The notes beneath the pieces are model-generated. The model was not told the origin of the DNA, ran no database searches, and was given only the letters and a program-made list of their open reading frames with translations. This document shows positions 1-64,000 of a DNA stretch of 64,000 bases, piece after piece; within the stretch, counting starts at the first letter, position 1, and each line of letters starts with the position of its first letter. The stretch spans positions 62,001-126,000 of the IMG/VR virus record IMGVR_UViG_3300030108_006260. One strand, 5' to 3'. The position numbers were made by a program, and so were the translations under genes.

Positions 1-577
1 GAACGGAAACCAGAGAAAAAGGAGCAGATACCCAAGGAGACCACACAGAAGCTATTTGGAGAGACTTTAAAACAAATTCCGCAGCTATGGAGGGTTCAGG
101 CCGAGACGAAAGGTCTGGGTAGTGTGATAGAACTAACGCGGATAGAGCACCATAAGCGTAGTGTCTACCTGCTCCAATAGCACAGAAAGAGCGCTTGCTC
201 TCCCACATTCCAAAGTCGTCATCTAGAAAGAAGTTTTTTCCGTTGAATGATAGAATGAAGCCCGAGTCTTTGATCTCTTGGTATCCGTTGGTCTCACCAA
301 CACAGCCTGCCTCTTTCATGTATTCGCGGATCTCCTCTGACAAATCACCACGTATCCACTCCTCCGTCACTTCCTTCTTTTCTAGGACATAGTGACAAAG
401 GGCCTTTTTGAGGACCTGTTCGTTTCTAACTGAACCGCAGATACCAACTCCCACGGGACCCACAGTGTAAACCTTGTCCTCGAAGCACAAGTCGCTTACC
501 TCACTGTCTCCGCAGAAGGAGTCACCGCCAAGAATAACAGATCCGTCAGAACAGGATATAGAAACAACTACAGTCAT
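1..577 (-). CDS. HslV/proteasome beta-subunit-like Ntn peptidase (3' end runs off window)
   Basis: Not in ORF track (no stop before the edge). Manual translation from ATG at 577: MTVVVSISCSDGSVILGGDS...EDKV...VGICG...FCAIGAGRHYAYGAL...SPWVSAPF. N-terminal Thr after Met, GDS, and AIG(S/A)G are Ntn/HslV-type motifs. Confidence 0.75.
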   Translation of the reverse strand, partial: MTVVVSISCSDGSVILGGDSFCGDSEVSDLCFEDKVYTVGPVGVGICGSVRNEQVLKKALCHYVLEKKEVTEEWIRGDLSEEIREYMKEAGCVGETNGYQEIKDSGFILSFNGKNFFLDDDFGMWESKRSFCAIGAGRHYAYGALSALVLSHYPDLSSRPEPSIAAEFVLKSLQIASVWSPWVSAPFSLVSV

Positions 578-656
578 TGCATTTCTTTTTACAAAGAAAA
601 AGACCGCAGATAATAACTTAGGTATTACAGTACAAAATAAAGTCTAGTAGTGTAAC

Positions 657-908
657 TTACCGTCGTGTCTCTACAACGTAGTCGCTGGTATCCACCCCGA
701 AAACTCCGAACCCTGCTGGGTAGTTGGCGCCTGCGGGGTCCGGTGAGGTAGTGACCCACCTAACAAATTGATCGGTGGGAACGGTAGTACGGACCCGGTT
801 CACGTACTGAGAAACGCCGACCGTCCTAGTTGCACCCTGTAGGGGTAGCCACTCTACATCCTCAAGAGGAATAAGGTCCATTAAGTCCAAGTGGTCAACA
901 TCCGCCAT
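657..908 (-). CDS. small hypothetical protein of tail-fibre-like module
   Basis: ORF 657..965; the more likely start is the ATG at 908 (MADVDH...), just past the upstream gene's stop at 910; GC-rich like its neighbours. Confidence 0.5.
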   Translation of the reverse strand: MADVDHLDLMDLIPLEDVEWLPLQGATRTVGVSQYVNRVRTTVPTDQFVRWVTTSPDPAGANYPAGFGVFGVDTSDYVVETRR

Positions 909-909
909 A

Positions 910-1913
910 TCAAATCTGCACTGGGTAAGAGAAAGCATCCCATGGGATGTATAGATCATCACCAACCCTCAGGAAATCCTGGTTGGTGTACGTGGGCTGG
1001 TTTTGCCCTCGTGTAAATGAGGGAAGTTGTATTGAGCTGGGAAAAGTAGCAGTCGCTCCTTGACCTCCGTGCTGAGCCCAGAAGAGATCTTGAAGCACGC
1101 CCTTCGGGAACTTTGTAGCCGCGCCCCCCTTTGCCGCGACGATGGGGTAGCGACTCACGAGACCAAAGTCAGTCACGACGGAGAAGGGACCCACAGCGGA
1201 AGTGCCAGGCTGTGTGCCGCCCCCCGGCTCTCGGAAATAGTAGGGCTTGATGTTGTTGGTTCCTAGGAACGCTTCGGCGCCGCCGCCTTTGTCGTAGTAG
1301 CCGAGCCAATCGACCCCGCTCGACTTATCGCCGGTCCACGCTTCCATGTAGATGACAGGGTCCAAGTCTGTACCGCGCCACACGTTGAGTGGGAACATTC
1401 CGAAAATGCGGTGATTCATCGTGCTGGCTGCTGCGTAGGGCCGCGCACAGAACCCAAGAAGATGTGCTGCTGACTCGTAGCGAACCGCGCTGTCTGTCCC
1501 TTCGATATAGTCGCCTCCTGGCGCGTCGTCGCCGAAGAGAAAAAGCTGGTGTACGCCCGCCTGATCGAAGAAGTTTCCTTTCGTAGACCCGCCCGTCCCA
1601 ACGAGTTGCTGCTCTTCGGCGAGCGGAGGGCGTGTGTCTTCGGTCCCCGAAGGCACGGGAGGACTCGCAGCAAGGCGGCTGACGTATACCGCCATCGCCG
1701 CAACCGTGCTCCCTCGCTGGAACGTCAGAACGCGAATGCCGGGCGCAGGCTCCCTGATGCACTGGTAGGCGTTGTTATACNNNNNNNNNNAGATCCCGTA
1801 CCTCCTCCCGCGTAGTAGGCGGTCCACCCCAGGTTATCGATCGCGTGGCGAAAAAGGTGGTACGCGGCTTCTGCCGGGTTGCGCGCTAGTGCTGTGTTGA
1901 ACCGATAAGTCAT
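910..1913 (-). CDS. putative tail fibre/virion protein spanning an assembly gap
   Basis: ORF 1725..1913 (MTYRFNTALARN...GGGTGS) and ORF 910..1827 (...YNNAYQCIREPAPG...) are open on either side of the 10-N gap at 1781-1790. They are most simply one gene whose frame is shifted by a gap of unknown length. G/T/Y/W-rich, beta-type composition. Confidence 0.5.
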
Positions 1914-2896
1914 GAGGGCGTGACTCCTGTGGGCCAGGGGTAGAGCATGCCGGAGTTGTTGACGAAGACGCGCGCGTCGTCCTCTGCGGGCCGCGAGCGG
2001 TCCGGATAATTGTGCGCGACTGTGGTCCCTCCTTGGCGCAACAACCGACTCATCCCGACACGGTAGTTGACTTCAGCGTTGCTCCAAATAGCGGTAGGCA
2101 GCGGGCCGCCGACATACCAGTACCCCGGTGCCATGATCTCCCCCGATGTTGCAGGGTCGTCGATGTCGGAGTCGTAGTTACCGTCCGCGTTGTACAGCAC
2201 CATGAACCTCGCGAAGCGTCCACGTCCGTCCACCGAGTTAATCACCCCCGACGAGGGGTCCTCGGCGTCCGTATAGAACAGCACACGCGCAAGGACTTCG
2301 GACTCGATGGCTATGACGGCTTTCGGGTGTGAAGGGTGTCGTGAGGACTCGACGAGGACGTCGACGCCGTACAGCTCGATGACCTGCGACGTCTGCGTAG
2401 GGTTCGTGAACAAGATGTAGAGAGGGTAATGGCCATCTACAGGTGTGTCTGATGTGATCACGTGTTGGTAAAGCGATGTCGGGCTACCCGAGGATGCGTA
2501 AGAGCCGTTTGAGGAAACCGTACCAAAAATGAAGTGCTCATCGACCGCACCCCATGGCTGGGTCGCACTGGCAGCTGACTTTCCGCCTCCACCGTTCTCA
2601 AAGCCAGCGCTCATAGAGAAAGAGACGCGCCCAAACGGGCTCGTGCTTTTGTTCTGGAACAGAAGTTGATAAGCCCCGTTGGGTGGCGACAGCACAAACC
2701 AGGCGTCCACAGTACTCATATCCACAACTGAGTCGATGGTGTCCCCTGCTGCCTCATAAGTTGTGCCATCGCCGCTGGCGACGACTTCCCATGGTGCGGC
2801 AAGCCCCGTGAGGTACTCCTTCATGTTAAACCACGCGCGAGCTAAACGGTCGTTAGCTACTCCAATGTCATCGTTTACAAGACCTATAATTGCCAT
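1910..2896 (-). CDS. putative tail fibre/virion-associated protein
   Basis: 328-aa ORF with WEVVASGDGTTY...DAWFVL N-terminus; G/S/T-rich; adjacent to a repeat-containing fibre-like gene. Product is inferred from context. Confidence 0.45.
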   Translation of the reverse strand: MAIIGLVNDDIGVANDRLARAWFNMKEYLTGLAAPWEVVASGDGTTYEAAGDTIDSVVDMSTVDAWFVLSPPNGAYQLLFQNKSTSPFGRVSFSMSAGFENGGGGKSAASATQPWGAVDEHFIFGTVSSNGSYASSGSPTSLYQHVITSDTPVDGHYPLYILFTNPTQTSQVIELYGVDVLVESSRHPSHPKAVIAIESEVLARVLFYTDAEDPSSGVINSVDGRGRFARFMVLYNADGNYDSDIDDPATSGEIMAPGYWYVGGPLPTAIWSNAEVNYRVGMSRLLRQGGTTVAHNYPDRSRPAEDDARVFVNNSGMLYPWPTGVTPS

Positions 2897-2898
2897 GG

Positions 2899-4083
2899 TT
2901 AGTTCTCGAAAGAAATTCCGCCGTTGAATACCTTGAATATGTCGTCTACTGCACCAGAAATGACAACAGCCCTAAGCTCGTATAGTCGTGCGTAGTTGTA
3001 TACTTCACCGTTATTTACTCCAGGAGAAGCCACAGGAGTCAAGGTTACGTCCACAACCTCAATACTTCCTCCTGATGTAACTTCTGCTGTAGCTCGAAGA
3101 ACACCTGCTCCTGAACTACCAACGGCTCCCATATCGTACAAACGAAGCTCCGCCGTAGGCGTTCCTGCGTTGATAGTAAGCATGCCCATGAGTCGAAATA
3201 GGATAGTGGAGAAAGGAAGAGTTCCGGCATTGAGGACGAGTCCGCCGACTACCGTTTCAGGATCTGCACCGGTTACCTCTGCGTTTAAAGCACCCGGTAT
3301 CTGAGGCACACCAGAGTCTAGGAAAGAACTAAGTACTGCGTTTGGGCTGGGCACCCAAGCAGTCCCGTTCCATGATAAGACATCATCAGTAGAGGGAGAA
3401 GAAGCAGAAACAGGGCTTCCCTGTAGGGCAACAACAGAAGGACTAGGGTATGTCCCAGACAAATCCCCAGAGGCAGTACCCGAAGGTGCAGTAGAGACCT
3501 GAGTAGGAGTCCACTCTGACCCGTCCCATACAAGTATGTCGTTAGTGACAGGTGTTGTAGAAGATACTGCGCTTCCCTGTAGTGCATCCACGGAAGGATT
3601 AGGGTAAGTACCCGATAAATCCCCAGAAGCAGCACCAGAAGGAGCTACAGGTGCTGGTGCCCACGCCGTACCGTTCCATACAAGGGCGTCATTAGTAGAG
3701 GGAGAAGAAGACGATACAGGATTACCCTGAAGTCCATCTACAGTAGGACTAGGATATGACCCAGCTAAATCTCCAGAAGCAGTACCAGAGGGAGGACCCC
3801 CGCTTCCTCCTCCGCCCCCTCCTCCGTTATGTCCTCCTGCCTGAGAAATCTCAGCGAGCCACTCCTGAACAAACTGCTCGTTAGTTATGCCAATGGCAGC
3901 CACCACAAAACTACGAACAGACCCTTCTAACTGTACCTCTACAGTGTGGGACTTGTCAGTTGGCCGGTTCTTTACTCCGTAGTTTATGCTACGGATGGTC
4001 TTGAGATCCGCTATTTCTAGCGTACCGATACGTGTACCATTGGGCATTGTATCAAACAATGCAAGTTGTATAGGCTGCGCCAT
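2899..4083 (-). CDS. tail fibre-like virion protein with three internal repeats
   Basis: 394 aa; Gly linker followed by three copies of PSG(T/A)ASGDL(A/S)G(S/T)YP(S/N)P(T/S)V..LQG..VS...P.T.D.L.W.G..W.P. Confidence 0.55.
   Translation of the reverse strand: MAQPIQLALFDTMPNGTRIGTLEIADLKTIRSINYGVKNRPTDKSHTVEVQLEGSVRSFVVAAIGITNEQFVQEWLAEISQAGGHNGGGGGGGSGGPPSGTASGDLAGSYPSPTVDGLQGNPVSSSSPSTNDALVWNGTAWAPAPVAPSGAASGDLSGTYPNPSVDALQGSAVSSTTPVTNDILVWDGSEWTPTQVSTAPSGTASGDLSGTYPSPSVVALQGSPVSASSPSTDDVLSWNGTAWVPSPNAVLSSFLDSGVPQIPGALNAEVTGADPETVVGGLVLNAGTLPFSTILFRLMGMLTINAGTPTAELRLYDMGAVGSSGAGVLRATAEVTSGGSIEVVDVTLTPVASPGVNNGEVYNYARLYELRAVVISGAVDDIFKVFNGGISFEN
3348..3792 (-). repeat. three ~50-codon tandem repeats within fibre-like gene
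   Basis: Repeat units are visible in the translation of 2899..4083; boundaries approximate. Confidence 0.85.
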
Positions 4084-4112
4084 TCAGTGGGGTCCTCTGA
4101 TATAGATATACC

Positions 4113-4415
4113 TTATTTCGAGGATTTTTTGCTCTGATTTAGGTGAGGTTTAGCTGCCAAGTAAAGGTCCCGTGCCATCATAAGCTGCCTAAAGATGTAG
4201 GGATCATCCGAGTACGTACTGTAGAGTTCGTCTTCTGTCGTGTGATCCTCTTCAATTAGAGCATCTACATAGGCAGAAACAACAGATGCAGCTTCCCTTT
4301 CTTTCCATATCCTGTTGATATACAGGACAATAGCCACCAATAAGCTACCAGCAAAAAAGAGTAGTACCTTTAGTAAGGTATAGGCACTAATCAAGGTCAG
4401 AATCGTCAATATCAT
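4113..4415 (-). CDS. small membrane protein
   Basis: 100 aa with a hydrophobic N-terminal segment. Confidence 0.55.
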   Translation of the reverse strand: MILTILTLISAYTLLKVLLFFAGSLLVAIVLYINRIWKEREAASVVSAYVDALIEEDHTTEDELYSTYSDDPYIFRQLMMARDLYLAAKPHLNQSKKSSK

Positions 4416-4647
4416 TGGTGTCTTTAGACACTAAGTTAAGGAGAGATTTTCTAATTCTCCAGAACTCTCTAAAGTCTGAAAGAGATGACATAAATGCAGA
4501 AGCCGATACTAACCCGAAAATAATACCGTAAGGTAAGGACTTAGCAAGGGCAGCAGAAACAAAGACAAACAAAGATAGAAGACTTGTAGTGAAACCTAAA
4601 GCACTACATCTAAAGTGTAGAGCGGCTTCTTTATGTTTTGAATACAC
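4387..4647 (-). CDS. small two-TM membrane protein
   Basis: 86 aa with two hydrophobic stretches; overlaps the next gene in operon style. Confidence 0.5.
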   Translation of the reverse strand: MYSKHKEAALHFRCSALGFTTSLLSLFVFVSAALAKSLPYGIIFGLVSASAFMSSLSDFREFWRIRKSLLNLVSKDTNDIDDSDLD

Positions 4648-4671
4648 GACTTAAGACTCCTATGTTATAAA

Positions 4672-4762
4672 TGGCAGAGAGTGAGGGATTCGAACCCTCG
4701 GTACCCAAAATGGGTACACTCGCTTTCCAGGCGAGCCCTTTCGACCGCTCAGGCAACTCTCT
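4672..4762 (-). tRNA. tRNA-Ser(GGA)
   Basis: Acceptor AGAGAGT/ACTCTCT, anticodon arm CTCGC-CTGGAAA-GCGAG, long variable arm, GGTTCGAATCC T-arm, encoded CCA. Confidence 0.95.
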
Positions 4763-4767
4763 ATGTG

Positions 4768-5379
4768 TTATCCCTTTACAGAGATGTTACGCAACTGCTT
4801 AGAAATACTTCTAAGATTTTTAGTGGCAGTTGCGTGAAAAGATAAGGACGAGTAGACCTTACTCAACAGGTCAAATATCTCAGAAAAAGTAGAAAATACT
4901 TTACGCTTTGCCCGCAGGGACTTCTTGTAGTAGGGGTCAACAATCCTAAGGGGGTCCCTTCGACCTGGGTCTAGTGGCTCCTCCGGAATCATCCCACCAA
5001 CAAAGGATGACAAGCTATCTACTTTACTCTTAATACGATGAACTAGGTTTGCTGTCCTCTTGGAGGATCTGGCACTTACAGGAACGCGGGAAGCCGCAGC
5101 CTTCCTGACGTCATCCATGCAGGCATCCACCCAACTACGAGTATAAGGTCCCTTGGATAGGTGAAGGTCTACCTCTGCAAGACGACATAGCTGAATAGCC
5201 CTAAAAAGAGGGTCAACAAACTTAAGTGCAAAACCCTTTGAGTTCTGAGGGGTATCTAAAGACTTAGCTAGTGAGTCCATAACTGGACTAAGAGTAGAAC
5301 ACTGACCCTCTATTGTCATAATGAGGGCTTTTGCTCTAATGTGATCAGACTGAGATACAGAAGTAGGTGATTTTGTCAT
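4768..5379 (-). CDS. hypothetical protein
   Basis: ORF 4768..5448; likely start is ATG 5379 (MTKSPT), which avoids a long overlap with the upstream gene. Confidence 0.6.
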   Translation of the reverse strand: MTKSPTSVSQSDHIRAKALIMTIEGQCSTLSPVMDSLAKSLDTPQNSKGFALKFVDPLFRAIQLCRLAEVDLHLSKGPYTRSWVDACMDDVRKAAASRVPVSARSSKRTANLVHRIKSKVDSLSSFVGGMIPEEPLDPGRRDPLRIVDPYYKKSLRAKRKVFSTFSEIFDLLSKVYSSLSFHATATKNLRSISKQLRNISVKG

Positions 5380-5383
5380 GTAC

Positions 5384-5722
5384 CTATTTGTTTTTATTGG
5401 TAAAAGCCCGTTGAAACCGGGTAGTAAGATAAAATACGCAAAAAACACCTAAGGCCATAGCATTAGCAAGACCCGTAAGGAAAAGTAAGAAACCTAGAGG
5501 GTTACCGTTCCTTATAAGTGTCGATCCAGTACTAAGAAAGAAGGAAGTAGCAGCAGTAAATAGTAAAAGCTGCAACCCTACTATAAAAATGTAGTAGAAT
5601 TTATACATACACAAGTACCTTGTGACTAGATAGGGTGACCCTAGAGAGGTTTGAACTCTCATTTCAGCCGTGAGAGGGCTGCGTCCTAGCCGGTTAGACG
5701 ATAGGGCCAGTGGTAGCTCCAC
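5384..5722 (-). CDS. small membrane protein
   Basis: Two hydrophobic helices in the C-terminal half; true start uncertain. Confidence 0.45.
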   Translation of the reverse strand: MELPLALSSNRLGRSPLTAEMRVQTSLGSPYLVTRYLCMYKFYYIFIVGLQLLLFTAATSFFLSTGSTLIRNGNPLGFLLFLTGLANAMALGVFCVFYLTTRFQRAFTNKNK

Positions 5723-5789
5723 GGAGAATCGAACTCCGCTCTCCTGTGTGAAAAACAGGTATCCTAAACCGATAGACGATGGAGCCGTA

Positions 5790-6026
5790 TCAAGTACCAG
5801 TCACAACAGCGCGAGTACTTGCTACTTTAAAGAATACAGGAAGGTCTTCCCAGGTTTCGGGCATAATATCCTGATATTCTTCCCGCTCCTTCTTAGAAGA
5901 AGCATAAACTACGATGCCAAATGGAGGAGCACCCATAGGCGAACCATAGCCAAGAGTGTTACTTTGAAGAGCCTGCTGGAAGGTGGAGCGGAAGCGCTCT
6001 ACCTTATCAAGAGTTTGCTTATCCAT
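5790..6026 (-). CDS. hypothetical protein
   Basis: 78-aa ORF in co-directional gene order. Confidence 0.55.
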   Translation of the reverse strand: MDKQTLDKVERFRSTFQQALQSNTLGYGSPMGAPPFGIVVYASSKKEREEYQDIMPETWEDLPVFFKVASTRAVVTGT

Positions 6027-6065
6027 TTACTATAAAATCCTTGGGTTGTAACTAGTGTGAACTAG

Positions 6066-6148
6066 TGGTAGGGCCGGTGGGACTCGAACCCACACGCCGT
6101 AGCACAGGAACCTAAATCCTGCGAGTCTGCCAATTTCTCCACGGCCCC
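6066..6148 (-). tRNA. tRNA-Leu(TAG)
   Basis: Anticodon arm CAGGA-TTTAGGT-TCCTG, variable arm, GGTTCGAGTCC, CCA. Confidence 0.95.
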
Positions 6149-6194
6149 AAAATAATAGTGATGTATGTTTACAGTGGCTCTCCTACTACAACGT

Positions 6195-6229
6195 AACGTA
6201 GTTCATTAACTTGAGAAGTGCAAGTACTT
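6195..6229 (-). promoter_or_regulatory. sigma70-like promoter TTGCAC-17-TACGTT preceded by AAGTAC
   Basis: -35 at 6218-6223, -10 at 6195-6200; upstream of tRNA-Leu. Confidence 0.55.
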
Positions 6230-6231
6230 TC

Positions 6232-7230
6232 TCAGTGACCAGATCCCTTTTTCTTATACATTTCAAAGTCACTTTTTCTAAGAAGTGCATCTACAGTTGT
6301 AGCCTGTGCAGGGTAGGAAGCAGATCCGATACTTACGCTCATACAGTGTTCTTCTCCTCCTACATTAAAAGGACAACTCATAGATGAGTGAATACGTTCT
6401 CGTACAGATAAAGCGTAGTCGTCTGACACAATCCCTGAAACCAAAACTATGAATTCGTCTCCGCCATACCTACACACAAAATCTTCCGAGCGAACAGCAG
6501 CACATAAGCGATCTGCTACCTCAAATAGAAGGTCATCCCCAGCGTCGTGACCCCACTCATCATTTACGGCCTTGAACTTATTTAAGTCACAAAAGAAAAT
6601 AGAAAATGGTGATTCAGATTCTATTAAAATAGACATGTGGTCAAGTAAAGCAGTCCTGTTGGCAAGTCCTGTAAGCTGGTCAAAGTAGGCCAAATGGCGA
6701 AGATTATCTTCCTTATTCTTTCGCTCCTTAAGTACTAATATTTTCTGGTATAGAATACGATACGCGTCGTAAGATTTAGGCAAGTAGCCGTGGGCGTAAG
6801 TTCTAAGCAAGCCAGTCACTAACTCCGGATCTTCTGATCCCGAGAACAGCAAAATAGCAGATTCAGGGGCTTCCTCTGCCAGTGACCTAAGTAATGGAAT
6901 ACTTATAGTGTCTAGAGCATGAATATCAGTTATTATTACGTCTACACATTCCTTATCAAGGAAATCCAGTGCAGATGAGAACGAGTGAACCGCTTTCAAA
7001 GAGTTACAAAGCGGTGAAAGATGCTCCCTAATTAGGAGAATGTCAGTAGGATCGTCTTCTATAAGTAGAACGTTAAGACTTCTTTCAGGCGTGGGAGGTA
7101 CGCTTCTGGAACAAAGATCTAGACTTACAAGAAGGTTCTTCTTTTTCTTACGCCTATAGTCGTCAGAGGATGGCAAGTGATTTATTCTCCTATCACATAT
7201 ATAGGGTGCAATTATCATAAAGTAAATCAC
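6232..7230 (-). CDS. response-regulator diguanylate cyclase (REC-GGDEF, WspR/PleD-like)
   Basis: REC: VLLIEDD, DVIITD (phosphoacceptor Asp), YLPK. GGDEF: DQLTGLANR, DLNKFKAVNDEWGHDAGD, RSED I-site five residues before RYGGDEF, SVSIG. Confidence 0.93.
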   Translation of the reverse strand: MIYFMIIAPYICDRRINHLPSSDDYRRKKKKNLLVSLDLCSRSVPPTPERSLNVLLIEDDPTDILLIREHLSPLCNSLKAVHSFSSALDFLDKECVDVIITDIHALDTISIPLLRSLAEEAPESAILLFSGSEDPELVTGLLRTYAHGYLPKSYDAYRILYQKILVLKERKNKEDNLRHLAYFDQLTGLANRTALLDHMSILIESESPFSIFFCDLNKFKAVNDEWGHDAGDDLLFEVADRLCAAVRSEDFVCRYGGDEFIVLVSGIVSDDYALSVRERIHSSMSCPFNVGGEEHCMSVSIGSASYPAQATTVDALLRKSDFEMYKKKGSGH

Positions 7231-7277
7231 TACACAAATTAGTGGCGTTGAACTGTATTTTATAGTATCCTAATTAT

Positions 7278-7880
7278 GTGAAGGTAATTAGAATAATAGT
7301 TTGGTCAGCGTTAGTTTCTTGCCTCTATTCTTGTGAGGTACCCCTTCCCACTCCGTACATTCACAGCCAGGAATACCTTCAAGTAGAGGGTTCTGAGTAT
7401 CTACAGCACCGACACCCAGAGGATTTTCCTCTGGGTGTCTTTATTTCACTACATATGCCCACTTCCTACGTTTTTTCTTCGCTAGAAGCAGTCGATAGGT
7501 GGAATGAAGCGGTAGGGTCAGATTTCCTTGACGCTCGTGTAGCGTTTATTCCACCATCAGATGGGAACGGTATTTACATTAGCTCAGAAGACCTATCGAG
7601 AGCCAGCTGGCATGTATACATGTATGGTCATGCCCAAAATGTCACAGGAAGAAGAGGGCACATTGAGCGTTCATTTATAGCTTTAAACACACGAATACCC
7701 AAGGAGATTCAGGCAACGGTAGTGATGCACGAAATAGGACACGCACTAGGATTGGCCCACGACTCTGAGCCGGGATCTATGATGTATCCAGCTATAAATC
7801 ACCTTCTATGTCAGTACTTAGAAATCAACGACGTAGAAGCAGTAAGGGGGCAACTTGAAGAAAGCGGCTATCACTTGTAG
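7278..7880 (+). CDS. matrixin-like (metzincin M10) zinc metalloprotease, probable lipoprotein
   Basis: HEIGHALGLAH zinc motif plus Met-turn SMMYP; N-terminal hydrophobic segment ending in LYSC. Confidence 0.88.
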   Translation: MKVIRIIVWSALVSCLYSCEVPLPTPYIHSQEYLQVEGSEYLQHRHPEDFPLGVFISLHMPTSYVFSSLEAVDRWNEAVGSDFLDARVAFIPPSDGNGIYISSEDLSRASWHVYMYGHAQNVTGRRGHIERSFIALNTRIPKEIQATVVMHEIGHALGLAHDSEPGSMMYPAINHLLCQYLEINDVEAVRGQLEESGYHL

Positions 7881-8469
7881 CTTACTCCTACTAGGATCGT
7901 GCCTAGCACCTAGGAGCAATGGAAACAGATACTGGAGCGAAGAAGACGCTCCCTTAGTGGTTGCCTATGATGACAACTTACCACAAGAGTACGTGGTAGG
8001 ACTCCATCAGGCCATACACCAGTGGAACATGGCCATAAACCGAAGATTACTGCGTATGGAATCAGTGGAACCGGAATCTCCCCTCGTGAACGGAGTAATA
8101 AGAGTAAGCCAAGGTACTATAGAAGTAGTCCATTTGAACCGATGGGGAAGAGTAAGAAGAATAGGCCAACACACTCCCGTTTTTGTCCACAATAGCGGAA
8201 GAATGATAAGGTCTCATATCATAATAGACACACGATATTCTGGGGGCTCCATGGCCAGAAAGATATCTGTACACGAAATAGGGCACGCCCTTGGTCTTAG
8301 ACATGACGAGTACGATCCTGGGTCTGTTATGTACCCTAGGATATCTGGTAATCAATTCATAAGAACTGATGACGTGGAGTACGTATTAGGGTATGTAGGA
8401 CAAAGTGTGCCTCAGTATAGAGAAATAAACTTTGCAACAAGAAACATCTTTAAAAGAGAGGAAGACTAG
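7855..8469 (+). CDS. matrixin-like zinc metalloprotease, probable lipoprotein
   Basis: HEIGHALGLRH plus SVMYP; MKKAAITCSLLLLGSC lipobox-like N-terminus. Confidence 0.88.
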   Translation: MKKAAITCSLLLLGSCLAPRSNGNRYWSEEDAPLVVAYDDNLPQEYVVGLHQAIHQWNMAINRRLLRMESVEPESPLVNGVIRVSQGTIEVVHLNRWGRVRRIGQHTPVFVHNSGRMIRSHIIIDTRYSGGSMARKISVHEIGHALGLRHDEYDPGSVMYPRISGNQFIRTDDVEYVLGYVGQSVPQYREINFATRNIFKREED

Positions 8470-8678
8470 TCCAGGTCGAACCAAGATCTGACCATGTCAT
8501 GCATGTCTTCTATGTAGGAAGAAAAATAATCTGCGTAGTATAGAGAGTACAAATCTTCATCTAGAGATGTGACAACGTAAAACTCTAGAGCGCCACAGTT
8601 CATCTTAAAAAGGTTCTCTGAAGCGCCCTTCTCGTCGTAGAGGTGAGTTACCAATAAAGTACCGTCTGATTCAAACAC
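8466..8678 (-). CDS. hypothetical protein
   Basis: 70-aa ORF, convergent with the matrixin pair. Confidence 0.5.
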   Translation of the reverse strand: MFESDGTLLVTHLYDEKGASENLFKMNCGALEFYVVTSLDEDLYSLYYADYFSSYIEDMHDMVRSWFDLD

Positions 8679-8861
8679 TCAGTCTTCCTTGTCTTTGTCA
8701 TCCGGAGGTATAGACTCAAAGTGATACTTTGAGCAGTTTATAACCGGGGCGTCGGGGTACTTGTCCTTTTCAGGATGAGTACAGGTTATTGTTACTTTTC
8801 CTGTTACCTGAGACACATGGACTCTTTTGTTCTTACAAGTGGCGNNNNNNNNNNAAGCCAT
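8679..8861 (-). CDS. hypothetical Cys-containing protein (spans N gap 8845-8854)
   Basis: ORF track; 5' end unreliable because of the gap. Confidence 0.4.
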   Translation of the reverse strand: MAXXXXATCKNKRVHVSQVTGKVTITCTHPEKDKYPDAPVINCSKYHFESIPPDDKDKED

Positions 8862-8917
8862 ACCGTCCTATTAGTGTCATATCTCACTCCTACAAGTAGG
8901 AATAAGATAACGGACAG

Positions 8918-9169
8918 ATGCATCATAAAAGAACTAAAGTATTATCTACTTGTATGATTTCTCCGGATGCAAAACCAGAACTAGTAAGGCTCCTAAATAC
9001 GTACCTAGAAACGAACGAGAGTGATAAAAGAGTTCGTCTCTGCAAACTAATGGGATGCAGAGACGAACTCATCACAAGGTGGGCTAAGGGGGAATCAAGA
9101 CCAGACGGTGTAAACTATAGATACCTAGTTGGAATTCTCAGAACAGAAATAGAGCGAGAAAAAGCCTAG
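8918..9169 (+). CDS. small XRE-like helix-turn-helix protein
   Basis: RLCKLMGCRDELITRWAKGESRP resembles the XRE HTH pattern (lA..lG.s...isrWE.G...P). Confidence 0.6.
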   Translation: MHHKRTKVLSTCMISPDAKPELVRLLNTYLETNESDKRVRLCKLMGCRDELITRWAKGESRPDGVNYRYLVGILRTEIEREKA

Positions 9170-9693
9170 TCCTGTTCAAGCTCTCCGTGCCAGTAAGTCC
9201 AGTTTACCCACTGCTCAGGAAGAGACATGTGAGGTTCAAGCCTAAATACTATAGCAGGAAGGTACTTGGGCTTAATTGGAACCTTTCGTAGCTTCATTCC
9301 TGCTTGTTCAGGCGTCTTACTTCCCTTGCGGTCGTTGCAAGGATAGCAACACATGACTATGTTCTCCCAGTTGGTAGCTCCTCCTCTAGAACGCGGAACT
9401 ACGTGGTCGTAGGTGAGTTTCTTAAGCGGAAGAGAATCACCACAGTACTGACATGAGTAGTCGTCCCTCAGTGCTACGTTTACCCTACTGAACCTTATGG
9501 GTCGCTTCTTCCTGCGCACTTTACGAAGTAGACGCACTACGGCAGGCATCTTGATTGTAATGGACACAGACCTAATATCCTCGTCATACTCCTCAAGGAT
9601 CTCGATCTTGTCCTCAAAAAACATGCAAATAGCCCTCTGCCAAGAAATGACGCGGTGAGGCTGGTAGGACTGATCTAATACTAAGGTACGCAT
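9166..9693 (-). CDS. HNH endonuclease (McrA-like bacterial family)
   Basis: TLVLDQSYQP N-terminus; CQYCG...TYDHVVPRSRGG...WENIVMCCYPCNDRKG. Confidence 0.92.
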   Translation of the reverse strand: MRTLVLDQSYQPHRVISWQRAICMFFEDKIEILEEYDEDIRSVSITIKMPAVVRLLRKVRRKKRPIRFSRVNVALRDDYSCQYCGDSLPLKKLTYDHVVPRSRGGATNWENIVMCCYPCNDRKGSKTPEQAGMKLRKVPIKPKYLPAIVFRLEPHMSLPEQWVNWTYWHGELEQD

Positions 9694-9723
9694 GACGCTC
9701 TCCGTTTGCTAGGGTTATTATGA

Positions 9724-11724
9724 TTATGGTTTTATTTGATGAGGAAATCCAAGGTAGTATCCTTGACCTAGAGTAACTCCTAGGCTCAGAAGAACTTTAA
9801 TGTCCTCTTCCGAGTTTACGCCTTCTGCAATGCAGTAAGCTCCTTGGGAGTCAACAGCGGCCACTAACCTAGACAACCTTTCCTTTTTCCATGGAGTAGA
9901 AGAAACATTCTCCACCCATATGCGATCTAGCTTTACAACATCAGGAGCTAGAACGATTACTGCGTTTATGGATGCATAGCCTGACCCCAAGTCATCCATG
10001 GCTAACTTTATTCCGTACTTTCGTGCTGTATTTCGTACATCGATATAGTTAGAATAACTTTCCAGAACTTGCTTCTCGCTAAGCTCAAGGCACACATTCA
10101 TACCTTCAAGAGAAGAAAGAAATTCTTCTGTAAGAGACCCGAAAGTAGCGGGGTAGAGATTCACAGAAGCATGCATAAGACCCTCTTTTTTGGCTGCCCC
10201 TATACAAGTGTCTAATGCTATCAAATCTACCTTATTCAGGATACCGGCTGAAGAAGCCGACCTGAACAGTATGTCGGGGTTGGTGAATACCTTATGACGA
10301 ACAAGATATTCTCCCCCAATAACTTCTCTCGTATTCAAATCAACAATAGGCTGTACTACTGCATAGTACAAAGAAGGGTCGAGTAGGCTCTCCTCCGTCT
10401 CAGAACCAGGGTAGTCATATGGAGTACCTATTACAACTCTATTTTTACCCGATGCCTTTGCTTTCAACAAGTGAGGAGAAGAGAGCCTGATAAGGTCATC
10501 AATACTTGTAATGTCGGGTGTAAGTTCTATAAGAGCAGCACTGGCCGTGATGGGAAGTTCGTGCTCTTCTTGCCTTATGACCTTCTCAGATAGTCTAGAG
10601 GTGAAAGCAGTACACATCAACTCTGCCTGCGCAAGATTATTGGCAAGGAACAGTACTAGGAATTCATCCCCTCCTATCCTAGAAACCCACGCAGGTCTTC
10701 CCATAACAGAACGAAGACACTCAGCTGTGTCTCGTAGAACCCTGTCACCTCCCGCTGTTCCAAGTAAATTATTAAGTTTCTTGAATCCATCCAGGTCCAG
10801 CAGCAGAGACCATCCCCTCTGTGGAGAGGCAGTAACAAGACCATGAAGCTGGTCTAAAGCGTTAGCCAGTCCTGCCCGGTTTAGGGCCTTTGTCAGGGGG
10901 TCTATGTGAACCATGTGCTCCAGCCTGGACCTCATGGATTTTATCTTTTTTAGAGAAGATTCTGCCTCACTAGCCTGGGCAGACACTCTTTGTATGTAGA
11001 ATATGGATATGCCTACAGCAATAGAAAGAGCGGAACCAAAAGAGAACAGAACAAAAACAAGACTTGTTTTAACGCCAGAGGACAGTAGAGCTATACTGAA
11101 GGCTAGAACTATGGATAGAGAGGCGAAGGGTACAATGTAATGAAATCCTTTGTACTCGTTCCTACTTCTTATCCAGTAAGACGCAGTAGAGTAAATAGAG
11201 ACCAAAAAGAAGTTAGTAGCAGTAGGCAAGGACATCTCATAGATGCCAGGCACCCAACTTCGGTCCCCTACAAGATATCCCAAAAGAGATGAAGTTGAAA
11301 TTGCTAAAACTAAAACATATGATGTGGAAGAAAAAACGAACTTCTTACTTATGCGTAAAATGTGAGCTAACCCCATAAGCACAAAGCCTACTGAGGTTAG
11401 AGGTGCTACCTTACTTCCTATGCCAGAAATATATATGAACCCATCTCCCTGTACAAGAGTATAAAACAGGGATAGAACACCTAATCCTACTGAAAGATAG
11501 GCCCCTACGTACGAGGATGGATTCCTTAAACTATAAACTAATACCAGTAATCCAATTGCAGTAACAGGGTGAGTTGTAGCACCTTGGCCAACAAATGCCA
11601 AAAGATAGCTAATACCAAACACCCACCCCAACAAGGTCCCCAAAGAGGTTAGTGCAACATACAACTGAACTACTGTGGCGACCTTACTCAGTAGATTTTC
11701 AAAATGTGTAGTCTCTTTATCCAC
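9724..11724 (-). CDS. membrane-anchored GGDEF-EAL c-di-GMP cyclase/phosphodiesterase
   Basis: About 7 TM segments; DPLTKALNR, DLDGFKKLNN, RIGGDEF; EAL domain with QPIVDL, EYLVR, SVNL, LELSE, DDLGSGY, VKLD, AEGV. Confidence 0.92.
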   Translation of the reverse strand: MDKETTHFENLLSKVATVVQLYVALTSLGTLLGWVFGISYLLAFVGQGATTHPVTAIGLLVLVYSLRNPSSYVGAYLSVGLGVLSLFYTLVQGDGFIYISGIGSKVAPLTSVGFVLMGLAHILRISKKFVFSSTSYVLVLAISTSSLLGYLVGDRSWVPGIYEMSLPTATNFFLVSIYSTASYWIRSRNEYKGFHYIVPFASLSIVLAFSIALLSSGVKTSLVFVLFSFGSALSIAVGISIFYIQRVSAQASEAESSLKKIKSMRSRLEHMVHIDPLTKALNRAGLANALDQLHGLVTASPQRGWSLLLDLDGFKKLNNLLGTAGGDRVLRDTAECLRSVMGRPAWVSRIGGDEFLVLFLANNLAQAELMCTAFTSRLSEKVIRQEEHELPITASAALIELTPDITSIDDLIRLSSPHLLKAKASGKNRVVIGTPYDYPGSETEESLLDPSLYYAVVQPIVDLNTREVIGGEYLVRHKVFTNPDILFRSASSAGILNKVDLIALDTCIGAAKKEGLMHASVNLYPATFGSLTEEFLSSLEGMNVCLELSEKQVLESYSNYIDVRNTARKYGIKLAMDDLGSGYASINAVIVLAPDVVKLDRIWVENVSSTPWKKERLSRLVAAVDSQGAYCIAEGVNSEEDIKVLLSLGVTLGQGYYLGFPHQIKP

Positions 11725-11744
11725 AAAATGAAAATAACAAATTA

Positions 11745-11981
11745 ATAGTCAAAGTATGCTGCTCTCCAACCTCCGCACAACTAGATATTTGAAAAAAGGC
11801 CTTATTCTCAAAATCTAAACTAGATCCCGCATGCACCTGCCCTACAGATGACACACCCTGCCGGATGTGCAAGTAGGGAGCCCCTCATTATTGATGGGTG
11901 GGAATCGAACCCTGAGTCCAGGGTGCAGTGGTCAGTTCGGCTAAAAACCCTGCCAAGGGCAGAGCAGCATACTTTGACTAT
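11745..11981. ncRNA. unassigned structured element closed by a perfect 21-bp inverted repeat
   Basis: ATAGTCAAAGTATGCTGCTCT (11745-11765) is the exact reverse complement of 11961-11981; internal hairpins; no ORF. Confidence 0.55.
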
Positions 11982-11998
11982 CAAAAGTTTATAAATAT

Positions 11999-12072
11999 TG
12001 GTACGGGATACTGGATTCGAACCAGTGTCTCAGCCTTGTAAGGGCCGTGCTAAACCACTCAGCTAATCCCGC
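11999..12072 (-). tRNA. tRNA-Val(TAC)
   Basis: Loop CTTACAA, T-arm GGTTCGAATCC, CCA. Confidence 0.95.
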
Positions 12073-12098
12073 TCTTGTATTTCTTCTTTTACAGAATA

Positions 12099-12173
12099 GG
12101 CGGAGGTAGAAGGGATCGAACCTACGACGACCCAGTTTCGAAGACTGGCGCTCTTCCTCTGAGCTATACCTCC
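12099..12173 (-). tRNA. tRNA-Arg(TCG)
   Basis: CCAGT-CTTCGAA-ACTGG; 3' end reads GCCT (CCA not fully encoded). Confidence 0.9.
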
Positions 12174-12176
12174 AGA

Positions 12177-12320
12177 GCTTGTTACTACGTGTTTGCGATT
12201 AGTTTAGAAGGTAGCTACTCCTTCTGCGTAAGCAACTCTACTCGCCGCTCTCGTTGAGATCCCGAGTTCCACTGTGCCTAACCATTGACTAGTATGATCG
12301 GCACGAGTGTAGTAACAAAC
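12177..12320 (-). ncRNA. unassigned multibranch RNA between the two tRNA-Arg genes
   Basis: 12-bp closing stem GTTTGTTACTAC/GTAGTAACAAGC enclosing hairpins GTGCC/GGCAC, TCTC/GAGA and AGAAGG/CCTTCT. Confidence 0.45.
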
Positions 12321-12396
12321 TGGCAGGGGTGGCAGGGATCGAACCTGCGCAAACCCAGTTTCGTAGACTGGTGCTCTTCCTCTGAGCTACACCCCT
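12321..12396 (-). tRNA. tRNA-Arg(ACG)
   Basis: CCAGT-CTACGAA-ACTGG, CCA. Confidence 0.95.
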
Positions 12397-12397
12397 G

Positions 12398-12468
12398 TGG
12401 AGTGGCGAGAAGGAATCAAACCTTCCTTAGCAGGGTTGCAACCTGCTTCGTTCTCAGAACATCACCAC
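12398..12468 (-). tRNA. tRNA-Cys(GCA), atypical D-arm and T-loop
   Basis: GCAGG-TTGCAAC-CCTGC, U73 discriminator, CCA; T-loop TTTGATT. Confidence 0.8.
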
Positions 12469-12469
12469 A

Positions 12470-12585
12470 AATCGCCACAAGTAGCACCTCCCGAGCAAGG
12501 TCCAATTCTACTTGTGACTTCCCGTCTCTCCGGGCTGTCACCTGCTTTTTCCATCCAACGGCCGCTGAGGGTTCGCGGGGATGCC
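12470..12585 (-). ncRNA. unassigned three-hairpin spacer RNA
   Basis: CATCC/GGATG + CCGC/GCGG; GTGAC-AGCCCGGAGAGACGGGAA-GTCAC; CAAGTAG/CTACTTG with inner ACCT/AGGT. Confidence 0.35.
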
Positions 12586-12660
12586 TGGAGCCCTAGCCCA
12601 GAATCGAACTGGGGTTTCATCTTTACCAAAGATGGGTACTAACCATTGTACTACTAGGGC
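12586..12660 (-). tRNA. tRNA-Thr(GGT)
   Basis: CATCT-TTGGTAA-AGATG, CCA. Confidence 0.95.
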
Positions 12661-12664
12661 TATT

Positions 12665-12750
12665 TGGCGGAAGGTTGAGGAGTCGAACCCCTACGCGTTA
12701 ACGCACCTCCGGGTTCAAACCGGATTGCCAACCACTTAGCGGAACCTTCC
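12665..12750 (-). tRNA. tRNA-Ser(TGA)
   Basis: TCCGG-TTTGAAC-CCGGA, long variable arm, CCA. Confidence 0.95.
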
Positions 12751-12751
12751 T

Positions 12752-12826
12752 TGGTGGGTCCGGAGGGACTTGAACCCTCAACCGTCAGGTTAAAAGCCTG
12801 CTGCACTACCATTGTGCTACGGACCC
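12752..12826 (-). tRNA. tRNA-Lys(TTT)
   Basis: Loop CTTTTAA, CCA. Confidence 0.95.
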
Positions 12827-12857
12827 GGTTGGGCCTTTTATAGTCGGCCAGGACTAG

Positions 12858-12930
12858 TGGAACCAGAGGGGATCGAACCCTCAGCCTCCTGCGTGCAAGG
12901 CAGGCGCTCTCCCAGTTGAGCTATGGCCCC
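12858..12930 (-). tRNA. tRNA-Ala(TGC)
   Basis: CCTGC-CTTGCAC-GCAGG, G3.U70, A73; followed by CTA rather than CCA. Confidence 0.93.
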
Positions 12931-12982
12931 TTTTTTAGAACGTATCACGTTTTCAATGAGAGTCAAGAAGATTGACTCAAAA

Positions 12983-13056
12983 TGGTACCGGGTGGGAGAA
13001 TCGAACTCCCGTATTGAGGACCAAAATCTCATGTCCTACCATTAGACGAACCCGGA
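12983..13056 (-). tRNA. tRNA-Gln(TTG)
   Basis: Loop TTTTGGT, CCA; 1:72 is a U.U mismatch. Confidence 0.92.
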
Positions 13057-13057
13057 A

Positions 13058-13144
13058 TGGCGGAAGGAACTGGAGTCGAACCAGATACCACGAGTGTACC
13101 AACGGCTTAGCAGGCCGCGCTAGTCCCAGACTAGGTTTCCTTCC
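13058..13144 (-). tRNA. tRNA-Ser(GCT)
   Basis: GCGGC-CTGCTAA-GCCGT, variable arm, CCA. Confidence 0.93.
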
Positions 13145-13147
13145 ATT

Positions 13148-13222
13148 TGGAGCGCCTGGAGGGAGTTGAACCCTCGCTTCTTGCTTGGCAAGCAAACGTG
13201 CCACCACCAACACTTCAGGCGC
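13148..13222 (-). tRNA. tRNA-Gly(GCC)
   Basis: Loop TTGCCAA, U73, CCA. Confidence 0.92.
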
Positions 13223-13226
13223 AAAA

Positions 13227-13304
13227 TGGTGGGAATGGGGAGACTCGAACTCCCTATCTCACGGGCCACAACCGTGTGCTTCGACCACTTTAGCTTCAGT
13301 CCCC
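13227..13304 (-). tRNA. tRNA-His(GTG)
   Basis: CACGG-TTGTGGC-CCGTG, extra 5' G, CCA. Confidence 0.93.
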
Positions 13305-13322
13305 ATAAAGACACAATAGTGC

Positions 13323-13409
13323 CGGTGGAGCGTGAAGGAATCGAACCTCATAGTACATAGACACTCGGTTTACAGCCGAGGGCAGGTCCCAGCCTGCTAT
13401 TCACGCTCC
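13323..13409 (-). tRNA. tRNA-Tyr(GTA)
   Basis: CTCGG-CTGTAAA-CCGAG, variable arm; 3' end reads CCG. Confidence 0.9.
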
Positions 13410-13955
13410 GGAATTCACGAAGTCCAAAATAACCTCGTTTAGGTAGGAAAGAACTCGTGGGTCTTTCTCGTCCCACTTATGCAGCATTAGAACGGAAAGG
13501 AGTTCATGGTTTCCCCAATTTTCAATGGCCTCAATGGCTGCTTCCCTTACAGCGGGATACTCTGATTTTAGTGCAGGTACTGCGAGTCTCTTGTGCCATG
13601 ACTCGATGCCTTCCATACGTCCCATCAAACGAAGGAAATCAGCAGCCACATGAATGTTTACGTCAGAGGGTAGTTCCTCCCAAAAAAGCAAGGTGGCACT
13701 CTTTAGGAAGTGAGACGAGAAAGTACCTGTAACGTGCAAACGAAGAGTATCCTCCATGCAATGACTTTTCCCATCGAATACAGGGTACTCGTGAAGGCTG
13801 GAAAGAAAAGAAGAAAAAGAAGAGTCTGTATCGTCTTCTTCATCGTGAAGTAGGCGATGAAGTTTTTCATTCATTAGTCGCTGCCTTACGAGAGCTTTCT
13901 TAGATAGGGATTTAATGGAATCCAGGGACAACTTAGTCTTTTCTTCTTCAGTCAT
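13401..13955 (-). CDS. HEAT-repeat-like helical protein embedded in tRNA cluster
   Basis: AVPALKSEYPAVREAAIEAIENWG...DEKDPRVLSYLNEVI matches a HEAT/PBS-lyase-like pattern. Confidence 0.6.
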   Translation of the reverse strand: MTEEEKTKLSLDSIKSLSKKALVRQRLMNEKLHRLLHDEEDDTDSSFSSFLSSLHEYPVFDGKSHCMEDTLRLHVTGTFSSHFLKSATLLFWEELPSDVNIHVAADFLRLMGRMEGIESWHKRLAVPALKSEYPAVREAAIEAIENWGNHELLSVLMLHKWDEKDPRVLSYLNEVILDFVNSGA

Positions 13956-14095
13956 ATGTATCCTGATGACAAAGGGCCGAGAGGACCCTCACGAGTAGTC
14001 TAGCGTCCATCCCCAATGGGGATCTTTGCGGACGCTTGCTTGCGCGTCGGCTTCAATCACATACATTAGTTCACCCTACTGTACTCTAGGTTACT

Positions 14096-14169
14096 TGGCG
14101 GAACGTACGGGGATCGAACCCGTCTCACCCGATAGACAGTCGGGCCGCATCCCAGATGCGCAACGCTCC
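14096..14169 (-). tRNA. tRNA-Asp(GTC)
   Basis: CCCGA-CTGTCTA-TCGGG, G73, CCA. Confidence 0.93.
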
Positions 14170-14170
14170 T

Positions 14171-14248
14171 TGGTGGACAGTTACGGAGTCGAACCGTAGT
14201 CCTAGTGAGGTCTTTCGATTTAACACTAGTCGAACCCTTCTACTGCCC
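14171..14248 (-). ncRNA. tmRNA tRNA-like domain (TLD) without mRNA-like domain
   Basis: GGGCAGT-AGAAGGGTTCGA-CTAGTG-(16-nt loop)-CACTAG-GAC-TACGG-TTCGACT-CCGTA-ACTGTCC-A-CCA: G3.U70, A73, stemless D-loop ending GG-N-TTCGAC, GAC linker. Same layout as the 5' and 3' ends of bacterial tmRNA. Confidence 0.8.
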
Positions 14249-14250
14249 GT

Positions 14251-14326
14251 TGGTACTGCTGGAAAGAATCGAACTTTCGTTTCCTGTGTATCAGACAGGT
14301 GCCCTAAACCATTGGACGACAGCAGC
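14251..14326 (-). tRNA. tRNA-Ile(GAT)
   Basis: CCTGT-CTGATAC-ACAGG, CCA. Confidence 0.95.
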
Positions 14327-14331
14327 AAAAT

Positions 14332-14943
14332 CTATTTAAGTAGCCTGTATTTGTGACGAATCAAGGACACTGCAACATTGTAGTCATGAGCCTTGTCTTT
14401 GAGCAGAGCATGGGATACCTTTTCCGCAAAAGGAGCATCCTTTACAAAGGACCAGAAAGCGTATGGCCAAACTCCTCTAACATCCAGTGAGCAGCAAAAA
14501 GACAAAAGCTTCGCGTCTAGAGAGGAAAGGGAATCTCTAGGAAAAATATAGTGTGATAGAAGAGAGAATGATGCGTTCTTTGACCACTCATCTGCCTTCT
14601 CAGACCCTTCCACGACGTAATATGTATAGTTATAACTTGAGGATTTTGTTTCGTATGGAGGCTCTCCAACCACAGAGGTACACCCGGATAGAGTTCCTTT
14701 TAAACGATCATGAAATATAAATAGATAGTAGTCTTTTCCTGGGGAGAAAGAGATAGGAAAGGGGTCTACTCCCCTTACAAGACCATCTTCCAACATCGAA
14801 GGTAGAAACCTAACACTGTCATGTCGACCGCAAGTTCCCCGAAGGGTTTCTCCGGTTTGAATTACAGAAGATCCTCGTACTACAGGAAAATCCTCAGTAG
14901 GATAACTTCCTTCAAATCCTACTACTGTTGGTTGATCACTCAT
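14332..14943 (-). CDS. hypothetical protein
   Basis: 203-aa ORF in co-directional order. Confidence 0.65.
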   Translation of the reverse strand: MSDQPTVVGFEGSYPTEDFPVVRGSSVIQTGETLRGTCGRHDSVRFLPSMLEDGLVRGVDPFPISFSPGKDYYLFIFHDRLKGTLSGCTSVVGEPPYETKSSSYNYTYYVVEGSEKADEWSKNASFSLLSHYIFPRDSLSSLDAKLLSFCCSLDVRGVWPYAFWSFVKDAPFAEKVSHALLKDKAHDYNVAVSLIRHKYRLLK

Positions 14944-14955
14944 ATCTCTGAAGAT

Positions 14956-15627
14956 TTACAGTAGGCGACACAGCTTAGGTGCGTAATCATAGTTACTCTC
15001 CACTAAAAGTGCAGTAAGTTCTGACAAGTATGTATCTTTCTCTTCTTGTGACTCCAGGTTAGTCACAAAGTAAGTCACATCTGTAGACTGTGTGTGAATA
15101 AGTAGGTCGTAAGAGTAGGTATTGAAAAAAACTCGTGTGACCTTCTTCTCATTAGGGGTAGCTAGCGGTACCTTCTCTGCGAGAGGGTAACCATTAGAAA
15201 TTTCTTCCATATGAGTGTATTCTTCTGAGTACACCGGGTAGAACTTGAAGTAGTTAGGAGGGTAAGACCTTGCATATCTTGATGTAGGAAACCACTCGTT
15301 CTTCATGAACTCAATAAGGTCTACTGCGTCACTTGCGTAATATACTACTTTATTTACCCTATCTATGACTACAAAAAATCGATCGTATTCACCTACTACC
15401 GTGGGTGATTTAAGTGGTAGGAACCTGTCCTCAAAGTATACTACGAAGGGTAGGTATAGGTACTTCCTATAACAACCTAGAACGGTATCCTTTGCTTTTT
15501 CAAAGTAAGTTTTCATTTTACCTATGGTACTTTCATAGAAAGTAATGCTTGGTACTCCCGGCTGGTTATGCTCCAGCTTGACGTCTTTATAAGAAACGCA
15601 TCCTAACTGATTAGATGACGGGAGCAA
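14956..15627 (-). CDS. hypothetical protein (Tyr/Phe-rich)
   Basis: 223-aa ORF. Confidence 0.65.
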   Translation of the reverse strand: MLPSSNQLGCVSYKDVKLEHNQPGVPSITFYESTIGKMKTYFEKAKDTVLGCYRKYLYLPFVVYFEDRFLPLKSPTVVGEYDRFFVVIDRVNKVVYYASDAVDLIEFMKNEWFPTSRYARSYPPNYFKFYPVYSEEYTHMEEISNGYPLAEKVPLATPNEKKVTRVFFNTYSYDLLIHTQSTDVTYFVTNLESQEEKDTYLSELTALLVESNYDYAPKLCRLL

Positions 15628-15738
15628 AATTTACTTCTTAAGTCCCCTAATATGAGGTCTCCGTAAATGAGTACGGACTGAGCTACGGGAGCGTGGAAAG
15701 GTTCTAGCACGAGAACCTTTCGTAAGTCAAGAGAAAAG

Positions 15739-16725
15739 TTAGAAAGAATCCAACTGGGACTTGAAGAAGTCGCGTCCCAAGGTCATTACTTTCTTATTTA
15801 CATCCTTGTAAGTCAATCCACTCTCTTCTAAATCTAGAGTACATTCTTTTTGAATGTCGTTTGCGAGCCACTTTAGAAAGGTTCCTGTGGAGGTGACATC
15901 CAGAGGATGCCCTTCTTCTTTTAGAAAGAAGATTCCCTGCGCAAGGCGTGCCTTACTGACTGCGTACTTTACAAAGGCATCAACCGATTCCAGTTTTTCC
16001 GGAGACATCTGTGGACCCTTCTTCCGGGGTGCCACCATCTTGTGCTTTTCCCCTTTCGACTTGAAGGGCAGCACTGGATTTCCAAAGTGCTCCCACATAG
16101 GAGTCCATACAACTCCTTCTCCGGTTCCTCTGATCCCAAAGTTTTCGCCCCAGGGGCAACAATCTTCCACATTGGCAGTAATAGACATTACTTCTTCCAT
16201 GAAGGAAGATCTGCTTTCGCTACTGCTGAAGTCGACACGGAGTGTGTACGAAGGAACAGCTAGGATAGAGTGGATCAATCCAGGAGAGGTCACGATTGCG
16301 TCAAGTGCTGGAACAGGTACGAGAGGCTGTCCCTTCTCTACCTCTGCATGAACAGAGAAAAGAACCCACTGCCGCTCGGGTAGACTGTTTACAGCTACCC
16401 CTTTCTGGATTCCAGGGCCTACCCACTCCCCAAACAGAACAATGTCAAACTCTGGGTCGATGGAAAGTTCCCGTCGAACAGAATCCTCGATCTTACGAAT
16501 CGACTTTTCGTGCTTTGATACAAAGGTAGCAAAACCAAAAGAATCGTTTCGTTCCTTTGTACGAGACTGAGGGATTAGTTCGCTAGGCGTACATCGTACT
16601 CCCGCGTTCGTACCATGAAGCTTCACTGTTCCACGGTACGTAACAACACTACGTGGTAGCTGACCAGACTTGTCTAGGTACCTAGCTACCTGATAAAAAG
16701 AATCGATTGATGGAAACTTGTGCAT
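15739..16725 (-). CDS. ATP-dependent RNA ligase (Rnl2-like nucleotidyltransferase)
   Basis: Motif I VKLHGTN, III LFGEW, IIIa VLF, IV GEGVVW, V FKSK; AGGAG SD upstream. Confidence 0.88.
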   Translation of the reverse strand: MHKFPSIDSFYQVARYLDKSGQLPRSVVTYRGTVKLHGTNAGVRCTPSELIPQSRTKERNDSFGFATFVSKHEKSIRKIEDSVRRELSIDPEFDIVLFGEWVGPGIQKGVAVNSLPERQWVLFSVHAEVEKGQPLVPVPALDAIVTSPGLIHSILAVPSYTLRVDFSSSESRSSFMEEVMSITANVEDCCPWGENFGIRGTGEGVVWTPMWEHFGNPVLPFKSKGEKHKMVAPRKKGPQMSPEKLESVDAFVKYAVSKARLAQGIFFLKEEGHPLDVTSTGTFLKWLANDIQKECTLDLEESGLTYKDVNKKVMTLGRDFFKSQLDSF

Positions 16726-16758
16726 TTATTTTTTTCTCCTGAAGGAACAGTGTCCCTC

Positions 16759-16846
16759 GTTGCTCTCTACCATAAGAAGGGTTGTATCTTCCCTCAACCC
16801 AGAGGCTAAGCACCTTGTTGCTCTCTACCATGAGAAGGGTTGAAAC
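16759..16846. CRISPR. Cas-less mini CRISPR-like unit (2 repeats, 1 spacer)
   Basis: GTTGCTCTCTACCAT(A/G)AGAAGGGTTG at 16759 and 16817 (25/26 identical). The second copy ends GTTGAAAC, the first is degenerate (GTTGTATC). 28-nt spacer 16789-16816; weak internal hairpin. Confidence 0.6.
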
Positions 16847-16872
16847 AAGTATGTAGAGGCAGTTTATTATAG

Positions 16873-16947
16873 TGGTGCCCCGAACAGGAATCGAACCTGT
16901 GACCACCGGGCTTCAACCGGCCGCTCTACCAACTGAGCTATCGGGGC
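16873..16947 (-). tRNA. tRNA-Phe(GAA)
   Basis: Loop TTGAAGC, CCA. Confidence 0.95.
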
Positions 16948-16948
16948 G

Positions 16949-17023
16949 TGGCAGGCCACTAAGGACTTGAACCCTAACTAACGAATTTGGAATTCGTTGT
17001 GCTACCAATTACACTAGTGACCT
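16949..17023 (-). tRNA. tRNA-Trp(CCA)
   Basis: ACGAA-TTCCAAA-TTCGT, CCA. Confidence 0.95.
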
Positions 17024-17024
17024 A

Positions 17025-17100
17025 TGGCGGGAGATGCAGGGTTTGAACCTGCGACAATTGAGTTAACAGCTCACCGCTCTACCAACTGAGCTAATCTCCC
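17025..17100 (-). tRNA. tRNA-Asn(GTT) copy 1
   Basis: Loop CTGTTAA, G73, CCA. Confidence 0.93.
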
Positions 17101-17102
17101 TT

Positions 17103-17179
17103 TGGCGGGCCCTGCAAGAATCGAACTTGCCTTATTCTGGTTAACAGCCAGGCGCACTCACCAGAGGTGCTAAGGACCC
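17103..17179 (-). tRNA. tRNA-Asn(GTT) copy 2 (divergent body)
   Basis: Loop CTGTTAA, G73, CCA; acceptor and D-arm differ from copy 1. Confidence 0.9.
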
Positions 17180-17230
17180 ATTGTGCAGGGAAGCCACTCC
17201 CTGCGGACAAATACGTATTCAGTTTTCAAG

Positions 17231-17305
17231 TGGATCGGGAGGCTGGGTTTGAACCAGCGACATACGGAATCAGAACCCGTCGTTCTACCACTGAACTACT
17301 CCCGA
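17231..17305 (-). tRNA. tRNA-Gln(CTG)
   Basis: ACGGG-TTCTGAT-TCCGT, U1-A72, CCA. Confidence 0.9.
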
Positions 17306-17306
17306 A

Positions 17307-17382
17307 TGGTGGATCTGTGGGGAATCGAACCCCAAATCGTCCGGTTAAGAGCCGGCTGCTTTACCATTGAAGCTACAGATCC
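17307..17382 (-). tRNA. tRNA-Lys(CTT)
   Basis: Loop CTCTTAA, CCA. Confidence 0.95.
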
Positions 17383-17402
17383 AGTACGAGCCTAAGATAT
17401 AA

Positions 17403-17441
17403 AGAACAAAAAAACCGCCGAGGCTAGTGCCTGGGCGGTTC
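17403..17441 (-). terminator. intrinsic terminator of putative attenuator
   Basis: AACCGCCCAGGC-ACTA-GCCTCGGCGGTT (11 of 12 bp paired) followed by TTTTTGTTCT on the minus strand, about 20 nt before tRNA-Lys. Confidence 0.85.
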
Positions 17442-17460
17442 AAAGTAACACTTTGTCGTT

Positions 17461-17595
17461 TTACGACAGGGTGGAACCGCACACACCCGTTGAAATATTG
17501 GTAGACTGCACATCAAAAGAAAACGCAGCAATACTGTCCCGGCGATACGAGCGCCAAGCAGAGCTAAGTTTTATATTTTGATGACGTGTCTTCAT
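17461..17595 (-). CDS. 44-aa leader peptide (uORF) of putative attenuator
   Basis: ATG 17595 to TAA 17461: MKTRHQNIKLSSAWRSYRRDSIAAFSFDVQSTNISTGVCGSTLS; below the 60-aa track cutoff. Confidence 0.65.
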   Translation of the reverse strand: MKTRHQNIKLSSAWRSYRRDSIAAFSFDVQSTNISTGVCGSTLS

Positions 17596-17604
17596 GACTT
17601 AGAG

Positions 17605-17633
17605 AGTATGAGGTATGAGTAGATACATGTCAA
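17605..17633 (-). promoter_or_regulatory. sigma70-type promoter TTGACA-17-CATACT
   Basis: -35 at 17628-17633, -10 at 17605-17610; predicted +1 near 17599-17598, only 3-4 nt before the uORF ATG. Confidence 0.8.
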
Positions 17634-17674
17634 GAAAAAAGTTACTAAGTTGTAGAGAAAGTTAAACTACAACC

Positions 17675-18496
17675 CTAAAGTGCCCAAGGACCTTCTTCTG
17701 ACGTGAACCCGGCCGAGTTCCAATGACCGCCTCCTCCTAGAGATCTTGCGAGAGAAGACACATCAAAGTTAGACCCCTCTTCATCGGAACGCAAGGAGTA
17801 AACGAACAATCCGTTGTTTATCTGCCTCCAGCCTACACTGAACAGGCTGTCTTTAGCCAAGGAGTTTAGTAGCTCTGACACAGCATAGAAAGGTGCGTTC
17901 ACAACTGGGATGTCTGAGTATCCCTTGAAGGTCGAGTTAATAGCCTGTAGCTTCATCTGTTCAACGTAGGAACCCTTGGCACGGAGTATAGCCTCCCCTT
18001 CACTACAAACAACTCCTGGATTTGTAGAAAGGCGATGGTCCAAAAGGTTCCAGTTATCGAAGCTAAAGGTATAGCTGGTGACTACGGCATTGATCTCGAC
18101 CGACTTCGGCACAGAAAACCTCCACAAATCCCTATCCTCCACACAGTCAACCAAAAGAGGTCTCTTAGTGTTCGGATGGAAAAAGTCCCAAGACATTCCG
18201 GCACCCGACCTATCCATGTCGAAAAAGCAACCGGGCATACCTTCAAGGTCGTCTTTTGCAGTTAGGTGGTGGTCCAGCACTGTCAAACTTCGTGCCATGT
18301 CCGAAAGGAGCATAAGGTCGTCTCTTTTATAAGAGAAGTCAAGGATATAAACGTCCTTGTCTGTGACATCCGGAATTTCTAGGTCAGAGTAGTTAACGGA
18401 TTTGTAGTCTGCTCGGTCACCAAACTTCTTGTAAGCAGCCCACGCAGAGGTGAACCCGTCGGGACAATCCCCATGGTATAAGACTAAAGTATCCAT
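17675..18496 (-). CDS. DHH/DHHA1 phosphoesterase
   Basis: LYHGDCPDGF, ILDFS, LDHH, GGGGH..SAGF motifs. Confidence 0.9.
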   Translation of the reverse strand: MDTLVLYHGDCPDGFTSAWAAYKKFGDRADYKSVNYSDLEIPDVTDKDVYILDFSYKRDDLMLLSDMARSLTVLDHHLTAKDDLEGMPGCFFDMDRSGAGMSWDFFHPNTKRPLLVDCVEDRDLWRFSVPKSVEINAVVTSYTFSFDNWNLLDHRLSTNPGVVCSEGEAILRAKGSYVEQMKLQAINSTFKGYSDIPVVNAPFYAVSELLNSLAKDSLFSVGWRQINNGLFVYSLRSDEEGSNFDVSSLARSLGGGGHWNSAGFTSEEGPWAL

Positions 18497-18505
18497 AGTA
18501 AATTA

Positions 18506-18709
18506 TTAGTTTTCCTTGCTGTTCCACACAGCAATAAAAGAATCAATTATAGGGTTAGAGTTATTCCTTGCATCATCTAAGTTCTTTGCAGGAACGATGA
18601 TCTTTAGAAGAAGCTTCTTTCGGGGTCGAATAAGAAACACTCTAACTTCGGAAAGGTGGTCATCCCCTGGCGAGATGTAGTGTACACTGAGGTCCTGAGT
18701 AGTAAGCAT
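18506..18709 (-). CDS. hypothetical protein
   Basis: 67-aa ORF in operon order. Confidence 0.45.
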   Translation of the reverse strand: MLTTQDLSVHYISPGDDHLSEVRVFLIRPRKKLLLKIIVPAKNLDDARNNSNPIIDSFIAVWNSKEN

Positions 18710-18721
18710 AATAATAAACCT

Positions 18722-19234
18722 CTAGTGAAAAGTGTCTGGGTCAGTAGTTCCACTATCAGAATCAGTATCATCATCTTCTTCTGAGTAGTTTCCCCCAGTA
18801 GAAATGGAGTCTTGCATAATTGATGCTATCCCAAGCTTTCTTGCTGCTGCCAACGCCTGATAGGCTGTTACACATAGACGGGCATACCGTACACTAGATG
18901 TCGTTCCCTCCAGCATGTAGTTGTCACCGTACATAAAACGGTTGATTTCATCGTCAGTGGCACCTGCCGACTCCAGATCTTTCTGGATAAAGTTAAACAT
19001 TTTGCCTTGAAAGGTCATGTTCTCTTCTGTCGAAGAGGCTGTCATTCGAACGTGAGATAATGCTGTCTCTTGTAACGAATGAGCGAGTACCTGAGACAGT
19101 ACTAGGTCTCTAGTAACTAGTTTAAGTGCACCGAGGACATCCTCCTTGGTGGCATCTTCTGTCACTAGCTTATCGATTCGATTATCTACGATAGAGTCTA
19201 AAAGATCAGTAGGATCTACAGTTTCGTCACTCAT
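18722..19234 (-). CDS. hypothetical protein
   Basis: 170-aa ORF with SD-like AAGGA upstream. Confidence 0.65.
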   Translation of the reverse strand: MSDETVDPTDLLDSIVDNRIDKLVTEDATKEDVLGALKLVTRDLVLSQVLAHSLQETALSHVRMTASSTEENMTFQGKMFNFIQKDLESAGATDDEINRFMYGDNYMLEGTTSSVRYARLCVTAYQALAAARKLGIASIMQDSISTGGNYSEEDDDTDSDSGTTDPDTFH

Positions 19235-19260
19235 TATTTTCCTTACTAAGAAGAACAGGG

Positions 19261-19782
19261 CTACTTTACAAGTCTCTTCTTTTTCTTAGCAGCGAGTCTC
19301 TTGTTTTTTGCTTCAATCTTTTCCCACTCCCGCCACCTACGATGGGAGTTTATGATCCGGTCCAGTTTCTGTTTCTCAAATTTTTCTGCTCTTGAGAAAT
19401 CTGGATGGCGTACTTCTAGGCACTTAAACCTATCATCGTGAGGGTAAGCATATTTGTCGCAATCAAACTGGCGGGGGCCCATATGGAGATGCAGCATCTC
19501 ATGGTAAAGAACGAAGTCAAGGTACCACAGAGGAACTCTTTTGTCATCCAATATAGAGTTTATTTTCAAGAACCTTTCCCTAAACACACAAAGAGCAAGA
19601 GATAAGTTAGAGTTGTTACGTCCCAGAGGGAAAGTTCGCCAGCCCACTCCCCCGCACACCATGCCTGAAAATTGGACCAGGTTGACCTTATCAAACCTCT
19701 GTATAAGTCGAGTCTTCCTAAACTTAGGTTTGGGGGGCTTTCTGACAGACACTGTAATTTCCTCCACTAGAGAAATAACCAC
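19261..19782 (-). CDS. SprT/M48-like HExxH metallopeptidase-domain protein
   Basis: DFVLYHEMLHL...PHDDRFK pattern. Confidence 0.7.
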   Translation of the reverse strand: MVISLVEEITVSVRKPPKPKFRKTRLIQRFDKVNLVQFSGMVCGGVGWRTFPLGRNNSNLSLALCVFRERFLKINSILDDKRVPLWYLDFVLYHEMLHLHMGPRQFDCDKYAYPHDDRFKCLEVRHPDFSRAEKFEKQKLDRIINSHRRWREWEKIEAKNKRLAAKKKKRLVK

Positions 19783-19994
19783 ACAGGCCCCTGGCAGTAA
19801 CCTTACTTTAATTTTTACAACTATACAATAATATTATATGCTTCTAAGGAAGAACCACCAAGAATCGGGTAGGAAGTCCAAAATCTCAAACCATAGTATA
19901 TCTAAAATATCATCCAGTATAAAAAACAGGAAAAATCCAGATAAACAGCCACATAGGAAACAAAAAGGACCTGTAGCTATTACTGGTAGCTTCA

Positions 19995-20519
19995 CTATTT
20001 CTGAAAGCCTGTATACCGTAAGTTCTTCCTCTTTTTCCTCTTCTTGATGTCAGAAGTAATGAACCTACGTGACGACCTATTTAGGTGGTCAGTGAAAACT
20101 TTTCCGTTGAGGTGGTCCAATTCGTGTTGGAAGCACTGGGCAGATAAATCTGACAAGGACATTTCGAATTCGTTGAATTCCGTATCCTTACCTCTGACCA
20201 GGATAGAAGTATCCCGAGACACAGGTTCAGAATACCCAGGAAAAGAAAGGCATCCTTCGTCAGCCGGGGCACTCACACCAGACACACAGACGATCTCAGG
20301 ATTTAAAAATACAAGAGGACTCTCTCCCTCAGTAACATCCATGACAAAAACCCTCTTCAGGACATTTATCTGTGGTGCCGCCAAGCCAATCCCACTGTAC
20401 GCGTACATTGTTTCCAGCAGGTCGTTTACCAGGGCAGAAACGTTATCCTCCTTCTCAACAGGAAGGCACGGCTCCCTAAGAGAAGGGTGGGGGTAGACTA
20501 GTATCTCACGAATAGCCAT
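19995..20519 (-). CDS. def: peptide deformylase
   Basis: All three PDF motifs: GIGLAAPQI, EGCLS, QHELDHLNG. Confidence 0.97.
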   Translation of the reverse strand: MAIREILVYPHPSLREPCLPVEKEDNVSALVNDLLETMYAYSGIGLAAPQINVLKRVFVMDVTEGESPLVFLNPEIVCVSGVSAPADEGCLSFPGYSEPVSRDTSILVRGKDTEFNEFEMSLSDLSAQCFQHELDHLNGKVFTDHLNRSSRRFITSDIKKRKKRKNLRYTGFQK

Positions 20520-20520
20520 G

Positions 20521-20955
20521 TCAGGAACAAAACCCTAGGATAAAGTTATCGGGATCTAGGCTTTTACTGTTCCCATCAATAAATGATACAACTTCTCCGT
20601 CACGAAGGAGGCGTCCCAATTTTGACTCCAGTACATATTGAGAAATTGGGACCTTGGAGGAGAAGCTCATACCCTGGTGCTCTAAAACAAAGCACCATTT
20701 CTGTAGCTTCTTGTCCCATACTGTTCTCTTGATACGGTAGGAGGCGTAAGGAGAAACAGCTGCTACATCCATTTCCACTGCCGAGTTCCTACTGGACACC
20801 CCTCTATGCTCCTTCCTGTACTCGTTTGCGCAGTAGCGGGAGCAAAACGTCTGATTCCTAGATCTGATGACAGAGAAAGTAAACTCACAACGAGGGCAGA
20901 CAGAAAGAACCCTTCCGGGGGATATCTCAGAAATAATTATAGGCTCAGGAGTCAC
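20521..20955 (-). CDS. Zn-finger plus degenerate HNH-like protein
   Basis: CPRC...FCSRYC; LGRLLRDGEVVSFIDGNSKSLDPDN resembles HNH_3 but lacks the catalytic His. Confidence 0.5.
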   Translation of the reverse strand: MTPEPIIISEISPGRVLSVCPRCEFTFSVIRSRNQTFCSRYCANEYRKEHRGVSSRNSAVEMDVAAVSPYASYRIKRTVWDKKLQKWCFVLEHQGMSFSSKVPISQYVLESKLGRLLRDGEVVSFIDGNSKSLDPDNFILGFCS

Positions 20956-21311
20956 TTTTTGTTTTTCTTTCTTCTTCTTTTACGGGCTTTCTTCCTGGCG
21001 GCAGCACTGGGTCCCTTCTTTCTGAGGAGGGGCACCACGGACCTAGGAAGGGGGCCATCGAGTAGCCTATCAGGGCTTTTCTCTAAGGATATTCCGTCCC
21101 ACCTGTGAACCGATTTTACGTGTTCCCAAAGTTCTCCAGGAGAGCTTGCGTGAAATACACTTCTGTTGCATGGTGACTTGCAAGGTACCTCTACTAATCC
21201 GTTTGGTGTGTTATACAAAGAGTAACACACTTTCTCAACGGAACAAGGCTTACAGTAAGGACAAGGCCATACACCTTTGTGGTCTGAGTTTCCTGTACAT
21301 AAGGGGCTCAT
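20952..21311 (-). CDS. Cys/His-rich hypothetical protein with basic tail
   Basis: CPYC..C, C..PC, H...VH; Lys/Arg-rich C-terminus. Confidence 0.5.
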   Translation of the reverse strand: MSPLCTGNSDHKGVWPCPYCKPCSVEKVCYSLYNTPNGLVEVPCKSPCNRSVFHASSPGELWEHVKSVHRWDGISLEKSPDRLLDGPLPRSVVPLLRKKGPSAAARKKARKRRRKKNKK

Positions 21312-21360
21312 GATAAGTAAAGGCGTAAGACCTTAGTATCTCCTTCTGGTTTATGAAAAC

Positions 21361-21753
21361 TCACTGATCCTCAACTTCTTTCTGTAGATTTTTTAGATTT
21401 TCTATTATGGGGTCGAGATCCGTTTTGAGGATCCTTTCAAGAAGGTACCCATCAATAGACTTCTCCTGTGCAGGAGGACCTACCCTTTCTAGGTGGGGAG
21501 CACGTCTGTAGAGACGAATAAACACAAGGGGACAGTATTCGTCTCCCTGAGACATTCCACGGTCAACTAGACCTGGATAGTTAAACATGTCTTCGGGGTA
21601 AAGGACCCTTCGATCTACCCTAAATACTTTCCATATATTCAAAGAAGGGAAATCAAGCTGGTTTACCACCAGGTCCCCCTTTTTTATAGAAGGGTCCCAC
21701 TGCTTAGAAGCAATGACGGAAACATTTCCCCTATTCCTCTGCTTCTTGTTCAC
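21361..21753 (-). CDS. hypothetical protein
   Basis: 130-aa ORF; overlapping start/stop with neighbours. Confidence 0.6.
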   Translation of the reverse strand: MNKKQRNRGNVSVIASKQWDPSIKKGDLVVNQLDFPSLNIWKVFRVDRRVLYPEDMFNYPGLVDRGMSQGDEYCPLVFIRLYRRAPHLERVGPPAQEKSIDGYLLERILKTDLDPIIENLKNLQKEVEDQ

Positions 21754-22322
21754 TTATAGATTACCTCACAGCTAACAGATGCAACATCTTCCTTGAGGTC
21801 TACATTAACTTGAAGAACCTGTACTGATTCAAACAATCCTGTTCCTGATACAGCAGGGTCTAGGCAGTAGGCTGAGAATGTTTCTTTTAACTTAGAAACT
21901 GTCCAAGTAGCCTCGGGATTCGGAGGAATTCTCAAATCCTCCAAAGGTCCTGAGCACTTAAGTGTAACTACACCGTGGCCCGAAAAAGACGGTCGGAGAT
22001 CGGATGAAACTTCCCAAGTGAAAATCCTCTCAGCGACTTTCTTAAGGTGAGGAGTGAGATCATGGGCCGGACTAACTAAAACAGGTTTAGCTACACATAC
22101 TCTAGTGTCTGTCGCAGACACTGGCTTAAACTTGTATCTAGGGTCTTTGAGGAGGCTCTTTTTAAGTGATGATAGCTTCTTCCACTCTTTCGACCTAATA
22201 CTCAACCCCTGAGTCTTAATGAGCGCCTGTAGACGAGTTAGTTCTTTTTCCACGTCAGTAGGAAATGAATACTCCTCGAAAGACAAGTTCCCAAACTCAC
22301 TGTCAGGGACCTTAGGATCCAC
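21750..22322 (-). CDS. hypothetical protein
   Basis: 190-aa ORF. Confidence 0.6.
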   Translation of the reverse strand: MDPKVPDSEFGNLSFEEYSFPTDVEKELTRLQALIKTQGLSIRSKEWKKLSSLKKSLLKDPRYKFKPVSATDTRVCVAKPVLVSPAHDLTPHLKKVAERIFTWEVSSDLRPSFSGHGVVTLKCSGPLEDLRIPPNPEATWTVSKLKETFSAYCLDPAVSGTGLFESVQVLQVNVDLKEDVASVSCEVIYK

Positions 22323-22743
22323 TCGAAAACTCCATGAGCTTTGATTTCAACAGGTCCTTATCCCATGAAGGTAGGTTCGTTACAGCTACCATAAATCCCA
22401 GGGAACACGGAAGAGATACCGAGTACCATCCCTCCAAAGAAGAAAGAAAGGAAGAAAGAGAGACAGCGTCCTCCTTAACTGCAACCCGAAAAACTTCTGT
22501 GATTCTGGCGTCTGTGGAAGTGTCTTCCGTAGAGTGGGACTCAAGGTTAGATTCAATACTCACTAAATATCCATCTTTCTTCATAGCACAAACTAGACGA
22601 TCCCACGTATCATTAAACGTGGGAGTAGGAACCAAGCTTCCTCCGCAAACAGCATCACGAAAAGCAACAAATGATTCGTTTACCTTCCTAACTACTTTAG
22701 TTTCGGGAGTTACTTTTTCTGTAGAACTGTCTGTGTGTTCCAA
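22312..22743 (-). CDS. hypothetical protein
   Basis: 143-aa ORF. Confidence 0.6.
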   Translation of the reverse strand: MEHTDSSTEKVTPETKVVRKVNESFVAFRDAVCGGSLVPTPTFNDTWDRLVCAMKKDGYLVSIESNLESHSTEDTSTDARITEVFRVAVKEDAVSLSSFLSSLEGWYSVSLPCSLGFMVAVTNLPSWDKDLLKSKLMEFSSGS

Positions 22744-22746
22744 TTT

Positions 22747-23166
22747 CTACACCTTTCTAAATAGAGGGAGGCACAGCCCCCGTAAGAGATCACGAAAAGA
22801 GTCCATACTCTCAGGGTGGAGAGACAGCACAGTGCTTCCTGACATAACAGCCTTATCTGACCTATCGAAATCTTCAATAAGTCCAGATAAAAAAGAAAGG
22901 TGCTTGAAAACTTTATCTGAAGACCCTGGGTCAAGAAGGTCTTCTACCATCTGAGACACCTCTTCATCCAGCCTCTCACGTACAACCGTGCGTAACTCGT
23001 GCCTTAGATAAAAAGGAAACCCGCTTATGAAGGGTATGGACTTAGCACCGCAGACTGGGCAGCTGTCTCCACCTGCATTAATAGTGGAGCATGCAGTACA
23101 ACAGTAGTATCGTGGCGAACTATTTGTTTCTTCTGTAGTGTTCATAGGTTTCTTGCCTACCAACAT
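22747..23166 (-). CDS. Zn-ribbon protein
   Basis: CTAC...CPVC motif. Confidence 0.55.
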   Translation of the reverse strand: MLVGKKPMNTTEETNSSPRYYCCTACSTINAGGDSCPVCGAKSIPFISGFPFYLRHELRTVVRERLDEEVSQMVEDLLDPGSSDKVFKHLSFLSGLIEDFDRSDKAVMSGSTVLSLHPESMDSFRDLLRGLCLPLFRKV

Positions 23167-23184
23167 TACTATGAGAAGGGTTTA

Positions 23185-23649
23185 CTAGTCCCAGTCTGCC
23201 TCCCACTCGTCGGAGTCTTCTCCCGAGGAGATGTCTATTTCAGGCGGAGGGCCTGGAAGTATAACTTCTTCTTTTGGAAGGGAGGGACGGGAGGAATTTG
23301 ATGCTGCCACTGCATCTTTGTCAGACGTAGAAGGTGAGGGAGCAGAGGACGAAGTTGACGGCTTAGGTGAAGTTGAGGAAGGCGAGCCGGAGTTAAACTT
23401 TGCGGGTGTTCTCTTCTTCCTTTTCTTGGTATCCGTCTTTTTCTTTTTTCTCAGGGGCTCTGCACCTTCGTCAAAATCAAAGGATAGAGAGTTATCCAGA
23501 CCCAAAACAACCTCAAATCCGAGTATCATTCCTCTTATCTGATCCTGGTTGAGGGCTTGTCCTCCTACGTACACTTTTCCATTACCCCTAATGAGTATTG
23601 TTGTCAACTTTTCTCTATCTTGCTTCAGCCTTGTCTTAGACACAGCCAT
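23185..23649 (-). CDS. hypothetical protein with low-complexity K/S/acidic tail
   Basis: 154-aa ORF. Confidence 0.6.
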   Translation of the reverse strand: MAVSKTRLKQDREKLTTILIRGNGKVYVGGQALNQDQIRGMILGFEVVLGLDNSLSFDFDEGAEPLRKKKKTDTKKRKKRTPAKFNSGSPSSTSPKPSTSSSAPSPSTSDKDAVAASNSSRPSLPKEEVILPGPPPEIDISSGEDSDEWEADWD

Positions 23650-23658
23650 AAAACTACT

Positions 23659-23806
23659 CCTACTCCCTAGACCCCTCGTCAGATGATAGTATCTTCCTGA
23701 GCTTCTTTACAAGACGAAGGACTTTCTGGGTACCTTTGTATCCTACAGAGCGCAAGTTTGATTCTAGCTCGTCTAAAATCTTCTCAGGGTCCTTAAGGTC
23801 TGGCAT
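23659..23806 (-). CDS. small hypothetical protein (48 aa)
   Basis: MPDLKDPEKILDELESNLRSVGYKG...; below the track cutoff; AAGGAG SD upstream. Confidence 0.5.
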
Positions 23807-23923
23807 GACTACTGACTCCTTTTCGAAGGAAAGGGCAGTATTCTTAATTTATTAAGTTTATATTCTACCGTAGAATTTAATAGAAAAAAGGCCATGTTAT
23901 AATATAACATAACCTTTATTAGA

Positions 23924-23998
23924 TGGTCGGAGCGACAGGGATCGAACCTGCGATTTCTGGTTCCCAAAACCAGCGACTTACCACTAGCCTACACTCCG
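23924..23998 (-). tRNA. tRNA-Pro(TGG)
   Basis: CTGGT-TTTGGGA-ACCAG, C1-G72, A73, CCA. Confidence 0.95.
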
Positions 23999-24074
23999 TC
24001 TGTTTAGGACCCGAGCGTAGACTCGGATCCTATCTGGGATCTATTGGTGTATGATTTTTACTCATTACTCCTAT

Positions 24075-24108
24075 AGTATAACACACTACTAAAGACATGC
24101 AAGTACTT
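24075..24108 (-). promoter_or_regulatory. sigma70-like promoter TTGCAT-16-TG-T-TATACT preceded by AAGTAC
   Basis: -35 at 24097-24102, extended -10 at 24075-24080; upstream of tRNA-Pro. Confidence 0.55.
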
Positions 24109-24864
24109 CTATGAGCTTTTTCTTGATGCTGCTATTGAACCGTAGTTAACAACTATATCTCCACGGGACTTTAGGGATGCGATTATGTCGTCAAGTCCTG
24201 ACACAGGCACACCCATGTCGGAAAGATGAAAAGACATAGTTGATGCTGACTGTGGACCACTTGAAAGGTAAGTAAGGACATGATCCTCTATGTGAGGAAC
24301 AACATCACCCTCGTATAGTTCATAAAACCTAGACAGAAAAGCAGCTTCTGCTTCCACAGGAGTCATAGTAGGAGTTTTAGAGTTGTACACTTCAACATCG
24401 TCAAAGGGTTCGTCTTCTATTCCCCACTTCTTCATAAGGTCTGCGCCGTAAGGAAGAAGGTCCCTTGCTTCCGTAACTAGAACCTGATTGTCTACTTCGT
24501 GGACCTCCTTGGGAAGCTCCGTAGGTAATCCAAACCTAGGAGCAATGGCCCTTCGGTAAAGCTCATCTTCCATAGAAGTGTAATCAGGCATAAATACCTT
24601 GATAGGTCTTATTAAGTCGCCTACGTAAGCCTCGGTAGCGTCGTGAAGGAGAGCCGCAAGCTCAAATCCGCTAGCCACTTTTTGTGAGCAAATAACACTG
24701 TGTTGAGCTACGCTATAAAAGGTAGCACAATGACCGTTGTACCTGCATATGTGTGACAAAGCCCGCGAGATGTTTCCTATGAAAACAGATTCTGGCTTAG
24801 GGTCAAATGGATAAAAAGGCTTACCACTTGCTAGGGTGAACCAACTTTCCTTACGGGATATCAT
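24109..24864 (-). CDS. HD-domain hydrolase (YfbR-like 5'-deoxynucleotidase)
   Basis: ALSHICRYNGH, YSVAQHS, ALLHDATEAYVGD, D...L..EARDL. Confidence 0.88.
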   Translation of the reverse strand: MISRKESWFTLASGKPFYPFDPKPESVFIGNISRALSHICRYNGHCATFYSVAQHSVICSQKVASGFELAALLHDATEAYVGDLIRPIKVFMPDYTSMEDELYRRAIAPRFGLPTELPKEVHEVDNQVLVTEARDLLPYGADLMKKWGIEDEPFDDVEVYNSKTPTMTPVEAEAAFLSRFYELYEGDVVPHIEDHVLTYLSSGPQSASTMSFHLSDMGVPVSGLDDIIASLKSRGDIVVNYGSIAASRKSS

Positions 24865-24867
24865 ACA

Positions 24868-26178
24868 CTACTCCATGTCTTCAGGCCACCGTACGTAATC
24901 AAAAACGTATGCCATAGGCTTGTATGCCAAGACCGCATTCAACTTAGACAGGGGCACATCGAACTCTTCGGAAGCTTCTTTTGCAGAAACACCAACAGTG
25001 TATGATGTCCTACAATAAGCTTTCCAAATTCTCTGAGCCTCCTCGTCCTTTTCTATAAATGAACGAATAGACTCTACGTCGTCAGGATCAGCTCCTTCTG
25101 ACACTGCTGTTTTACAAGAAGAGTTCCACTTCCTAGTTTTAACTAGTCCACACAGACGGGCGCAGGCCATTCTTGAAAATGCGTAAGGAACGTCACCTTC
25201 ACTAGTGGAGGTGTCTATCTTTTCTAGAGTAGAAACAAGGGGGTAACCGGAAGACATAGAAGATTCCTTTTGAGCTTTAGTAAGTAACTTTTTATCAATA
25301 GTTGAGCGAGGAGGAGTAGAAGAAACAGAGGGACCACCTTTCATTTTTTGTAAGCGAGTTGCTTCCTGAGAGGGTGTTTTCTTCCTCTTCTTCCTCTTCT
25401 TTTTTACAACAAGAGGGGTATCCCTAGGATTTCTGGAATACTTGAGGTCTTCTCTTGATCCCAGAACCTTTACAATATATTGAAGGTCTTTCAGGTCTGC
25501 CCCGAATTGGGCTGACGCGTCCTTTACAGGAACTCCGCCTTCGTTTACTTCATACCAAGACCGCCAGAGAGAATCACTGGCTGTCTCTATGTACCGCTCC
25601 AACTCGGCTATCTTCTCCACTGCCATGCCGGAGGAGAGAGCTTTTTTCTGACAGCGAGATACCCAGCTACGTTTCGGAAGCGCCCCTGCTAGGTACAGAC
25701 ATGCGTTCTCTTCGAAGTCGTCCGGAAGACCTTCGTGGGAGAGTACTCCCTTCATAAGGGTACGGAACCTGATCTCTGAGGAAAGATCAGATAGGGCCTT
25801 TTTTGCGTCTTCTGTGAGGGAAAATGAGCCTTCCATAGTCAAGGCGTCGTTTAAGTCCTCTTTGGGTAGAATCACTTTCCTGAATCCTGGGAGGCCCTCT
25901 TCTCGATGAGCATCCAAAATTCTAACCCCGTGTATTGATTCCATTGCCTCGGGTTCATCGAATAGAAGAATAGAATGAATTCCTTCTACGTCCTGGACAC
26001 GAGCTAGGTCTCGTACTGACGTAACAAGAACAACGGGGAGCCTTTCGTCTTCCATCTGAAGAAAAGAATGAAGCTCACTTGGCCTCTTCTGATAAAAGTG
26101 TACGCGAAACTTACTTCGGTCACAGACCATTACAGCAATCTGTGGGGAGGTAAAAGCGAGTCCAATTAGGTTTGTCAT
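24868..26178 (-). CDS. hypothetical protein with a duplicated helical domain
   Basis: Two similar ~90-aa units (FEENACLYLAG...SW..RC...; FSRMACARLCG...KW..SC...), each ending in an HTH-like AS..F.v.l..l segment. Confidence 0.6.
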   Translation of the reverse strand: MTNLIGLAFTSPQIAVMVCDRSKFRVHFYQKRPSELHSFLQMEDERLPVVLVTSVRDLARVQDVEGIHSILLFDEPEAMESIHGVRILDAHREEGLPGFRKVILPKEDLNDALTMEGSFSLTEDAKKALSDLSSEIRFRTLMKGVLSHEGLPDDFEENACLYLAGALPKRSWVSRCQKKALSSGMAVEKIAELERYIETASDSLWRSWYEVNEGGVPVKDASAQFGADLKDLQYIVKVLGSREDLKYSRNPRDTPLVVKKKRKKRKKTPSQEATRLQKMKGGPSVSSTPPRSTIDKKLLTKAQKESSMSSGYPLVSTLEKIDTSTSEGDVPYAFSRMACARLCGLVKTRKWNSSCKTAVSEGADPDDVESIRSFIEKDEEAQRIWKAYCRTSYTVGVSAKEASEEFDVPLSKLNAVLAYKPMAYVFDYVRWPEDME

Positions 26179-26182
26179 TAAA

Positions 26183-28468
26183 TCAGTCCAAATACAATCT
26201 AGATCGGTGGTTCTTCATCTTTACAGTCCATATACGGTCATACTTTCGGGAGGACTGTAGATCCTGGTCATGGGCAGTTACTAGAATGGTACCAATGTCC
26301 AGGTCCCGTAGAAGCTCGTAACAAGCATGTCTACCCTTTTTGTCCAGATGAGTAAAAGGCTCATCAGCAATAAGGAGATTTGACGTTCTTTTACCCATCT
26401 TAGCAAAGGCAAAAATAATTGCTATACCTACACGCTTAGACTGGCCTCCACTTATGGATTTCAGTGGAATAGATTGTCCGCCCTTCTGAAATAGTAGGTC
26501 GAACCCGTCAGCCTTATCAGTTACTCTGAGTGAAACATCTCCCTGTGGGAACAGCTGCTTGAGGTACACAGGAAGAACTTGAGTCAAAAGCTCGGTACTC
26601 TCCCTGAGACCCAATTTCTTTAACTCTTTGAGAGTAAAGTTGACATAAGTCAGAGCCTGGTGCCTGTTCTTCTCCTTGGAAGATCCTTCCAAGGCACCTT
26701 CCAAGGATACTTTCTGTTCCTGGAAAGAGTTCCAGCGAGTTACCTTGTCAGATAAAGATAAAAGATCTTCGCTCACTTCTTCCAAAAAGGATTCCTTATA
26801 AAGGATGGATCCACGGGTCCGTTGTAGGGCGCTAGGGTCGTATTCGCTATCAGCATGCTGTAGTGCGAAGCGGTGCGCGGACTCTAACTTGTCTATCCTG
26901 TCTTTTATTTTGGAAAATCGAGAGCTGAGCTTGTCTGCCGAGACGGTAGAGGGTGTCAAGTCCTGAAGGCGTGCCTGGAGAGATGCCGCCTTTACCAAAG
27001 TACTGGACAGGGCCTTCAGCCTCTTCTTCTCTTTAAGGAGAGAGTCCATTTTCTCTTCAAGGGAGTCCACGTCCCCCGAAGGAAGGTCAATAATTTTAGA
27101 GTTAAGTTCTCTATATTCTCTAGCTTCATCTATCCTCTTAGTGAGAGAACGAATAGACTTTCCTATTTTGACTAAGCGATCTTGAATCGTAGAGATCTTT
27201 TCCTCTCGAACAGAAAGAAGGTCAGAAATCTCGCTTCCGTCTATCTGCCTCTGACATGTAGGGCATACTTCAGAACCTATTGATTTTAGGTTAGATACCT
27301 GCTGCTCGTACACAGCTAACTTCTTGCTGGCAGTATCCTTCTTGCTTAGATGAGATTCCTTCTTAGAAGATAGTGCTTCCGGATCGTCTTCCGACGCACC
27401 AGGCGGCAAAGAAGAAAGCTCAAGTTCAAGTAGAGACCTCTCCTTGACACGGGATATAAGAGGAGACAACTCCTCTTCTGCCGATAGAATGGAGGATAGC
27501 TCCTCTTGTACCTCGTCGTAGGTTAGGTCAGTATTGACTCCTAAGTCCTCTAGCTTTCTTGTAAGGTCAAGAAATAGTTCTTGATCGTCAATAGCTCTTT
27601 TTGTTGAAGAAAGCTTGTTACGTAGGGATTCTATCTCTTTTTTAATAGGACCAGCAGATAGTTTCAGTCCTATTTTTGACAGCCTCTTTATCCATTTATT
27701 CCGGACCTCTTCAACTTCACGAGCTTTTTCTAGCTTGTTTTCCTCTACTCGGAGAACTACAAGCTCCTTTTGTACTTTCTTCTGGTCTTCCTTCTTACGG
27801 AGAAGTTCTTCTTTTATAGGTCCTATGTCACCTAATGCGTCTAACTCCTCCTTTACGTGGCCCAACATCTCTTTAATATGAGTCTCATTGGGAAGAGGAA
27901 CAGCAGATATACGTCTGCTTGATTCCGTTATCATTGCGTCAATGGAATCTAGACCAAAGTACCTGCTCAAGTAAGCCTGCTTTTCAGATGGCTTACCTTC
28001 GATCATTGTATGCGTGTGCTTTTGACTTAGGTATACAGACCCAAGAAACTCTCTCCATAGAAACCCAGAATATTTTTGGGCAGCAGATTGTGCATTGTCA
28101 TACCCATCAGGAGCAATGTTGTTAGGAGAGTCTCCTAATCTTATTTCTATGGAAGTACCCTTCTCAGAATGCTTACGGTACTGGTCGACAGTATAAAGCA
28201 CGTCCCTCTTAAACCTGACACTGGTGTGATAGTTCTTGGGCTCTATAGCGTTAAGAAGGTCATTCTTCCGAGTCTCCTTAGAAGTCTTACCAAAAAGGGT
28301 GTGGGCAAGAAGCTCAAAAAGAGTAGTCTTACCAGATCCGTTACTATCTCCTTCATCAAGGTTCTGCCCCTGGATGCATACCAGTCCCTGATCCTCTAAG
28401 GGCATTTCTGCCTCTTGGATACATCCGGCGTTCTCTGCACGGAACGATTTAAATTCTGTCTTACTCAT
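26183..28468 (-). CDS. Rad50/SbcC/gp46-like SMC ATPase (recombination nuclease subunit)
   Basis: Walker A NGSGKTT, coiled coils, Zn-hook CPTC, signature ISGGQ, Walker B LLIADEP, H-loop. Confidence 0.92.
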   Translation of the reverse strand: MSKTEFKSFRAENAGCIQEAEMPLEDQGLVCIQGQNLDEGDSNGSGKTTLFELLAHTLFGKTSKETRKNDLLNAIEPKNYHTSVRFKRDVLYTVDQYRKHSEKGTSIEIRLGDSPNNIAPDGYDNAQSAAQKYSGFLWREFLGSVYLSQKHTHTMIEGKPSEKQAYLSRYFGLDSIDAMITESSRRISAVPLPNETHIKEMLGHVKEELDALGDIGPIKEELLRKKEDQKKVQKELVVLRVEENKLEKAREVEEVRNKWIKRLSKIGLKLSAGPIKKEIESLRNKLSSTKRAIDDQELFLDLTRKLEDLGVNTDLTYDEVQEELSSILSAEEELSPLISRVKERSLLELELSSLPPGASEDDPEALSSKKESHLSKKDTASKKLAVYEQQVSNLKSIGSEVCPTCQRQIDGSEISDLLSVREEKISTIQDRLVKIGKSIRSLTKRIDEAREYRELNSKIIDLPSGDVDSLEEKMDSLLKEKKRLKALSSTLVKAASLQARLQDLTPSTVSADKLSSRFSKIKDRIDKLESAHRFALQHADSEYDPSALQRTRGSILYKESFLEEVSEDLLSLSDKVTRWNSFQEQKVSLEGALEGSSKEKNRHQALTYVNFTLKELKKLGLRESTELLTQVLPVYLKQLFPQGDVSLRVTDKADGFDLLFQKGGQSIPLKSISGGQSKRVGIAIIFAFAKMGKRTSNLLIADEPFTHLDKKGRHACYELLRDLDIGTILVTAHDQDLQSSRKYDRIWTVKMKNHRSRLYLD

Positions 28469-28821
28469 GGATTTGGTACGGGTACTATGGGGCCGTACTT
28501 TAACTGTGCCCCTATCCGGGCGTCCGTCCTACAAGAATAGAGAACACAAACACGGGGACGTACGTCATACGTTGAGCACCCTTTTCCGTGAACATAGTAT
28601 ACGCAGTACCCATCTTCTCTTCTTTTAAGAACTTTAGAGGTACGATTTTGAAAAGTAGCCTCCTGCCACTCAAATGTCTCAGTCTCTTTTTCTGTAAGCT
28701 CTACTAGAAGCTGACAGCATGGAGACCTGCAATAACTGCAATCTGTCTTAGCGTCCTCAGCGTTTGCTAGAAGGGTATTTCCTGCCATTTCCGATATAGT
28801 AGGTAGTTTAAGTTTAGGCAT
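28465..28821 (-). CDS. YkgJ-like Cys-cluster (Zn/Fe-chelating) protein
   Basis: C..C...CC ... C.Y....C..Y..RP..C..Y.C pattern. Confidence 0.8.
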   Translation of the reverse strand: MPKLKLPTISEMAGNTLLANAEDAKTDCSYCRSPCCQLLVELTEKETETFEWQEATFQNRTSKVLKRREDGYCVYYVHGKGCSTYDVRPRVCVLYSCRTDARIGAQLKYGPIVPVPNP

Positions 28822-29914
28822 CTAGTCTACCATGGGTAATAACTCGTGACTTTAGGACAGTAAAATCCGCCACGTCTACGGCCGAAGACCCCGACTCGAT
28901 TTTAGATATAGCCTCCATATGTAGTCCCAATAGAGACACCAGATCTTCATAAGAAGGATGAGAAGAGGATCCTACAGTACTTTTTACAAACTTTGCAGTC
29001 TTGTCTTCGAGCATACCAGGAGATGCAAGGTACACACAGTAGTCCTTAAGAAATTGAACTACAACTTTCATGAAATACCCAATGTTATCTACTTTACGGA
29101 AACAAACCATAGAGCTTAGGTTGCCTTCAACAAGAAACCTAACGTATTTTGGAACTAAGCTGTGTGGTGATGCACCTAGAATCTTTGCAGCGAGTTCTGG
29201 AAGCTGCTTCTTTGCGTCATCAACGGATGCTTCCGGAGAAGAGGACGCCAACTGATCCAACAAAGTAAGGGCGTCTCTGACGTGCCCTTCCGACATATCC
29301 GCTATGTGCTCATAGACGCCTTTATCGAAACCTAAGTTCTCCTTCTCAGCTACCTTGGAAAGGTATCTTGTCATCTCACGATCAGATACTGTAGAGAACT
29401 TGATATGGACAGTCCTAGACAGGATGGTCTTAAGTAGTTTGTGAGGATCTGTAGTAACAAGTATAAATGTTACGTGAGGAGGGGGTTCCTCCAGAGCCTT
29501 AAGGAAAGACTGTGCGGCTGTAGCAGTGAGCTGATGTATCTCATCCAGTATGAATACTCTAGATTCGTATCTAGGACTAAAATGAGCAGTCTCTATGATT
29601 TGACGAACCTGGTCAATTCCCCTGGCCTCAGCAGCATTTATCTCCGTTATGTCCGGATGTGTGTCAATAGTAAGGCGACAGGAAGAACACTTACCACACG
29701 CAGCAAAAGGACCCTTCTCAGTACAGTTTAGGGATTTAGCTATAATACGACCAACTGTTGTTTTACCTGTGCCGTAGGGGCCAGAAAGAAGGAGAGTATT
29801 TCCCTTTACCTTGTTCTCTTTTAGGAGCCCATCTACCTGTGATCGTGCAGACCGTTGGCCTGCCACCATACCAAGTCTACGGGGACGATATTTGTCAACG
29901 AATCGTTTTGACAT
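28814..29914 (-). CDS. dnaX: DNA polymerase III gamma/tau-like clamp loader
   Basis: KYRP, GPYGTGKTT, CGKCSSC, EINAAEARGIDQVR, ILDEIHQL, LKALEEPP, SR sensor. Confidence 0.93.
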   Translation of the reverse strand: MSKRFVDKYRPRRLGMVAGQRSARSQVDGLLKENKVKGNTLLLSGPYGTGKTTVGRIIAKSLNCTEKGPFAACGKCSSCRLTIDTHPDITEINAAEARGIDQVRQIIETAHFSPRYESRVFILDEIHQLTATAAQSFLKALEEPPPHVTFILVTTDPHKLLKTILSRTVHIKFSTVSDREMTRYLSKVAEKENLGFDKGVYEHIADMSEGHVRDALTLLDQLASSSPEASVDDAKKQLPELAAKILGASPHSLVPKYVRFLVEGNLSSMVCFRKVDNIGYFMKVVVQFLKDYCVYLASPGMLEDKTAKFVKSTVGSSSHPSYEDLVSLLGLHMEAISKIESGSSAVDVADFTVLKSRVITHGRLDA

Positions 29915-29917
29915 ATG

Positions 29918-31003
29918 TTACTTTACTTTTTTGTATAGAGCGTATCTTGCTTTTAGATCGTTTACAGCCTCGGAAGTAGGAACGTCCAAGAACTCACACA
30001 GCAACTTTACTAGCTTACTTGGGGTAGAAAGAAGACTATCTACTGTGGTCGAGTAATTATCGAACAGGAACTTTTCGAACTCAGGCCCAGGGTCAGCACT
30101 AACAAAAAGGTCCATAACACGAGCAGCAGGCTTGCTAAGTCCCTCTCGCATAAAAGAAACGAAGGAGTCCTGGCTGACATCATTAAGGCAATCTCCTGTA
30201 GCCTGTAGGCCCTGTATAGGCAGGGAATCTTCCTGTGTAGATAGTCCCTGGATGCTCAAGGTAGTTGCCCTATAGTCAGCTACAGAATGCCTACAACTCT
30301 GAGGCTTGTCCGTGAGACAGAAAATGCAAGTACCACAGCCCTTTGTATTGTTTACAACGCGAGCACGAGAAGCACTGGTGTAGTATTGAATCAGGTTTAC
30401 TGCGTGATTACTGATACCCCTCTTAGCGTAGTTCTGAATCTTGGCTACCTCTCCACAATTCTCATAAATTCTAACTACTTGTATTCCTCGCGCGAGTAAT
30501 TCTGCTGACAGGTCTTCCAGATCAAACAACCGGTCATTGTCACTGAGAAAGCGGAGCTTTAGGTACGCTACCTTCTTGCAATACTTCTCAAGGTTCTTGA
30601 CTATGGAAGAAAAATCTTCGTCAGAAAGAAAACCTAGCTCCTCTTCCTGGGCCTTCTTCTCGATGGACCTCTTCTCGGAAGCAGTAAGGTTGTCCCAAAC
30701 GAAAGAGCATGACTCCGCGTCTACCTCGAATCTAGAGGCAGCCTCCTCTATGGATGCTTCTGATGAGGAATGAAGGTATAGAGACCTCCATACCTTTTTT
30801 GCGTCAAAAGAAGTCCTAATAAGGTCCCTAACTTCTGAGTAGAACAAGGTATACAGGGAGGGGCTGGCCTCCTTTATAAGGCATCTGTACTCCTTGTAGT
30901 CAGAGAACATGATAAGGTGACTGACAGCGTGCTTAAGGAGAGAACGTTCTCCCTGATCTGTTGTATGTGCTAGAAAATCTAGGATCCTATCTTTCAAATT
31001 CAT
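29918..31003 (-). CDS. divergent sigma-factor-like protein
   Basis: DLEDLSAELLARGIQVVRIY...NYAKRGISNHAVNLI resembles sigma region 2; C..C.FC...C insert; LSKPAARVMDL resembles the start of region 4. The similarity is remote. Confidence 0.45.
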   Translation of the reverse strand: MNLKDRILDFLAHTTDQGERSLLKHAVSHLIMFSDYKEYRCLIKEASPSLYTLFYSEVRDLIRTSFDAKKVWRSLYLHSSSEASIEEAASRFEVDAESCSFVWDNLTASEKRSIEKKAQEEELGFLSDEDFSSIVKNLEKYCKKVAYLKLRFLSDNDRLFDLEDLSAELLARGIQVVRIYENCGEVAKIQNYAKRGISNHAVNLIQYYTSASRARVVNNTKGCGTCIFCLTDKPQSCRHSVADYRATTLSIQGLSTQEDSLPIQGLQATGDCLNDVSQDSFVSFMREGLSKPAARVMDLFVSADPGPEFEKFLFDNYSTTVDSLLSTPSKLVKLLCEFLDVPTSEAVNDLKARYALYKKVK

Positions 31004-31010
31004 ACGTTTT

Positions 31011-31469
31011 TTATCTTTCGCTGTGATAAGGAGGACGGTAGTACTTGTCTCCTAGGAAATCAGAGAACCGGTCACTACAGGTTAGGTTAGGTGCTGCCGT
31101 TTGATAGAAGTGATGCAGGATACGTGCTTCATACAGTATGTTCAAGGTCGGATTAGATGCAGCAAAATCTATTTTATACTCGTCAAGGAAGTACCCAGAC
31201 TCAGCAGTAGTCAAAAAGTGGAGCCCGTGCATCTTGTACAGCTTACGCCACGTTACCAGAGAAAACATAGTCCTAGAAAGGTCACCATACCACCGGGAGG
31301 ATGTGCCAGAGAACTCCATTATTATGTTGCTACCGTCCGATCCTACAGTACGAATAACGAACACGTCTTTAGAGGGAGTACTTGATACTCCCATACTTCC
31401 TTTATCCTCCAAGGGAAAGGAAGGAGACAACACAGGAGACTGACACTCTTTCTTTACGTCTAGTATCAA
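31011..31469 (-). CDS. hypothetical protein
   Basis: 152-aa ORF in operon order. Confidence 0.55.
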   Translation of the reverse strand: MILDVKKECQSPVLSPSFPLEDKGSMGVSSTPSKDVFVIRTVGSDGSNIIMEFSGTSSRWYGDLSRTMFSLVTWRKLYKMHGLHFLTTAESGYFLDEYKIDFAASNPTLNILYEARILHHFYQTAAPNLTCSDRFSDFLGDKYYRPPYHSER

Positions 31470-32692
31470 GAGGACTTACCTGACATAGTTCCTGACAAGA
31501 ACTTCTTCACCAGCAAAGTTAAACTTCCGTGGCTGGAATCTAGATTCCCAACATCAGCCGGAAGAACTGTATCTGAATTTTTCAGGAAAGTAATGAAGCA
31601 CGTATGAGCTAGCATATTGTACTCGTCGGGGGTAATATCTTCAAATTCTCCCAAGTTCTTAATGAACTCAAGAAGGACGGAGGACGAAGAGTCGTCACAT
31701 GCGTCCCTCATAGACGCAAGCCAAAAGGGCCTGTCCTCTTTGCGAAGAGTGTCCGATGACAACACTACATTAGGGTCATTAGAAAAGTAGTCAGGATCAA
31801 GTTCAAGACTAGCTAGAGATTCACGTAAGAACGCACGAATAGTAGAGTAGTCTACTTTCTCTCTGCACACACCAAAAAGTTCGGGTATCTTGGAAAGTAT
31901 GACATCAGCACGGGCAGCTATGTCTACGGTATAGCCACACATTTCAAGCTTCCTAAGGGAGAAAAGTAAGTGCACTATGGATCTTATTTCTCTCGGCTGA
32001 ACAGCAATGCCCTTCCGGAGTAGAGATCCCACTACCATGGTAACCTGACTTGCTATAGCTTTCTTGTCGGCCACTGTCAAGGACTTTTTCCGGGCAGAAA
32101 AAATTAAAGACCGAAGCTTGTCACCTGAAGAAGCGGCTTTTCCTCCCGTACTGAATAACGAAACAATGTCACCTATGTGGTCATCCGTAGCTAGATCTTC
32201 TGTAGAGGGTACTCTGCATATGGAGAACCGGGATGCTAGAGCAGGATCAAGATATGAGGTACTGTACGCTCCTGGAGGATTTAGGGATCCAAATACGTAT
32301 TGAACCTTGGTCTTAAGTCCCATCACGGTCTTCTCTCTCACAAGCTCCATGGCTTTTGACGCTACCATGGGATTTACACGGTTTATTTCATCGATCAAAA
32401 CTGCGTCCGCATTCCATATTGAAATGGCTGTAGGTATGTGAGTGACTGTGCCCTTCATGAGAGAAGAAGGATCAGCGTATCCTAAGAAGTCGTCCTGACG
32501 AAGAAACCTAAGATCATATTTTCTATACTCGCATTCCGGACCTATAAGCTCTTCTGAGAGAATACGGGCTCCATCTGTCTTGTTGCATCCGTGTAATCCT
32601 ACGAATAGAATAGGATGATAGCAAGTAAGGCTGGAGAGTATTACAGGTTCTATACTGTCCCACCCAATAAACCCCAATGAGGATAAAATCAA
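31466..32692 (-). CDS. MoxR-like AAA+ ATPase
   Basis: VGLHGCNKT Walker A variant, VLIDEINR Walker B, SLNP, LDPALASRF. Confidence 0.85.
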   Translation of the reverse strand: MILSSLGFIGWDSIEPVILSSLTCYHPILFVGLHGCNKTDGARILSEELIGPECEYRKYDLRFLRQDDFLGYADPSSLMKGTVTHIPTAISIWNADAVLIDEINRVNPMVASKAMELVREKTVMGLKTKVQYVFGSLNPPGAYSTSYLDPALASRFSICRVPSTEDLATDDHIGDIVSLFSTGGKAASSGDKLRSLIFSARKKSLTVADKKAIASQVTMVVGSLLRKGIAVQPREIRSIVHLLFSLRKLEMCGYTVDIAARADVILSKIPELFGVCREKVDYSTIRAFLRESLASLELDPDYFSNDPNVVLSSDTLRKEDRPFWLASMRDACDDSSSSVLLEFIKNLGEFEDITPDEYNMLAHTCFITFLKNSDTVLPADVGNLDSSHGSLTLLVKKFLSGTMSGKSS

Positions 32693-32701
32693 AGCAATGT
32701 C

Positions 32702-34069
32702 CTATGGTTCAAAGAAGTTAGTAGATATAGTAGCAATAGAATCGAAGCCGTGAGGAAAGTGCTGTGAAGGAGATGAGGTAAAAACAAGGTACAAAAAGTC
32801 CAAGTTACTTTTAAGTAAAGAATGTAGGTTCTTAGATATGGAATCCGTATTGTCTGTGACAACAACAACCCGCCTAAACTTGTTATCGAGTATGTGAGAG
32901 GCTACAGAGTCGTAGGAAGTTCCGTTTGTGGAGTGAATACGATTATCCTCAGGAGAAACTTTAACTACTTCAGTACTAAACTGAAAAAACTCATCGCAAT
33001 ATTTATCAAAAGCGAGGGAGAGGGGTCGAGCAAGGGACCAATACTCTTTCATAGATCCACTTACGTCAATATACATCTTCATAGGTTCTTGAGGAGCAGG
33101 AAAAACATCTACGCTCCAAAACAAAGGGATAGACCCTGAGGATAAGTACATGGCCTCAGAAGACCCTATGCTTTCCATGAACAATGATCTATCTTGCATA
33201 GGCTCATCCTCTGAGTAGTAATCTACCAGAATAGTATCAATGTCAGGACTTCTTAGAAACTTGTCAAGGCACTCCTCAAAAGAGGGAATCATAATCTCAG
33301 TTCCCAAAGGAAGCTCTTCTGGCTCAAATGAGGAAAGGATCTTACTTTCTAGGTCAGATATGGGCCCAGTGTTCCCGTCTTCATGACCGTGGGTACCTAT
33401 AGTAAGGTAGGAATCGTAATCTTCACCTTTGGAGTCCGCTTCCTCCATCAAAAGACCAAAGCGCATCCACGTAGGATAAGCAATGTTATGTAATTTACCT
33501 TCTGCTAGAATTTCTAGTACAAGAGGAAAACTCGAAGCATGAAAAGAAAGCCAGTCTCTGTTCTTTTTGTACCATGCTCTAGCATCCTGTTGTATAAGAA
33601 GATCAAACCTTCCTTCCGCGTCCTTATAAAACCTTTCAACAAAATCGGTCGAAATGAAACGTAGAACAAGGTAGTTGATGTATATGTCCTCCCACAGGTT
33701 TCCGAAAGAGGCGCTTTTAAAAGAAAACATCTCAGATCCAAAAGACCTGGATATTAAAACGTGACCCCTTTCATGCAAGAGAACAAAAAATAAGTCCGTC
33801 CAGGAGTTTACTTTTTCTAAGAAGAAATCAATTCCTATTTCAAGGGATCCTGTCTTCAGATCAATCTGTGCCGTAGGGCACTCGTGTGAAAAAGAAACAC
33901 TCTTAACGAAGAAAAATAAGTTCAATCCTCTCTTTTTGTTCTTAGAACAAGATCTCCACGCAGAAAGTGACTCTGCTTCAAACAATGAGGAGAGTAGCTC
34001 TTTTTTAGCTTGAAGATGAAACCCTTCCCGAAGAAGAGATTTAACCTTTTCTAGGGAACCTGACCTCAC
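32702..34069 (-). CDS. HExxH metallopeptidase-like plus C-terminal vWA protein
   Basis: VLLHERGH...NLWEDIYIN; MIDAS-like YIDVSGSM, NGTS, VVVTD. Confidence 0.8.
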   Translation of the reverse strand: MRSGSLEKVKSLLREGFHLQAKKELLSSLFEAESLSAWRSCSKNKKRGLNLFFFVKSVSFSHECPTAQIDLKTGSLEIGIDFFLEKVNSWTDLFFVLLHERGHVLISRSFGSEMFSFKSASFGNLWEDIYINYLVLRFISTDFVERFYKDAEGRFDLLIQQDARAWYKKNRDWLSFHASSFPLVLEILAEGKLHNIAYPTWMRFGLLMEEADSKGEDYDSYLTIGTHGHEDGNTGPISDLESKILSSFEPEELPLGTEIMIPSFEECLDKFLRSPDIDTILVDYYSEDEPMQDRSLFMESIGSSEAMYLSSGSIPLFWSVDVFPAPQEPMKMYIDVSGSMKEYWSLARPLSLAFDKYCDEFFQFSTEVVKVSPEDNRIHSTNGTSYDSVASHILDNKFRRVVVVTDNTDSISKNLHSLLKSNLDFLYLVFTSSPSQHFPHGFDSIATISTNFFEP

Positions 34070-34075
34070 AGTACC

Positions 34076-34552
34076 CTAGTATAGAAAGGGATGAACAAGG
34101 AAGTCTAGTCCCGTAAGGTAGCATACACCGTTATCCGTATGGATACGTAGCGGATCTTCGTATATCTCGTACTCTGAAGAGTCCTTGAATGAAACCACGC
34201 GGGCTCTATAGAAAGATCGTGTCTGAGCGCACAGAAGAACTAGGCCCCTGCTATAATCCTGGGACAAGGACCCCAGCTCGGCACATGTTACTAACATGTC
34301 CGCTGTCTGTGCCTCCAGAGTAATCTCGGCAGTAAAATTATCAAAGGTAGAAAAGTCATACCCATTTAGGTATGAACAACTACCCTTACTCCTCAAGAAT
34401 AAAGCCGAGGGAGGAGCAGGTAGTTCAAGCGAAACATGTGTCTGAGTAAGAAGCTCTTTATAGAGAGGTATTAAAAACTCAAATATGTTTTCGTAGTCAA
34501 ATTGTAGTGCCCTGGAAAAAGGGGACTCTTTTAGAGAAAAGTGCTGCATCAA
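34076..34552 (-). CDS. hypothetical protein
   Basis: 158-aa ORF. Confidence 0.55.
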   Translation of the reverse strand: MMQHFSLKESPFSRALQFDYENIFEFLIPLYKELLTQTHVSLELPAPPSALFLRSKGSCSYLNGYDFSTFDNFTAEITLEAQTADMLVTCAELGSLSQDYSRGLVLLCAQTRSFYRARVVSFKDSSEYEIYEDPLRIHTDNGVCYLTGLDFLVHPFLY

Positions 34553-34561
34553 ACCTCGGAA

Positions 34562-34882
34562 CTAGTCCGAGATTTTTACAAGACGGAAAAGGGTTGATGC
34601 ATTCTCCAGTTTACGAAGCATCTTCTTTTGTACCTCATTCGGCCAAATGAAGCTCTTTGAGAGAGACTTGTTCCTTGATACAACCGTAAACTTAGGCTCA
34701 GAAAACTTTTTCTGCCTGGGATCCCACACTATATTTGATACGGGGGCGCCGTTTAGGTATGTCCTAAAATGGTTCTTTCCGTAAACATCGTCTCCGATGT
34801 ACACTACAGCGTAATGCCTATCGTCTATAGTAGCCTGGACTGCTACAATGCGTAGGGATATGGGGCGAATATCAGAGGACAT
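34562..34882 (-). CDS. hypothetical protein
   Basis: 106-aa ORF. Confidence 0.6.
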   Translation of the reverse strand: MSSDIRPISLRIVAVQATIDDRHYAVVYIGDDVYGKNHFRTYLNGAPVSNIVWDPRQKKFSEPKFTVVSRNKSLSKSFIWPNEVQKKMLRKLENASTLFRLVKISD

Positions 34883-34902
34883 TTGAACCTTAAATAACAG
34901 GG

Positions 34903-35361
34903 TTAGCGACGACTATAAACCTTTGACAGTACAAGTCTCTTAACATAGTCCTGTATTGTTACCTTTTTACCATCAATACGCAAGTCTGCAACATATTGCT
35001 TTAGCCTGGCGTAGTCACTTGCAGGCATAGGTATTTCCATAGTCACTTCTTCTCTGTGTAGACCCATTTCCTTTGCTTGTTGGCTAGCTAAAACCTCTGC
35101 ATTAACAACAGACCAGAAACGTTGCCTCATAGCAGGAGAGGGGTATGCCCTCATAGCTAAATCCTGAGCATGGCCTTTCCGGCCAGTCTTGACAAAGGTA
35201 GCAGCTCTGTGCACCATAGAGTGAGCATTTGCACATAGCCAAGCAAGGTTTTCGTCCAGATCAGAACCTCCGGCGTGCTGAGGATTCAAGTGGTGACGGT
35301 GACACGCATCTCTGGGATACCTCTTACCCTCTATGTAGCATATGACGGAATCTGGAGTCAC
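34903..35361 (-). CDS. HNH-motif protein with possible C-terminal DNA-binding domain
   Basis: HRHHLNPQHAGGSD..ENLAWLCANAHSMVH. Confidence 0.75.
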   Translation of the reverse strand: MTPDSVICYIEGKRYPRDACHRHHLNPQHAGGSDLDENLAWLCANAHSMVHRAATFVKTGRKGHAQDLAMRAYPSPAMRQRFWSVVNAEVLASQQAKEMGLHREEVTMEIPMPASDYARLKQYVADLRIDGKKVTIQDYVKRLVLSKVYSRR

Positions 35362-35597
35362 TTAGTGGATGGGGTGATAGATAGAAGCTGACGACTGAAG
35401 AGGTCCTTCAGGTTCACGGAAGCCCTAAGTTGTTTGACGGTGGCCTCTTTTAGAAGGTCACGGGACTCTCCAGGGCGTATAACCCTGTGTTGCATAACCT
35501 TGCGATCATCCCTCCAGTATACTATCACCTCGCTCCTGGAAGTGTTAGTGACATTACAGTTACCCTTAGCAAGAGCCTTAAGTAGTTTAGCAGACAT
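35358..35597 (-). CDS. small virion-region hypothetical protein
   Basis: 79-aa ORF downstream of the tape-measure-like gene. Confidence 0.55.
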   Translation of the reverse strand: MSAKLLKALAKGNCNVTNTSRSEVIVYWRDDRKVMQHRVIRPGESRDLLKEATVKQLRASVNLKDLFSRQLLSITPSTK

Positions 35598-35629
35598 ATT
35601 TGTGTTTCCTATAGTATCGGTATTAGTAC

Positions 35630-38008
35630 CTAATTTGTGTTTCCTACGATATTTTGGTTGACCTGCGCTTGCGCAACAACTTCGTCAACATTTTCGACTT
35701 CTAGTCTCATGTTAATATAAGACCTTCCGTCAGCACCTACCTCAAAGGCTCCCCTTCCATTTGCTTGTAGGTTAGAGGGGTCAGAGGGTGTCCCTGCTCT
35801 TCTTGAACTAGACTGCCTCGCTGGTTGCTGTGCAGCCTGCTGTATTACAGGAGCACCCGACTGTTCTTGTCGATCAAACCGGGAAGTAAGCTCACTAGCT
35901 AGTACTGAGGCTCCTGTAGCCAAGGCAGATCTGTCGTCCTCCCTCTGCTGTTCTGTTACAGGGGCCACTCGCATCCCCGACGTAATTTCAGCATACCTCT
36001 TTGCGAGTTCACTAGCCTCTTCCTCTACGTCAGACAATGATGTATTCACAGTAGCAATAGTGGCCTGTAGAGACTCTCTTTCTTCTTGTGATTCTGTACG
36101 CCTAAGCTCTGTGCTGGCCTCGTCTCTCTGCTTAAGTAAGTCAGAGTGGCGCTGCTGTATGTCAGTCAGCTGAGTACGAATACCTTCAATCTCCTGGTTA
36201 CCCTGGTTTCCTAGGAGTCTGTTCGCAAACTGCCTAGCTCCCGAAAAGAAGTTAGTGTCGAGAAAGCGGTCTAAAAGACCGCCTATAGTAGTGACGCTTA
36301 TCACCAGAGACTTTAGAAGGTCTTTTATATTAAAAAGCTCGTTTACAGGATCCTTAAGAGCCAAAACAGAGGTCAGTGCACTTTTCTGTAGGTCAGCGGT
36401 AGTCTGTACTTTATTCCTGGACTCTGACTCTATAGATCTAATCTCGGACACAACGTCAGACGCACGGCCATCCCTGATCATACGAGCAAATCTTCTCTGC
36501 TCAAACTGCTGTAGGTTCTTGAAAGAAGAAAACTGTCCTCCTAGAATTTGAGTAAGAGCACTTATGTCCTCAACATTACCAAAGAGCCTACGGTTGGAGT
36601 TTAGTACAGATTCCATAACTCCTGGGAGAGACCCAAGCATTTCTACTACAGCAGGGCCACCTAATCCGTCGTTCAGAGCCCTAATAGATTCGTCAAGACG
36701 TGCATACATTTCCTCATTGAGGTCCCCTTCACCTCCAAGACGGTCAAAGAGCTTCTCTTGGACCATTCTCTGCTGTTCTGACGTCATGCCACTGTATCCA
36801 GGGGCATCCTCTCCTATAATTTCTCTAATGTAGGAAAGCTGTTCTGATATCTGAGATTTTATTTCATCTCCAGCAAGCATGGTTTGCGGGGTTATGCCTC
36901 CTCCAAAAACCACTTCTCCGAACGCCTTCGCAACACGTGAGGCCCCTTGAGAACTTGCTCCAAACTCTACTGCCTTCTTAGCAGCAAACTGATAAGCCGC
37001 TGCTACGTTCTGTAGGTCAGTTACCTGTGCGCCAAACTGCCTGTGTGCTTCCATCATAGCAGCAACAAAATCAGATCTCAAAGCAAAAGAAAATGCCTTA
37101 CCTTCAAAACGAGTTCCCTTTAGGGAATCTCTCATCATGTCTGCCATCTGACTAAACTGTACGGCCTGCCTCCCCGCTTCGTCTAGCGATATTCCTACCT
37201 CCTGGTACCTCTCTGCTGCATATCTGGCTCCCTCCTCACCTGACAATCCCGCTACTGTCTTTAGATACAGAAGCTGATCTGCCAACTCCTCTACTTGTTC
37301 TGTTCCGTATTTTATGTCAAGCTTTGATGCTTCAAGTATAGTCTTACCTAGTTTCTGAGCTGCTTTGTCAGTAAGGTTATACCGTGTGTTCAGTCCTTCA
37401 AGTGCAGTGTCTAACTTTTGCATTGACTCATAGTATGAGTACACAGTAGGTACGGCCTCTGCTGTGTTAGACACAAAAGTCTTAATAGTGTTGCCAACCT
37501 GAAGGGCTGCTCCTGCGAACCCAGCAACAGAAGAAGTTGCCCTATCTATCGAAGTATTAACTCCCTCTAGTTGCTGCTGAGCAACGGGAAGATCTCCTCG
37601 CATCAAGAGATTATCGATACCGTCCTTGTACCCTCGCATGAGGGTACCAAGAACAGTTCCAGTGTCATCAGAGTCTTCTCTTATTTCTGCGAGGCTCTGC
37701 TTTACTTCCTCGTACCTAGCAGCAAGAGATTTAGATCTGCGCATTTCTTCTTCGTGCGAAGATTTGCGTACCTTATCGAGGTTGGAAAGAGCTACTCCCT
37801 GCTGGTCTAGTAAAGAGGATGTCTTTCCTATAGCTGCGTTCTGTTGACCAATTGCAGCAGTTGCAGCAGCTGCTCTTTCAGCAGAAGCTGCTCCCACCTG
37901 CTTTTCTAGGCCAAGGAGCCTCTTCAACTCATTAGAGTAAGACCGAAGGGCACGGGCGTCGGATCTAATACTTTGAGAGTTTCCTCCTTTAAATGGGTCT
38001 CTTGGCAT
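35630..38008 (-). CDS. tape-measure-like protein
   Basis: 792 aa, Ala/Gln/Leu-rich and helical; lies downstream of the tube gene and two chaperone-sized genes. Confidence 0.55.
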   Translation of the reverse strand: MPRDPFKGGNSQSIRSDARALRSYSNELKRLLGLEKQVGAASAERAAAATAAIGQQNAAIGKTSSLLDQQGVALSNLDKVRKSSHEEEMRRSKSLAARYEEVKQSLAEIREDSDDTGTVLGTLMRGYKDGIDNLLMRGDLPVAQQQLEGVNTSIDRATSSVAGFAGAALQVGNTIKTFVSNTAEAVPTVYSYYESMQKLDTALEGLNTRYNLTDKAAQKLGKTILEASKLDIKYGTEQVEELADQLLYLKTVAGLSGEEGARYAAERYQEVGISLDEAGRQAVQFSQMADMMRDSLKGTRFEGKAFSFALRSDFVAAMMEAHRQFGAQVTDLQNVAAAYQFAAKKAVEFGASSQGASRVAKAFGEVVFGGGITPQTMLAGDEIKSQISEQLSYIREIIGEDAPGYSGMTSEQQRMVQEKLFDRLGGEGDLNEEMYARLDESIRALNDGLGGPAVVEMLGSLPGVMESVLNSNRRLFGNVEDISALTQILGGQFSSFKNLQQFEQRRFARMIRDGRASDVVSEIRSIESESRNKVQTTADLQKSALTSVLALKDPVNELFNIKDLLKSLVISVTTIGGLLDRFLDTNFFSGARQFANRLLGNQGNQEIEGIRTQLTDIQQRHSDLLKQRDEASTELRRTESQEERESLQATIATVNTSLSDVEEEASELAKRYAEITSGMRVAPVTEQQREDDRSALATGASVLASELTSRFDRQEQSGAPVIQQAAQQPARQSSSRRAGTPSDPSNLQANGRGAFEVGADGRSYINMRLEVENVDEVVAQAQVNQNIVGNTN

Positions 38009-38541
38009 CAGCGTCTCCTGGAGTTAAATCCCCTCAAGGGACCTTCCTGAAATCCGGTAGCAGGAGCGTTAGATCTATCGTATACACTACCAGAGTCATC
38101 GTCCCCAAAACCAGCTGGAGCAGGGCTAGCTCCCATCCTCTTAAGGAATTCTTCCTTAGATAGGCTAGATAGACTGATTGCGGAGTCTGGGACATGAGGC
38201 ATGTTATTTTTGCTCTTTGTTCCCCCAGGCAAGACCCGATCTTTAAGCTGCTCTATGAGTTCGGGACGGATAAGAAGACTAAGAGGGAACCTTGTCTTTT
38301 CGTTCGGACCCATAGGAGTTCTAATAGGTGCGTTACCTTCCGCATTTTCCTCTGCGGAGGCTGCGCTCTTAGCTAGGCTTTGTAGGTCACTTTCAGTCCA
38401 CACTAGGCCTAACATATAATCCCATCTACTAAAAAACGACTCCTCTTCATGACGAATAAAGAGTAAGGAAGCCTCTAACTCTGAAAGGGAGGCGTCTTTA
38501 ATAGACGGATCACTTATTGGAACACGACACTTAGCGGCCAC
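38008..38541 (-). CDS. putative tail assembly chaperone
   Basis: Position immediately before the tape-measure-like gene. Confidence 0.4.
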   Translation of the reverse strand: MAAKCRVPISDPSIKDASLSELEASLLFIRHEEESFFSRWDYMLGLVWTESDLQSLAKSAASAEENAEGNAPIRTPMGPNEKTRFPLSLLIRPELIEQLKDRVLPGGTKSKNNMPHVPDSAISLSSLSKEEFLKRMGASPAPAGFGDDDSGSVYDRSNAPATGFQEGPLRGFNSRRR

Positions 38542-38567
38542 TGTTCCCCGAACCCACAGCTCCCAAT

Positions 38568-39368
38568 CTAGCTGCTGGATTCGGTCTGGGGAAAAGGGAC
38601 CGAATCTTCCTCCAATGGAGTCTCTTTTTGCTCCTTTGGCTTGTAGTAGTATCCCTCGTCTACTTCTCGCTCATACGCCTTGTATAGCTCCTCCACCAAA
38701 TCAAAGAAGGAAGACTGGAGTTCTTCGAGGAAAGCCTCAGCAGCAAGAATACGAAGACCTAGGTGGGGATACATAGGGTCTTTTACGTCTTCAGGTTTCT
38801 CGGGGTCAAATCCAAGGGCTTCCCATATAGGAGTACCGTCAATGTGGGCTACTCCCATGCTGCAAACTGCCAGCATCCATCCGAAAGAAGAGAATTGAGG
38901 ATTCTGGGTAAGTTCGTAGGCTTTAGCTACAACAAACTGGTAATCCTCGTAGCCCAGGCCCCTGAACCCAAAGGTCATTGTTATCGGCTCGTCCGGATTG
39001 TGTGGATTTCTTCGAGTTACTGTAGCCTCAGGAGTGTCTACCCTTTTGAGTCCAAAAGTCTCTCTGAACTTTTTCAGTAGTTTAGTCTCTTTTCTGGTAG
39101 GCTTTGACGGAGGCGGCACAGGACGTTTACCTGTGTGAACGGATGCGGGTGCCTCCTCCTTAGTTTCTTTAGGTACATCCTGGGGAGTTCTACTTTGGGT
39201 CTGTCCCCCCGACGCAGTTCCCGTGGCTTGCTCGGACGAGAAGGGGGCATCAGGACTCTCACCATCTGCCCATGGGTCAAAACCTTGCGGGTGAGGCAAA
39301 GGCATGCCTACTCCTCCCACAGGGACACGTTCACCAAGATCAAACTTAGGCTTGGGATCTTCACTCAT
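38568..39368 (-). CDS. putative tail assembly chaperone
   Basis: Position; FRGL...MLAVCSMGVAHIDG...LVEELYKAY resembles myovirus tail chaperones. Confidence 0.45.
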   Translation of the reverse strand: MSEDPKPKFDLGERVPVGGVGMPLPHPQGFDPWADGESPDAPFSSEQATGTASGGQTQSRTPQDVPKETKEEAPASVHTGKRPVPPPSKPTRKETKLLKKFRETFGLKRVDTPEATVTRRNPHNPDEPITMTFGFRGLGYEDYQFVVAKAYELTQNPQFSSFGWMLAVCSMGVAHIDGTPIWEALGFDPEKPEDVKDPMYPHLGLRILAAEAFLEELQSSFFDLVEELYKAYEREVDEGYYYKPKEQKETPLEEDSVPFPQTESSS

Positions 39369-39395
39369 CTAATAATACTCCATAATAGGTCTTAA

Positions 39396-39434
39396 GTAAA
39401 TAGACCCTAACAAAAGATGCTAGGGTCTATTTAC
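39396..39434. terminator. hairpin / terminator-like
   Basis: GTAAATAGACCCTA-11 nt-TAGGGTCTATTTAC, a perfect 14-bp stem. Confidence 0.7.
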
Positions 39435-39484
39435 AGAAACAACGCCTTTTATTTAAGGCTATGTTTACTAAAGAAAATCAATAC

Positions 39485-40714
39485 TTACTTGCTGGCCTTC
39501 TTTAGGAGAGCAGCGACACGTCGTGCTGCGTCCTTGTTGCCCTTGTTCCATAGAGCCTTGGCGAGACGAGCAACTTTTTTCTTGTCCTCTTTCGAAGAGA
39601 TAGAGAAGGCACCGAGGGAAGCTTCCTTTTCCATGTCCATATCCATGTCTTCTTCATCATCTTCCATGTCCATATCCATGTCTTCTTCAGAGTCCTCAGC
39701 GTCCTCTTCGTCTTCCATGTCCATATCCATGTCTTCTTCGTCGTCACTCATGTCCATGTCGTCCTCGTCGCCCATCTCAAGAGCGTCAAGGTCGAGGTCA
39801 TCAGGATCCTCATCAGCCTCATACATGCGGCTAGCAGCCTCGGAATCCTCGTCGTCATCCATGCCCATTGCTTCCATCATAGCAGCAAGCTCGTCGTCAG
39901 CTTCGTCTTCCTCAGAGTCGTCTTCCATGTCGAGGTCCATGTCTTCGTCGTCTTCCGAGTCTTCCATGTCGAGGTCCATGTCTTCGTCGTCTTCCGAATC
40001 TTCCATGTCATCCTCGTCTCCATCTTCGAGGTCCATGTCTAGATCCATGTCTAGGTCATCGTCGGAATCTTCGTCATCACCATCTTCTAGATCCATGTCG
40101 AGATCCATGTCTTCTTCGTCGGAAGGGTCTTCCATAGCAAGACGAATGAGGTCACCTAGGGAACTCGCAAAAGCTTCCTTCTTCTCACTGTCTCCAAAAG
40201 GAAATCCTTCACCCTCTGCGTAGGGATCATCGGTGTGAGGGTCGCTGTCACCGGATGTCTCGGGCATGTTGTCCTTATCACGGTTATACTGCTTGGAAGC
40301 ATCTCCCTTGTGATCTGGCTCAGAGTGCCCGTTCTCTGAAGAGTATTCGTACTCTTCCTCAAGGTCTGCGGCGATCTTGCTTACTTCAAGAGCAGCATGC
40401 TTGTCTCCACTCTTATGTAGTTCGCGAGCGATAGAGTCAAGCTCTTCTACCTGAGCACGAGCAATACGACGCATGGCAGCAGCAATTCTCTGCTTGTTGC
40501 GTGCGCGTGTAGCTCCGGCAGACTTGCGGTTCTTTTTAGAACGACGAGTGTTCTTGCGGGACTTAGCTGTGCGCTTGGCCTTCTTAGGAGAGGAGAGAAG
40601 CTCAGCGGAGCACTCGTCAACAAGGGTAGCCAAATCAGCATTTCCTGTCTTCTCTAGCTCAACAGCAAGCTGGTCTAGATCAGCAAGGATAGGGTTATCT
40701 TTCATAGACGCCAT
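39485..40714 (-). CDS. highly acidic D/E/M-repeat virion-region protein
   Basis: Basic N-terminal tract; central (EDMDLDMED)n low-complexity tract; three copies of an L..LA..L...G....A...v helical motif. Confidence 0.8.
   Translation of the reverse strand: MASMKDNPILADLDQLAVELEKTGNADLATLVDECSAELLSSPKKAKRTAKSRKNTRRSKKNRKSAGATRARNKQRIAAAMRRIARAQVEELDSIARELHKSGDKHAALEVSKIAADLEEEYEYSSENGHSEPDHKGDASKQYNRDKDNMPETSGDSDPHTDDPYAEGEGFPFGDSEKKEAFASSLGDLIRLAMEDPSDEEDMDLDMDLEDGDDEDSDDDLDMDLDMDLEDGDEDDMEDSEDDEDMDLDMEDSEDDEDMDLDMEDDSEEDEADDELAAMMEAMGMDDDEDSEAASRMYEADEDPDDLDLDALEMGDEDDMDMSDDEEDMDMDMEDEEDAEDSEEDMDMDMEDDEEDMDMDMEKEASLGAFSISSKEDKKKVARLAKALWNKGNKDAARRVAALLKKASK
39625..40115. repeat. degenerate tandem repeats encoding the D/E/M tract
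   Basis: TCTTCCATGTC(C/G)A..TCCATGTCTTC recurs; near-perfect 39-nt units at about 39921-39998. Confidence 0.85.
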
Positions 40715-40728
40715 GGTAATATACCTCT

Positions 40729-41055
40729 TTATTTTGATTTTTTATTTTTTATTTTATTAGAGCCGTCAGCCAGACGCCGAATAGCACGCCTAGCATCTGC
40801 TAAGCCCGAAGCAGCCTGCTTTATAAGCGAGGCTTGTTCCGGACTAAAGTAATTAAGCGCATCTGTAGATGATATGTCAGTAAAGAAGTGACTAAGTTCA
40901 TCTAGAGAAAGGTAGTGCGCCTCAACCGAAGTACGAAGACGTTCTTTTTGTCTACGAGAACGAGCAGGAGTAACATCACTAGCACTAGAGCTAGCTGCTT
41001 TCTCTCGGATGAGGAAAGCGATTTCGGACATTCGTTTCTCTTGCTCAGAAGACAT
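40729..41055 (-). CDS. hypothetical virion-region protein
   Basis: 108-aa ORF abutting the tube gene. Confidence 0.6.
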   Translation of the reverse strand: MSSEQEKRMSEIAFLIREKAASSSASDVTPARSRRQKERLRTSVEAHYLSLDELSHFFTDISSTDALNYFSPEQASLIKQAASGLADARRAIRRLADGSNKIKNKKSK

Positions 41056-41573
41056 TAAACAGCACGTTGACGAGATACAAAGGCGATTTCAGCAGACAAT
41101 TTGATCTGAGCATCACCGTCAGCGGAGAAAGAGTCCTCATTACGGCTCTTAAACCAACACCCACTGTATAGCCAAACGCGGTACACGGTGGATCCCCTGA
41201 ACAAGTATTCTTGAATACTGAATGGTCTGTTCTGATCAATAAGGTCGGCCCAGACAGCAGGATAACCTAGCGCAACCTCAAATTCCTGATTCCAAACCTC
41301 TACACGGTTACAGCTAATCTCATACCCACGGTTTACAGAAGGAACATAATCCACAGCCCTACCGAAAGTAAGATGGTTTAGCTCCCATACGTGGTTACCG
41401 TCCCTGGAGTACATCTTTGGGCTCCAAGAGTTAATTCTACCTACAATCCTTCCATTGACAACAATGGAAAGACCATGGTAAGTCTTAATAGTGGGAGCGC
41501 CGGGTGCGTCCAAGTCAAGGGGACGAACTCTTACTCCGTGGGGGTTAGCCCCAAATGGTACGGGGGATGCCAT
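41055..41573 (-). CDS. tail tube protein
   Basis: 172 aa; LSIVVNGRIVGRINSW...ELN...GRAVDYVPS...WLYSGCWFKS...IAF fits a myovirus tube fold; lies downstream of the sheath gene. Confidence 0.75.
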   Translation of the reverse strand: MASPVPFGANPHGVRVRPLDLDAPGAPTIKTYHGLSIVVNGRIVGRINSWSPKMYSRDGNHVWELNHLTFGRAVDYVPSVNRGYEISCNRVEVWNQEFEVALGYPAVWADLIDQNRPFSIQEYLFRGSTVYRVWLYSGCWFKSRNEDSFSADGDAQIKLSAEIAFVSRQRAV

Positions 41574-41587
41574 GTATTATCTCCTAT

Positions 41588-42055
41588 TCAGTGTGTCTCT
41601 TCAGTAGACGCTCTATATATAGCCGCTATCTTCTTGATCTTTAGGTGGCGTCTCTGCTCAGACTCTGTAAGAGAAGGTATTGTATCTAATATAGCGGAAG
41701 CTTCTGCTCTATTGTATAGTTCCTTAGAAGCAGAGAGAAGGTTGGCGCGAGAAACTGAAGACATTCCCTGTACAAAATAGTAAGACCTTGGATCACTTTT
41801 ATTTGATACATCTTTATAAGATAAACTGGGATCAGACTGTTTTGCCCACTGGTTTATGGGCATGAAACCTTCAGTTCTCAAGTATCTAAGGTACAGCTGT
41901 ACCATCCTTACTGCTGACTTTACATCAGATACAAGAAGACCTCGACTAAGATGATCCTGGTCTCGGTTGTAGAGTATTATTCCACCGTCCTGATACTTAG
42001 CGTTCAAGGAGGACCTCTCCAAAAGAGAGGAGAGCTTACTTTCAAGGTCTGCCAT
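41588..42055 (-). CDS. hypothetical virion-region protein
   Basis: 155-aa ORF. Confidence 0.6.
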   Translation of the reverse strand: MADLESKLSSLLERSSLNAKYQDGGIILYNRDQDHLSRGLLVSDVKSAVRMVQLYLRYLRTEGFMPINQWAKQSDPSLSYKDVSNKSDPRSYYFVQGMSSVSRANLLSASKELYNRAEASAILDTIPSLTESEQRRHLKIKKIAAIYRASTEETH

Positions 42056-42938
42056 CTGCCACGTCTTTCAAAACACGGTCAAGTCTACGCTCCATCTCCA
42101 AGGATCTGTCAGATGCCTCAGAAGGTATAAGAGAATCTAGGACCGAATACATGTCAGTGTCTTCTACCCAAGTCGAAGAGTACTTTATGTAAATAATATT
42201 TTCTTTTATAGAAGGAGCAGACCTACTGGTTTGGTTAGTACTTCGGGTCAAGGTGTTAAGTACCCGAACAGCATCTCTAGAGGAAAAGAAAATAGCTTCA
42301 CGATAGGGGTCATCCACATCTTGAGAGGCAGATGAGTTAAGCACATACCAAGCAGGCTTTCCCGTCTCTTTGTCAGTTATCTGCCATGCCCTCTTGCCAT
42401 CTTTAAAGGTTCTTTCAACCTTGTATCTACGGTCACTAAGACTGCGAGTATCCGTAGTAATGATCTTCAAAGAAGGGGAGGCTCCACCAATCCTTGATTT
42501 AAGAGCGGACACTAAGCTGGGAACCGACTCTACCTCTCCTGACAACCCGCTGTCAGATAGAGGGTCCCTGCGGGACCCAGAAGTGAGTACGACCATAGAT
42601 CCAGAGGATTCCCTTAGGGTAATAGGTCCTATGAAAAGATCAGATCTAATAGCGGACCCATTCCCAGGAACGTAGGTCCTGCTTGCTGTAGCTTTAGCTA
42701 AAGCTGCTTCTTTAGCTCTGAAATCTTTAGAGGGAGATAAGTAAGAAGTAACCTTAGAAAGGTTGCCACTCAAAGCAGTGTCTAAAAGAGGCCCAGCTTT
42801 AGAAACGTCAAGCTGCCTCCTGACTGCTTTTTGAACACGGATAGCTAGCTTCTGTAGAAAGCCAGCTATATGAACCCGTTCCTCTAAAGAAAATAAGTCA
42901 AACATTTTATAATTAGAGTCGAATGTTCTTAGCAGCAA
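42042..42938 (-). CDS. hypothetical virion-region protein
   Basis: 298-aa ORF. Confidence 0.65.
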   Translation of the reverse strand: MLLRTFDSNYKMFDLFSLEERVHIAGFLQKLAIRVQKAVRRQLDVSKAGPLLDTALSGNLSKVTSYLSPSKDFRAKEAALAKATASRTYVPGNGSAIRSDLFIGPITLRESSGSMVVLTSGSRRDPLSDSGLSGEVESVPSLVSALKSRIGGASPSLKIITTDTRSLSDRRYKVERTFKDGKRAWQITDKETGKPAWYVLNSSASQDVDDPYREAIFFSSRDAVRVLNTLTRSTNQTSRSAPSIKENIIYIKYSSTWVEDTDMYSVLDSLIPSEASDRSLEMERRLDRVLKDVADGRP

Positions 42939-43803
42939 GGTTTATAAGAACCTCTGCGCGCTTTAGCTCACGGTCAAACTTGTCAACAATCTGTACGTGC
43001 TCAGCAACATAAGCAAAGCGCGTTGAGGCAACACGGGGATCCATCTTCTTGTGAACAAGCCTGATTGTCTTTCCAAGCGCAGACATTTCCTGCATCTTGT
43101 TCTTGGCCTTTGCTTGGATCTTAGCCAAAAGCATGGATAGGGAAGCACGAATCTTAGATTGATCGTTGCTCATAATGGCGTCTTCTAGAGTCTCGTTTAG
43201 AGAAGCAAGGTCTTCTGCCTCACGCCCAAATAGGAGAGGAACCTTCTCTTTGATCATCTGGTACACCTTGAAGGCGTTTACTCGGTCAGATTTGCTGGCT
43301 TTCTGGTCCTGCCTGTTACCTCCCGGCATAACGTCAGCTTTTTTAGCTGAAGCTGACTCTTCTTCGGAGGCCTCTTCTTCCTCAGAATCAGTGTCTTCCT
43401 CTTCTACAGGAAAAGAGGCAAGAGACTTCTTTAGTTCAGCAATTCTCTTCTTCCTCCAAGCACGTCGTTCTTCCACAGAAGCATGACGAGGAGATGTAAT
43501 CTTGGTCATGTCCTTTTTAGCTGTGTCCAATGCTTTCTTCTGAGAAACCGACTTTCTCTTCTTCTTTTTACTCTTCTTCTTTTTCTCGACCTTGGGTTGA
43601 GTCAGCTCAGACAGCTCTTCCTTAGCGATTTCAAGGGCCTTACTTTCTGAAGATTTACCTTTTTCCTTTTTAGAAGGAGAAGTAAGGTCATTCATGTCCT
43701 TTTTAGCTTTACCTACTGCCTTCTCACCAGATAGGTCTGACGAGATCTTCTTCATAAAAATTCTGCGAGCTTCGCGGGGTGATAGCTTTGTTTTTCTGGA
43801 CAT
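42913..43803 (-). CDS. Lys-rich hypothetical virion-region protein with short repeats
   Basis: Three A..KA/IAK..(M/L)..(L/I)T.P units separated by Lys/Glu tracts. Confidence 0.65.
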   Translation of the reverse strand: MSRKTKLSPREARRIFMKKISSDLSGEKAVGKAKKDMNDLTSPSKKEKGKSSESKALEIAKEELSELTQPKVEKKKKSKKKKRKSVSQKKALDTAKKDMTKITSPRHASVEERRAWRKKRIAELKKSLASFPVEEEDTDSEEEEASEEESASAKKADVMPGGNRQDQKASKSDRVNAFKVYQMIKEKVPLLFGREAEDLASLNETLEDAIMSNDQSKIRASLSMLLAKIQAKAKNKMQEMSALGKTIRLVHKKMDPRVASTRFAYVAEHVQIVDKFDRELKRAEVLINLAAKNIRL

Positions 43804-43951
43804 ATCGTTCTTTCGAATAAGAATAAGAACCCAACAGGGTAGTTTGCTTGGAGGTGAGTGAATGTAGGGACTTAGGTGTCACACCTACTCGAATAATATA
43901 AGAACAAAAGGAAAAAGTAGAAAGTGGATCTAACCTTAAGAATAAAAGAAC

Positions 43952-45820
43952 CTAGGACAAAACAGTAAGTTCCCACTTGGCCTGACCACAATCCCACAGT
44001 TTGACTAGCCCATGCTCGTATCCAGTCTTTCCTGGATATCTCAGGCGGTGAAAAACGGAGGTAAAATCAGTCCAACCGAAAGACACACCCTCTCGTACAA
44101 AGGACCATCCCTGCATCGGGAGGTGAGACCCAGTCCCGTATCTTCGATCTATAAAGGTTTGAATCTTATCAGGTTTCTCCTTTTCGATTACTCTCTTTAC
44201 AAGGCGTGACCACCCACCTACTACAGAAATACCTTTAGAAGTACAAAATCTAGAAATATCCAATACACGTTTTCCGGTACCCGGAACCCACTTTACCTGA
44301 ATAGCTGCCACGGTATGGCCCTCGTAGTCTAAAGAATAGATCCTACCAGAACCTTTCCCCATCAAATGGTTCTCCTCAAAGAACGAAGGAAGAGACGTAG
44401 AATGTGAGCACTTACGTGCATATACTTTACGAGAAAGTCCTAGGGCATTTGAGATAATGCTTTGACATACCTCAGGCTTTGATATAATTTCGTCCTTACG
44501 AAAAGCAAGATGACGATAACCAGCTTTTTCAAGTGTGTCTCTTTTATTTATATGGTAATTCTTATCTCTCTTCAGCTCCGAATGCCAATATAGGCCATCA
44601 CACTCAATGGCCACCATTGCTGAGGGTATAACGAAATCGGGCCTTACTCCACTAACAAAAGAGTTGAACTCGTAGTCTATCCCCAACGAATTAATCCAGG
44701 ATTCTACAGTTGCCTCAATTCCTGTACGTTTCATTATGAGTTTCCCATCAACGAAACGATCTACGTTAGAGGCTATTACGCGACAAGGGCTTTCTTTAAG
44801 GAGACATAAAAGAGAGGCCCCTTCTTTGACAAATTCCTCGTCGTTAATTAGATCCTTGACCTGGATAAGGTGAGATACGCTTGATACAGCTCCAGAGTCC
44901 GTAAGAGATTTCTTTGTATCGATGTGGTCAACTACCAGAAATCGTCCTGGCAAAATATCGTCGAGAGCTTTTTGATAGTACTCAGGTACTGGAATATCTA
45001 GCCTAAAATTGTAGTTAGGATCCTCTTTTAGCCTAGCCTGTAGGTTATACGCGCTGTATGAGAATTCGTAGTCTTCCCTAGAATCTAATATTCGGAAGCG
45101 GTATCCAGAAACAGGACAGTTATGCTCAAGAAATAGAATATTAAGGTGACTTGCCCCCAATTTATTGACCTTCTTCTGCCACTTGTGTACAGGGTCATCA
45201 GTCAAAGACTCCTCAAATCTGTGCCGAGGGTTTTTTCTAAGAGAAGAGCGTAGATGCGGCCACCCTACCTTAATCTCGTCGTCCTCTAAGGAGTCATAAC
45301 AACAAATTAGAGGACGTCCTCCCGTGCTACCCACAACGCGTACATCACTAAATCTGTCAGGAGCTAACTTCTCTATCTTTGATGCCCACTTAGCGTTTTC
45401 ATCCAAGACACTCGTAAATGTACGTACCGGATCTTTTTCTAGTTCATTCAAAAGCTGGTGAACCGACTTGTATGTGAACTCGTACCCATACCTAGTGTCC
45501 TCAATAACACAAAAGCCCTTTTTCACTCTCTTTGGGACTAGATGCGGGTATTTTTCCAGCGCGTGTTCCCATTTGGAAACTCCCTTAAGTCGAGAAGATG
45601 TGGGCCTGAATCTATGTCCTGGGTCCTTTTTGAGGATATGCTTCATGGAAGCGTAGTTGTATACGAACTCGATTCCGCGATGAGTGTCCTGGAAAAGAAA
45701 CTTGTATATGGTCTGCTTTTTCCTGAGGACTTCATGAAGAGAAACGATCTTATACCTATCACCAAAACCAGACTGGTTTAGGTCCTCTTGATACTTCTCT
45801 ACGATCTCGGAATCTGTCAT
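43952..45820 (-). mobile_element. free-standing homing endonuclease-like gene (DUF559/Vsr-like nuclease plus Hef-like C-terminal domain)
   Basis: RPDFVIP...AIECDGLYWHSE...HL.F..DEI nuclease core; KVYARKC...FFEENHLMG...ISRFCT...VVGG.SRL...TFIDRRYG...WDCGQ tail; five repeated N-terminal modules; sits between tail genes. Confidence 0.75.
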
Positions 45821-45850
45821 GTCCAGGTAGTAATATTACTAGGGTTTAAA

Positions 45851-45882
45851 GAAAAAGAGGAGACTAACGTCTCCTCTTTTTC
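45851..45882. terminator. bidirectional intrinsic terminator after the sheath gene
   Basis: GAAAAAGAGGAGAC-TAAC-GTCTCCTCTTTTTC. Confidence 0.9.
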
Positions 45883-45901
45883 TCTTTTACAGGTACGAAT
45901 A

Positions 45902-48900
45902 CTATACTGATTGACCGAAGAACTTACGGTCAACAGAGTATAGACCGAAGAGCCTCTTGATCGGGTATCTTCCATGCCAGAAATACTTGAAGTTATACAA
46001 CGTTCTCTGGTCCTTAGCTCGGAACACCTCTACGTCAGAGTTGGGATCGAGGGGACGGTCGTTACCTGCATCATCCTGGAAGGCTCCAATGATTCCGCGA
46101 GCAACAAGAGAGGCCAACTTTTCAACTAGGAAGCTCTGTATAATGGCCACACCTGCCTGCTCGGAAGGAGGAACAACACCAATAATAGCGCTGTCCATAG
46201 AGTCACGAATCTCTCGGGTAACAAACTGCTTCTGGTTGATAGCAACAGAAATCTCGTTGTTATCATCACTAGACCGGTCTACAGTAGTAGACTCTTCGAT
46301 ACGGAAAACAGGTGCGTCATCTGTACCTTGGTTACTAACCCAAATGATAGAAGCTGCGTTGAGCCTGAGTTCTTCGGGCTCCTCATACGTCTTCATAGAG
46401 TCAAACCCGAAGAGGTTCTTACGTAGAAGAGTCTCACCTGGATCATCGAACGAAGCATTTCGGCCAGCGATAGCCGCTGCAATGAAGGAACCGTCAAGTG
46501 TTACTTCAATAGCGGTTCCATCTGTTAGACTAATGGTCTTAGTAGCCTCAGTGTTTCCAACGAGGACACGAGTACCGTGTGCAGGGTTTTCTCCGAACAC
46601 CTGAAGGGTCCTCTGAGAAAGGTACACTAGGGTGCCTGGAATGTTCCCATCGCCTATCTGAGTCCCGATTGGTGTACCCACCCAGAGAGCACGTTCACCA
46701 CGCTCGAAGGGATCGTTCATCTTTTCGTTGTTCTCTAGGGATTTGGAAAGAGATGCAAAGCTGTTAAGAACAGTAATGTCAGTTAGATCTCTTACGTCCT
46801 CGGTTGCCTCTATAGCATTGTTGATGTCTAAAGTAGAGATAACTCCGTCACCGTCCGAGTCATATGCCTGGGAGAAGTAGGCTCCGAACGCATTGTTGTC
46901 GTTAAGGATAAGCTCAGCAGCAATGAGTAGGTCGTTAGTAGTAGCGGACGGACCCAGTAGGTCCTGTGCTTCCTCAAAAGAGAATACCTTCTGTGGGGTG
47001 TTGTACAGGCTGGCCTCGCGAACGATGTTTGCCGTTACGTTGTACAGCGCGGAAGGAGAAGGCTCTCTACCGATATGCTCGTAGTAAACCTCAATCGGAT
47101 TGGTAGGAGGGGTAGCAAAAGCAATGTAGGGCTGATTAGGGAAAGTGGAGAAGGACGAAATCAGCGCGCCAGTAACAGTGTCTCGTATGTATAGAACCTG
47201 TGTGGCAATGTTATCAAGGACGATGTATCTAAGGCCCACTGTCCCTGTAATGACGCCTAAAGTGTCAGTAAACAGCTGAGTAGGAATGTCGATTATTTCA
47301 CTCTCTCGGGTAGTGAGAGACCAGTCGATTACATCCTCATTAACAGTGCTAAATGTCCACTGATCATTGATAGCAAAACGGTTTGCAAGAGTAGACTGAG
47401 AACCTACGTTACGTAGCCATAGAGTTACGTTACCAGGAAGAGGAAGGCTTCCAGCGGGTCCTACACTCTGAACCAAATCAAACCCGCCCTCAGGGGTTCC
47501 TGTCTGATATTGAACTGTTACGGTGTTAGCGCTTCCAGAAGTACCTACAGCAGAAACATCAATAACATAATCCCTGTCGTCCTTTGCCGTAACAAAGAGA
47601 CGGTCTGCCGTGGCCTGGAACCAGAAGGCATCGTTTACGGTAAAGTTACCTGTACCGAAGTCAAAGGATAAGAGAACTCCGTTTCCAAGCGAAATGTTTT
47701 CGTTGGTAGTAGTTGCCTCATTGATAGTAAAGGTACGACTAGAACCGTTGTACTCAAGGTCAGGTACTTCTCCCCATGCTTGCCATACGAAACTTGCTGT
47801 ACGAGAGCCGGGAGCACCTGCTGAAGCCGTGCAGACCAGTAGATATCTACGATTACGGGTACCCGTATAGACGGCGTCTGCACGCAGGCTTGGAACACCA
47901 GTTCCTGCTGCACCCGATGCCATAGAAACGGACCATGAAGGCGACCCGGTACGGGTAAGAACACCATCTCCTACAGCAGAGAAGGAAGCATGTTGTTCAG
48001 TGTTTCCAAGGGCTGAGTCAAGCTCAATGGATGCAGGGCCTAGTCCCGTAACCTCGAAGACCTCACCTCCTACAATAGAGGAAGAATCGTCGTCTAGAAT
48101 AAATTCTATAAGGTCACCTGTAACATCTGTGAACTCCACAGTAGTAACAGACCCTACTCCTCCAGTAAACTCTACGTCCGTTCCCAATCCAGCAGAAACG
48201 TTAGTACTGTGGAGAGGAAGCTGGGGCTGAGTACCTACTGCGGTTGGTCCCATAAGAGCGCTTGCTGCAATAGAAGCACCCGCAGCCACTTCTGGGAACG
48301 AAGCACCCGAATCCTGTATCACAGTAATAGTAGCAGGGATGTCTCCTGCCGCAGGCGCTCCTAGAGTAACTCTATATCGTCTGTTGTAGGGGTGAGCGGA
48401 ACCAGAGGTTGATGCAACTCCCATAGCAGCAGGGGATACGACTCCAGACACGGGCCTGACGTACCCAGCGGAGGTGAATCCAGCAATAACCATGGGGGCT
48501 GTAGGAAACTGGGCGCTAGCTAGACCTAGGATTGCATTAGCCGTTCCCGCGTTTACCTCAACCGCAGAAATACCAGGGTCATTGCTGTCTGACCGGATAG
48601 TAATGAAGTCGGTGGGACTCTCCACAGCCAATCCATCGGATGAAATAACTGCGTTTATGGCGGCAGCTACTAGTGCAGCAGTGGTATCTGTAGAGGCAAA
48701 GGTAACGGAGTAGTTTGTTCCATTGATGTCAAGGTCCAAAACCTCACCGCCGACAAATGCGTAGGGAGCAGCGTTTGTTGTGGTAACCTGTGCGGGCTCA
48801 AACCCTACAGAAGTAGAAGAGGAGAACGCGTTAGACAGATCTGGCTCAGGATCTGTAGTAGCAACAGGCAAGTAATAGTGAACAAACTCCTCGTAAAGCT

Positions 48901-49381
48901 CCTGGTTCTCAGTATCCCCTACGAAGCGGATTTCTCTTACGTCATCAAAGGGAAGTTCATCCTGAATGGTACGGGACGTGGACTGGTAACTAAGAGTGTA
49001 GGTAGCACTAATGTCGAATGCTTCAGGAAGCAGAAGAATCTGGTTGAACACCCCAGAATCGGGGGTACTTTCAACGAAGCGCCACTTAGACGCAGGAACA
49101 ATTCGACCAGTGCTGTCGAAAAGCTGAGCAATCGTCTGATCATTTAACGCAGGCTGAGCCAAGGTCACAAGGTGAGGGGAGGTACTCGGGAAAGGCACGA
49201 GTACGTCACTCAAGTAACTGCGGCGGAGGGGGGCGTTGAACACAGTACGCAGACGGCTCCCCCTTCCTACACAGCAAGGAAGTCTAACAAATCCTGTGAG
49301 ACCAGTGGGGGTTGGGCGATTAATCCTTCCGATGTAAACGCCGGGCTTTACAACTCGGGTAGTGACTAGAACGTCTGGCAT
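45902..49381 (-). CDS. contractile tail sheath protein (large, 1159 aa)
   Basis: N-terminal VVKPGVYIGRI; C-terminal DGSFIAAAIAG...LLRKNL.GF...YEEPE.LRL...IIWV...ESTT...EIS sheath-type domain. Confidence 0.85.
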   Translation of the reverse strand: MPDVLVTTRVVKPGVYIGRINRPTPTGLTGFVRLPCCVGRGSRLRTVFNAPLRRSYLSDVLVPFPSTSPHLVTLAQPALNDQTIAQLFDSTGRIVPASKWRFVESTPDSGVFNQILLLPEAFDISATYTLSYQSTSRTIQDELPFDDVREIRFVGDTENQELYEEFVHYYLPVATTDPEPDLSNAFSSSTSVGFEPAQVTTTNAAPYAFVGGEVLDLDINGTNYSVTFASTDTTAALVAAAINAVISSDGLAVESPTDFITIRSDSNDPGISAVEVNAGTANAILGLASAQFPTAPMVIAGFTSAGYVRPVSGVVSPAAMGVASTSGSAHPYNRRYRVTLGAPAAGDIPATITVIQDSGASFPEVAAGASIAASALMGPTAVGTQPQLPLHSTNVSAGLGTDVEFTGGVGSVTTVEFTDVTGDLIEFILDDDSSSIVGGEVFEVTGLGPASIELDSALGNTEQHASFSAVGDGVLTRTGSPSWSVSMASGAAGTGVPSLRADAVYTGTRNRRYLLVCTASAGAPGSRTASFVWQAWGEVPDLEYNGSSRTFTINEATTTNENISLGNGVLLSFDFGTGNFTVNDAFWFQATADRLFVTAKDDRDYVIDVSAVGTSGSANTVTVQYQTGTPEGGFDLVQSVGPAGSLPLPGNVTLWLRNVGSQSTLANRFAINDQWTFSTVNEDVIDWSLTTRESEIIDIPTQLFTDTLGVITGTVGLRYIVLDNIATQVLYIRDTVTGALISSFSTFPNQPYIAFATPPTNPIEVYYEHIGREPSPSALYNVTANIVREASLYNTPQKVFSFEEAQDLLGPSATTNDLLIAAELILNDNNAFGAYFSQAYDSDGDGVISTLDINNAIEATEDVRDLTDITVLNSFASLSKSLENNEKMNDPFERGERALWVGTPIGTQIGDGNIPGTLVYLSQRTLQVFGENPAHGTRVLVGNTEATKTISLTDGTAIEVTLDGSFIAAAIAGRNASFDDPGETLLRKNLFGFDSMKTYEEPEELRLNAASIIWVSNQGTDDAPVFRIEESTTVDRSSDDNNEISVAINQKQFVTREIRDSMDSAIIGVVPPSEQAGVAIIQSFLVEKLASLVARGIIGAFQDDAGNDRPLDPNSDVEVFRAKDQRTLYNFKYFWHGRYPIKRLFGLYSVDRKFFGQSV

Positions 49382-49514
49382 GTTTTACCTCAGGTGCACA
49401 CTCAGTAGAACTGTAGATGCACGTGGTTTTAGAATAAAAAGAGTAAGCTAAGCTAAGAAAGTTTAGTAAGATATATGGTCAGTGAGACCAATGGTGACAC
49501 AGACCGGCAAAAGC

Positions 49515-50009
49515 TTAGGAGTCTAACTCAAGAGCGATATTATCTAGAGCATCCTCTTCTGAAAGAGAAGGGTCAGTGGCGTCGGAAGGATCAGGTGAGT
49601 CTTGTCCCTCCTCTGTGGACATATCCGAGTTTCCTTCAGGGTCCATCCTGTTCGCCGCCATGTCCCGGAGCTTCATATAAAACTCGTGAAGCTCTCTTTC
49701 GTGCTTTTCTGCTGAAGAAATGAGCTTCTTAACCATTTTGACCTGCTCGGAGTCAGCTCCGTAAGTATCAATAAAGATATAAGCAAGGTTCTGACCACGG
49801 TTGTTATTCCACCAGTTCAGGAAGTCAGGCCAGCTCTCAATTTCAATCTGGTCTCCCTTAGCAGCGTGACGCTGGCGCTGGAGATTTGCCCGGACTTCAC
49901 GGGCTATAGCTGTAGCAGAGTAACTGAGGTCGTCTTGTCCTCGTCGCTCGCACTCACTAGCCAATTTCATCAGTCCAGATAGGATCTTGTTACTCATAGA
50001 AAAACTCAA
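49515..50009 (-). CDS. hypothetical virion-region protein
   Basis: Carries the same L.KLA..cE..G....s..a helical motif as 39485..40714; acidic tail. Confidence 0.65.
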   Translation of the reverse strand: MSFSMSNKILSGLMKLASECERRGQDDLSYSATAIAREVRANLQRQRHAAKGDQIEIESWPDFLNWWNNNRGQNLAYIFIDTYGADSEQVKMVKKLISSAEKHERELHEFYMKLRDMAANRMDPEGNSDMSTEEGQDSPDPSDATDPSLSEEDALDNIALELDS

Positions 50010-50077
50010 TAATAAAAATAGGTCAAAAGGGGCAAAAGTAGATAAGTATTATGCTTTATAGCAAGAATATGTACATG

Positions 50078-50118
50078 TAAAAAAAGTTAGTAACTACTAA
50101 ACCTAGCAGTTACTAACT
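50078..50118 (-). terminator. intrinsic terminator
   Basis: AGTTAGTAACT-12 nt-AGTTACTAACT stem followed by a T-run on the minus strand. Confidence 0.75.
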
Positions 50119-50130
50119 TCTGAAAAAGAT

Positions 50131-50802
50131 TTACATGGGGCGTTCGAACTCTCCCTCAGGAGTATTCAAGTCATCTTCCCTCTGTTCTTCCCTGAGTTGA
50201 TACCAGCTCTGGCCGTTGCCAAATAGGTTTGTCTGAGAGTAGGCAGACCGCTCGTGCTCTGAATCCCTATAGGCAATATCAACAAAGAGATGTCGCATGA
50301 AGGAAAAGAATCTCTTGTGTTTCTTTCCTTCCTGTGGATATCTAGCGTTATGGCCGAACCTAAGAAGAGCAGTAATGAAGTTAGTTACCTGCCAGAAACC
50401 ACCAGATAGCCATATAACAGCGCCTAGTCCCCAGTCTCCTGTGTGGTAGGTGACGTAGCATCCGAGTAAGAAGCTAAGGAACATGTTATCCTCGACCTGC
50501 CACACGTGAATTCTTTCGTGCTTTTCAAGTCTTTCGTCTAACGAGTCCTGTGCGTCGCGGGAGCCCGGGTAGAAAATAACAGCTCTTCCTATGGTTGTGC
50601 TATACTTCCAAAACTTAGCAAACCATGGACGCCACTCAGCCGTAACAATGCCCGCATCTTCCCAACGAAGAGTTCTGTAGTCTGCGGTCCAGAAAAGAAA
50701 GCAGTTCAAGACGGCCCAAAGCCAACCTAATAGAGACCAGGGAGCCGTAAAGGCAAACCGGATCCATGCCATAACTAAACGTGTCATATTTCCTCTGTTC
50801 AT
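50131..50802 (-). CDS. membrane protein with HExxH motif
   Basis: Hydrophobic segments; LEKHERIHVWQ...EHERSAY. Confidence 0.65.
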   Translation of the reverse strand: MNRGNMTRLVMAWIRFAFTAPWSLLGWLWAVLNCFLFWTADYRTLRWEDAGIVTAEWRPWFAKFWKYSTTIGRAVIFYPGSRDAQDSLDERLEKHERIHVWQVEDNMFLSFLLGCYVTYHTGDWGLGAVIWLSGGFWQVTNFITALLRFGHNARYPQEGKKHKRFFSFMRHLFVDIAYRDSEHERSAYSQTNLFGNGQSWYQLREEQREDDLNTPEGEFERPM

Positions 50803-51680
50803 AACGTGTGATATTCTACCGGGGCAGGTAAACCGGATTCGTACTTAGCTAACCTTTCCTGAGTCACCTTTAAAGACTCTGGGTTCTTATCAACCAAAAT
50901 AAACTCTCTGCCAAGCCTAACAGCAGCCTCGCCTGTGGACCCGCTTCCTGCGAATGGGTCCAAAATTACACCAGAAGGGGGACTGCTAGCTTTTATTATT
51001 CTCTCTATGATTCCTAGAGGCTTTTGTGTCGGGTACCCTGTTTTCTCTTTTCCTGTAGGGGATACAATCGTATGCCACCAGCAAGAAGTTACCTTCTTGC
51101 CTCTTTCTGCTTTTTCCTTAGATACCATGCCAGGTGCCATGTAAGGAATCCTCGCAACTTCTTCGTCGTTCCAGTAGTACTTAGATTTATCCTTTACCCA
51201 AAAAAGAATATTATCATGCTTAGCAGGCCATCTTGTTTTTGGTTTTCCGCCATAATCATACGCCCAGATGATCTCATTTAGGAAGTTCTCTCTCCCAAAG
51301 ATAAAGTCTCCCAAAATACGAGCATACGGGGATTCACGATAGTCTAAGTGGAGATAAAAAGATCCTGTTGGCTTTAGAACACGGTGAATCTCTGCTATTC
51401 TAGGAGCAATAAAAGACTCGAAATCAGAAAAACTATCGTCGTAGCTAAGAGCCTCACTTACGCTAGTTACTTTGTACTTTTTATCCTGAAATCCCGTCTG
51501 AGTTCCAGTGGATGACTGCACGGCTTTCTTGTTCTGACGAACCCTCTTCTTACCTGTGTTAAATGGAGGATCCGTGTACACAAGGTCTACGGAGTTGTCC
51601 GGTATAGATTTAAGAGCTACAAGATTGTCGGATAGATAAAACTTATTTGTCATTATGAAAGTGTCACTTGTACTTCCCAT
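50799..51680 (-). CDS. DNA N6-adenine/N4-cytosine methyltransferase (beta class)
   Basis: YTDPPF (motif IV) precedes YPTQKP and LDPFAGSGST (motif I). Confidence 0.95.
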   Translation of the reverse strand: MGSTSDTFIMTNKFYLSDNLVALKSIPDNSVDLVYTDPPFNTGKKRVRQNKKAVQSSTGTQTGFQDKKYKVTSVSEALSYDDSFSDFESFIAPRIAEIHRVLKPTGSFYLHLDYRESPYARILGDFIFGRENFLNEIIWAYDYGGKPKTRWPAKHDNILFWVKDKSKYYWNDEEVARIPYMAPGMVSKEKAERGKKVTSCWWHTIVSPTGKEKTGYPTQKPLGIIERIIKASSPPSGVILDPFAGSGSTGEAAVRLGREFILVDKNPESLKVTQERLAKYESGLPAPVEYHTL

Positions 51681-52774
51681 GTTCGAATGGGGGAAGGTCC
51701 GTTAGGTGTTCTAGAGTCCATTAGGTGAACCTTAAATATTCCCGGCCTACGTGGAACTATGGAACATGTAGTTACATCAATCAGTGCAATACGAGGGTTA
51801 TCACTAACAAAATATCCCCAAGCAGGCATCCAATCGAGTTCAATAGGTGTGTTTTGGTTTATCTTTACACTCTCAGGAACTCGAATTGCGTCCAGAGTAG
51901 GAGAAGAAGTAGCTAGTGGAACACACTTTCCGTCCGAAGTCCTGAATCCCATAGGATCCACTCCCATGTACTGATCGCTTATCTGGTAGTTCAGAGATAG
52001 CCTGTCGGCGGTTCCGGCTCCAACACCTACGCTTATGGGTTTACCGTCAGCTAGCCTATTAGCCTGTACCTGCCTGTCAAATATGACAGCAGATATTCCC
52101 TCAAAGACCATCTCTAGGGACAAGGTGGCCGTCCAGAAGGAGTCTTTAGGGTCGTCTGTTACGTTCCTACGCTCAAGACCAGAAGAGGTCTCTGTTAGGG
52201 GTATACGTACTTCCCATTTATCTTCAGGTCTGTCGGATCTAATAACGTGACCCTTGTTAAGGTGAGTAAGTACTCCGAATATGTATTCTAAAGCATCACG
52301 CAAGTCACTACAGGTAGTAGCATCCATTGATGCAATCTGTAGTTCAATGGGAACTGTGGCCAACATGGATAGTTCTACCTGAGACAGTGAATCATTAATC
52401 TGACGAGAATCTGTTATTCCACCCAGACCCGTAGTCTCTCTTGAAAATCCAGTGTCAACTATCAATATAGCCGGAAGCTTTTGGCGTAGCTCTGTCCAGT
52501 ACCTCTCTAACTGGACCTGATAAATAGTAGGATCCTCGTTATCCCTAGGACCAGATATACGAGTCTCGTAGTTGACAGTGAACCCGGCTGTAAGGGTTAA
52601 CTGCTCCCGGTGGACTCCTCTAGGGTCAAAATACCTACCAAGATAGGACTGTAGCGCGGACTTAATGGTCTCTGTGACCCTAGCCTCTGCTGTCCTAGCT
52701 ATCTTTTCTTTCTTGGTCCTAGGTATGTTTGAGAATATGAATTCTTCGGGCTTTTCTATAGGGTCTTCTGCCAT
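51653..52774 (-). CDS. putative tail completion/neck protein
   Basis: LPAILIVDTG...IELQIASMD...DLRDAL...FWTATLSLEM pattern typical of tail-terminator-like proteins; structural context. Confidence 0.5.
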   Translation of the reverse strand: MAEDPIEKPEEFIFSNIPRTKKEKIARTAEARVTETIKSALQSYLGRYFDPRGVHREQLTLTAGFTVNYETRISGPRDNEDPTIYQVQLERYWTELRQKLPAILIVDTGFSRETTGLGGITDSRQINDSLSQVELSMLATVPIELQIASMDATTCSDLRDALEYIFGVLTHLNKGHVIRSDRPEDKWEVRIPLTETSSGLERRNVTDDPKDSFWTATLSLEMVFEGISAVIFDRQVQANRLADGKPISVGVGAGTADRLSLNYQISDQYMGVDPMGFRTSDGKCVPLATSSPTLDAIRVPESVKINQNTPIELDWMPAWGYFVSDNPRIALIDVTTCSIVPRRPGIFKVHLMDSRTPNGPSPIRTWEVQVTLS

Positions 52775-52795
52775 GTTCCCAAATAACCTAAGTTA

Positions 52796-53233
52796 TTAAT
52801 CTTGGGTAGCAGACTCCAGCAGCGATGAAAAGTCATCAGGAGACTCGACATCATCTGCGGACTTGGCAAAAGAAAGATATCCAACCATGTCGTGTACGGA
52901 GATGTAGGAAGCGTGACCCTTGTTACCTGGGTGATTAATCACAAAGTGATTAAGGTCTGGGTAATCCACCACTAGCTTTCTGCACATCTTCAGGAGTGAT
53001 TGCTGAAGAACAGAACCGTCGTCCCGGTACCTTCTTGTCAACTCGTACACTTTAGAAGCTGCATCAGGGTTCCTAAGCCAGCAAAACCTCTCTGCTGCCT
53101 CCTTGCTGGTGAAGAGCAAAACACCTCGGTTACCTGTAGTAACATCAAGTTCGACGGCAGGAATATGGTCTGCATTATCGGTTCTAATGGTCCAGAGCGA
53201 CCCATCCAGATTTAGTTTATTTTTACTGTCCAT
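52796..53233 (-). CDS. hypothetical protein
   Basis: 145 aa; GVLLFTSKEAA weakly SseB-like. Confidence 0.55.
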   Translation of the reverse strand: MDSKNKLNLDGSLWTIRTDNADHIPAVELDVTTGNRGVLLFTSKEAAERFCWLRNPDAASKVYELTRRYRDDGSVLQQSLLKMCRKLVVDYPDLNHFVINHPGNKGHASYISVHDMVGYLSFAKSADDVESPDDFSSLLESATQD

Positions 53234-53236
53234 GAC

Positions 53237-53995
53237 TTAGTTCTCCCGTACAGCAGGAGTAACTCCTGCCCACCTAACAAGGTTCTGATACCACCTTTTT
53301 ACATTAGAGTAATAGCGATAGTTAAACCACCTTCCTCCAGTATTGTGAGCAACCCAGTAAGCTTTATCACACCCAAGGCGGTAGTTGATAGTGGTACCAG
53401 AACGGGTCTGGTATGTTCCGGTGAATCTCGGCACGGAATCACAGACGTCCAAGTAGGAAATCATAGAGTCAGCTAGTAGAGATATATTTTGTTCTGCATC
53501 TAATAGGTCAGAAGGGGAGTCCAGGTTTGAGGATAAAACTCCTGGCCATCTAAACTGGGAGAGACCAGCATCAATGGAGAAAGATCCCAGTCTTCGACGT
53601 AGGCCAGGACTCTCAAGTACTCTCACAATGTCAGATTCCCTTACACCACGATTATGCCTACGTCTGTAGTAGTCTCTGATCTCTCTGTGCAAGGAAGTAG
53701 CACACCGATTAAAGCTACTTTCCTGTGCTACAATAGCTGCTCCCATGAACGGGTCAAACCTTCCATCCCTGTGATACTCTTCTACTAGAAACTGGGCATA
53801 TTCCCTTGCTCTGGATAGTGCCTCCTCTCCCCGAATAAAAGAGCCGCACTCCCTCCACCTGAGAGTGCCGCTTGCGCCTGTCTTAGCCCTGTATATGGAA
53901 GAAGTTAGCGTATCTACGCTAACATAAGGAAGGGACTGGGAATAGGCGGTGGAGGACGTACCAACGACAAAAATTACTATAAGTGAACGAATCAT
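53237..53995 (-). CDS. lytic transglycosylase / lysozyme-like (SLT) protein, secreted
   Basis: Signal-like N-terminus; AIVAQESSFN (catalytic Glu), DAGLSQF, LLDAEQNI, AHNTG. Confidence 0.75.
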   Translation of the reverse strand: MIRSLIVIFVVGTSSTAYSQSLPYVSVDTLTSSIYRAKTGASGTLRWRECGSFIRGEEALSRAREYAQFLVEEYHRDGRFDPFMGAAIVAQESSFNRCATSLHREIRDYYRRRHNRGVRESDIVRVLESPGLRRRLGSFSIDAGLSQFRWPGVLSSNLDSPSDLLDAEQNISLLADSMISYLDVCDSVPRFTGTYQTRSGTTINYRLGCDKAYWVAHNTGGRWFNYRYYSNVKRWYQNLVRWAGVTPAVREN

Positions 53996-53997
53996 AA

Positions 53998-55062
53998 TTA
54001 GCTATAAAATGAAGAAACAGAATGGCATAGAAAGAATTTATTACCTTCTTCTACAATCTCTATGCATGCGTCGGAACCTTGATCTAGATTTAAAGGGGTT
54101 CCTGTTTTAGGACATAGGTAATCTTGCTCCTCTGCCTGCCTTAGTATGGAGGAGGGGGAAGCAAAAGGGAACCTGGACGACAGACGAGAATAACTATCGC
54201 TGGGCTCGTACTTCCCTGGTAGCGACGGTTTCCCCGGAAAATCAGAAGGAATTCTAACGGTGTCAGCAGCAGAATTAAACCTGATACCGTAGTAATAGGA
54301 TAGGTCGTGAAATGCGCCTTTTCTTCCTAGTGCTCGGTCACACTGTTCTGCTGTAACTGACCCATTCTCGTACATGGACTTTACCTTGCACCACCTATGG
54401 TAGTCGTAAGACCTAGCCTCGTTAAAAAGACCATGTGAAACTAGTCTAGATACTTTGTCTTGTAGAGAAAACCGGTCAGTAAGAGTGCCCAGATAAAGAT
54501 CTGGAAGAATCTTTAGGGACTCTTGTTCAGATGGGTGAAGGTCTTTTGAGGAATCCTCATCAAGACCTAGTCTCATGATCCTTATTACTCTTCCTCCAAG
54601 GGACCGAATAAAACTCTCCTCGTTTAAAAATCTCAAATCTGGTACCAGTACGTTATCCTTACCCTCAATGGAAGACTTAATTTGATCGAACCAAAAAGAG
54701 TCACGAGAAGACCTCACATACTCCGTTCCGAAAAATTGTAGGATCTCTCTTGGGGACCTGGCTATCTTGTTCTGAGGGTATATCTGTATCCCTGTTACCC
54801 TTGACATAGAGTCACAGTAGTCATCCATGGAAACGGGGTCCAGGGACTCCACTTTTCCTTCCTGTGTGTACACCTGATCCTTCGTTAGACCAAATATTTC
54901 CATAGCCATGATTTTCAGGGAGCCAGCAAAGTGATCTACGTACCAAGAAACGTCAGGGTTTGCATTGCAAACTAGCTGAGCGAAAGTGTCCTTGCCGTGT
55001 CCCTTGAATCCGGCTATCCCATAGAGTAACCCCATAACTATCAATTCCCTAGTAAGTTCCAA
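53998..55062 (-). CDS. deoxynucleoside monophosphate kinase with C-terminal extension
   Basis: [41 protein letters not shown]. Confidence 0.9.
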
Positions 55063-57209
55063 CAGTATTCGAGCTGTCCTTCTCTAAGGAGAGAGACCGC
55101 CTTTTTTAGTGAGACAATGTCTCCCTTGCCAGACTTTACAAGAACAAAGTTACGGTCCCCTATCACGTATAGGTTTCCAGTAAAATCAAAAGTTCCGTCC
55201 TTAGAAATGGAGGGAGATTTTCCTGTACTGTCGTACAGAGCTGATCCAGGAGAAAGACTAAGTACCCTAAGCGTGTTGTCTAGAGGGGACCTTGTGCTCC
55301 TAACAAAAGGACGAGTAGACTTAATATCGCTACCTGGCATCATAATACCATTGTTATCTGAAATAAAGTACAGGTCTCCGCCAGGATAAATTCCTGCACA
55401 TGATTGTATAACTTTCGTGTCCTTTATAAGGTTGAACTTCTTCTTTGATCCTGCCGGGTGTTTTACTACAACATATCTGTTGTCCGCGTTGAGGACAGCA
55501 AAAGACGTACATGAGTCAGAAATTATACCAACAACATCTGAGGAGGGAGAATGTTCTGTCAGATAGGAACTTGTTAGAACCTCTGCATTGTTGTTCTGGT
55601 ATACAGCTGTAACAAATGCCTTAGTCTCTACGATTAGGTCAAATCTGTTTCGCCTGCTAGGCGGCTCCTGTATTCTCGATATCTTGGAGTTTTTTGACAT
55701 TACCCAGGAGGATGCTTCTGACATGTCAAGAGTGGGAGAGGGACAATCATCCGATAGCACTGTCCCTCTGTCGTCGGAGAAAGGTAAAAGCTCTTTTAGA
55801 TGCTTAACTATTACCCCATCTATGTCAGAAAGGGAGTCTTTTATGGAGTAAAGCTCTTCTTTTATGCCAGAGATACTCTCAGACACCTCATCCTTGTTCA
55901 TTAGAGCAAGTCGATGAACTTTCATGTTCAAAACATGCTGAGCCTGTTCCTCGCTAATGGACAAGGCAGAAGACATAGCCTCCCTCATCGCAGATAGGGA
56001 GGAATGCGAGGACCGTAGCACTTCATATACGTGGTCCAGATTTTTAATTGCAGATAGTACAGCCCTGGCCTTAAGAAGTTTTTCTTTAGCCAAAGAAAAC
56101 TCCCTGCGCAGCCTCAACTTCTCTACTGTTCTCCTAAAAGAGACGAACTCCTCAAACAGTCTAAATAGTCCTCCTTGAAAAAGGTTATCCTCGCAGAGGG
56201 AATTGTCCTCCTCTTCTTTTTGAACTACGTAGAAACTGTAGTTCTGAGTAGTGTGAAGTTCTGGAATTACTCTATCCCGTATAACTACAGGATCCTTGAA
56301 TCCTATGTACACTCGGACACCCGAAGACGAAGTAGCATCTGAGCAAAATTCGATGAGACTATCGTCAGCAAGTGACCTCATTTTCTTGAGGAAAGATGAT
56401 AGGTTGAATCCGGGAGCCAGGTCGTTTACAACAAGAAGAGGAGTGTCTTCTGTGTAATCAAAAGAGTAGTTACACCTGTAGTGTAGAGTCCCTTTCCCGG
56501 TTTTATACAGATCCGTAACGTCCTCAGAGGAAGACAATAAAACTCCCTGTCCGTAATCAGGGCCAGGCATGTTCTTTACTATCGATCCGATCCTAGGATT
56601 TTCCTTCTTAATAAAATAGATCAGGCATCGAACAAGTTCGCGTAAGTTGTGAGGAGGTACCGAAGCACGTAGACCTACTCCAATACCGGAAGATCCATTA
56701 AGAAGTAGAAGAGGAATACGTGAGGGTAAAACCAGTGGCTCTTTTCTATCACCCGAGTAGTTGTCTATAAGACTAGCAACTTCTATGTCCTTAAATAGAG
56801 AAGAAGCTAAGGGACTCAGGCGAGCTTCTGTATACCTCATAGAGGCAGCCGAATCTGTAGGACCTCCGAAGTTTCCGTGTCCCTCCACAAGAGGGTATCT
56901 ATCTCCAACCATGTTAACCATGGTCTGATAAATCGAGGCATCACCGTGCGGATGGAAGTTACCCATCACATCGCCAACGATCTTAGCACTTTTCTTGAAA
57001 CCCGTAGACAGTCTAAGCTCGTGCATTGCCCAGAGTATCCTACGCTGTACAGGCTTCAGACCATCCCTGACATCCGCCACAGCGCGATCCAAAATGACAT
57101 AGGATCCATAGGTCTTCATAGCCTCAGATGAGAATGAAGAAACGTCGGAAGACCTGATTATTCCGACGTTTCTTTTGTTGTTGCGGCGCTTACGTTTACG
57201 TCCTGCCAT
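55041..57209 (-). CDS. gyrA: type IIA topoisomerase subunit A (GyrA/ParC-like)
   Basis: [46 protein letters not shown] (catalytic Tyr). Gyrase versus topo IV is not resolved. Confidence 0.93.
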
Positions 57210-57239
57210 ACACTTTACTATGCCTAGGGTTAAAAGTAA

Positions 57240-57274
57240 GCTACCTCTTCCTACTAAAGGAAGGGTAGCTGTTC
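57240..57274. terminator. hairpin / terminator-like
   Basis: AGCTACC-TCTTCC...GGAAG-GGTAGCT stem between gyrA and the upstream gene. Confidence 0.5.
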
Positions 57275-57291
57275 TGTTATCGGAAAGGCGA

Positions 57292-57804
57292 CTACCGGCG
57301 AGGCGTTGGCCTGCCGTCCTTACTGTAGTTATACTTTACACGAGTACCTAGAATGTAATCCCAGAGAGGAACAACCACATTATAGTTAGCGTGCTGGTTT
57401 GTTCCCATGTGGTGATCATAGTGCCATCGAAGGTACTTCTTAGCCCATTTAGGATGAGTATGGGCATAGTGATGAACTAGGTAATACACTATGGTCCACA
57501 GAACCATTCCTGCATACACCCATGGAAAAACAAAGAACACAGGTGAAAAGACAACAACAAGTAGAGTAAGACCAAGAACTTCTTTTACCCTACTATTCCA
57601 AGTAAAAAAAGAATCCGAATAATCTTTGTCGAAGAATCCGTTTTTACGGGAGCTTCTATGATGACTGTGCCAGTGAAAAGAAAAAGGACTTCCCTTCCTC
57701 ATCCCCCACGCATGTAGAAAGTACTTATGAGCAACCCACTCTACTAGGTTACCAGAAATCATACCAACAAATAGACAAAAAATAGGCCAATAAAACGTAT
57801 CCAT
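57292..57804 (-). CDS. fatty acid hydroxylase / sterol desaturase family di-iron membrane enzyme
   Basis: His boxes HKYFLH, HWHSHH, HHYAH, HYDHH; WDYILGT; TM segments. Confidence 0.88.
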
Positions 57805-58446
57805 TCAGTATACTCCTAGAAATGCCTGCTGTATGGCTACTAGCCATTTATTCCATTCCTTCGATTGGTCTTCAGAGTTAGTTTTACGCACACCTATAGT
57901 AAAAAGTATGTGCTTATCTACAGACCCCGACTCTCTAAAGTAGTTGTAGAGAGAAGGTTCTGTTATGAGGTGACGAAGGCTGCGTACGTAGTCTGTGTCC
58001 CTGACGTAGAATCCAATATAGCCCTGAGACTGGGATGTGCCTGCCTCTTCCCAGAACGATTCGTAGTTTTCCCAGGGAATCCTATAGTCTTTGTTTTTAA
58101 ATAAAAACTTCTCTCCCGTCTCTACGTCAGATACGGGTAGCCCACGAGTTCGTATCACTTCAGAATCAGAAGATATCTTCTTCCATATAGGCTCAAATTC
58201 TTCTACAGAGGAAAAATGTCCCTCACAAGAGGGAGTTGTGCTTATTCTTCTAAGGTGAAGGTAATCAACCAGGGGCTGTAGGGCAGGATCTACTGTTTTG
58301 TCAAAATCAGGGGATAGATTTGGTACCACCCTCTTGCGTGGACCATGATAATACCATGATTCGTCTTTGTTAGAGTAGTACCATCGTCTACTTGGATATC
58401 TCCTAGTAGGAATGACAGAGGCACTTAGATTTGACCGTGTTTTCAC
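57805..58446 (-). CDS. hypothetical protein
   Basis: 213 aa; VDPALQPLVDYL...TTPSCEGH motif. Confidence 0.65.
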   Translation of the reverse strand: MKTRSNLSASVIPTRRYPSRRWYYSNKDESWYYHGPRKRVVPNLSPDFDKTVDPALQPLVDYLHLRRISTTPSCEGHFSSVEEFEPIWKKISSDSEVIRTRGLPVSDVETGEKFLFKNKDYRIPWENYESFWEEAGTSQSQGYIGFYVRDTDYVRSLRHLITEPSLYNYFRESGSVDKHILFTIGVRKTNSEDQSKEWNKWLVAIQQAFLGVY

Positions 58447-58501
58447 TTCTTACTCTTAGTAAAGCAAAGTAACTAGCCAGGTTAAGTTGCCTTTATATTT
58501 A

Positions 58502-58576
58502 TGGAGCTTCGTATCGGAATCGAACCGATTTCTCCGGGTTACAAATCCGGTGCATCGCCAGCAATGCTTACAAAGC
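58502..58576 (-). tRNA. tRNA-Thr(TGT)
   Basis: Loop TTTGTAA, GGTTCGATTCC, CCA. Confidence 0.92.
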
Positions 58577-58747
58577 AGTAGTGTACTAAATTCCGTAGGA
58601 CCTAGTACCAGAAATAATAGATCTATCTATGTACGCCTTTTTGTTACCTAGGATAACTACGGACCTCTTTTTAGAAGTGATCCGGGAAGGAGAGTACAGA
58701 GACATTAACATAAGGTGCTGAAAAGGTTTACGCATGAGTATCAGGAA

Positions 58748-58783
58748 ATCCTAGCACAAGGTAGCCCTTGAAGTCAAGTACTT
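58748..58783 (-). promoter_or_regulatory. sigma70-like promoter TTGACT-18-TG-C-TAGGAT preceded by AAGTAC
   Basis: -35 at 58772-58777, -10 at 58748-58753; upstream of tRNA-Thr. Confidence 0.5.
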
Positions 58784-59409
58784 TAATCGTGATACAGGCT
58801 TCTAAGAAGGGCCCTATCGTGGTCAGAGACCCTAAGCCTAGAAAAGTACCCTGAAGATGAAGTCGTAGGATACATGGCTGATGCCTCATAGGGATCATGG
58901 TCTAGACCGAGAGCGTGGTACATCTCGTGAGTAAGAACTTTGTCTAACATTTCCAGTGTACCCGTATTCCAAGTAGTAACCATGCACCTTAAAGATCCTC
59001 CAGAGTCACGGTAGTGACTTGCCCCTCCGTTAGAATCCGTCATCCAGGTACCAGACTCAGATGCACCTGCTATCTCTACAGTTATTGCAGGGTCTAGTGC
59101 GTCTGAATAAATCAATGCCTGAAATCCAAGTCGGTTGTTAATCAGATCAATAACAGAACGAGTAGCTTCCTCCGGATTTGCAGGAGGATAGGGGTTGCTC
59201 GTATCTGCGTACACTGTGAGGGGGAACTGATCCCTATCCCATGTAACAGGGGAGCAGTCCTTCGTGTAATCTAGTGATCCCGTAGGTGTTTCACAAGCAG
59301 TAAGAAGACCCGGCTCTTCATGAGTGGATATACCTACCACAAGTAAAATTACGGCAGCTAAAACAACAGCAGCAGCCAGAGCATACATTATTTTATTTCT
59401 AGTAGTCAT
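58783..59409 (-). CDS. membrane-anchored matrixin-like metalloprotease
   Basis: N-terminal TM; HEMYHALGLDH plus Met-turn SAMYP. Confidence 0.85.
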   Translation of the reverse strand: MTTRNKIMYALAAAVVLAAVILLVVGISTHEEPGLLTACETPTGSLDYTKDCSPVTWDRDQFPLTVYADTSNPYPPANPEEATRSVIDLINNRLGFQALIYSDALDPAITVEIAGASESGTWMTDSNGGASHYRDSGGSLRCMVTTWNTGTLEMLDKVLTHEMYHALGLDHDPYEASAMYPTTSSSGYFSRLRVSDHDRALLRSLYHD

Positions 59410-59413
59410 ATCA

Positions 59414-61273
59414 TTACCTAAGTCCTAAAAGCTCCTTACGAGAGGAAGAATCTGAGCCCATTAAAGACATAATGAACTCTGGATCTCTTTCTGTTAGGGA
59501 AATTTTCCAAAGCTTACGAGTGGACGGGTCCATGGCATAATGCCTAAGTTCGGGAGCAGATGCCTCTCCGTGTCCCTTAAGTCTACTTACACTGAGCTTA
59601 TCCCTGGAAAGTCCGGACTGAGAAATAAGGTCGTCTATAGAGTGGGCGTAAAATCTACTGTCCTTATGGGTTCCCACGAAAAGGGGGCTATCCACTACAT
59701 AGACGTGTCCGTTTTCAATGAGTTCGGGTATCCATCGTACAATAAAGGTAAGTACAAGGCTCACAATGTGTTGACCATCGGGATCTGCATCCATCAAGAG
59801 AAGGAGCCTCCCCACACGCATAGAAGACAAGTCTGCTTTCTTAGTCTTCGGGTCAATGTGAACTCCTAAAGCAATGAGTAGGGACGATATTTCCTCATTA
59901 CCTAGAAGCTTAGCTAGAGTCCACTGCGCTGCGTTTGGTATTTTTCCTCGTAGAGGGAGAATTTCTTGATAGTCAGCATCCCGTGCTGACTTCGCGGATC
60001 CACCTGCCGAATCTCCCTCCACCACGAAAAGCTCACGGTCCTGAGGGGAACAGTGCATGCTCTCCACTAGCTTATCTGGAAGAATACCTCGCGCCGTTTT
60101 TTTCTTTGGGGCGGCTTTATTGGCAGCTGCTCGTAGCTTTTTATAGCTCTCACGAGCCTTTCTTAGCTGTAGAGCCCTAGAAACAAGAGATTCTGCCAAC
60201 TTCTTGTTAGCATCAAAGTGTGCTTTTAGTCTAGGGTACAGGAATTCGTAAACTGAGTCGCGTACGTCAGAGTTGAGCAGCTTCTCTTTTGTTTGGCTCT
60301 TAAACTGAGGCTCAGATACAAGAACATGAATGCTAGCACACAGACCATCCACTAAATCCTTTTTATCAAGCTTCTTGGACTTGGAATAGGGTCTCAGAAC
60401 TGCGTCAATTGCCTTAAGTGCACCATCAACATGAGTACCTCCTTCTCTAGTAGAAGAAGCGTTACATGCACTAAACCAGTTGTCACCAGCCGAATCATTG
60501 TCCGCCCACAAGAAAGCAGCAGTGATCGACTTATCCTCAGAGGAGAACTCTACAACATCACTTAGAGGAGGAAGTTCCCCTGCTCTTTCTTCTACCATAG
60601 AAGAAAGACCTTTGCTAGTGAAGATTTTTTCCACTCCGTCAACAGACAGGTTGATCTTTAACCCCGGACAAAGATGACTAGTCTCAGACAGCCACTGAGT
60701 TACATCAGCAACTGATATTACACTTTTACCAAAAATCTTGGTATCTGGCTTAAACTCTATTCGAGTGCCGGACTTACCTCTTTTATTCAACTCCTTCTGT
60801 GGGGAAGGTTTAGAAGACGCAGGTGTTCCTCTCCCAAAGTCTACAGAGTAAGCCTTTCCTTTACGCCATACGGTAACACGTAGCCACTCACTCAGGGCAT
60901 TCGTGGCTTTGAGACCTACTCCATGCAGGCCAGCAGAAACAGCGTAAGACTGTTTATTGAACTTTCCTCCTGCCTGTAGATTAGTAAAAACTGTTATTAA
61001 GGTGCTCTCTCCAGTCTTAGGATGTTTCTCTACAGGTATTCCTCTACCATCATCCTCTACAACAAAGGTCTGGGACCTTGTGTCAATTCCTATAGAAACA
61101 ACAGAAGCGTGTCCCTCAAGGTGCTCATCTATGACGTTATCAACTACTTCTTTAAGTATCTGACGTACACCATCATGGTCCTGAGACCCGATGTACATTC
61201 CGGGCCGTTTCCTTACGTGCTCAAGATCCTCAAGGACTTGTATGCTGCTTGCGCTGTAGCTCTTTTTGGTCAT
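59414..61273 (-). CDS. gyrB: type IIA topoisomerase subunit B (GyrB/ParE-like)
   Basis: HVRKRPGMYIG, EVVDN, EDDGRGIP, GLHGVG, VEGDSAGG, PLRGK, MDADPDG. Confidence 0.95.
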   Translation of the reverse strand: MTKKSYSASSIQVLEDLEHVRKRPGMYIGSQDHDGVRQILKEVVDNVIDEHLEGHASVVSIGIDTRSQTFVVEDDGRGIPVEKHPKTGESTLITVFTNLQAGGKFNKQSYAVSAGLHGVGLKATNALSEWLRVTVWRKGKAYSVDFGRGTPASSKPSPQKELNKRGKSGTRIEFKPDTKIFGKSVISVADVTQWLSETSHLCPGLKINLSVDGVEKIFTSKGLSSMVEERAGELPPLSDVVEFSSEDKSITAAFLWADNDSAGDNWFSACNASSTREGGTHVDGALKAIDAVLRPYSKSKKLDKKDLVDGLCASIHVLVSEPQFKSQTKEKLLNSDVRDSVYEFLYPRLKAHFDANKKLAESLVSRALQLRKARESYKKLRAAANKAAPKKKTARGILPDKLVESMHCSPQDRELFVVEGDSAGGSAKSARDADYQEILPLRGKIPNAAQWTLAKLLGNEEISSLLIALGVHIDPKTKKADLSSMRVGRLLLLMDADPDGQHIVSLVLTFIVRWIPELIENGHVYVVDSPLFVGTHKDSRFYAHSIDDLISQSGLSRDKLSVSRLKGHGEASAPELRHYAMDPSTRKLWKISLTERDPEFIMSLMGSDSSSRKELLGLR

Positions 61274-61845
61274 AAAAGGGAGATGAATGGGTTTAATACT
61301 TCTTCTGTAAGTCTACTATAGGAAGGGTAGGTTAAGTGAACACCATCACGAAACCGGTAGCGTCGTGACCTTACCGTACGACGGTACAAGTTAATCCAAG
61401 GAATGTTTAGTTCATCGAATATAACAGACTGTGCGTCTGATGTCCAAGAATGCCTAGTGTTTACTGGGGATCTGGATGACCAGAGAGGACCTATCCATAC
61501 TATCTTCTTGGTTCCATAGGATCTCAAAAGCAAAACAAATCTAACTATACGATCTCTATATGCTTCGTAGTTAAGGTTACGATTGTTTCCTCCAAGAATA
61601 ACAATAACTGTGTCATATCCTCGGGGGATGACATCGGGACGAGAGATGAAAGAAGAGGTGGACCACCCTGGTCTCGATTCTACTCGGGCACCAGGTAAAG
61701 ACGAAGACTCTAAGAAATTACCAAGAGCCTGTACATGAGAGTCCCCTATTACCAAAGTAGAGGACCCAGACTGCTCTACCTGACCCGATACCTGGCAAGG
61801 AACTAATAGAATGCAGACTACGCATAGTTGCCGTAAGAATAACAA
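61270..61845 (-). CDS. SGNH/GDSL hydrolase, secreted
   Basis: Signal-like N-terminus; IGDSH, LGGNN, DGVHL. Confidence 0.85.
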   Translation of the reverse strand: MLFLRQLCVVCILLVPCQVSGQVEQSGSSTLVIGDSHVQALGNFLESSSLPGARVESRPGWSTSSFISRPDVIPRGYDTVIVILGGNNRNLNYEAYRDRIVRFVLLLRSYGTKKIVWIGPLWSSRSPVNTRHSWTSDAQSVIFDELNIPWINLYRRTVRSRRYRFRDGVHLTYPSYSRLTEEVLNPFISLL

Positions 61846-61860
61846 AGTACTATCAATTCT

Positions 61861-64000
61861 CTAGTCTTCCACTTGAAATTCTGGACTAGTTTCAGCAATA
61901 ACGTGCCAGGGAGTCCCAGATTGAAGCATGGAGTCCCACTCTTTACACCTATCAAAGATTGGCCTAAGTCCACTACCTACTCCATCCCACCCCAGCATGT
62001 GACCCCATCGTACACCAAAGTCGTAATCAATTTCCATGGGGACAATCATGTCAATACCGAATTCCTCTTTAAGGAAAGAAGGAACTTGGTCTACCATCTT
62101 TTCCTGGAGAACGGATACTACCTCCTGAACCATGTCAAAGTCCATAGGAACTTCCATTGTGATAGCATCATGAACGCAGTTAATAATCTTATAGGGTCGA
62201 TCATTTCTCTCTATCCAGTCCTGGATGGCCCAGGCACACAAAGCGGTAGTATCACTACTCACTGCCTGTATGGGACTGTTACGTGCTCTTCTCTTAGCTC
62301 CATTCTCGTCCTGTTCAAACAGGTCTCTCAAGTGCCTAACTCTACCCATAGGAGTAGAAACGAACCCCATAGACTCAGCTTCTCGTTCGATGTCACTAAG
62401 CCACTGGCCTGCTCTCTCAAATTCATTAACGAAGGTACCCTGTAGCTTTAGGGCTTCGTCGGGTGTAATGCCCAGAAGAGAAGCCAGGGTCTTAAAGTGC
62501 TGACCATAGATAGATCCGAAACACAAACTCTTTGCCCTCTTACGTTCATCCCCCGTTACATCATAAACAGACTTCTGAAACATGATCGAGGCCACCTTCT
62601 TATGTATATCGGCCTCTGCTTTTACTCGATTACCTAGTTCTTCGTCCCCTGTAAGTTTATATTCGTCACGAAGATTTTTCATTTCGTGGAACAACCGGGC
62701 ATACTGAGTGTCACCCGCAAGCTGAGCCCACCAACGAACCTCTGCCTGACCAAAGTCGCACTCTACAAGGATATGTCCAGGCGAAGCGCCATAAATAGAC
62801 CTAATAGCTGCTTTGGCGTTGTTACCCTTTCCCTTGGGGAGCTGCTGGAGGTTTGGGTCCGAAGAATTGTGCACTACAATTCCATCTACAAGGAATGACC
62901 TAGTAGCAGGAACCTCTAGGTCGTACACCTTCTGTGCTCCCAACGATTCCACTCTAATGATTTCAAATGACTTCGAATTTGATTCTAACGCCCAGTGAAC
63001 AAATTCAGCGGACTCGCCGTGCTCTGGCCCAACTGCCGAAGTTACTAGGGACTGTACCTTCCTGGTGATCCTAGCCGTCTTTCTGTTTCGGGCTTTATGT
63101 AATCTATGATAATCAGGTGAGGAGCACCCTTTTCTTCCGATCAAGTTATGATGAATCTTAACAGGCTTCCAAAATGAGTCAAAGTCAAACCAGGAGGGCT
63201 TGAATACACCAAGGTGAATGGAATGCTTACGAATCTGATCTCTTTTTAGAGAGGACCAAAAAAGCCATGAAAGATCTTGGTCATTAGATACCAACACTGA
63301 GTACTTCGTACTGTTACGGTCGGGCCTCTTACTACTGGATATAGAATGGTGAATTCCCAAGCTAGAAAGGAGCAAACCTACTCCCTCTGCAAGTTGCCTG
63401 CTCTCGGTAGAAAGTCTAGGATCTCCAGATGAAGACCCCGCGTCCCCTTCAAATAGACCCTTCAAAAAGGATCGTCTCTCAGACAAACCAGAAGAGAAAA
63501 CAGATTCAGGAACTAAAGCATTCCTAGACTTGTACCCAAAACCGTTCTCGACTAGCCAACGAGATAAATCAACAGAACTACATTCCAGGGTAGGGGAACC
63601 GTTCTCGTAGTAAGAAAACTCTACCCCAAAGACTTCCTTCCACTCTGACGTGAGAAAATCTCTCAGGGGTTTTTCATCCCATCCCAGGGCAATGATAACC
63701 TTAGATGGAACCTTTCCCTTCCTGTTAGGTTCTTTCTTTGTTGGTCGTAGATTGTTGTATCCTATACACCCCTCAGCAACAAAGTGTCCGAGAAGGAATG
63801 CAACTCTGCTGTCCATAGTGGAGGGGAAGGTAGGAGTGTTGGATCGTCCTACAATAGTAGAAGGGGGTGATAGAGTAGAATGATTTGATACATCAGGTCC
63901 CTCTCTACCAGAAATGTAGAGGTCGTCACCCTCTTTCAGGTTCTGTGCCTCCGTCCACTTTCCATCTGAGAATACACGATGAAGGGGTGAACATCGGAGC
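61861..64000 (-). CDS. polA: family A DNA polymerase C-terminal part with intein (5' end off window)
   Basis: SSDPNLQQ, motif A VECDFGQAEVR, motif B RKRAKSLCFGSIYG, motif C VHDA. The frame stays open from 63816 to the window edge (LRCSPLHRVF...WTEAQNLKEGD). Confidence 0.92.
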   Translation of the reverse strand, partial: LRCSPLHRVFSDGKWTEAQNLKEGDDLYISGREGPDVSNHSTLSPPSTIVGRSNTPTFPSTMDSRVAFLLGHFVAEGCIGYNNLRPTKKEPNRKGKVPSKVIIALGWDEKPLRDFLTSEWKEVFGVEFSYYENGSPTLECSSVDLSRWLVENGFGYKSRNALVPESVFSSGLSERRSFLKGLFEGDAGSSSGDPRLSTESRQLAEGVGLLLSSLGIHHSISSSKRPDRNSTKYSVLVSNDQDLSWLFWSSLKRDQIRKHSIHLGVFKPSWFDFDSFWKPVKIHHNLIGRKGCSSPDYHRLHKARNRKTARITRKVQSLVTSAVGPEHGESAEFVHWALESNSKSFEIIRVESLGAQKVYDLEVPATRSFLVDGIVVHNSSDPNLQQLPKGKGNNAKAAIRSIYGASPGHILVECDFGQAEVRWWAQLAGDTQYARLFHEMKNLRDEYKLTGDEELGNRVKAEADIHKKVASIMFQKSVYDVTGDERKRAKSLCFGSIYGQHFKTLASLLGITPDEALKLQGTFVNEFERAGQWLSDIEREAESMGFVSTPMGRVRHLRDLFEQDENGAKRRARNSPIQAVSSDTTALCAWAIQDWIERNDRPYKIINCVHDAITMEVPMDFDMVQEVVSVLQEKMVDQVPSFLKEEFGIDMIVPMEIDYDFGVRWGHMLGWDGVGSGLRPIFDRCKEWDSMLQSGTPWHVIAETSPEFQVED
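62866..64000 (-). mobile_element. intein with LAGLIDADG homing endonuclease in polA
   Basis: Block B-like LRCSPLH, endonuclease blocks FLLGHFVAEG and FLKGLFEGD, block F/G KVYDLEV...FLVDGIVVHN followed by Ser +1. Confidence 0.93.

Follow-up and report, generated by a model that had tools for sequence, protein, structure and literature searches.

The model we propose for the expression of a block of six tRNA genes in an uncultured marine jumbo phage combines three elements of a short minus-strand leader: a promoter of the sigma-70 type, an open reading frame of 44 codons beginning almost at the 5' end of the predicted transcript, and an intrinsic terminator whose 5' arm can be captured by an alternative helix. 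It is likely that these elements form a genuine leader-terminator unit that the polymerase must traverse in order to transcribe the tRNA block; this judgement rests on the anatomy of the unit, on the lack of any other sigma-70 promoter for the block and on how sparsely terminators are used in this DNA. Attenuation mediated by a ribosome that translates the 44-codon frame would be the best single reading of the unit and would offer its most economical trigger, and we put the probability of this reading, which is drawn from the sequence and from folding calculations, at about 0.37.

The leader unit and the genes behind it

The window, by which we mean the whole 64-kb stretch of DNA that was analysed, belongs to a 240-kb IMG/VR contig of the phage, which is also found in the Tara Oceans assemblies at lengths of up to 340 kb. 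The phage carries 27 tRNA genes (ARAGORN), nearly all of them in one minus-strand region, together with a replication module that comprises an intein-containing family A DNA polymerase, gyrase subunits and a Rad50-like ATPase. The leader unit sits in a 292-nt spacer between the gene of a DHH-family phosphoesterase (17675-18496) upstream and the first tRNA of the six-tRNA block downstream. Just past the stop codon of the phosphoesterase gene, a hairpin GTTGTAG...CTACAAC (17649-17673, minus strand) is followed by a T6 run at 17640-17635, and the two together are probably a weak end signal of the upstream DHH operon.

The promoter named in the original prediction, TTGACA-17-CATACT, is present on the minus strand (17605-17633), with its -35 at 17633-17628 and its -10 at 17610-17605, and agrees with the consensus at 10 of 12 positions. 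It contains the only perfect TTGACA (-35) promoter match of the window. Matches of 10/12 occur seven times in the 128 kb formed by the two strands of the window, and simple arithmetic from these counts gives an expectation of about 0.016 matches of such quality on the leader strand of a spacer of ~300 nt. Nine nucleotides (CTCTAAGTC) separate the -10 from an ATG at 17595-17593. Transcription is predicted to start at about 17599-17597, 6-8 nt past the -10, which would leave a 5' UTR of 2-4 nt, in keeping with the near-leaderless ATG originally claimed; an unusual start directly at the A of the leader ATG is possible. The frame that opens here (17461-17595, minus strand) does run, as had been announced, for exactly 44 codons before a TAA at 17463-17461, and no Shine-Dalgarno sequence precedes it.

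The intrinsic terminator (17404-17441, minus strand) is built of an 8-bp and a 4-bp stem closed by a tetraloop, with a folding energy of -19.9 kcal/mol. Its hairpin, from 17441 to 17412, reads GAACCGCC / AGGC-ACTA-GCCT / GGCGGTTT and is followed by the U-tract (U7) UUUUUUUGUU, which extends to 17404 and ends 21 nt before tRNA-Lys(CUU), itself beginning at 17382; the strong terminator said to lie about 20 nt ahead of tRNA-Lys is recovered in this form. A simple terminator scan missed it because of an internal C/C mismatch, and in our own scan it ranks among the strongest compact terminators of the minus strand, where good ones are sparse.

Behind the terminator, and on the same strand, lie the tRNAs for Lys(CUU), Gln(CUG), Asn(GUU) in two copies, Trp and Phe (16873-17382), then a repeat, and then an RNA ligase gene (16725-15739). 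What had been taken for a "CRISPR unit" amounts to just two copies of a 26-nt repeat (16842-16817 and 16784-16759) that occurs nowhere else in the window, and we do not retain that part of the prediction. No sigma-70-like promoter was found within the tRNA cluster or between the end of the U-tract (17403) and the tRNAs, including the 21-nt gap before tRNA-Lys, where a separate promoter driving the tRNAs had been considered at the outset. A search for a phage-specific promoter motif by 8-mer enrichment between the genes of the window gave tRNA motifs only; promoter types that do not resemble sigma-70 possibly lie ahead of the block.

Two exclusive folds and their proposed reading by the ribosome

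The 3' end of the open reading frame and the terminator are connected by two small structures. A hairpin GGGTG...CACCC (17469-17488, minus strand) holds in its loop the heptamer GCGGTTC (17480-17474), and a second hairpin, TGTCGT-AAA-ACGACA (17454-17468, minus strand), contains the stop codon of the frame and is separated from the terminator by a 12-nt linker. The heptamer is, as had been noticed, the exact reverse complement of GAACCGC (17441-17435), which is the 5' arm of the terminator. The resulting antiterminator fold (17435-17480, minus strand; -17.9 kcal/mol) consists of GCGGUUC:GAACCGC, of CAC:GUG and of the stop hairpin. It has the lowest energy of all folds for nascent RNAs whose 3' end lies at 17435-17424, with CAC:GUG closed across a 7-nt bulge and a few outer pairs extending the helix, and it excludes the terminator, so that the mutually exclusive structures of the original prediction are upheld by the calculation of co-transcriptional folding.

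In this calculation the antiterminator forms first, and the terminator prevails only after its own 3' arm has been transcribed. The barrier on the direct path from the antiterminator to the terminator is about 11.4 kcal/mol; a barrier of this size suggests that refolding would be slow compared with the transit of the polymerase and that the switch is therefore kinetically credible. If nothing interferes, the antiterminator should persist while the polymerase crosses the U-tract, and the removal of GCGGUUC would free the terminator. In the full transcript, the terminator is part of the minimum-energy fold and is ahead by 6.2-6.7 kcal/mol, the equilibrium probability of the antiterminator being 2e-4. 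The leader transcript as a whole is unusually structured (z = -3.9).

The chance level of these features was estimated by keeping the terminator fixed and shuffling the dinucleotides of the RNA upstream of it. In 1.4% of the shuffles (p about 0.014), the 70 nt upstream include a stretch of 7 nt or more that is perfectly complementary to the terminator 5' arm, and the gain in nascent-fold energy upon emergence of the 5' arm is -11.3 kcal/mol, against -6.0 +/- 2.9 in the shuffles (p = 0.05). Some pairing of at least 7 bases of the terminator arm to something upstream is seen in 40% of the shuffles too. Of the shuffled leaders, 1.7% have an ATG no more than 14 nt from the -10 and, beginning with it, an open frame of at least 44 codons (p = 0.017). 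Each signal alone is modestly above chance, and their agreement on one mechanism is more convincing than any of them.

The distance from GCGGUUC downstream to the stop codon is 11-17 nt. According to the standard footprint of a ribosome, one that has the TAA in its A site would span about 17481-17451, that is to say the whole 5' strand of the antiterminator. In the mechanism we propose, the host sigma-70 RNA polymerase would start at about 17598 and transcribe a leader of ~195 nt. The emerging GCGGUUC would pair with GAACCGC, thereby occupying the 5' arm of the terminator, and transcription would read through into tRNA-Lys, Gln, Asn, Asn, Trp and Phe and into the RNA ligase gene. GCGGUUC would be covered by a ribosome that had initiated at the near-leaderless AUG and arrived at the UAA soon enough; the terminator would then form, and transcription would stop at 17404-17410. 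Fast translation would thus turn the synthesis of extra tRNAs off, whereas they would be made when translation is slow or fails. As the leader has no 1:2 helix, the absence of translation should give read-through, unlike the situation in trp. The sensed quantity would be the overall speed of translation and not one amino acid. We infer the start site, the translation of the frame, the ribosome footprint on it and the response to tRNA damage; an induction by cleaved tRNAs or by toxins would be a further and purely speculative step.

The coding evidence and the competing explanations

A 5' UTR of 2-4 nt makes a poor translation start in E. coli-type systems. The codon usage of the frame scores 0.065 per codon, to be compared with 0.26 +/- 0.13 for true phage genes and -0.03 +/- 0.12 for spurious ORFs; 5% of the true genes score below it and 25% of the spurious ORFs above it, and codon usage favours a spurious frame over a genuine gene at about 2.4:1. 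Neither a regulatory codon run nor an enrichment in any codon class was found in the 44 codons. We also considered, and rejected, a feedback sensor in which the frame would be rich in the codons read by the six downstream tRNAs, since these account for 7 of its 44 codons, against 14.5% in the phage genes. The peptide has no homologue in a collection of 5.8 billion proteins and no Pfam or PHROGs family, and gene callers leave the frame out at all 10 places of the same phage for which a gene table was read.

A long imperfect hairpin (17511-17583, minus strand) takes up two thirds of the frame on its 5' side (codons 5-29), with a structure z of -3.3, in a phage whose coding windows average -0.54 and reach -3 in 2.5% of cases. 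The inner part of this hairpin is followed by UUUUCUUUU, and the two possibly constitute a pause signal for RNA polymerase that would synchronise translation with transcription, as in classical attenuators. They could equally be read as part of a structured non-coding RNA.

Family searches were made for the RNA as well. Membership of an Rfam family, whether T-box, riboswitch, known leader or small RNA, was dismissed: at the gathering score nothing but the tRNAs was found, and relaxing the limit to E up to 10 added just RcsR1 (17.9 bits for a threshold of 60) and the trpB motif (17.6 for 59), both driven by the terminator. At the DNA level, a phage genome collection gave tRNA matches only.

The alternative that survives best, although we hold it to be doubtful, is a short stand-alone gene, encoding either a stable small RNA of ~195 nt or a micro-protein of 44 residues, of which the terminator would simply be the end; the tRNAs would then be expressed by leaky read-through or from phage-specific promoters unlike those of the sigma-70 type. 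From promoter to terminator, the unit is organised like a monocistronic tRNA-Pro unit of the window, and its high structure, both over the whole transcript and in the 5' hairpin, set against the average coding window, would suit an RNA product, as would a codon usage that is not gene-like. For a small RNA one may add that the single-stranded linker at 17452-17439 is perfectly complementary over 14 nt to a same-strand ORF (5968-5955; E = 0.045), and that an action in trans is known for a terminated attenuator RNA, rnTrpL (PMC6614838). That 14-nt match is nevertheless near chance level and falls ~60 nt inside the target ORF, not at its start, and the best Rfam match of a small RNA, RcsR1, stays below its gathering score. 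Above all, a stand-alone gene would leave six tRNAs and the ligase without a recognisable promoter, and would account neither for the start-proximal ORF nor for the 7-mer, with the chance levels given above.

A regulated terminator that works without a ribosome is an unlikely second alternative. The gate could be a temporal one operated by an antitermination factor of the phage or of the host, for which delayed-early transcription in T4 and N/Q in lambda provide models, or else a put-like RNA that modifies the polymerase, or a riboswitch sensing a ligand or a tRNA and using the antiterminator as its expression platform. In its favour, the promoter ahead of the promoter-less genes is strong, as is the terminator, and the leader is structured; the antiterminator/terminator pair would suit any sensor, the long hairpin with its internal loops might be a binding domain, and the coding signals of the frame are weak. 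However, no riboswitch, T-box or other cis-regulatory family is matched even at E up to 10, no candidate antiterminator protein has been identified, and such a gate would offer no reason for a frame uninterrupted between the start site and the stop hairpin.

The frame-and-hairpin arrangement recurs elsewhere in the window, a fact that ribosome-mediated attenuation can draw upon. The leader of tRNA-Pro is composed of TTGCAT-16-TATACT, 9 nt, an ATG, 11 codons, a TAG abutting a hairpin of -16 kcal/mol, and 8 nt before the tRNA; that of tRNA-Thr is composed of TTGACT-18-TAGGAT, 13 nt, an ATG, 49 codons of gene-like usage, a stop within a hairpin, and 6 nt before the tRNA. The shuffle p of the start-proximal ORF is 0.05 for tRNA-Pro and 0.004 for tRNA-Thr. 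The promoter-like sites ahead of tRNA-Leu and tRNA-Ile(UAU) have no such start-proximal ATG. From the tRNA-Pro and tRNA-Thr leaders it follows that start-proximal mini-ORFs ending at a hairpin recur at the tRNA promoters of this phage; among the mini-ORF tRNA leaders of the window, that of tRNA-Lys is the only one with a true terminator and a competing helix.

Within the phage itself the leader is invariant. Fourteen copies were recovered, including a variant strain, located through a protein cluster, that is 0.8% diverged, and all are identical over the leader. The variant strain shows 44 differences in 5.45 kb and none in the 1040 nt (17776-16736) that hold the leader and the tRNAs. The non-tRNA part of this block amounts to 430 nt, in which about 3.5 changes would be expected (P about 0.03); this may be taken as a weak sign of constraint and is silent on the nature of that constraint.

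It is very unlikely that the terminator just ends the DHH operon, perhaps as the second of a tandem, with nothing but chance behind the ORF, the promoter match and the 7-mer in the spacer: seven 10/12 promoter matches do occur over the two strands, each single signal has a p of only 0.01-0.05, and the leader was picked from 64 kb scanned for anything unusual, but a promoter of this quality is hardly expected in the spacer on the leader strand, a single mechanism accommodates all the signals, which are independent of one another, the spacer is unchanged in a strain with 0.8% differences in its flanks, and the promoter-ATG-ORF-hairpin layout repeats at two other tRNA promoters.

Analogous leaders, known attenuators and biological meaning

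Relatives carrying the same leader were sought through the neighbouring genes. Two IMG/VR loci and 30 metagenome loci were reached with the DHH phosphoesterase as anchor, none of them with the leader of the window; the best match of this protein in the phage collection is 45% identical and likewise has no such leader, and in the protein collection its identities leave a gap between 100% and 56%. The nearest relatives, at 54-56% identity of the DHH protein, have a different gene order and a different leader devoid of a U-tract. The RNA ligase, used as anchor, led only to the phage itself.

An analogous leader does exist in related marine phages. Six related contigs (L043, L045, L046, L047, L052 and L053) share a conserved element of ~150 nt, placed directly ahead of tRNA-Asn in five of the six and separated from it by inserted genes in L052. 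Its promoter combines a TTGCRY -35 with an extended -10, and an ATG located 6-7 nt after the -10 is invariant in all six while its flanks vary; the leader ORF is predicted to be truly leaderless. The frame is open for 31-33 codons with a 13-bp hairpin inside it, and a second hairpin of 9 bp, which has four compensatory pairs, starts on the final base of the stop codon and ends 8 nt from the tRNA in five contigs. Two indels, both multiples of three, leave the frame open, and it is free of stops in 6-21% of column shuffles. The variable columns are distributed over the three codon positions as 13/17/12, with non-synonymous changes far above synonymous ones, and no selection at the protein level is seen in the six contigs. 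The constraint on these leaders bears on the RNA, and perhaps on its being translated, and not on a protein.

The tRNA-Asn leader of the relatives and the leader of the window thus have in common a promoter, an ATG at the start site, a short frame with a large hairpin, a stop at a second hairpin, and a tRNA. They differ in that the relatives' leaders, with their conserved hairpins, have no U-tract and no antiterminator, and in that no similarity is detectable between the two by sequence or by covariance model: a model of the six (R1), run with filters off and E up to 10, had no match at 17400-17640. Scans of IMG/VR for more leaders of the relatives' type, by DNA pattern or anchored on proteins, returned nothing, chance matches or loci without the leader. 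With three examples in this phage and one family in its relatives, start-proximal mini-ORFs ending at a hairpin may be recurrent in the leaders of phage tRNA operons.

Ribosome-mediated attenuation is favoured by the order of folding and its barrier, by the chance levels of the 7-mer, of the energy gain and of the ORF, and by a stop codon lying within a ribosome footprint of GCGGUUC. It is favoured, in addition, by the existence of leaderless short-ORF attenuators in mycobacteria (bioRxiv 10.1101/834739), by the lack of a promoter for the tRNAs behind a strong terminator, by the tRNA-Pro and tRNA-Thr leaders, by the invariant ATG of the relatives and by the block that does not vary between strains. 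It is disfavoured by the missing Shine-Dalgarno sequence, by codons resembling those of spurious frames and devoid of a regulatory run, by the structure within the ORF, and by the lack of a homologue or of a gene call. The equilibrium in favour of the terminator, the 40% of shuffles that also pair the arm, and 14 invariant copies that offer no covariation signal weigh on the same side, as do the relatives' leaders, in which the U-tract, the antiterminator, selection on a protein and a match to the covariance model are all wanting.

Attenuation by translation of a leader ORF is textbook knowledge. With the leader-peptide attenuators of enterobacteria (trp, his, pheA, pheST), among which pheST controls a gene of the translation apparatus, the phage leader shares a promoter-proximal short ORF with an intrinsic terminator behind it, a competing helix on the terminator 5' arm, the predicted logic by which termination would be favoured once a ribosome has reached the stop codon, and a possible pause signal made of a hairpin and a U-run within the leader. 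The enterobacterial ORFs, however, usually have 14-30 codons, whereas that of the phage has 44 and is near-leaderless, without Shine-Dalgarno sequence or regulatory codon run. Moreover, the phage leader lacks a separate 1:2 helix and would give read-through rather than super-attenuation when untranslated, and the genes it controls would be phage tRNAs. The tRNA cluster of T4 is expressed in the delayed-early period by read-through from upstream early promoters. Like the six tRNA genes of the block, those of T4 have no host-type promoter of their own and their transcription must pass upstream termination signals, but their control is attributed to Rho-dependent polarity and middle promoters and not to a leader ORF with an antiterminator/terminator pair.

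Closer in its mode of initiation is the case of mycobacteria, where a quarter of the mRNAs of the organism are leaderless and where leaderless polycysteine short ORFs with runs of Cys codons act as attenuators (bioRxiv 10.1101/834739). There, a short ORF at or next to the 5' end, without Shine-Dalgarno sequence, controls, by its own translation, the downstream genes of the operon, as the phage frame would do; in the phage, the predicted distance of the AUG from the 5' end is 2-4 nt, and no codon run is found. In Sinorhizobium meliloti, the terminated transcript of an attenuator yields both a small RNA, rnTrpL, and a small peptide, peTrpL (PMC6614838, PMC7968998). By this precedent the attenuator and small-RNA readings of the phage leader can coexist; the two leaders have no relationship of sequence or family, and an action in trans would rest here on the borderline 14-nt match only.

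A full-text search of a literature library found no attenuator ahead of phage tRNA genes, a result that does not prove absence. Phage-encoded tRNAs are regarded as a means of coping with codon mismatch and with the anticodon nucleases of the host, and to our knowledge almost nothing is established about the control of their expression. The element measures ~250 nt and uses host-type signals, and it is therefore directly testable in laboratory E. coli.

In conclusion, could a phage gauge the translational capacity of the infected cell through a near-leaderless mini-ORF, and let a terminator/antiterminator switch set the output of its own tRNAs and of its RNA repair ligase? We put this forward as a tentative possibility, in which the feedback loop would also fire when host defences cut or deplete tRNAs. 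If so, these would be the first tRNA genes regulated by leader-ORF attenuation, and phages would gain a demand-driven control of their translation resources.

The surroundings of the Lys leader

The Lys leader comprises the promoter, 44-codon ORF and terminator that precede tRNA-Lys(CUU). A variant strain of the same phage (contigs L064 and L065) diverges by 0.8% over 5.45 kb and yet carries zero substitutions in a 1040-nt block (17776-16736) covering the leader, the six downstream tRNAs and the repeats that follow them. These repeats, which lie downstream of tRNA-Phe and ahead of the RNA ligase gene on the minus strand (16842-16759), had been taken in the original prediction for a CRISPR unit. 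They amount to merely two copies of a 26-nt sequence, 58 nt apart and differing by one base, and no third copy is found across the window.

The single-stranded linker of the Lys leader (17452-17439) shows perfect 14-nt complementarity to positions 5968-5955 of the minus strand (E = 0.045), inside an ORF on the same strand that is flanked by tRNA-Leu and tRNA-Glu and has its start at 6027. As a weak lead from base pairing, this complementarity hints that the terminated leader RNA could act in trans.

Other leaders and elements of the window

The minus-strand tRNA-Pro unit (24102-23999) has its layout in common with the Lys leader: a TTGCAT-16-TATACT promoter is followed after 9 nt by an ATG (24065) and 11 codons, and the TAG stop (24032-24030) overlaps a 10-bp hairpin (-16 kcal/mol) situated 8 nt from the tRNA. 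In contrast to the Lys leader, it has no terminator ahead of the tRNA; a canonical one, with its U-tract at 23889, lies downstream of tRNA-Pro. In the case of tRNA-Thr, the minus-strand leader (58777-58577) combines a TTGACT-18-TAGGAT promoter, a 13-nt spacing, an ATG (58735) and a 49-codon ORF ending in a stop (58588-58586) that forms part of a hairpin's 3' arm; 6 nt separate this hairpin from the tRNA. The codon usage of this ORF is gene-like (0.24 per codon), and it possibly represents a genuine gene for a small protein, transcribed together with tRNA-Thr.

A class II (long-arm) tRNA-like sequence missed by ARAGORN is present on the minus strand of the tRNA region (13408-13328). Like the Ser tRNAs of the phage, it is picked up by the tRNA-Sec model (40 bits), and its CUGUAAA loop suggests a tRNA-Tyr(GUA). 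Further non-tRNA stretches occupy 15733-15626, 12586-12470, 12320-12175 and 11990-11800 of the same strand; two are GC-rich spacers, and one bears a promoter-like TTGACT-17-TAGAAC immediately followed by a half-tRNA-like sequence, upstream of an odd tRNA-Ile(UAU). Another is a tRNA-like 3' fragment (GGTTCGATTCC), which precedes a terminator at about 11797.

Beside the tRNA region, the minus strand encodes a GGDEF-EAL protein of cyclic-di-GMP turnover (9724-11724). Elsewhere on this strand, the family A DNA polymerase (61861-63816) is split by an intein bearing a LAGLIDADG domain.

A leader element in related marine phages

In related phages, mobile insertions surround tRNA-Asn (L047 7770-7907, L052 4360-4975, L049 6600-6950), and ORFs resembling HNH-type endonucleases lie immediately upstream of this tRNA in L052 and L049. 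The tRNA-Asn of L047 seems to be split 3' of the anticodon stem by what may be an intron. Related phages also encode a tmRNA adjoining tRNA-Arg, upstream of their DHH-family phosphoesterase gene (L052 538-953; L049 1885-2282).

A leader of about 150 nt is conserved among six contigs of related marine phages (L043 6955-7135, L045 7020-7197, L046 8498-8679, L047 7604-7783, L052 4196-4375, L053 3895-4075), with tRNA-Asn directly 3' of it in five contigs and inserted genes in between in L052. Its ATG is invariant and placed at the predicted start site, the frame of 31-33 codons that follows is without protein-level selection, and compensatory changes occur in its two hairpins. This leader appears to be a candidate for an undescribed RNA element.

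Follow-up and report, generated by a model that had tools for sequence, protein, structure and literature searches.

A 44-codon open reading frame (ORF) directly ahead of a large tRNA gene region in a marine virus has codons that match the anticodons of the tRNAs encoded next to it. The ORF lies between a promoter of a type found before tRNA genes and a strong intrinsic terminator, and we tentatively read the leader as a translation-coupled transcription attenuator of the tRNA operon which responds to tRNA supply, an interpretation that is plausible and to which we give somewhat less than an even chance. Phages with dozens of tRNA genes are common. To our knowledge, almost nothing has been established about the control of tRNA genes in such phages, and we know of no cellular or viral tRNA operon under leader-peptide control. 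If the proposed reading is true, attenuation would be extended from one amino acid to the whole decoding capacity of the cell, and the loss of tRNAs in the course of infection would be tied directly, and in a way open to testing, to the replacement tRNAs of the phage. If the match is due to chance, the presence of a strong terminator between a tRNA promoter and its tRNAs still needs explanation.

Layout of the leader and its tRNA genes

The window, by which we mean the whole stretch of 64,000 nucleotides that was analyzed, belongs to a marine virus record of 240,443 bp, classed as 'provirus' and as 62% complete in IMG/VR. The record coordinates equal the first 240 kb of a 340,737-bp JGI metagenome contig, about 100 kb of which was trimmed off in the IMG/VR record. 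Four 10-N scaffold gaps are found in the record, two of them inside the window (1780-1790 and 8844-8854). Across the 240 kb, ARAGORN called 36 tRNA genes and missed one more, all of them on the minus strand. The ORF sits in a 292-nt gap between a DHH phosphoesterase gene (17675-18496) and tRNA-Lys(CUU) (17382), surrounded by the following features:

17605-17647, minus strand: sigma-70-type promoter with a T-rich upstream tract, -35 TTGACA (17633-17628), 17-nt spacer and -10 CATACT (17610-17605)
17461-17595, minus strand: 44-codon ATG ORF with stop codon TAA at 17463-17461
17511-17583, minus strand: long imperfect hairpin inside the ORF, codons 5-28, present in the minimum free energy (MFE) and centroid folds (inverted repeat I3)
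17474-17487, minus strand: candidate 5' strand of an antiterminator, codons 37-41 (inverted repeat I5)
17408-17441, minus strand: intrinsic terminator with a G+C-rich stem of 12 bp, one mismatch, a 4-nt loop and a run of 7 T (inverted repeat I1)
16873-17382, minus strand: first tRNA cluster, Lys(CUU), Gln(CUG), two Asn(GUU), Trp(CCA) and Phe(GAA)
11999-16872, minus strand: rest of the adjacent tRNA region, 16 more tRNA genes from an Ile(UAU)-like gene to Val(UAC)
4672-6148, minus strand: distal tRNAs, Leu(UAG), Glu(UUC), Glu(CUC) and Ser(GGA)

The promoter is the best sigma-70 match within 20 kb (10/12). Two paralogues share its T-rich upstream tract and its strand, one at window position 15742, 8 nt ahead of a tRNA-like sequence, and the other at genome position 46849, outside the window and 36 nt ahead of tRNA-Asn(AUU). 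Because the tract recurs before tRNA or tRNA-like genes, the leader promoter is placed in a three-member tRNA-associated family. The initial annotation had cautioned that other promoters exist within the region: besides the paralogue at about 15742, the distal tRNAs (6148-4672) have a promoter-like site of their own at about 6232-6190, and they are for this reason probably a separate transcription unit. Within that unit, tRNA-Leu lies at 6066-6148, tRNA-Glu(UUC) at 5711-5786, tRNA-Glu(CUC) at 5633-5709 and tRNA-Ser at 4672-4762, with both Glu genes found by ARAGORN and Rfam. The adjacent region (17382-11999) holds 21 distinct anticodons; its larger part, 11999-16872, also contains an RNA ligase gene, three other ORFs and the internal paralogous promoter. 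In addition to the embedded RNA ligase, the tRNA region has a peptide deformylase nearby.

The terminator has arms at 17440-17429 and 17424-17413, and its stem-loop (17441-17412) has a folding energy of -20.3 kcal/mol and is retained in the MFE structure of the full leader. The first bases of the T-run (17414-17408) close the stem. A simple consensus scan missed this terminator because of the internal mismatch. Only about 25 nt separate the T-run from tRNA-Lys(CUU), which leaves no room for a separate promoter. With a terminator in front of them and no promoter after it, the six tRNAs of the first cluster, among them the only Trp and Phe tRNAs of the record, would depend on read-through and, judging from the sequence, could be produced in no other way.

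The ORF extends from the predicted transcription start to 20 nt short of the terminator stem. In dinucleotide shuffles of the leader, a comparable layout (an ATG at most 12-15 nt from the -10 hexamer, at least 40 codons opened and a stop before the terminator) had a probability of P = 0.011-0.013. The ATG is found 9 nt past the -10 hexamer, and the mRNA is therefore predicted to be leaderless or to have a 5' UTR of 3-5 nt, so that leaderless initiation at this codon is possible. There is no Shine-Dalgarno (SD) sequence at the ORF, the SD duplex energy of +2.7 kcal/mol being worse than that of 99% of long ORFs. The SD core is present at just 30% of this phage's gene starts, compared to 13% of random positions, and its absence is therefore weak evidence. 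Codon usage cannot separate gene from spurious ORF here, as 13% of gene chunks score lower than the leader ORF (0.121) and 13% of spurious ORFs score higher. Each of the three sense frames of the leader stretch contains ORFs of 35-45 codons, and gene callers reported no ORF at the leader position on any of ten contigs. A search of the 44-amino-acid peptide against 1.84 billion representative proteins found no homologue and no small-protein family, yielding only three weak matches, to long proteins of 170-591 amino acids.

The leader RNA of about 190 nt (about 17600 to 17404) has an MFE of -64 kcal/mol (z = -3.7), and small hairpins accompany the long one in this fold. The candidate antiterminator strand at 17487-17474 pairs with 17441-17426, which comprises the 5' arm and loop of the terminator. 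This pairing exceeds chance by a narrow margin only, with an energy of -10.3 kcal/mol, compared to -6.2 +/- 2.3 in shuffles (P = 0.05). In a transcript cut before the terminator 3' arm the 5' arm is paired to 17487-17474 with a probability of 0.93-1.0, the antiterminator itself forming with a probability of about 0.99. At equilibrium, the terminator form is favored by about 10 kcal/mol. A ribosome footprint was then masked codon by codon in the fold of the leader truncated before the terminator 3' arm. The 5' arm is sequestered (P 0.94-1.0) in the absence of a mask and for A-site positions from codon 1 to codon 34, which predicts read-through; with the mask at codons 36-43 the arm is free (P 0.10-0.20), which predicts termination. 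The leader has no protector hairpin. The codons for Gly (GCC anticodon) and Cys (GCA anticodon) are confined to codons 37-40, where a stall should favor termination. The initial annotation had foreseen this difficulty, noting that stalls at the final Gly and Cys codons would still cover the antiterminator. Rfam (E <= 1, positions 4000-25000) returned only tRNAs and noise, with nothing in 17400-17650 and no match to any known riboswitch.

Codons of the leader and anticodons of the adjacent tRNAs

After the initial Met, the peptide contains 17 amino-acid types and lacks E, P and an internal M. Ser occurs nine times, Thr and Arg four times each, Ile and Ala three times each, Lys, Gln, Asn, Leu, Asp, Phe, Val and Gly twice each, and His, Trp, Tyr and Cys once each. 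This agrees with the initial annotation, which had described a 44-mer of 17 types without E and P (the ORF at 17595-17461, minus strand) in which W, C, H and Y each appear once. That annotation had further held that these are exactly the isotypes of the downstream tRNAs (17382-4672), that tRNA-Pro lies upstream of the promoter and that the window has no tRNA-Glu. The position of tRNA-Pro was correct, with tRNA-Pro(UGG) at 23924-23998. The other two claims fail: two tRNA-Glu genes at 5633-5786 on the minus strand lie downstream, inside the very range that had been considered, and the downstream set within the window amounts to 18 types, Glu included. The initial annotation had itself named a downstream tRNA-Glu as a refuting result, and this is the result obtained.

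A comparison with random ORFs, which had been proposed as a check, gave a divided answer. Seventeen types are ordinary, as at least that many are found in 43 residues in 30% of the record's ORFs, 36% of ORFs of 40-50 amino acids and 46% of composition-matched random sequences. An amino-acid set within one type of the corrected 18-type set is rarer (P = 1.0-1.6%), and the match of codons to anticodons reaches a joint P of at most 1e-3. For the latter, we counted the distinct downstream anticodons for which the ORF offers one or more cognate codons, as well as those of its 43 codons that are unreadable by any downstream tRNA, both under strict wobble and under expanded U34 wobble. For the 25 anticodons of 17382-4672, 23 are covered, with only the two Glu anticodons lacking a codon; five codons are unreadable under strict wobble and two (ACA and ACG) under expanded wobble. 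The nulls lead one to expect 16-19 covered and 9-14 unreadable. The probability of the coverage is 0.0005-0.02 across null models and that of the unreadable count 1e-4 to 0.015, giving a joint P of about 1e-3 when the nulls are empirical and of 1.5e-5 to 3e-4 under independent, identically distributed (iid) codons.

With the distal tRNAs having their own promoter-like site, the 21 anticodons of 17382-11999 are the more natural unit. For this set, which was chosen after the Glu genes were seen, coverage is complete (21/21; P 6e-5 to 5e-4, iid codons). Full coverage is found in the leader ORF alone among 1,146 ORFs of the 240-kb record and in 0 of 1,960 gene chunks, and codons 2-34 by themselves cover 19/21. 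The five other frames of the same DNA cover 14-19 anticodons and have 7-20 unreadable codons. Remote tRNAs of the same phage are covered in only 3-4 of 10 cases (near versus remote, Fisher 5e-4 to 3e-3), and when all tRNAs of the record are counted the match disappears (P 0.17-0.27). Beyond the window, the record encodes Arg(CCU, UCU), Asn(AUU), Gly(UCC), two Met and three Leu tRNAs on the same strand.

Part of these statistics is not independent, because the hypothesis itself arose from the amino-acid match. When synonymous codons were resampled for an unchanged peptide, the joint P was 0.005-0.02, and this portion of the evidence does not depend on the earlier observation. Codon diversity was ruled out as the cause of the match: the ORF has 32 distinct codons (P = 0.115), and among 132 equally diverse ORFs only the leader ORF shows full coverage. 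Enrichment in codons of the six first-cluster tRNAs was also ruled out (7/43, compared to 14% in genes). A frame-specific and location-specific association between the codons of the ORF and the adjacent tRNAs therefore remains.

The initial annotation had listed ATA and ACA as codons that the downstream anticodons do not read. This holds for ACA, which together with ACG is decoded only by tRNA-Thr(UGU), 41 kb upstream of the leader ORF. It may not hold for ATA, for which the tRNA-Ile(UAU)-like gene is a possible reader. The suggestion made there of a pan-tRNA 'checklist' sensor survives in part: the identity of the two sets is false owing to Glu, while the coverage of all 21 anticodons, its restriction to one frame and a leader anatomy that fits attenuation speak for it.

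Two further tRNA units of the window also contain short ORFs:

23887-24102, minus strand: self-contained tRNA-Pro unit with promoter TTGCAT, 17 nt, TATACT and an 11-codon ORF (24065-24030)
58502-58790, minus strand: tRNA-Thr(UGU) unit with a second-family promoter (AAGTACTTGAC-type) and a 49-codon ATG ORF (58735-58586)

In the former, a 9-bp hairpin starts from the stop codon and is followed 8 nt later by tRNA-Pro and then by a 14-bp terminator; its ORF has two Pro codons, and two in 10 have a probability of about 0.08-0.10. In the latter, the ORF stops 10 nt before tRNA-Thr(UGU) and has no ACA or ACG codon. The ORFs of these units thus give one weak match (Pro) and one miss (Thr). The AAGTACTTGAC-type promoter family also precedes tRNA-Pro and tRNA-Leu(UAG).

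Relatives, known systems and competing explanations

Ten ocean-metagenome contigs carry the leader and all are 100% identical, so there are no substitutions for an analysis of microdiversity. A near-identity DNA search of the phage collection gave no match to the leader. A sludge metagenome run from 2022 yielded, at low depth, a 268-nt contig identical to window positions 17438-17705; all other sources are marine. No RNA run carries the leader stretch, and its coverage was zero in two metatranscriptomes from phage-carrying samples. In the next relatives, the flanking DHH protein is only 55% identical and neither blastn nor a genome search recovered a homologue of the leader; a synteny search of IMG/VR through the RNA ligase gene found no relative. 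In LR745208.1, the closest of the deposited phages (DHH protein 45% identical), the DHH gene is not followed by a tRNA cluster. Four relatives have an element of about 140 nt directly before tRNA-Asn:

L013, 6985-7123
L015, 7048-7186
L016, 7634-7775
L017, 8528-8668

This element combines a promoter-like site and an ATG-led ORF of 32 codons with a terminal hairpin directly at the stop codon, and tRNA-Asn comes next. A 13-bp stem is invariant, the terminal hairpin shows compensatory changes, and the element lacks both a T-run and a match in Rfam; its substitutions are not concentrated at third codon positions. It looks conserved as RNA and may represent a kind of leader RNA, so far undescribed, that belongs to tRNA clusters of phages. 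The initial annotation had proposed testing whether leader composition tracks tRNA content across related phages. The 21 kb downstream of the element contain 20 tRNA anticodons, with which the 32-codon ORF shows no match (P 0.03-0.56, mostly >0.2), and no leader-position ORF stands out in the relatives. The codon match is thus not replicated in the relatives, whose element is analogous to the leader and is not shown to be homologous to it. Exact-pattern scans for the element in IMG/VR and metagenome contigs gave zero matches.

Ribosome-mediated attenuators of enterobacterial operons include trpL, hisL, pheL, leuL, thrL and ilvL, and the pyrBI leader peptide has 44 amino acids (see also PMC1183508; PMC3082878). 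By analogy, it is the leader-peptide attenuators of these operons that our leader appears to resemble most among known systems. As in trp-type attenuators, there is a promoter-proximal short ORF with an intrinsic terminator before the regulated genes, a candidate antiterminator pairing overlaps the 3' end of the ORF so that ribosome position would decide between the two forms, and the codons of the ORF relate to the product of the operon. Unlike in trp-type attenuators, there is no run of codons for a single amino acid and no tandem regulatory codons; instead, the ORF samples about 21 tRNA species, with one to a few codons for each. The leader also differs in its missing SD sequence and near-leaderless start, and in that the regulated genes are phage tRNAs rather than biosynthetic enzymes. 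The protector (1:2) pairing of trp has no counterpart either, and untranslated transcripts are therefore predicted to read through. T-box leaders (RF00230) are likewise attenuators that report tRNA status via competing terminator and antiterminator structures. However, a T-box senses a single uncharged tRNA by direct binding and without an ORF, and the genes it controls are synthetase or amino-acid genes; T-box identity was ruled out by the lack of an RF00230 match at E <= 1 in 4000-25000. The tRNA gene region of phage T4 encodes small stable RNAs, species 1 and 2, that are processed from a tRNA precursor. Our leader is similar in being a small structured RNA adjoining a phage tRNA cluster and differs in that a terminator of its own precedes the tRNAs and would block them. 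A full-text literature search found no described leader-peptide attenuator of a tRNA operon.

The mechanism that we propose would begin with the tRNA-family promoter starting an RNA of about 190 nt that ends at the strong terminator ahead of tRNA-Lys(CUU), with translation of the 44-codon ORF determining how much read-through occurs. Until the terminator 3' arm has been transcribed, the 5' arm would pair with the strand at 17487-17474. A ribosome traversing codons 36-43 would cover the antiterminator strand and allow the terminator to form, while a ribosome stalled in codons 2-34 would leave it free and let the polymerase continue into the tRNA genes. Since the ORF has a codon for every tRNA of the adjacent region and few others, slow decoding by any of them would raise tRNA transcription, and the feedback would act on tRNA supply rather than on a single amino acid. 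It is with more reserve still that we suggest that this one ORF samples about 20 tRNA species and that shortage or loss of any of them switches on the phage tRNAs together with the embedded RNA ligase. Such a loss could stem from rare host tRNAs, from host tRNA breakdown or from an anticodon-nuclease defence.

The anatomy of the leader, with its promoter, spanning ORF, antiterminator and terminator, is consistent with ribosome-mediated attenuation in the folding models, and chance alone would need three partly independent coincidences, in the layout (about 0.01), in the antiterminator (0.05) and in the codon match (at most 1e-3). Against this weigh the origin of the hypothesis in the data themselves, our own choices in the analysis, the lack of a translation signal, the unfavorable position of the Gly and Cys codons and the want of replication or conservation. 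The chief competing explanation is a leader that is never translated and that simply lowers transcription into the tRNA operon, as a non-coding attenuator or leaky terminator with a coincidental ORF and codon match; alternatively, an antitermination factor of the phage, a protein that binds RNA, a tRNA or some small molecule, rather than a ribosome, could override the terminator. The strong terminator, alternative pairing and stable fold would all be accounted for, as would the near-leaderless start without SD, the 35-45-codon ORFs in every sense frame and the disappearance of the match once all tRNAs of the record are counted, and the leaders of the relatives, with their invariant long hairpin and covarying terminal hairpin, look conserved as RNA. 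This explanation nevertheless requires a coincidence of about 1e-3 or rarer in the one ORF of the leader and in that frame only, in addition to an ORF layout of P about 0.01, and no known riboswitch or T-box matches the leader; we consider it somewhat less likely than translation-coupled attenuation.

Possession of its own promoter, stable fold and terminator fits a small RNA as well as it fits an attenuator. The transcript may be a structured RNA of about 190 nt with a function of its own, or a terminated leader acting in trans, with the tRNAs fed by residual read-through. The promoter, the structured RNA (z = -3.7) and the terminator, which looks efficient, would then make up a unit complete in itself. 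Its promoter type is the one that this phage uses for stable RNAs, and in other phages small stable RNAs are encoded next to tRNA genes. There is also a precedent for a second role of a terminated leader in trans in rnTrpL, which is reported to be an attenuator-derived small RNA of Sinorhizobium from a classical Trp attenuator (PMC6614838). With such an RNA, however, six tRNAs, the sole Trp and Phe tRNAs among them, would have no promoter of their own; it matches no Rfam family and has no conservation to show a structured RNA, and the frame-specific codon match goes unexplained, which makes it an improbable account. That the ORF is an ordinary gene for a 44-amino-acid microprotein, with its own promoter and terminator and unrelated to tRNA control, is very improbable, and a small share of the probability falls to none of the explanations named here. 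The ORF does span the unit from promoter to terminator and its codon usage falls between that of genes and spurious ORFs, but it has no homologue among the 1.84 billion proteins searched, was left uncalled on all ten contigs and lacks an SD.

Unusual tRNA genes in the window and in relatives

The gene that ARAGORN did not call is a tRNA-Tyr(GUA) at about 13323-13408 (minus strand) with a long variable arm, recognized via the Rfam tRNA-Sec model (40 bits), inspection and folding. The tRNA-Ile(UAU)-like gene at 15550-15625 (minus strand) is unusual in having a clean cloverleaf and an encoded CCA together with a non-canonical T-loop, and the Rfam tRNA model gives no match to it. A 67-nt stretch upstream of it (15550-15692 for the two together) begins with the same acceptor 5' strand and a D-arm-like sequence, and the promoter paralogue before the gene overlaps the stop codon of the RNA ligase. 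Just past tRNA-Val, window positions 11885-11960 (minus strand) contain a T-arm-like GGTTCGATTCC motif; no tool calls a tRNA here, and the stretch may be a decayed tRNA gene. It is followed by a second-family promoter-like site.

In one of the four relatives (L016, about 7776-7907), the tRNA-Asn is broken inside the anticodon loop by unrelated sequence that reaches the contig end, which could be an intron or an insertion. The tRNA region of a 207-kb relative contig (L019/L020) encodes, according to precomputed Pfam labels, an EF-Tu homologue, a peptidyl-tRNA hydrolase (PTH2), an RNA ligase and Cpn10, and it includes two ARAGORN calls with 4-base anticodons.
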